Source: Perkinsus chesapeaki ATCC PRA-425
Taxonomy: Eukaryota; Protista; Perkinsozoa
Direction: 5' to 3'
NCBI GenBank assembly: GCA_013115145.1
Contig: JAAPAO010000167.1
Location: forward strand, 1-59,021
Length of the DNA stretch: 59,021 nt
Shown here: positions 1 to 59,021 of the stretch, piece by piece
Position numbering within the stretch: position 1 is the first letter of the stretch
Layout: each line of letters opens with the position of its first letter
Position numbers and translations under genes: made by a program
The notes under the pieces: model-generated
What the model was told of the DNA's origin: nothing
What the model saw: only the letters and a program-made list of their open reading frames with translations
Database searches by the model: none

Positions 1-26
1 TCACCATGATGCTCTTAATAAAACCG

Positions 27-263
27 CTAGTGAAGCTGAGAATGATAACCTCCCCTATGTAACAACTCAAAGGCACTTGGCATTGAATGGGGACTCGCTC
101 TATACGAGATGCTGGAAACCATAATATGGAACAGCGCGTATGCGGTACACTTCGGGACGAAGCTTTCCGCTAGTAAGGAATACAAATGCAATAGTAATGC
201 TGAAACAGGAATCTTGGGATGTACTAAACTCCGATTACTATGTCGCGAAAGGAATGCTAGCAC
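27..263 (-). CDS. Possible exon(s) of an unidentified gene running off the left edge
   Basis: Open frame with plausible GT/AG sites; no recognisable motif. Confidence 0.2.
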   Translation of the reverse strand: MLAFLSRHSNRSLVHPKIPVSALLLHLYSLLAESFVPKCTAYALFHIMVSSISYRASPHSMPSAFELLHRGGYHSQLH

Positions 264-441
264 TGCTTGTACTGCAGCTGCGCTACGACATATAAACCAG
301 AATGAACATCCTTTGATAATATGATATGTATGCGCATTGATGCATCAGACATAGAGAAATAACACAAGAGTAGGACTGAATGTCCATACACATAAATCAC
401 TTCATATCCGATACTTCAGTAGCGCTGGTGAAGGTTGAGGT

Positions 442-1041
442 TTAAGCAACAGAAATCTTTTCAAAGTTGCCGAGCTTGCCGGGGAGATCATAACCGGGAA
501 TGTTGGGATGAACCTTGCACATCTCGACATCCTCCGGAGTTCTCTTGGCGATCATACTCATGGGGCATTTGCCAGTCTGGGGGCCATCCTCGGCACGGGA
601 GTCGACGAAGGGGCCATAGACAGACATGAAGACGCACAAACCGTGAATGTAGTCACGAACGAAATCCTTAGGCAACTTGAACTCCTCGCAAGCCTTGAGC
701 TGACAGAACACCCAACGGTTTCTTTGGGCCTTGGTGAAGCCAGCACCAATATAACCGGCCTCCTTGGGGGCGTCGGCTCTTAGAGGACAGTTCTGGGCCT
801 TACGATGCATAGCGTTGATCATCTTAGTGCCACCACGCTTGTCCATCTCATCGGTGAGACCAAGTTGGTTGAAGAACCAACGGCAGAACATAAGGTAATG
901 GGGCTCGTTCTTATCTTCGTACAAAACCGAAAGAATGGGATCAGCAAACGATAACTCGTAGAAACGCTTGGCAACTGCCTCAAAAGGCGCGCAACCGCCA
1001 ACACGGTCCACCAAACCATCGGGGAATAGCTTCATAACCAT
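442..1041 (-). CDS. Truncated (2/2) haemoglobin, group II (trHbO-like), copy A, intronless
   Basis: LVDRVGG..RFYELSFADP (B9-B10 Phe-Tyr), proximal-His-like NAMHR and G8-Trp-like QRNRW match the trHbO pattern (RFY..., RGHPRLRMRH, ERDAW). Confidence 0.8.
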   Translation of the reverse strand: MVMKLFPDGLVDRVGGCAPFEAVAKRFYELSFADPILSVLYEDKNEPHYLMFCRWFFNQLGLTDEMDKRGGTKMINAMHRKAQNCPLRADAPKEAGYIGAGFTKAQRNRWVFCQLKACEEFKLPKDFVRDYIHGLCVFMSVYGPFVDSRAEDGPQTGKCPMSMIAKRTPEDVEMCKVHPNIPGYDLPGKLGNFEKISVA

Positions 1042-1373
1042 TTTTGAGGGTTGAAAGAGAGTAACGAAGTAACTACAGAAGAACCGATTGAGTATCCGAG
1101 AAAGAAGACATATAATGCTCGAGCGGCGACAGGACGACTTAGCGAAGCGCCGCTAGTGAATTTCGTGCAGTTTTATTGCAAAGGAGACGGTCAAGTACAC
1201 AACTTCATGATTCTTTTAGTCCTAAGTCCCTGTGGGATAATAGGCAATGGATGTGGTATGGTGTATACTTGTTAATACGAGGACTAACTTAGGGAAAGGG
1301 CTAGCGTATCCCTGTTACAATAATCTACTGTTGACAGCCTTTTCGCAAATTAATCACAAGAAATACGAGAGAA

Positions 1374-1425
1374 AAGACTCAGGCAGGATTTGAACCCACG
1401 ACTCCCACAGCCGAAGTTCCGCTGC
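1374..1425 (-). ncRNA. tRNA-derived fragment (3' half in register, TCG anticodon-like); not a complete tRNA
   Basis: Minus strand reads CT-TCG-GC TGTGG GAGTC GTGGG TTCAAAT CCTGC CTGAGTC then TTTT. No pairing 5' half found. Confidence 0.45.
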
Positions 1426-2263
1426 AATAGAAAGTCGTGGATATTCTCATTCTCAAAAGCCTATGAATAAACGTGGGTTTGGGGAGTATCCCGGCGAAGC
1501 TATTATTCGGAAGGTTTGATGCTGTATGTTTAGTAAGGATTGTTTCTTGTGCGAAGAATGCTAGGGAGAAATCTAGAAATGGACAGTATTAATACCACGT
1601 CATGATAATCTAATTAATGCCCCAGCATTGATTTAAATCCTAAGGGGAGCTTGAGCAGGCCTAATAGTGGGCTCTGAGTGAAAGCACAGGGTAGAAGAAC
1701 TAAATCACTCAACGCCGGAGCTGAGAGTCAAGGATAAAGGCAACAGGCTTTCTCTACTTGAACAACTGAAGTACACGATTCACGTAACATAAAGTCTTCG
1801 TGACGAAGTGGCGTTTCTGAGCCTTTGATTATATTTTTGAACAAGCTATCTTAGTATTAACGTCCCGTTAATGAATGGCTTGTATCTAACGTAACGTTCG
1901 AGAAATTATCAGCCCAGCTTGAAGCCCACACTGGCAAGTGATGATACTTTTGTTAAATAAAGGATAACCCTGCAACGTCCAGATTAAGTCTTGGGTGAAG
2001 CGAAAACGTAGTTGATTTACAATAAAGAAAAGAAACATGCACTGAAACTCGATTATTGAAAAAGGTATGCATTGACGGTATCAGTAATACCACAACGACG
2101 ACAGCAAGGAAAGTTAATACCACAAAATATGATATATAGGGGTACCAGGCAAACGATTATAACATGAAAAAAGGTGTAACGACGGCGGTGGATCCGGCAA
2201 ACCAATAATGGATGTCATCTAGTCCCAAAGGGGACACAATCACACAATAGCTCGGCCTTGCAC

Positions 2264-2863
2264 TCATACTGCGGTAATCTTCTCGAAGTTGCCAAGCTTG
2301 CCGGGGAGATCGTAACCCATAATATTAGGATGGATCTTGGCCATCTCAACATCCTCCGGAGTTCTCTTGGCGATCATACTCATGGGGCATTTGCCAGTCT
2401 GGGGGCCATCCTCGGCACGAGAGTCGACGAAGGGGCCATAGACAGACATGAAAACGCACAAACCGTGAATGTAGTCACGAACGAAATCCTTGGGCAACTT
2501 GAACTCCTCGCAAGCCTTGAGCTGACAGAACACCCAACGGTTTTTTTGGGCCTTGGTGAAGCCAGCACCAATATAACCGGCCTCCTTGGGGGCGTCGGCT
2601 CTTAGAGGACAGTTCTGGGCCTTACGATGCATAGCGTTGATCATCTTAGTGCCACCACGCTTGTCCATCTCATCGGTGAGACCAAGTTGGTTGAAGAACC
2701 AACGGCAGAACATAAGGTAATGGGGCTCGTTCTTATCTTCGTACAAAACCGAAAGAATGGGATCAGCAAACGATAACTCGTAGAAACGCTTGGCAACTCC
2801 CTCAAAAGGCGCGCAACCGCCAACACGGTCCACCAAACCATCGGGGAATAGCTTCATAGTCAT
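2264..2863 (-). CDS. Truncated haemoglobin group II, copy B, intronless
   Basis: Near-identical to 442-1041. The ATG at 2863 (MTMKLF) is equivalent to 1041 (MVMKLF); the ORF-track extension to 2890 is probably not coding. Confidence 0.8.
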   Translation of the reverse strand: MTMKLFPDGLVDRVGGCAPFEGVAKRFYELSFADPILSVLYEDKNEPHYLMFCRWFFNQLGLTDEMDKRGGTKMINAMHRKAQNCPLRADAPKEAGYIGAGFTKAQKNRWVFCQLKACEEFKLPKDFVRDYIHGLCVFMSVYGPFVDSRAEDGPQTGKCPMSMIAKRTPEDVEMAKIHPNIMGYDLPGKLGNFEKITAV

Positions 2864-3099
2864 TTTAAATAGATTGATGAATGAAAACACTAATAATCTG
2901 AAGAAGTGAATTTAAAATGTTTCATAGCATACCACTATCTTGCACGGTACTAGTTACTAGTAGTACCCACTCAGCCAAGCGGGACAGAATAACACAAATT
3001 TGTCACGTGGATATGACTGTGACAAAGATACCCTTGAGTGCGGCAGAACAACATTCTATACCCATCTATTCCAGAAGTGCATTTTCAACTGATTCATAT

Positions 3100-4300
3100 C
3101 GAGTTCACTCTCATCCTTATCTCGATTTCGCGGAACCATAGTGTGGCGATCTAGGGCATACTAGATCACTAAACGGGTGAATGAAAATAGCTATGGATGC
3201 TTTAGCCTCGGTAAAACAGACCGCTGCTGCGGCGAAGTCCGGGTGAGGTGACCCGTGGTAGAAAAGTGGACAGGCTCAACAAAAGACAAGATTGGGTGTT
3301 TCACAGCCAACAACAATTAACATCGTAACTCCGGCATGAAGGAGCAAAGAGAAAATCACTAAGCCATCAAAAACGAAAGTATCACTCTGACCGATCGATC
3401 CTTTTTCAGGATCTTCGTCGCCTTCTCCCAGTCGAAGTCGTGTGAATCTTCCAAAGCATCGATGGCCTCGCCGTATAGGATTAGCTGCTCTACGGGGTCG
3501 CTTGCCGTTCGCGTACGTCTCACGAGATCACGCAGCTTTTCCAGGCTCACGTTCTTGCGCTTTTGAGGAAGCCTAACAAAAATGAGACCACTCTTACCGG
3601 AAACCTCGAACATAGCGGAAGTGCTCACACTTGATCCTAAGTTGTCGCTTACCGAGACGAGAGGCGTAAACGGAAAGGGACGTATTTATTTTGGTGGAGT
3701 ACCATCGCCAGTTTCAATGTGCCAGAGCTAACCTGCACACGATAGAGCAGGCTGGATCTCCAGGTGCAAGAATTAGCGAATTAGGAAGTCTCACCTCGGA
3801 GCTGACAACTGCTATGAAGTCAGAAGATTTGATAGTGGCAGCGTCATCACGAGCCCTCTCGCGAAGGATGAGCGCGGTTTCCTCAGTTCTAAACCTTCTG
3901 AGCGGACGGTACGAAAGCGCCTGTGTCTCTATTATTTTTGCCACGTCCGAACGATCAGCAACAGCAAGCTCGTTAGACTTCGCAGAGCTTCTGGCTGAAC
4001 GATCTTTCTGTATCTGTTCCTGGGCCCATTTCTCGAGTTGCGTTGTACAGTTGGCGAGCTCAGATTTCCAACTAACGAAAGCATCATTAGCTCCGAGGAA
4101 GAGGTCCATTTGGTAACCTTCTCCGTATCTATAAGAGCCGTATGATACCACAGATCTCGAATAGTGAGGTTCACGGCTCATTCCATGAATAGATGTAGTC
4201 CAACACGTATTTAGAGTGCTCGGTATCCCAGCTAGCTCCAGCCGTAATAACCTGGTCCTGTTCGTAAAAAGTCGAACAGGTTTCCTGAAGACACATGTAG
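3100..4300 (-). CDS. Spliced hypothetical protein (ends approximate)
   Basis: GT-AG introns 3733-3794 and 3573-3652 join ORFs 3714..4436 and 3359..3628 in frame (..VVSSE|VSSGTLKLAMVLHQNKYVPFRLRLSS|RLPQKRKN..). Confidence 0.55.
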
Positions 4301-4622
4301 GTGTTTTTATGTCAAGTGGCTTTTCTCGCACCTGTAATGCGGAGGTTGCCTTCACCACAGCAGGGGCTAAGAGAAGGCCAATCATCTGTAGCTCGATTGT
4401 TAATCGAGTCATTAATAGTATCATTATATTATTCAATTAACGGATAAAATTGTTCGCCTCTGTTATGTTTTCCATCGGGTGTCTCGTTCCTTTTCGCTGC
4501 GCCCGTACGATAACTTTCGACAACACAAGCCACCGTCGCAAATGCTGCAATTTATTACTACAAATAGCAATAGTGTAATAGTAAGGTACGTCTATACTAC
4601 AGGAAATAACGTTTCAGCAGAT

Positions 4623-14200
<9,578 letters not shown>

Positions 14201-14634
14201 ACCAAAACTTTCTCTACTCATCGGCTAATAATATAGCCGTCTCTTATTTGTCCACAAACCCAACACGGAGCGTCGATGCCAGAAACAATCGTATGACAAA
14301 GGATGAACAAATAAGTTCTCAAGGATGCAGCAGTCACGTCACGCAGCGCAATTCCCTTCACATTTCCTCAAATCGATCGAGTGATCGATAAAGATTCCCC
14401 ACCTTTTGTTCACTCCCTATCATCTAGACCAGCCCCCCTCCTTGCCGCGCTCTCCAAGTCGTAATCACCAATCTCTAGGTTGGCATACCGACCCTAAACT
14501 TGATGCATCATACCTCACCTCACCGGTCGGTCACCAAGTGCTGCACGCATGCGCACGAATAGCGCTCCCTGCGCGCCGTGCGCAGCAATAACAGCACAAC
14601 AATCAATCAGACCGAATAATAACCAATATACAGG

Positions 14635-17600
14635 TTAAGATTGAATATACAACCAATGCAAACCGCTCACCTGTGTGGAAGTCTTCATCCGCAGCTGTTG
14701 TGCCCCAGCGCACCACAGAGTGTATGTCAGTAGCCACAAACAGGCGACAATCACCAATATACCCGATACGATCACCCAACGTTGCATCTCAGGCTCTGAA
14801 AAGTGTACATTCATTCTTGTTGAGACATTCACCTTCACTTAAGAAACAATCAACTTCCGCCGAAACGCTCACAGCACCCATCGGTCGGTGGCACCCCACC
14901 AAGAGGGCAGGCCCGCACACACCGGCACGCGCGTCTCACACAGCTAACTGCTAAGATTGACTATCCCCATCATGAACAACCATCTAATCCGACTTGTAGA
15001 TATGAAAAAGTAACGGTCATGGTGAATTGATGTACGTCAATTTCGCTCGCCCGAATGATCGATTTGACAGCGTATAGTGCAATACATGCTTAATCACGAA
15101 AAACGACTCTACTCACTTGATGGCAAGTTCTCGCTTGATCCTGTCGTATCCTGAAAAAAAGGAGAATGGCGTGTCATGGATGAAGGCTTTGCACTCTAAA
15201 GGCAGGATATTAATGCGTCTATAATATCCACGGGAAGTCACTCGTCACCATCTTGGTGTACAAGTCATCAAACTCACTAGAGCGGAGAGAAGGACAAGTT
15301 AGCATCACATTCGCCTAGCCGACACCTCAGGACCAATCCTAACGGACAGCGCGACACTTCAACGTGCATCGATAATTGTTGATCGATTTTTGCCACATAG
15401 CTATAACGTATCACAAGCTACTTCTGACGCTTGAGACAATATCAAATGCCATCTCATTGAGCGAAACTCATCACACTGTACGATTCACACATACGTTGTT
15501 ACTATCCAAAGACACAATATCCTACATATTCACCACACTGCATGCGACGCATGCTTGACCTTTCCCAACAGGAATACGAGCCAACCAGTTTGCGCAGCTA
15601 GCGCGCGCCCGGTTAATCGATTTCAGCACGCATTTCTTACCAAAATATCTGCAGTGGGGTCCTTTAGGCTTCTCACAGCCGCTTGACAAGTAGCTGAAAC
15701 ATTTAATGGTGATTTGAACTCCGAAGCCGACTTACCGTCCTCATCTGGCGTTGTCCACTCCGCACGCTTACTTGTTTTACCTGCACTTGTTACCGCGCAC
15801 CGACATATAGGGGGAGTCGTGCCCTCCGGGACTAAAGCGAGAGGTGGATTGTGCGTATGGCAGGCGGCCCAGTCGGTGAGGAGAAGATAATTGGCGGCAT
15901 TTTTACGAGATCGCTCAAGATTTTTTTATTCACAATAGTTGTTCAAGTTGGCGCCAATACGAAACCGAGACCAACTAACCAAGATACTTCAACGGTGGTG
16001 AAACGGTGCCGACTCACTGTTCTCTATTAGACATATCTTGTGGTCATGATTCCCACCAGAGGCCTCCGCAGGACAACTGATCTGATAATGACAGGAGATT
16101 GAAGGCAGGGGGGATATACGCCTGTGTCGCCGAGGCGGCGCGCCGCGGCGTCGGGCAATGTTTTTTCGCGAACTTTCAATTGAAGAAATATACGAAAGAA
16201 ATCAATCTGATAGATGGGCTGGCGCACTGACACGGAATTTCGTTAGTCTCGAGTGAAGTCCATGAAAGTTGAGCAAGCAGTATCTCTTCGGTACCAATTG
16301 ATTAAAAATAATATAATATTCACAATATAGTAGAAATGGCGTCCATCTATGCGCCGCGATTGGATATCAAACGACGACCAGTATGACCGAGCTGAACAAC
16401 TGATCACGTTCTTAAACATACTCCAGAAGGAATGGATAAGGAGCTTGCTACCTTCGACCGTCTTTACACTCACTTGAAATTGTGCTTCGCTCCGTCGAGA
16501 TATTTGCTTTATTTTCCCGGTAGCTGGAGTCGGCCCACACCCTTCCATCGCGACTGCTGCGTATTCGCCGAAACTAGCTCCTGCAAAAATGCAATCACCT
16601 CCCATTAAAAAATTGCTCTCCAAGAAAAGTTTGCCTAGCAAACTCCATAAATGACATTGGACGGTGGTAGTAAATGCAGTACCGCAACGTATCCTTAGCA
16701 TATCTTTGCGCACTGCGAAGAATTTGACACTCTGAAATTCAGAGTCTGGATGCAACAGCGAGTTAAATATGCGTTGACCCCGGAAGCAATCGCGAAACAG
16801 GAAAGTGATAAGGGGAATTCTGGGATTGGTGGCGAGGCGAACCCGAATGCACCCATCTCCGAGCTGAGTCTCAAATACCATATATCCTACAATAACAAGA
16901 ATAAATCATTATATAATTAGTTATATAAAACTGATATCCAGCCTCCCACAAAAACAGTAAAACCGATCAACATTCGGCGAACACGCTCAAAGCAACAAAA
17001 AGCGCAAGGAGCGGGCAAACTCACCTAGGCCGGCATTCTTGAGGTTAATTTGCATATTGCCATCCGACTCGCTGCTACAAGTGACCCTCCGGATCTCCAG
17101 CCCAGCTTTATGCAAGGCATGTCGTATCCTTCGATAGTTGCGATGCACCTGAAGCCGCAGGTTCAATTCCCGCCACCGGGATGTTCTTACTATTCCTGGT
17201 ATCTCCTTGGGTGGTGAGTAAAAGCCCCCAGATTCACTGCCGATCTGAAGAGAGAAGAAGTAGCAAAAAGTCGATTTCTGAGTGCTATACACCCAGCAGT
17301 GCCCTCATCTCCCTCGAGCTGAGTGGTATTAAGCCGCACGCTATGGCTAAAGTCACTTGCCATTCCTATATAATTCGCTCAATTGTAGGCTGCCACGTAA
17401 ATCGACAAGTGATTCGGTTTTCAAGGCCACTTAATATATCCCTTAACCAGAAGGCATGGAGCTGGCGTGTGGCAGGAAGATGTGATGAGGGCTCTCATAG
17501 CGCGGTGACTGGCGAGCGCGCATGAGTAGCTATGTGTTTGCGTGCACCCAGTTCACTGGTCCTTATATGTAGCTATCTGACTCAAGTCTCAGTTACAGTT

Positions 17601-20600
17601 TGATCAAACGGTTACCCTTGCGTTTGTTATATGGTGCTACCCGATCCTCCCGATCCGACCGATTCCTCCATGTAAATTGCAGAGCGTAGATCACAGCTAA
17701 TAATGGATCGCTATGGAGAAAGCACACTTCAACTTAAGATATTCCTTATTGTGGAGAGTGCATGCATCACAGAGCGTTCAGTAATTCGGACACAGTAGAT
17801 TACCATTTAACTACGCCCGCGGCGCAGCGTAAAGGAGTGTCACCCGTAAAAAATGTGCGTGTGATTGCAACTTTTCAATGCCAATAATACTAGCACTATA
17901 CATTCTCAGTTCCACTCGGCCACATATCCACACAGTGTTCCTCCCGCTTTCCGAGCCATCTCAGAGGGGTTCCCCAGGGACAAATTGGAGCCCAGCAGGG
18001 TGATGCTGTGGATCAGTGGTCAATGAAGTTTACAGGTTGTACCGCGCCCGCGATGATCTACCTCACGGAGTAGCTGTATGATACAAATCACCCCATCTTA
18101 AGGGCGATCTTCAACCACAAAAAACATTTTTCATCTTAAAAAATTCAAATTCGCCCTCAACTTCGCATTGTTCACTTCATCAGCTAATGCGTCACTCCCT
18201 TGAGAACCGGCAAAAACATATGAAGTTGGACAATGGGGAAGAGCCCTGAATGCCTACCTCTGGTGACATGCTCATTATTCCGTGTACTCCATAAAACCAG
18301 TCATCACTTTCACCAGTCGCAGTGTACCTACCATAAAAATCTTACGTACTAGATTCCCAATAGACGGACTTGAGACCTTAGTGGTAGACTTGGGGAGAAT
18401 CAATCTATCGTGGTATTATCCATAATAGCTGATATTTATACTTGGCAAGAGGTCACTAAGTAAGGCTTTCAAAATTTTAGATAAAACTACTACTTTATAA
18501 CTTTAGATAAAACTACGTACTACTTTAAAAATTTAGACTACTTTAAAGATAGACTTGAGAGATATACTTTATAAATAGGTTATCAATAATAAGCTGCCAA
18601 ACTGGACGCGATACGTTTTCAATAAGCTCACATCATCTTTCCACCAATCTCCGTACCATGTATACTCACAACGAATAACAACATTAACTCTTTCTCAACA
18701 TATTTACACATAGTGTGGGAGGCGGGCCGCCAGTTCTTCCAAGACTCACCCGAGAAGCTTGTCAGCTGGTCCATAACGCTCGAACTCAAATACTTCCGCT
18801 AATTCTTGAAATGCAGCTTCATCATCAACTGGGAGAGGAGCCTTACCCTAATATAAATGATATCGATCGCGTGATCGATTTAAGCATAGCTTACTGTCTT
18901 CGCATAATTATACGGATACGTTAGCATCGAGCCGTACGAGTGGAAATTCAGCGCTATATGAAATTGCCTATCTTCCACCATTTTTTTAAGCGCCTGCGTT
19001 TCCGGCTCGCTGAAAGGCTCTGTTCCAGCGTACCTATCGCAGAGGTTTGTGAACAGTGAAGCGACGCTACCCGCAGGGAATACTAAATGAAAGCAATAGA
19101 GCTCTAAGCGAGCCGCTTCGGAGGGAAAGCCCAATAAAAGATTGAGACCCTATTTCACATACCGTACAAGCATTCAACTTCACCATCTTGAAGCGCTCTA
19201 CTAATCCGAGAGCGGTTGATACCCGAGCACACTCAACCCGCACAGGTTCGATTCCCACCTCCCAAACGATACTTACTCCTCACTGCATTTACCGTAATGA
19301 CCTGACCATTTATATCCAAAATTACGATTTAGATCAACACCGCTCTTCTCCTAAAAATGATACAGCGAACAATGTTTTTCCGAGACTGGCTGAGTCAGTA
19401 CTGCTGACTTATGTGAAACAACGCTCGTCAGCTAGCTTGATGAAAAGCGAAATTAAATGAGCTTCACTGCATTACCATGTTATGATAACCATAACCATTA
19501 TTCAGTTGGATTTCCTTTGCCTAAGCCTACTTCCTCGTTACCTCTCCCTGGCTTTCACATTCCTATCACCTCGAAGCCCACCAGTCTCCTATGTAGCATA
19601 AGACTGCGCTATATTAACGCTCAGGAAGGGTTCCTATAAATTATCCTGCCAGCCTCCGCTTGGCCCGCTCCGCGGTTTACGGCTGAAACTCCCTCATCGA
19701 ATGGATATTCCAGGGAGATCAGCAGAAAGTTCCCCATTTACGCCACGGTGATTGCGCTGTTATATCTCAACAGATCAAACAGCAGCTGCCAGATTGGTCT
19801 CAGATTTTAATCCTCCTACTGGTTTATTCGGGCAAGTATCTCGTCGATTCTTTCTTACGTCCCTCAGCTTCGGGTCCTCCACTGCGATATACCTGCAATA
19901 GGCCAATTTAAAAGTAATAAGATAGTGGCCATGTCGCTGAGGGCATTCCCACCTACTACTCACGGTAACATTTATATTCACAATTTTACCAGAGCCCAGC
20001 AGGTTTCGACAGCCTCAACCCGCCACAGAGATACCCTATAGCGGCTATTATGAGCCTGGTCGAGGGGGACAGATTGCACAAGTCAGAGTTACCGAAGCAA
20101 AACGTACGGTCATAAATTGTCATTATACTAAATAAAGTTCTATTTGATATCTGTAATTTTATTTTTCGTCCATTTCCCATACCGTTTCCTACCCATCCGG
20201 ATTAACAATCGGGACCACCCAGACCTCTCTAGTATTAATAAGATACACCGTGCGTGGATCCGCAGCTTTATAATCATCACAGAGCCTTCCAACAGTATAA
20301 AGGCTAATAGCCAAACCACCTAATAGAGACATCCTCCCTCCCCCTACAAAGCCTACTACCTGGCTCTCTGCTATGCATCAGACTTGTTACCATTAATCGA
20401 GGCTTTACCACCGATACAGGGGTATCATTCCTGGTAATGACGTAGGCGTAGATACGCCTGTGCTCAACCGATTCGCCTAACGGATCGACTAAGTGATGCC
20501 GTAAGACCAAGCCCTCATAAAATGTACCGAACAACTGTGTATCACTAGTAACATATTTCCTATCAAACTCCTTTCTATTATATATCCTCCGTATCACTAG

Positions 20601-21068
20601 TAACATATTTCCTATCAATCTCCTTTCTATCATACATCCTCCGTATCACTAGTAACATATTTCCTGTCAAACTCCTTTCTATTATATATCCTCCGTATCA
20701 CTAGTAACATATTTCCTATCAAACTCCTTTCTATTATATCTCCTCCGTATCACTAGTAACATATTTCCTATCAAACTCCTTTCTATCATATCTCCTCCCT
20801 CAGCACTAGTACCCTACCCCCCAATACTACCGATATCGACTTTCCTAATTATATCACTGCACTTCTCCATAAACTGCTCCAACATACTATTTGCCTCCTT
20901 TGTACTTGGATAATGCTCTATCGATCCTATCCCATACCATTAACCCTACCACCACTATTCTAATTTACCCGTCCATAGCTTAGAGGCCCACTCCGGCTCC
21001 TCGGCTTCCTCAGCCCGTAGTGCTGTAAAAAGTAAGGTCAGCCATATTAACCATAAAAGCCCAACCAT
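14635..21068 (-). CDS. M14 zinc carboxypeptidase with signal peptide and probable C-terminal TM helix, multi-exon
   Basis: Signal-like MVGLLWLIWLTLLFTALRA (ATG 21068). Motifs LMHSREP (~20370), VPIVNPDG (~20200), RKNRR (~19850), GVDLNRNF (~19330), FSEPET..NFHSYG (~18950), TGESDDWFY..SPE (~18290). Hydrophobic WVIVSGILVIVACLWLLTYTLW at ~14720-14785; linking the exons below ~17 kb to this gene is less certain. Confidence 0.88.
20539..20810. repeat. 52-bp intronic minisatellite, 5 copies plus a degenerate end
   Basis: Unit GTATCACTAGTAACATATTTCCTATCAAACTCCTTTCTATTATATATCCTCC starts at 20539, 20591, 20643, 20695 and 20747. Confidence 0.95.
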
Positions 21069-21379
21069 CTACAAAAGCCTACATCTATCCGCTGCTCTAG
21101 CCACTTTCAATAGTTAATGATTGTTAACGTATTTCCGACGCCTGTCGCCATTCACCACCTTATTCGATTTTTCTGAAGTATACCCTTAATAAAAGACAAC
21201 ACTCTAATTTCGAATAATAAATGCACTTTCACTCGTTGATAAACTAAAAATACAACCAGAAAGCTCCGAAATCCGCCCGAGGTTTTTGGCCGTATTTTCA
21301 ACTAGGCTACATAGTTTAGCATCATGCTACTAGCATGGGGGGATCTTCCCTCCCATTTCAACCTCTCTTTGTCGCATTT

Positions 21380-23300
21380 TCAGGTAGCTATATTGCCATT
21401 CAGTTCTGTCGCGTTACGTGGCATCAATGAACCGACCTTCGGTTCTTTATATAATTTTTGTTCACTTATACAACTCAACACACTCTTGTATATAATATTA
21501 ATGGTCCAAGGCTTTCCACTACCAGTGACGGCCAAGGAGTGTACGATATTATTAATAATAACAACAACCAAAAGACCTGATAACACATATACCGCGAGCA
21601 TTCACACACTATTAAACCTTACCACTGTTACATAGGATCCACCTTCATCATTCCAACGGAGGTATCAGGTATCTTAGTAGGAGGGCCCTCAAGACCACCC
21701 TTATCATAGGGGGCATATACGATACCCTTCATATTACTGAAAGAGCAAATATAATCATTGTTAAAAAGTGTGCACAAGCTACGCACTTGATTTCGGAAAA
21801 GTATGATGCCCGTGAATTATAAGCTTATTGCATTCTAATTATATATTACTTTTCTTAACATCAGAGGAGAGAAATGTAGACACAATTTGCCATTGGGCCA
21901 ACAGCGCACAATGCCAGAACACCCAATACCTCGCCCATACTATAATTATTTCACTTTCTATAACCCCGCTCGATTTCATCTTTATATAGCTTAATCCTTA
22001 TATTAGCTTTTCTATCTACTTGATCCAATATCCCCACTCACTCAAATGCTATCATAGCCTCTCTCGCTTTATACGCCTCAGTTTTAACCAGGAAAGTTGG
22101 TAGCATTTCCCAACGGTACATGAACGGGGTAGCCTGAGGTCCATTGATACTTTAACATATTGACATTCACTTACCTTATACAGAAATACCGCACTGGCAC
22201 CACCGAACATTATCATCCTGGCAGTACGAAGGTTAATGAACTGCTCCAAGCTAGCTACGAAACCCATAGTAGCAAACTGATATAACTAAAGGATGAATAA
22301 TACTAGATTGAAAGAGGGAGCCAACAAGGCAGGGAATCCTCTACTTGAGAGGACTTGTAGACTTGTAGACCGCTTCACACACTTATAAAAGATGCAAAGT
22401 TGTTTGACGTAGAACAGTTGTAGATAATACGGTAAAGCACACCGAATAAAGGATTCAGGAACCAACACCAGAGTTGTAGGTTGGAAATAGTTCACAGTTT
22501 ATGAATAACAGAACCCAATATGAAACAAGGAAAAGGGAGACTCCACTACTATAGAACAGCACATATTAAGAGATCAAAACGTGCATGATGCTGCGTTGAG
22601 AAAATACAAGATTCGCCAAGAGTCCAAGATTTTGTCAACTCAACAGTGGTGGTTGTGCAGCTCAAGTGAACATGTAACATGCACTAGTGTGCTTCTTCCA
22701 TCTATTAAGGCATGGCAACCAAAGCATAGTGTCGGTCAGTGATGCCTGTCTACTTGGATATTCATGTGAACATACAGGGATCCTTCTACAGTGGGCAAGC
22801 TCATGTGACACAGCATAGGGCTAAAAGAAGGAGGAGCGCATGCGTACGGTTACACGCATGACGTAAAAATACTTTTCGGGGAAAAACACTCAAAGGCGAG
22901 ACTGACATGTCCGGGTTTTCGGGTTTCGGGTTTTCGGTCAACCGTGGACCAAGGGTGAGTTCTCAGTTAAGCAAGACAGGAGGCGGATGTCACATAATCA
23001 ATGAAGCACAACGTGGCACCTTGAGCCATGATTTAGCCAACTTAGTAGAATGAATAGCCGCTTTAAGAACATCTGTATGTGGGGCTGATCCTTGCATCTT
23101 TTCACCATCTAAAAGATATTGGTGTGCTTCATCCAACTAAGCAAAAAAGACTATACGCATGGGCAAAGTCATAGCTTACATGTCTGAAGGCTTCATCGAT
23201 CGCCAGAGCTTTACCGTAAATATTAATATGTGAAATAAGCCACTAAACACAAACAACTGGTGCTCTTTTCACCACCACACCTTACATCAATAACACCCAT
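21380..23300 (-). CDS. Hypothetical, probably membrane protein(s); multi-exon, boundaries uncertain
   Basis: Exon-like open segments bounded by AG/GT with hydrophobic stretches (IMFGGASAVFLYK|, VLSGLLVVVIINNIVHSL). No family recognised. Confidence 0.35.
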
Positions 23301-23615
23301 AACGTCGAACCCTGATTGAACAACAGTATGATGGAGTAGAAGCATCGGAGATGAATCTTACAAAATAAACTACACCATTTCCCGGGCGGTTCAATGCCGG
23401 GATGTAGACCGCACATGGAGCTAAGATACTCTATACGTTCGCTAAGATACGCCTACGATGGGTGCAAAGTCGGACGTGGAGCTGCAACTTGGTATAATCG
23501 AATGCCACCTTGAAACTAACTCAACATAGTTCCTACTGGAGTGATGAGACTATAATCTACTTTGCAGTGATGACTGAATAATATTATCAATATTTACGTT
23601 GTTGAATCTATACCA

Positions 23616-24991
23616 TCAATCCAGTTCTTCCTCTACCATCTGACACAAGCGGCATCAATCAGTTACACAAAGCGATGCTTACCTCCATAGGAATATCTTC
23701 GGTGCTGGGGACGTCCGCACTGTCATCAGCGGGTTGTTGTTCCTCCTAAATGCAACCTTGTTGTATTGTGAGTCTAACCTAGCCTACCGCCTGAGGGCTC
23801 ATTCGCGAAGTAGCTGTCGACCTCCTCCTCGTCGATCTGGCCGAAGCAGTTGATCCCTCAGACCTACACAACAGCAATGCCCCAGCCAATAGGAACGTAA
23901 AGCCTCACTTCTGTGTGGATCTTTTTCGCTTGGCAGCCGATGAAGTCGCTTTTTTCGGAGTTTCTCCCCGCATTAGGGCCATACCTTCCGGGGACGCCTC
24001 CCACTTCAAGCGCTCCCTAGATCGAACAAATCACTTCAAAAAGCGATAAGGAACGCACCTGTCAGCCTCATCTTTCCATTGCCGTTTCTCTTCGGGATCG
24101 ACAAGCTTCCACTTTCGAGCAACTTCACGGGAGCCTTCATCCCATGGCATGTTGGGAAAGTCTTCTTTAATTTTTGCCCATTCAACTGAGAAGCGGTAAC
24201 TCTATCCGATACACTACCCGCCGAGGCTTACCTTTTTGGAACATCGACCATGCGGTGAAAGATGGCTTCTTAGGCGTAGTGCCAGGTGTCCTCTTGCCAT
24301 GGGAAGGCGTCGTAGCTCCGGCTTGGTGACCCTTCGCAGCTGAAGCGGCTCGTCGCTTCTGAAAAGGACGAACCAAATGGAGCACTGTGAATAATACTCA
24401 AAGTATGGAATAGGTTACACTGGCGAGATCACTGTTGTCTTGTGCGGAGAATAATCATAGAGAATATTAACTCAACGGTAGATGGAGAGAATGCTCATAG
24501 AGAATATTAATTCAACGATAGGTGGAGAGAATGCTCATAGAGAGCATTAATTCAACGGTGGACGGAAAGAATTAGTGAGGAGGGAAACACTTGTTTGTAA
24601 TACTCATCTGTTATATATAAACAAAACGGTTGACCAACCTAGTAACTGCTAGTGTAGCGAGCATTTCCCACTAGCAGCTCACCTTCCTAGCTGGCCCTTT
24701 AGAAGTTGATCGTTCCGACTTGGGAGAGTCAGCCACAAATGGTACCACTGCGGGAGCCTCATCTCCTCCAGCTGGTGAAGCAGCACTAGACGGCGCCCCA
24801 GAGGCGTGTCCATGCTTCTTGCCCTTCCCTCGACTTTTAGCCTTTGCCGATCCTACCACCGCTGTTCCAAGATCAACAAGGACAAAATAGTTACCTGAGC
24901 CTCCGGAGGCACCTTTGCCAGTTCTAACTGCAGGAGGCGCCGGAGCAGGGTACCTGTTAATAACAACCTCATGTTCATGCCCAGTTGCCAT
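23616..24991 (-). CDS. HMG-box protein, multi-exon
   Basis: Removing intron 24186-24231 gives KKPSFTAWSMFQKVEWAKIKEDFPNMPWDEGSREVARKWKLVDPEEKRQWKDEADR, the HMG-box pattern. Basic N-terminal part, acidic tail ending MVEEELD*. Confidence 0.75.
24446..24565. repeat. 40-bp intronic tandem repeat, ~3 copies
   Basis: CATAGAG recurs at 24456, 24496 and 24536. Confidence 0.85.
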
Positions 24992-25074
24992 TTTACATTC
25001 GAAACAGGTGGAGGCGTGTTATGTCCTTCAACCTCGACATCAGAGCTGGCATCACTTCATCTGTAATATGCATC

Positions 25075-26110
25075 TTAACCTGTAAAAGGGCGACTACTCA
25101 ACAGCAGCAAACTCCATGGAGGAGCTGACCTTGAAGGCAAGGGAGTTAGGGTCATCTGATCGCCCATCATTGCACCTTCGTCTGCGTTGCGAATGTCCAA
25201 CACTAAAAATACAGCCGTCGCAATAGCGGCTAACAACGGCTGCCTTACCAAAGAGCCGATTTGCAATATTGATAAAAAGGCAGATCCTCTTGCAAAAGGA
25301 TGTCCTTGGCTCGCCATGTGTCGGGAAGACCGTAGATGATGAAGAGAACGAGAATCGCACTGAACGAGAACAGTAATAGCTATCAAGCATGGATGGCAGG
25401 TAGGGCTGTTTGTTACCCTTGAGTGACTTGGAAACGGCGATCGATTTGGATTCCCAATGGCAAATGATTCGTCATGAAAAAAGCACATTTCTCCTATGTT
25501 CACATGTACCGACTTCAAACGCTCGCCCGAACAACACTCATAACCGAACTTGTCCGAACTTGTGAAACAAAATACTGAAATTCGTTATTACGAGCTTCGC
25601 TCCGCCCAATCTTACCTATCATGAATCTCAGGTTTCCACCACCACAGTATCTTTCCAGAAGCTGCACCTCTCATTCGCGGAAGTTCCGCTGCCAAATCTA
25701 CCAGCCGTCTCACTCGTGATTCGAACGCATCTCGAGGACTTTCGGGAGACTGAACGAGAAGGGGAATCCGCCACGAGATTCAAACGTGCCTTATGCTCCG
25801 TGCAGATACGAACTAGCATTGTTTCACAGTCTGGCTGAGTAAAGATACTCTCCCCTCACCTGTTGAGCTGCTTTCTTCGACCGGCCAGAAGTCCCCCGGC
25901 CAGGTGAGCTGCCGAAACAAATGTATTGTCGCAGCGTTAATAGCATCTACGACAGACAACGTAGGACACTCTTCGAAGCTGCACGGTGACTTACTTGCAA
26001 TCTAATTATCTCATCTTGAGGTTTGTCGCCATTAACTGTTACTAGGGCCAATGGGCACTTTAGATTGAGGTCCTCGGGGAGATCGTCAAACGTCATGTGC
26101 ATCATCCTAG
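25075..26110 (-). CDS. Hypothetical spliced gene
   Basis: Chain of open exons with GTAAG/GTGAG donors (MHMTFDDLPEDLNLKCPL..IIRLQ|, ..KILWWWKPEIHDR|). No family recognised. Confidence 0.35.
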
Positions 26111-26350
26111 GAAAATATAGCATCATTCGTAAAAATATAGCCAAAAAAATTTCTCGATAGAGGATTCCAATTTCTCAAAAAACTCGACCCACTACGGCCC
26201 GATAAACATGCAGATGAGCCTAGAAAGCTGTGCGGAACCACTGAAAGGAAGACTTATCTTCCAGGTATCGAGGCGCCACGGGATGAGACAAGATTGATGA
26301 ACATTCAATTTCTTAGGGGACAGCCCCATTGCGTTGTACTGAACACCAGT

Positions 26351-28205
26351 GGTGTTACACCACGGATTTAAGCTCCTTGCCGTACTGATTCTGAATAAGC
26401 CCGTTAGGAAGCTCAGTGGTCTCCCTGTCAGCTCCTTCCGATATCATCTCCTCATAGGCCAGATGCGTCAGGTACCTTCGATATCAAAATTGAAAATATC
26501 CTAGCGGAGCGAAGCGTTTACATATATCCGAAATCTAGAAGATCCTGTGGTTTGAGCTGGGGAAGGTCCTTCAGTGCGTGTGCGCTGCCTAGTCTTTTGG
26601 ACTTCTGTATTTTCGGCTCCTCCGCTTTAACATCATCCAGAAAACTGTTGGCCCAAAGCTTGTTTGCAGTTGGTGGTACGAATGACGCCAATACACTGTC
26701 GTCGTTATCTAAGGAATTAAAACAGAGTAAATTCCCCTTGCTAATGGGAGTTAATGGGATAATATACAGACTCCGTAGACGACATGTATGCATAGAATTT
26801 GTATAATATACGAAACGGCATATCCAATACTAATATGAGGTACAGTTTGTATCTATATAATATCTAATGGTTGGATTTTCAGAGCTGCAACTAGCAGTGC
26901 TGATTGAGCAATTGTTCAATTGAATCCACATGCGCCCTCCTTTTGGGACGAGGTGCTCCAGAAGGTCACAAATACATTAGGACGATTTCTGCCAACTCTT
27001 TGCGTCATATGATGTTCCAAGTTGCACTACAAATTTAGCTTCGTGGGAAAAAGGAGCTGTTAGTTAACACTGTTGGTCAATCTTACCTTTACCAACATCA
27101 TTGGCGGCCTTCCGCATCATTTCCCATGCAACATTCATATCCCATTCCACTTCCGGTTCTGTCAACGGCTCCTTTAAAGCCTTGGATATCATCTCCTAAA
27201 ACAACCGGACCGTCCTGTCACAAGGCCACAAGCGTAAGTGGCGAGATTCTTTCGCTTCCTGGCCTACACTTCAAATGCTCCGATTCTAATAACCTCACGC
27301 AGAGACCGAAATGTCAAGGCCGACGAGCGGCAGCCTCGGGTCGGAAGGCGCGATTATCTATGATTTTTTCGGGGAATTCCGCTAAAAGTCCGACATGCAT
27401 CGGTCCAAGTGAGGAATGTTAACTCACTCGTTCGGATTCATCATTATTCTCTTCATCATCTGGCTCCCTCAATGCCGGCCCTTTATCCTCAAAGCTATAC
27501 GGCTCACCAAGCAAACGTCTACGCTTGTCACCGGAGATGCCCAAGATGCCGAGAACCTGATACTCGAACATTGGTCCTATAAAAGCGAATAACGGAGGAG
27601 TTAATAGGCGCATTAATGTCCCTCACTGCGGGGAACCTATTCCAGGAGGGACGCTACTGGTGGTGAACAAAGGGCGAGTGGCCTAACCTAAGGAACTTCT
27701 TACTTGATCGAGTGTCCACGGTGTAACCCCTTTCCATCGAATGAACCTCTTAGCAGCTTCGACTCTGGCCGGATGACACCACTTAGCCTCGACGCTCGGC
27801 TCGGCCATCAACCTCTTTTGCTTGGCTTCCTGGTTTCGCTCGTACGTCTGTTTGTTAGCCAAACCATCGGCGAGTTTCCTATACAGACAACCCGGGTTCA
27901 ATCCAGCCACCGGTCATTTTCCGAACTCACTCCAAAATTGCGGAGACCTCTCTCCTTTCGCTCGAGGTGTTCATACCAAACTTCAGCGTCCTTATCATCA
28001 AGCCCAGCGCTCTCAGCGATGGACGTTCCAAGCCGGCCAGTCCATACCTAAAAAACAGCGACCTATCCAACATCAACGACGCTCGAGAGAAGCCCAGAAA
28101 TGCTTCCGAAAAGACGAAAAGAAACCAGCAATGCCGAAGTTGAGAGTCCCGATAAGAACCACATTGCCGGCTTCTCTTTCTGTGCCGATTCGGGACGTCT
28201 GACAT
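26351..28205 (-). CDS. Hypothetical spliced gene
   Basis: Intron 27879-27930 joins ..VSAILE|KLADGLANK.. in frame. A 46-nt intron near 26475-26520 joins ..DFGYM|YLTHLAYEEM..KSVV*. Confidence 0.5.
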
Positions 28206-28299
28206 GTTTATAGTAGGAACTTTCCATGGACCGTCTCTGCTCAGATACCGAACGATTTTGCATCTTACAGTGTATTAATCCTCTCCACTATGGCTTTAG

Positions 28300-30300
28300 T
28301 GTAGTTACCATCTTCAACAGGGACCAACTCACCGAGTCCGCCAGTAAGGGAGGCGTACCTGATATATCATTGAACGGTATAGATGAACCATGGTATCCTC
28401 GGTGACGCTTAGAACCGTCAGTGTGAGGCACACGAAACTTCTCATCTACAAGTGCCCGGGGATGGATCGAAGGAAGAGGGGGAATACTGCAGTGCTGCTG
28501 AGCGCATTGAAGGGCTTTACTTACATATTGTATTGCTGCATTCGATCAGTAGTACACAGCAGTTGTGTCCGTAGAAGATTGTGGCTTTGCAACAGACGCA
28601 TGTGGTTGACCGAGGCCTAAGATATTAAATACAACCAACAGAGACGGGCACAGTAAGACTCTACTTGATAAGCTATTTTTTGGTCTTCGGACACGAAGGC
28701 GAAGCCTGCATTGACGAACATGTCTCGGGTGATGTACTCAGACGGGTGCTGTAAATGATGCGTGCTTGGTTGCTCAGCTGAGAACAATACAGGAATCACA
28801 GAGGAGGCGGAAGGACAACGATATATACCACTACAGCAGTGGTACATACGGAACACACCACCATTATGATGGACAATATCGATTGATTGAAGAATAATAT
28901 CAAGACGAGTTATGGAAGATTTACACAATGGAAAGTATATGATGAAGAGTGGCTTTCCAGAAGAGGATACTTCCTATGCAGGCTGCTTCAACGGCCTTAG
29001 ACACAACTGACGTACACGTTTCCTTCCCGTCAGGCAGCATCATAAGGAAGAATATCACGTAACCTTGTGGGAAAAGATTCTCCTTACAATTTTCTAGTAG
29101 TAGAAAGTAACGCTTTTTAATAGGAGCTCACATTCACTTCCTGAAGGTGCCGCAACAGCTTCTCCCTTAGAGCTCAGTTGGCTCTTTAATTCATCCAAAT
29201 AAACAGTCAGAACTCTACGCAGATCGGCCAGTTTCACCTGCGTTGAGAAAATGCAAGAATGCAAGATTTCCACCTGGCTGACCTTATCCTGCAGCTCGGT
29301 AACAACGCATTTTGAACGAACAAGGAGGAGCCAGTGGTCCGTTGATGGTGGTCTCAATCGGGACAGATGCTTGTTGAAGATTCCCAAGCCTATCAGGCGG
29401 AATCACAAAAAAAATAAACTGAGATACTCACCATCGAATTCACTGTCGATTTCTGACTTAATCATCTCCATCGCACCTGAAAGATAGGGGCTCAACATAG
29501 CTCGCCCGGCGGTTAAGAAATCTACACAGTGCGAAAGCGCGGATATGGCAGGTAGGCTGAGGTATCTTCAGTTACACTGAGATCGGGCTCGATATACAGT
29601 GTGTTCGATTTTGATAGTCCAAAATGGAAAAATGTTATATTTTTATCATTTCAGCGACTAAGAGCATGAAACTTGTAGGATAATGACTCCTAAGTATGAC
29701 AAAACGTTTTATGTATACTCTCATAATCGATCACGATCGTATAAATATATAAACATTCAGGCGGTAATTGGTAGTGCCGACTAGATTCGGCAAAACGATT
29801 ATAATGTAGAAGCGCATACATCAAAATGTGCCAATATTGCGGAACATTGACTGAGGAACAACGCAGTTACTTAACCACTACATTCGGCGGCGCGAACACA
29901 CTGAGAAGACTGGTTCGGTGAATTGTTGCCAATAAACACTTTATAATCCTTACCCGGCTCCCCGGCTCCAATTCGGCTGATAGGCGGTAGGAGTCCCCCG
30001 GCAGATGATGCAGTCGCATTATCCATCATAGTGATATCAGACTTGGCCATATTGCCAGATCCAAGCCACTTGATGATGGCCTCCAGCTCAAGCTCGTCTG
30101 AAAAGACACTCCATCAGTTGGCATCCGACGATACAGCAGGGCGCTCCGGATTCCCAGAACGCCTAGTTTTTCACTTGCACTAGCATCACCCTTCCGTCCA
30201 GGATCACAGATATACGAGACACAATAGGATAGAACATATGTTCTTAAAACAACATTAAATTCATGCCGAGCGGCAAAGCTAGTGTCTAACTTCGACACAC
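28300..30300 (-). CDS. Unassigned exons (separate gene or far 3' end of CHD paralogue 2)
   Basis: Several open exon-like segments (e.g. VKLADLRRVLTVYLDELKSQL); no motif recognised. Confidence 0.3.
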
Positions 30301-30446
30301 TAACAACTCAACTAATCCAGCTAATACGCTCATTGGTGGCCACTGCAAAAGACTCTAGATCAGGGCATATTTTGCAGTTGCCTAAATTCAAGTCTCTAGT
30401 ATCGAAGATATGCCAGTCTAATTTAGCAGCACAGGGCTCCAACTCC

Positions 30447-46887
<16,441 letters not shown>

Positions 46888-46949
46888 TGTAAAGTGACAA
46901 TGCAGGTGACTAATCCCAATACCGAAATACTAACACAAGTCAATAGTTC

Positions 46950-49900
46950 AATTGTTCTATTCAACTGTCGGCAGTTGTACTGTACTAGTCTCGCCAGATT
47001 CTTCTACTTTTTAAGATTTACCCCCCTTCACCGAACTTACCAAAATCCACACTGCCAATTGGACATGAGCGTTAGAGCCTACCTTCCGTCACCCCTCCAA
47101 GGTTACCCTGTATCATAGGACCCCACTTAATAGGGATAACAACCCAGCCTTCCGGACCAGCCAATTTGTGTCGACCGCTCTTAAATGGCATATGCTGCAT
47201 CTCATCAGCCTCTATAAGACTACCAAGCGAGATATAAGTGATGACCCGCCAAGGACAGCTCAGAAAGGGATTCACTGCCCGATTTTTCCGTGGGAAACGT
47301 CTCGGCCCCAGTCGCTGGAGACACGTCGGCGGAACCTCGCCGTCATTGCTCAACAATCTGCCCACAGTGATATCTATAAGCTCATTCTACAAATTTCTGC
47401 CTATTATGTTCCTTGGCCGGATTAAAACACCTCATAATATACCCCCATCTCCAATCGTTATATTATATCTCACCACCCGCAACACTTCTCCATCGTCACA
47501 GTATCCATTTGCACCCTCAAGATTGGACCACATCATCAATCATACCGCATTTCCCTCACCACTCAGAAGTGGCCTCCGACAGTTTGTTGATGATGTCCTA
47601 GAGCTCCATTCGTGACACGATATTCGAATCCTTCTCATAGCTATCCCACCCAAGCATATCCCATCCGCACGCATGCGCACGCCTCCGCCACCAATCCGCC
47701 GCGTCACTCGCCTCATCTACCGCTGACCTACCATCACCGGCCACCGGCTGTCAGAATGGGATGGGTAGCTCTAGTACATTACACTAGAAACACTTATCAA
47801 GCTACGCAGGTTCGATCCTGGGTAAGGGCATATAACGGGACAGGTATGCACACAATATTACGCACCCTCGGGCTCGCCCAAGTGACAAGCTAACAGAAGC
47901 TGTACTATACAGCGATCGGGTATAGCAACTAAACCGGTAGTGTGCCGCATGCATAAAACCTAAACTAATATCGAATGTAAATACGTCGCAATAATAATAT
48001 GCAAGAATAGTAGTACTAATTAGGACCCATTGCTCAGTGTTCACGACATCATACAATCGACGAAACTCGTACAAATCCTCAAAGTGGATCATCTCCTCAC
48101 AAAAGTGAGATGCTCAAACCACACCAAAGTATTACTAACCAACAGTAGCTACGAGAAGTATCAATTAAGTACCCGGAACACCACCACCACCAGCAGCAGC
48201 AGTAGACTGATAGCAATACGTTGACATAACAACGCAATTGATCAAGAATAAATTATCAATTATAATAAGGATAAGAGGAGATTCATAAAGCAGTCTATGC
48301 ATGCCATACCATACTATTGGAGCGTAATAACAAGTGCACAGTTATATATCATACCGCTCTCTCATATTCACTCAGAACTATACACCATATACCCCTCGTG
48401 ATAACTATACATAATAAACCTTTGCAAACAACTTAACTGAACCCTCCGAAAGTGCAAGTCACTTCCTTATAATTCTCCCTACAGTTCAATCTAACAGCAC
48501 GGGCATCACACATCACTCTATTGCCGCAGAACTACCAAAGACCCACAACCAGGCCAACCGGCGCACTGTTAACCTTTGCGCACGCGTGCTGCACGCATGC
48601 ACACGAGTGGGAAGACCATCAGAAGGCGCACCAGCAGAGGTGTCATCTAAAACCCCTAAACCCCTACACCCGGAACTATCCCACCTTATCCGATTCGGTT
48701 ATGTATTCACATACCCGCCCTGGTTCAACAGGAAATACATTCCTATCATCATTCTTTCCACCCAGGTTCGAACCCCAGAGCCAACATCTATTAACAGCTC
48801 GAAACTCCCTTCCAGTCAATGCAAATAATAAGCAACAAAAGCTATCCACTCGGATGCTTTCATCTTACACTCAATCGTTACAGAAAAGATTCATCGTTAT
48901 TTTCGTACAAGTAGACTTAATATTTTTCATCATTTTTGATGCTTGAAGAACGCTCCACCGAACAGAGGCCTTTCATGTCTGACATCTTCGTTGAACGCCC
49001 ACTGCGTCGCCCTGACACAAATTCTGTCCCCATTTCCGCGAAAGCCAGCCCTACCAGCCCGCTACTCCAACCGCGACAAGTACCGAAATGAGCATTTTCA
49101 AAATCGATCAGCTGATCGATTACGCTTACCTTAGTAGGAAGTTGGCATCAATCTTCCGCTGCAGTTCCTCTTCCCGCCATTTGTGTGTATAATAATTATA
49201 TATCAAATATAACCCTACTCCGGTGATACCAACGAAACACGCCCTGAATGAACAAGACGAAGAAGAAGACCACCATATTAAACAACAAAGGGAGTGCATT
49301 TGCTACTAAATTAATAATCAAGGCAATAATGAGTAATAATAACTTATTATTGAGGGCTCAATGTCCATGTCTAACAGGCTTCATTGCTTCCATTTTCAGA
49401 ATTTGACATGGACGCACACAAATGGCGTCGAAGTGGACAAGCTATTATATCTCCGTATCACTAGTAACTTGTTGAGACTACTTTAGACACTCCAGATAGG
49501 AAAAGATAAGAAGGGATGTATTTCATACTTTTACCAACTCAATCTCAAACCACACTAGACGCTTTGGATGCCTTCCACCATCTCATTTTCAGCACCGAAC
49601 AACGTGCTTATAAAATGCCATCGTATGGAACAACCTATTAGATCTCCGCATCCCTACTAACACGTAACAATCTCTGTGGATGATGCATTGCTCCTTCATA
49701 CCGCTCCTCTCCCAACTTACTTATTAAAAGGGCTCTCAAAAAACCTATTGACCGAGTCGGCCAGGATCTCTATAGAGCTCTTCGGTCGAGGAGGCGTGTC
49801 GTTCTCACCACTTGAGGAGTTCATCATCGTATTAGTGTGGCTCTGATGCATATTATTGATAGTAATTGGGGCGCCTGAAACACACGAGATGCCGATGCCA

Positions 49901-52845
49901 CACTTACGTACTATGCTGATAATAAAAACCAAAACCCGAAAACCCAAACCCTAAACCCGGATATCGCATTAACATATAGTATGTGTAATATACAGTATTG
50001 CGGAATATATATAGAGCACTCCTCAATGTAGAGACAGGAACGATCTAGGAATGACACGTATCAGTTCGAGAATCTTAAGTTGATTATTGCATTCTTTACG
50101 GAGACTGTCCGACGGACTACACCAAGTGGTGGATGAAGCTGTTAAGCCTCACCAATCTTAATGAGGAAGGAGACATTCCACCATCAAAGCCTCTCAAAGA
50201 TCACAATAAACACGGGCTGTTGACAGACAACGATTCTCTTCCAGGTCATCACCATCTCCGCTTACCCTCAGTTTTAATAGCCGATGCAAACTGTGATAGC
50301 TCCGCGATGACCTGTCGTCTCGTTTGATCTGATATACAACTATCATAACAACACACGCTCCCATTTACTCCTACCAGGGGCGACTCACTGATAAAAAATT
50401 TCTCGTACATGTCTCACGAATTGCGATACCGCATAACTTATACAAATCATATATAATGCATCTTATGAGTAGAGAGAGTTACAAATGACATGTCTCAGAG
50501 GAGGTTAATCTTCGAAGCTCTATCCCTTCAGTCATCGGGACAGGTTTTTACCACAAGGTAGGTACCGAAATGACCCCTAATTTAGTAGCCATCAGCGGGA
50601 ACTAAACATTCTGAATCTACCTCATTATAAATATAGTGAACTTATGGATCTATACGACCAGAGTATGAAACGACATAATAGTCAGTAGTTCTATTAACGG
50701 ATTAATTTACCTACATTCCTTCAAGAATTATTTCCTTTATAATATTTCCTAAAGAGAAAGGAAATATTTATAATGGGATTCTTTTCAGGAATTATTTCCT
50801 ATAATAACATTCCTATAATAATATTTCCTATAATAACATTCATATAATAATATTTCCTACAATAACATTCCTATAATAATATTTCCTATAATAACATTCC
50901 TATAATAATATTTCCTATAATAACATTCATATAATAATATTTCCTATAATAACATTCCTATAATAATATTTCCTATAATAACATTCCTATAATAATATTT
51001 CCNNNNNNNNNNNNNNNNNNNNNNNNNNNNNNNNNNNNNNNNNNNNNNNNNNNNNNNNNNNNNNNNNNNNNNNNNNNNNNNNNNNNNNNNNNNNNNNNNN
51101 NNATATTTCCTATAATAACATTCCTATAATAATATTTCCTATAATAACATTCCTATAATAATATTTCCTATAATAACATTCCTATAATAATATTTCCTAT
51201 AATAACATTCCTATAATAATATTTCCTATAATAACATTCCTATAATAATATTTCCTATAATAACATTCCTATAATAATATTTCCTATAATAACATTCCTA
51301 TAATAATATTACCTATAATAACATTCCTATAATGACATTCCTATAATAACATTCCTATAATAACATTCCTATAATAATATTTTCTACATATTATTTCCTA
51401 TAATAATATTTCCTATCCTTCCCAATCCTCGCCCCCCCCCTCTCTATTACCCCGTATGTCCTGTTCCCTGGCTAATACTGCATCAACGTTCATAGGTGGC
51501 ATCATCACCATAGATCGTCCAGAGTAATCTTCGTATGTATCCTCACTCACAACCGTGGTCATCTGCCCCCCTCCAGATTGGCCATATAGTGGATGTGGCT
51601 GAATGGCAGCTGCCTCATTGGAGCTGGCTGAGGTACTGGACACCGAGTTCCTGAAATCCATACTTTACCAATTGACCAGCTTAAGATGACAGCAAGTTGC
51701 AATCCATTTGGTTTAGCATTTATCAAAGGTGCAAGATCTTTAAGCCTCCCTCGGCGGCGCTTCGTTCCACAATCTACACTGCACGGTAAAAGCCTTATGC
51801 CTCCTGTTTACATCTTGACAATATTACTATTACTAACCATCCTGGTACACAATGAATCAGAATACATATCACATATTACTTTACATTCCCTCAAGTCTCT
51901 CGCGTAACCAATCATTCGCTATGATCGCAATTGTATCGTATGGCAAAAAAATTCACAACGGTGAGTGCTTATATAATATACATTTGGCTAGGTGGTGGTA
52001 TGATTCATACAAAGGTAATTTCCGTCATTATTTTTGACTAATGTAGGAGACACAAAATACCCCTCACAAGTCATATGAATCCCTTCCTCAATTTAGTACC
52101 ATCTTTCTCCTCTATAAGCCTGCTTGTTTTCTAAAGGTTGTCTCTCACTTTCGCCACTATCCGTACTACTAGTACTACCACCCCCCGCCGATGCTGAGAT
52201 GTAGCCTTCATCAGTAGATGCCCCTACCGGGGATCGATCCGACATCCTTTGACCAAATTGATTAGAGAACATCATCCACAGAAGGCTAAGAGGAGGAGAC
52301 TTATGAACAATAATGTGTAAGAAGATACAGTACTAACAAACCACCCCAACACAGCGCAGCACTTTCAGTGCTGTTGTGGCGACGCTTGAACCCTTAACCT
52401 TATCGATCAAAGAAGTCTCTATCGACTGTAAAGATATCTTCTATCTGTTGAGCGCTCCTTGGAACCTCCTAACGATAAAGCTAATAATCTTTATTATCCA
52501 ATGAGGCCAACTACGTCCCACAATCTGTTGTCCACCACCCCAATCCCCCTGTAATATAACTCTAGCTCAACACTACTATTTCAGCACATGTCCTCCTCAT
52601 TCGACCTTAGATACCCATTCCCATACCTCCCGCTGCTCTTCACTTCGAGCAGACTCCGGGCATCGATACCCATTAATTAGCTCAATCCAGCTTCGCTCCG
52701 CCTCACCCATATTAACATTTTCATCCTCCCTTGGTCGATGTTGTCGCATATACATTTGTTGCTGCCATACAAGGTACTTGTGACGTGGGCAAAGGTTAAG
52801 GTCTTTACAATCATTATGTGAATGGAGATAAGGCTGGGACGACAT
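46950..52845 (-). CDS. One or more unidentified multi-exon genes
   Basis: Many open exon-like segments with canonical splice sites (MSSQPYLHSH.., ..KWREEELQRKIDANFLLR|, DIINKLSEATSEW|). I could not assemble or name them. Confidence 0.4.
50793..51416. repeat. 29-bp intronic satellite (TTCCTATAATAACATTCCTATAATAATAT) spanning a gap
   Basis: Period 29 on both sides of Ns 51003-51102. Confidence 0.95.
51003..51102. other. Assembly gap
   Basis: Run of N. Confidence 1.
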
Positions 52846-53215
52846 CGGGAATCGATTATGATTGAAAAAACGAAAAACACTACTGGAAAAAATATACTAA
52901 GGGAAATACTAAAGGCCCATATAGACTTCTAGTTTTGAAATCTAAAATGTCCCAAAGCGAGTTCGTCCTCATAACAATGATTCTACTTTATACTCATCAC
53001 ACTCCCAGAAGTCTTCCAGAGTAGATATCATTGGAAAGCGGCGCTCCCTATGGAACAGTTTTGAAGGATTAGGGAAGCTCACTCGAAAGCCTGAAAGACT
53101 AATCCTTAATCGTGGCTATATAAAAGAATCTGCACCGAAGACCCCCTATCACCGCGTGTCACCGTCTCATCCATTATCCTCAGCTCAAGCTCAGGCGAGG
53201 TAAGAAACAGTAATA

Positions 53216-54631
53216 TTAAGTTGATATCTTCGTTACCATTCGAGTGATGGCCTGCATAAACTCATATTGTTGCAGTAATGCCCCTGTGACATGCCCTCCT
53301 CTAACCCATCTTATAGGGCACCCCAAATACTCACTCAATCTTTCCGTATTCTCACCAAGTATAATAGCGTCATGCCTCGCCCCTAGCAGCTCCACATTAT
53401 CGAATTCCCCCAGTTTAGGGTAAGTTGTTATATCGGTTATTGCAGTGGCCTCTTCTATGTACTCCCTATCGAGCCGAGGATTCACATAAGGTCGCATTGC
53501 GCTCCTCTCATGGGTCCACGTAGAGCTGGCTGACGCCGCCGGGAAAAATGCACATAACGGTAAAGTCGGGACACTGAGATTTTTGACCGTTAAAGCACTC
53601 ATAGTAGCAATCGATGCACCAATGGAAAGGCCTCCAACACATAGCCTATCCGGGCGTATCTTTTCATCTATCCAGTGCAAGATCGACCTCGTATCCGAAA
53701 CTGAGCGAACAGCGAAAGCCAAGAATTGTGATAGATCTCTTAGCCTTTCAGCATCGATTGAATTGGGTAGAGCTCGTCGGCCTCGAAGAGGGTTCTCGAG
53801 GAGGATCATCCCGCAGGTGCCACGCTGGGCTAGGTCGATGGACATGGGCACTTGCCGCGCCGCGTAGTGCTCAGCAAAGGAGGGTAGAAATACTACTAGA
53901 GGGCACCCGTGGTGAGGTGACCGAGCTCTGGTAGGGGTACCGAATATGGCATCTACTGTGTGATCTAGGAAAGCCTTGCTTTGACCTAAGATACCGAACC
54001 CCACTAAATCCAACCTCGACAGCAAAGATTCTCCATTAGGATTCATACTAGGTCGATTCGAGGTCTCCTGTACTGTAAATCGATCACCAGTAACCTCAGA
54101 CATTCGTCTAGCTATTGCCGTACCATCCTCATTGCTTGGCAATATAATTAAGCACCATCCCTCATCACATTGCTGAGGGAGCGGATCTTCGCACTCTAAA
54201 GAATCCGATGGGAAATGTCCAACCCGCCAGAGGACCCCTTTATATTTCAGCCATGTATCATCCAACCACTTAACAGTGAAGTCTGGATTAACTTTGTCAT
54301 TTCCTATTCGGTTCCGGGAAGCGTTTCGGATATTTTCTAGGTCAGTTTGAGGTCCTTCCTCATGGGCATGGAAATGGCAGATATCCTCATCAGGCCCCAG
54401 CTTCTCTCTTGCTATTCGTGCTGATCTATTTGACCACCAATAGTCAGCCAATGATAGGTATCCTCCCTGTGAAGGTTGATAGCTTTGCAATAACGCATTA
54501 CGTCGCATTTTAAAGGTTAAGTCGTACCACATATAAAGCCCGAGTACAGATACCCCTATCGTGGTAACCAAGCCACGTTGAACCCACCGAATCGATAGTA
54601 TAGGAGGAAGAAGCCTTTTAAAATGGGACAT
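53216..54631 (-). CDS. Alpha/beta hydrolase, ABHD18/DUF2048-like, intronless, with N-terminal TM helix
   Basis: 471-aa ORF with LLENPLRGRR, nucleophile elbow GLSIG, ARHDAII (Asp), GGHV (His) and hydrophobic GLVTTIGVSVLGLYMWY. Confidence 0.75.
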   Translation of the reverse strand: MSHFKRLLPPILSIRWVQRGLVTTIGVSVLGLYMWYDLTFKMRRNALLQSYQPSQGGYLSLADYWWSNRSARIAREKLGPDEDICHFHAHEEGPQTDLENIRNASRNRIGNDKVNPDFTVKWLDDTWLKYKGVLWRVGHFPSDSLECEDPLPQQCDEGWCLIILPSNEDGTAIARRMSEVTGDRFTVQETSNRPSMNPNGESLLSRLDLVGFGILGQSKAFLDHTVDAIFGTPTRARSPHHGCPLVVFLPSFAEHYAARQVPMSIDLAQRGTCGMILLENPLRGRRALPNSIDAERLRDLSQFLAFAVRSVSDTRSILHWIDEKIRPDRLCVGGLSIGASIATMSALTVKNLSVPTLPLCAFFPAASASSTWTHERSAMRPYVNPRLDREYIEEATAITDITTYPKLGEFDNVELLGARHDAIILGENTERLSEYLGCPIRWVRGGHVTGALLQQYEFMQAITRMVTKIST

Positions 54632-55231
54632 AGAGGCTTTTAATTGCCTGAAGCGTGACCAGGTTCAATTCCTCTGTTCGCTTGCCTTGTGTTCGAGCTG
54701 GCTTAACGAGTCAGGTGTCGTTAAAAGCGCACGCCCAATCAATCGATAAGGAATGTACGCGTTCCGTAGTGATTCCCGGGAACGTTCCCCAAGGGGGAGG
54801 TCATCTGGTAGATCATCCAGGGGTAGATCACATAATGAGGCTAGGGAAGGTCGGAGGAAGGTACTACCAACAAGGAGCGGCTTTTACCTTGAAATTTTCA
54901 CTGAAAAAAATTAATTTTTCGGTATTTTTCCGATTTTTTGGAGCGCGAAAGTCGGTCGGAAGTTTTCAAGCTTGCAAAGATTTATTTCCTAACGAATCTC
55001 GTTAGAAATACTTTTTATATATAAAGAATCCACCGAAACTCGCTCTATGATTGATCTTGAAAAGGAGTTTGGGAATCGCCTGACCGTATATTTAACGTAT
55101 TATGTTACGTATTAAAATACACCTGTATACTTGGCCATCCCTCCCGATCGCTCTATTTGTTATACGCCCTCTGTCGGCGTTTATGTGATAATAATAAGTA
55201 TATCGACATACATTGCTCTTATAGGCACGAG

Positions 55232-56276
55232 ATGATGAGTGGGAATATGAAAGAGAGGGTCGTGAAAAACGCTATAGAGAGTCCTCTAACCGTCGATCGG
55301 CTCCGAGATCGTTCTTTCGAGCATCTTCTCCCTCCTCCTCTACCCATCACGATGACAGGGTTGATCGTACCCATACGGCCAGCGGCAACCATGGCCCAAC
55401 AGCCCTACGACCAGTTAAGGACTTCCGTCCGAGAGTTAGGATTGAAAGGCATGAAAATAGAAGGGAAGCGGTGCTGTTCTTGATGTCATGGGATGATAAA
55501 AAGCCGCATACCATACCTGAAGTTGATGCTGCTATAGAGTAATAATAACTCATACAGACTTTTCCTCATTTATTTTCAGTGCGTTTATGAGAAAGCTGCC
55601 CAAGGAGCCGGAATATTATATTTTCACGGAGGAGCTGCTCTCTGGTACTATTTTTACCAACTTGATATCGCTGGTATTTTCTGGCAGGAATGGTACCGAA
55701 TTTGGTATACTGTGATAGATGGATAATGAGCATTCTGGATGAATCACTACAAAAATCGCTGACTACGTCCGAGCTATCAATTATGAGGTCCTATAGGGTT
55801 TTAAGGGGTCGCGGGTTCGAACCGCGGCACAAGCATGAATGGCAATTCTGTAGATTTAATTTGTTTCATCATGACAGTCTCCCCACGAGACTTCGACTCC
55901 CTTCATGGCGGCCACTTCTGTTATTATTCTGACACCTCTAGCTCTTAAAAGGGGGCCAGTGATGGGCGATACTGTTCCTATACTACTAGCTCCTCCCTTT
56001 TCTCACAGTACTTTTATGTCTATCAATGCCTATAAGCCCACCGCAATAATTCTTCCAAACTTCTTCTTCCACTAATGGCCTTCGTGTCCTTCAGGACTGC
56101 GGCATTCGAGCTTCTTAATCATCAGCATATCCCAACTACAGTTGTTATTAATGAGGCTAATTCCCTCGCCAAGGAGTTCTGCCCTCGATCTCAAACTCTA
56201 GTCCATGCCAGTGTTAATCGTATGATTGAAACTCAGTACAGTGTGGGACATCAGCTCAGAGAGGCTATGGTCGCAG
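55232..56276 (+). CDS. NusB-domain protein, spliced (start uncertain; may continue downstream)
   Basis: Exons joined across introns 55435-55460, 55539-55579, 55645-55687 and 55788-56094 give ..REREAVLFLMSWD..YIFTEELLSGMVPNLVYCDRWIMSILDESLQKSLTTSELSIMRTAAFELLNHQHIPTTVVINEANSLAKEF. This is colinear with bacterial NusB as recalled (YFRELLAGV..YLD..EKAVLRIALYEL..VPYKVAINEAIELAKSF). Confidence 0.75.
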
Positions 56277-56319
56277 GTAGGGCTCAGACACTGACATATT
56301 TTATTATCAATTTGCGCAG

Positions 56320-57495
56320 GCGATTTGCGCAACAACTCTAAGCCGTCATCGCCTATGGGGTCTGAGGGTGGCAGCGGCGGCGGCAAGCATAGGGAGAGTA
56401 ATGGATCTACTGCTTTTGGTATGCAGACCTGCAGTGCTCAACAGCTTAACAGTATGGATCCGGCCACGCAACTTGCATTATTATTAATAGAAAAGGTAAT
56501 ATGGTCCGTTGGCCGACGAAGTTTTGGTAGGGGAGCTCGGTCACATTATTTATCGATAGAACAATATCAGCATAATATATTTTCCTCGCGTATCGGTTGA
56601 CAGCTGTTAATACGATAACCGTTCAGAGGGCACTTTCTTCAAAACTTCACGTTATGGTGAAGGATACGGTATTACCTCATTAGCACTATTAATCTGTCGA
56701 GACGGTCTGCCTTCGGTCTTTGGGCAAGTATAAACGTTGCACTCAACCTCAATTGATAGCAGTAATCGCTCCATCTTCCCCAGTTGGCCTCTACCACTCC
56801 TTCAACTCTTTGATGTCGATACCTACCACATTCCGCCGCCGGCTCTCACTGAATTATTAACACGTTGCTTTCTGGTTATTTGTCCAATACCAGTTTTAAC
56901 AAATCGTATCTGCCGCCTCTTGTTTCATAATGCATTTGTTAGGAACGAAAGAAGAAGGAGAAAAAGGAAAAAAAGAAGAAGTCCCGCAAGCGACGTCACC
57001 GACATAGATCCAGTAGTTCTCGGAGCTACAGTGAAGACTCTCACTCACGAAGTCGCTCCTATGACCGTGATCGCAGCACTTCACAAGCCTTGAGGTACGG
57101 AGCATCTAATACACCTTTATCACTTTGGTGTCCCAGGTCGAGCAATTTTGCGAATATGGTGCCACCTAACCATCCTGACTACCGGCCGGCTCGTATAGAG
57201 TATCAACCAATCGATCCATCACAGCATATCCAACCGAGGGCGGCGGCTTCACCAGAGGTAGGATCGACAGGTATTCTCATAAAGCAGTTTTATATAGTCC
57301 CTGTCTGGCACCGGTACGCCCAGTGTTGGTAGTGGCGGCTACGGTGGTGGTGGCGGTATTATTAATCCACCATTAACCTCACATAATGTTTATGGGCAAG
57401 AGGATGCCGTAGACCCTAACGACTTTGTGAAGGCTGGTCAAAGAGCAGCTGCTATGTTGATGAATCAGGGTAGGCTATCTATTGCCATCAGATAG
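56320..57495 (+). CDS. Low-complexity and Lys/Arg/Ser-rich exons (tail of the NusB gene or a separate gene)
   Basis: Exon 56943-57094 encodes ERKKKEKKEKKKKSRKRRHRHRSSSSRSYSEDSHSRSRSYDRDRS and splices in frame to SSNFANMVPPNHPDYRP.. Confidence 0.5.
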
Positions 57496-57707
57496 TAGAA
57501 AATGAGAGTATCCCCTCTTCCTTTGTTGCCTTCAATCACGCCTTGTATTTCCCTCGATCCGAAATTTTCGGTGTAGCTTCGGGAATTTCGAGGTTTTTAA
57601 CGGCTTTCATATTTTTCTCCTGGCTTCCCGGTTGAAACGGTCCTTATACTGGATTGTATATTTGAGCTTGAAGCGTGCACTTGATAATCCAAATGATTCC
57701 TTCATTT

Positions 57708-59021
57708 TTATGTGTTAGGTGTTGGAAGATCTAAACAGCAAACCCCTTTGGTCTCCGGTACGATCAAGACTATACCGCAGAAGAGGGTGGAGCTATGTAA
57801 TGCTACCACCCAGACGACACCACGTCCAGATCTCGATAAAGATGTTGTCATTTGGCGACTTAGACCGCAGCGATCCACTGGTTGATTGGGTTTCTGCAAG
57901 CATTTTCGTCGACGATCACTATTACCATTAGTATACTTTATCCTACCATCATCATGGTGGTGATGCTGCTGCTGCTGCTCCGCTTGTTTAAGTGTTCTTG
58001 TGTATAGTATTAATACTAGAAGCTGGGTTTTCAATAGTTTTGATGCACTGCTTCTTTATCTCTAAACATTTCCATGAGATATTCATCGTGTCAGATCTGG
58101 TCAGGTACCATTTTCTAACGGCGACGTCGGAAACTGGTGAATATCCTCACATCGCTAGGTCGCCATCCATCAGGCATTGCGGGGATAGAAGGGAATTTTG
58201 GTATCAAATTTGTTCTTGGAACAAAGGGAGAGCTTATATGCATCCATGATGGTAACACTTTGTGACCCTCTCTTTCTCAAGTTCATTCTAGAACCGCGCT
58301 TTCGCGGTGACATGTATCGATCATCTAGAACTTCATGGCTTGAAGCCGACCGCATGGGAGTCGGTGCTGCTAATTGAAGTTCGTGTCCAGGAGGTTAGCT
58401 AACACTACTTTATGTATGTATGAGCTCCTCAACTTGGTCACTTCCAACCACGGTTAGTTAAAGGGTATCGTTTGGTCCTGTGTAGCTATGCGTGCCTATA
58501 TGTAGTAGTTTTACGGGGCTCCGGTAATCTCTGTTAAGTTGCTCTTGGCTTTTGAAACCCTCTTTGGTGCCCCTCCTATCCCTTGGGGTAGCGAAAGGAG
58601 GCTCTATACTACTTGACAAGGTATCACTCCTCACAAAGATCGTAATGAAAATCTCCAATGAGGCTTCGAAGCCCTCGACTCGGAGGTGGTGTCAGTCAGT
58701 GACGTGACGCCATGGCGGGCGCCACCGTCTTCGCAAGGGTGACGCCGTTACCGGTACGAGTTGTTGTCTAACCGCTGCTCGGTGCCAAGGGTCTGTATCT
58801 CGGATTCAAACTCGGATCAAGTTTGAACTATAGCGGATTGCCCTCTTTATTCAGAGTTTGTCTTTATCGCCATGCTGGGCTTACTTGTCGCTACCACCGC
58901 CGCTCTTTTGGTTCATTCCGGGCTAACGGAGCCTTGCGATCCCTCCAGACGTCCACCATTGCCCGAGACAGCGAAAGACATGTTATCTCGCACTGTGCGG
59001 TTAGATGGTGTGCCAAATGAT
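57708..59021 (-). CDS. 3' part of an unidentified gene entering from the right edge
   Basis: Open exon-like segments with Q/H runs; no motif recognised. Confidence 0.25.

Follow-up and report, generated by a model that had tools for sequence, protein, structure and literature searches.

NusB is regarded as a bacterial or organellar factor that is tied to the bacterial RNA polymerase and to ribosomal protein S10. Bacterial NusB, a stand-alone protein of about 130-160 aa, acts with NusE/S10 on boxA RNA and the bacterial RNA polymerase. The same fold makes up the N-domain of RsmB/Sun, the 16S rRNA m5C967 methyltransferase (PDB 1SQF), where it has an RNA-binding role on rRNA and is followed by the methyltransferase domain (Methyltr_RsmB-F). 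Nuclear-encoded NusB-domain proteins of eukaryotes include those of plants and algae, which are organelle-targeted and whose hosts have plastids with a genome and a polymerase of the bacterial type. In SR-related nuclear proteins, e.g., the PWI-domain protein SRRM1, a small helical domain that binds RNA is paired with an RS or mixed-charge domain. A divergent NusB domain has also been predicted in the hypothetical protein LmjF.28.1740 of a plastid-less eukaryote, Leishmania major (PMC4046975); this protein was not recovered as a relative in our family searches.

The gene described here is located in a window of 59,021 nucleotides, the whole stretch of DNA that was analysed (Perkinsus chesapeaki ATCC PRA-425, assembly GCA_013115145.1, contig JAAPAO010000167.1, positions 1 to 59,021). 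Our hand-built model at positions 54753-57884 of the forward strand consists of ten exons and nine introns, all with GT..AG borders, and encodes a product of 518 aa. Translation starts in exon 1 (54753-54860), which encodes residues 1-36 of an Arg/Ser-rich N-terminal region, and exon 2 (55225-55538) encodes the rest of this Arg-rich mixed-charge region (55225-55446, residues 37-110) and, from 55447, the beginning of a NusB domain. The domain continues through exons 3 (55580-55644) and 4 (55688-55787) and has its last coding part in exon 5 (56095-56276); its coding region (55447-56276, residues 111-256) is thus distributed over four exons with GT..AG introns of 41, 43, and 307 nt. A disordered Gly/Ser linker and, from about 56436, the start of a conserved helix are encoded in exon 6 (56320-56495), and exon 7 (56943-57094), which is in frame with exon 6, encodes a Lys-rich and then Arg/Ser-rich stretch (residues 316-365) that resembles a nuclear localization signal or an RS domain. 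A mostly disordered Pro/Gly-rich region begins in exon 8 (57137-57257) and continues in exon 9 (57298-57469), the two exons together encoding a helix (residues 448-461) and a short conserved motif, I.Y/I.I. Exon 10 (57719-57884) encodes a C-terminal family motif and ends with a TGA stop codon (57882-57884). Five of the introns have a length of 40-43 nt and the other four of 364, 307, 447, and 249 nt. The initial annotation had placed four canonical introns in the interval 55232-56276. Their GT..AG borders and in-frame joins hold, but only three lie inside this interval, and candidates for the fourth are the upstream intron at 54861-55224 and the downstream one at 56277-56319.

The first 518 residues of the GenBank entry "hypothetical protein FOL47_002437" (595 aa, 'partial') are identical to our model; the entry is labelled P. 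chesapeaki, in agreement with the Perkinsus-like host considered in the initial annotation. In the GenBank model, the TGA at 57882-57884 is skipped by splicing, and 77 further residues are encoded between 58176 and the end of the contig. Because the orthologues in Perkinsus olseni terminate at the equivalent of window position 57884, we take this C-terminal extension as an over-prediction that probably stems from joining the model to a truncated gene downstream. The start codon is preceded by an in-frame TAA two codons upstream, and its position is the same in the P. olseni protein and locus (GCA_013115135.1). The nine predicted splice junctions of the P. chesapeaki gene rest on comparative evidence: the ten exons recur in the P. 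olseni locus, with every one of the nine introns at the corresponding position. A single ORF of 471 aa on the reverse strand (53216-54631) is oriented head-to-head with the gene at a distance of 121 bp from its start codon. The P. olseni counterpart of this ORF is an ABHD18-type hydrolase by its Pfam annotation, and the two genes lie in synteny, on opposite strands, in P. chesapeaki and P. olseni.

Exon 5 alone (56096-56275) scored 23.1 bits (E 1e-4) against the Pfam NusB model (PF01029), which equals its gathering cut-off of 23.1 bits, and the full 518-aa product scored 43.1 bits (E 7e-11), with profile positions 2-124 of 133 aligned to residues 113-232. The P. olseni orthologue scored 45.4 bits. 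A pairwise BLASTP search against E. coli NusB aligned 114 residues colinearly at 31% identity (E 2e-10). The proposal that the spliced protein is colinear with NusB over its whole length is thereby upheld, as is the presence of the hallmark motifs VINEANSLAKEF and RTAAFELL, both of which are fully or almost fully conserved in the family described below. Identity to bacterial NusB proteins is 25-31%. With the NCBIfam nusB model (TIGR01951), the P. chesapeaki protein reached 55.2 bits (E 8e-15) and its relatives 41-56 bits, all of them below the equivalog cut-off of 88.35 bits. The NCBIfam RsmB model gave 21 bits, compared to its cut-off of 319, and no second Pfam domain, including a methyltransferase, follows NusB in either the P. 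chesapeaki or the P. olseni protein. An RsmB N-terminus is ruled out by the lack of a methyltransferase domain and by the score of 21 vs 55 bits for nusB, in agreement with the initial annotation, which had seen no RsmB methyltransferase motifs downstream. A PDB search with a profile of 38 family members matched only NusB chains (best E 1.6e-6), with RsmB chains absent up to an E of 1.

In the AlphaFold2 model, residues 110-257 have a pLDDT above 90 and are the only confidently ordered part of the protein. A Foldseek search of the PDB with this model had as its best 11 matches exclusively NusB structures (E. coli, M. tuberculosis, T. maritima, and Aquifex; probability 1.00, TM-score by target 0.67-0.80), followed at rank 12 by RsmB (1SQF). 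The domain has the same all-helical fold as bacterial NusB (E. coli, PDB 3D3B/1EY1) over about 140 residues, and a shape search of the ESM Atlas returned bacterial NusB/RsmB clusters only. CFAP99 and central-pair proteins that also appeared in structure searches were weak coiled-coil matches and were disregarded. Perkinsus and bacterial proteins have the R..A..EL and P..V.INE...LAK helices and a basic N-terminal arm in common; the two helix signatures vary little or not at all among family members, and the arm, R-I-D/E-R-H-E-x-R (R108, R111, H112, E113, and R115), is nearly invariant. Of Y18, E75, and E81 of E. coli NusB, which we take to be its NusE-contacting residues, only E81 has a clearly acidic counterpart, Asp or Glu in every case, in the family alignments; Ile, Met, or Thr occupies the position of Y18, and that of E75 is Gln or variable, according to the alignment. 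On sequence and predicted fold, the domain is a complete NusB of the stand-alone type, homologous to bacterial NusB. Its function is nevertheless not transferable from bacterial NusB, because the score is below the equivalog cut-off (55 vs 88 bits). Since it falls short of this cut-off and is not a small stand-alone factor, classification of the protein as an antitermination factor would be inappropriate. Compared to the roughly 140 aa of bacterial NusB, it has 518 aa, with disordered flanks and additional conserved modules toward the C-terminus, and its gene has nine introns.

Comparison with the P. olseni locus shows where the gene is constrained. Exons 1-5, through the end of NusB, have equal lengths in the two species and 76-84% nucleotide identity, and their alignment is gap-free except for six gap columns in the low-complexity part of exon 2. 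In the introns, identity is 28-66%, with many gaps and differing lengths. The NusB part (residues 109-256) has 97% amino acid identity between the species, with a pN of 0.017, a saturated pS of 0.775, and a pN/pS of 0.022, compared to 82% identity, a pN of 0.103, a pS of 0.713, and a pN/pS of 0.145 in the N-terminal low-complexity part. Judged from these substitution patterns, the NusB domain is under strong purifying selection in Perkinsus. Database clusters of P. olseni contain several allelic copies of the protein.

The same architecture is present in about 35 proteins of marine eukaryotes, which derive from marine metagenomes, JGI samples, and Logan assemblies. A search with exon 5 against 1.84 billion representative proteins yielded 12 matches, one of which, a 1099-aa repeat protein, was a false match due to low complexity, and a profile search recovered 37 family proteins. 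The only named members in the searches run are those of P. chesapeaki and P. olseni, the latter with the automatic UniProt name "NusB/RsmB/TIM44 domain-containing protein". The architecture is conserved in 31 aligned members, among them a single-exon environmental ORF of 458 aa, and the positions that are invariant among them include E159, D172, W174, Q184, R196, A198, E201-L202, I208-P209-T210-T211-V212, E216, N218, K222, H233, and N237-R238-M239-I240-E241-T242. The P. chesapeaki gene is already in GenBank and UniProt under automatic labels only, the family is small, and its function is deduced; a literature search found no description of a nuclear-type NusB-RS protein. Since this design is kept in diverse uncultured marine eukaryotes, we regard the proteins as a family with its own function and not as a leftover.

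On long environmental contigs, the surroundings of these genes are eukaryotic, compact, and poor in introns. BTB-Kelch, PDCD5, two unknown genes, the NusB-family gene, and Rtf1 follow one another in this order in several environmental genomes, a contig of JGI sample 3300059473 included. These genomes, in which only very short spacers separate the genes, belong to an abundant lineage of marine eukaryotes that has no close named relative in the databases searched. NusB-family proteins that share this order are only about 50-75% identical to the family protein P0008. Searches with the neighbouring Rtf1 and GH31 genes of environmental relatives gave unnamed metagenome proteins as the only close matches, and the nearest named eukaryote matches were at 36-38% identity. 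The single-exon environmental ORF of 458 aa has a 163-residue N-terminus rich in Arg, Asp, Glu, and Ser and the same downstream modules as the Perkinsus protein. On this and other environmental contigs, gene callers split the long ORF into a wrong-frame 'gene' of 150 aa over the Arg-rich region and a truncated NusB product of 257-281 aa; database lengths for the family are therefore often too short. The N-terminal tails vary from about 5 to about 200 residues among members as called, and the very short ones may be truncated gene calls.

The NusB domain of the Perkinsus protein is embedded in long low-complexity regions. The N-terminal 107 residues are composed of 23% Arg, 17% Ser, and 15% Asp+Glu, have a net charge of +12, and are mostly modelled with a pLDDT below 50, with the exception of a charged helix at residues 30-56. 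In the family members checked, N-termini contain 23-35% Arg and 14-31% Asp+Glu, with acidic residues from the first 10-20 positions on, and in none of the seven does any 9-residue stretch within the first 60 residues reach a hydropathy of zero. Neither composition nor hydropathy thus indicates a hydrophobic signal or a presequence-like N-terminus, which bears out the initial annotation, in which no signal peptide was seen. After NusB, the modules follow in the order Gly/Ser linker, helix, Lys-rich then Arg/Ser-rich stretch, Pro/Gly-rich disorder, and C-terminal motif. The helix (residues 304-333, pLDDT 80-85) carries the family motif LD..AQLAL.LLE, in which the columns of A309 and L312 are invariant and those of L302, D303, Q307, and L308 nearly so. 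Residues 316-365 consist of 42% Arg+Lys and 26% Ser, a stretch that the P. olseni orthologue also has, and the C-terminal motif N-A-T/S-T-Q-T ... V-x-I-W/Y-R-L is conserved in most family members. The Arg-rich/RS and Lys/Arg/Ser-rich flanks are disordered in the AlphaFold2 model, and the FOL47_002437 protein contains 16 RS, 6 SR, and 8 RE dipeptides. With its long disordered regions rich in RS, RD, and RE dipeptides, the protein belongs to the SR-related/arginine-rich mixed-charge type. Disordered flanks of this kind are found in nuclear, nucleolar, or speckle RNA-processing proteins. The overall build is the same as that of SRRM1-type proteins, i.e., a small helical domain in long disordered Arg/Ser and Arg/Asp/Glu regions, but the folded domain there is PWI or RRM and here is NusB; this is an analogy and implies no homology. 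Plastid-targeted NusB proteins of plants and algae differ in having a targeting peptide, which the Perkinsus protein lacks, and in lacking its nuclear-type low-complexity tails. That the family conserves both the Arg-rich mixed-charge/RS flank and the Lys-rich flank argues for a non-organellar protein and for repurposing of the domain, which the initial annotation had suggested; nuclear read-through of gene arrays was one of the candidate roles that it put forward.

This is a genuine, selected nuclear gene for a protein in which NusB is the sole folded module, and we consider it fairly probable that the product is a nuclear RNA-binding protein. This reading, drawn from sequence comparison and the structural model, follows from the combination of nuclear-type flanks, the lack of an organelle-targeting sequence, and the retention of the NusB signature residues. 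The NusB fold would hold a specific RNA, possibly with a ribosomal protein of the S10 family as partner, and the flanks, judging from general knowledge of such regions, would direct the protein to the nucleus, nucleolus, or speckles. Its setting would be pre-rRNA processing and ribosome assembly or pre-mRNA processing; antitermination of a bacterial-type polymerase would not be its role. To our knowledge, Perkinsus has no bacterial-type RNA polymerase on which NusB could act and its plastid has no genome; its mitochondrial polymerase is presumably of the phage type. A nucleolar, pre-ribosomal role is attractive because NusB is ancestrally tied to rRNA leaders and S10, but the RS and mixed-charge tails may fit a speckle or pre-mRNA role equally well. 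More speculatively, and in our view improbably, NusB was recruited to the nucleus and might pair with the cytosolic-type uS10 (RPS20) on a boxA-like element in pre-rRNA or in spliced-leader or multigene transcripts, where it would help a nuclear polymerase to transcribe processively or the RNA to fold during transcription. If true, such a nuclear NusB-uS10 pairing would constitute a Nus-type antitermination or RNA-chaperone system outside bacteria and organelles. A factor regarded as bacterial or organellar is here a complete, strongly selected domain built into a nuclear-type, RS-tailed protein, which offers a natural test of what RNA the NusB fold binds without its usual partners and whether it needs an S10-type partner.

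An unlikely alternative is that the fold is a mere protein-protein scaffold in a nuclear condensate protein and has lost RNA and S10 binding. The lack of conservation at the Y18 and E75 equivalents and the sub-equivalog TIGR01951 score are in line with such a loss, as are the family-specific invariant positions outside the bacterial signature (W174, Q184, T210-T211, H233, and R238-M239). The features common to all RNA-binding NusB/RsmB domains, i.e., the basic arm, R..A..EL, and P..V.INE...LAK, are, however, invariant or nearly so in the family, which is at odds with a pure scaffold.

We regard it as quite doubtful that the protein is an organellar NusB that enters the mitochondrion (or the plastid, which has no genome) and assists there in the assembly of the mitoribosome or of fragmented rRNA via mitochondrial S10. 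Assembly of the mitoribosome or of fragmented rRNA via S10 was the first role suggested in the initial annotation. NusB acts with S10 on rRNA in bacteria, and N-termini that are Arg/Ser-rich and net-positive, as in Perkinsus (+12), can sometimes serve as mitochondrial presequences, a point against a nuclear location. An N-terminus that is both acidic (14-31% from the first 10-20 positions on) and basic and has no hydrophobic signal is nevertheless a poor mitochondrial fit, its length variation of about 5 to about 200 residues also speaks against a targeting function, and a Lys-rich/RS tail and mixed-charge disorder such as it has are what nuclear proteins typically show. The occurrence of a predicted NusB-domain protein in a plastid-less kinetoplastid (PMC4046975) can be counted in favour of import.

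An artefact, whether through contamination with bacterial DNA, misassembly of the contig, or a gene that is a dead relic, is extremely improbable: nothing but the bacterial affinity of the domain points that way, and it is refuted by the match to the GenBank protein, nine spliceosomal introns at positions common with P. olseni, and the low pN/pS indicative of strong purifying selection, with the ABHD18 neighbour on the opposite strand in both species and several allelic copies in the P. olseni clusters as further evidence against it.

The long introns of the P. chesapeaki gene show features of their own. Intron 4 (307 nt) contains at 55805-55832 of the forward strand, starting 17 nt past the donor, a perfect tRNA T-arm/B-box-like hairpin (CGCGG-GTTCGAA-CCGCG), which is not present in the corresponding P. 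olseni intron; ARAGORN called no tRNA. When the gene and its long introns were scanned with Rfam for snoRNAs and other RNAs, the only match was a sub-threshold chance one to a CRISPR repeat model. The introns at 54861-55224, 56496-56942, and 57470-57718 (364, 447, and 249 nt) have P. olseni counterparts of only 119, 230, and 50 nt, respectively, and these much shorter lengths suggest lineage-specific insertions in P. chesapeaki.
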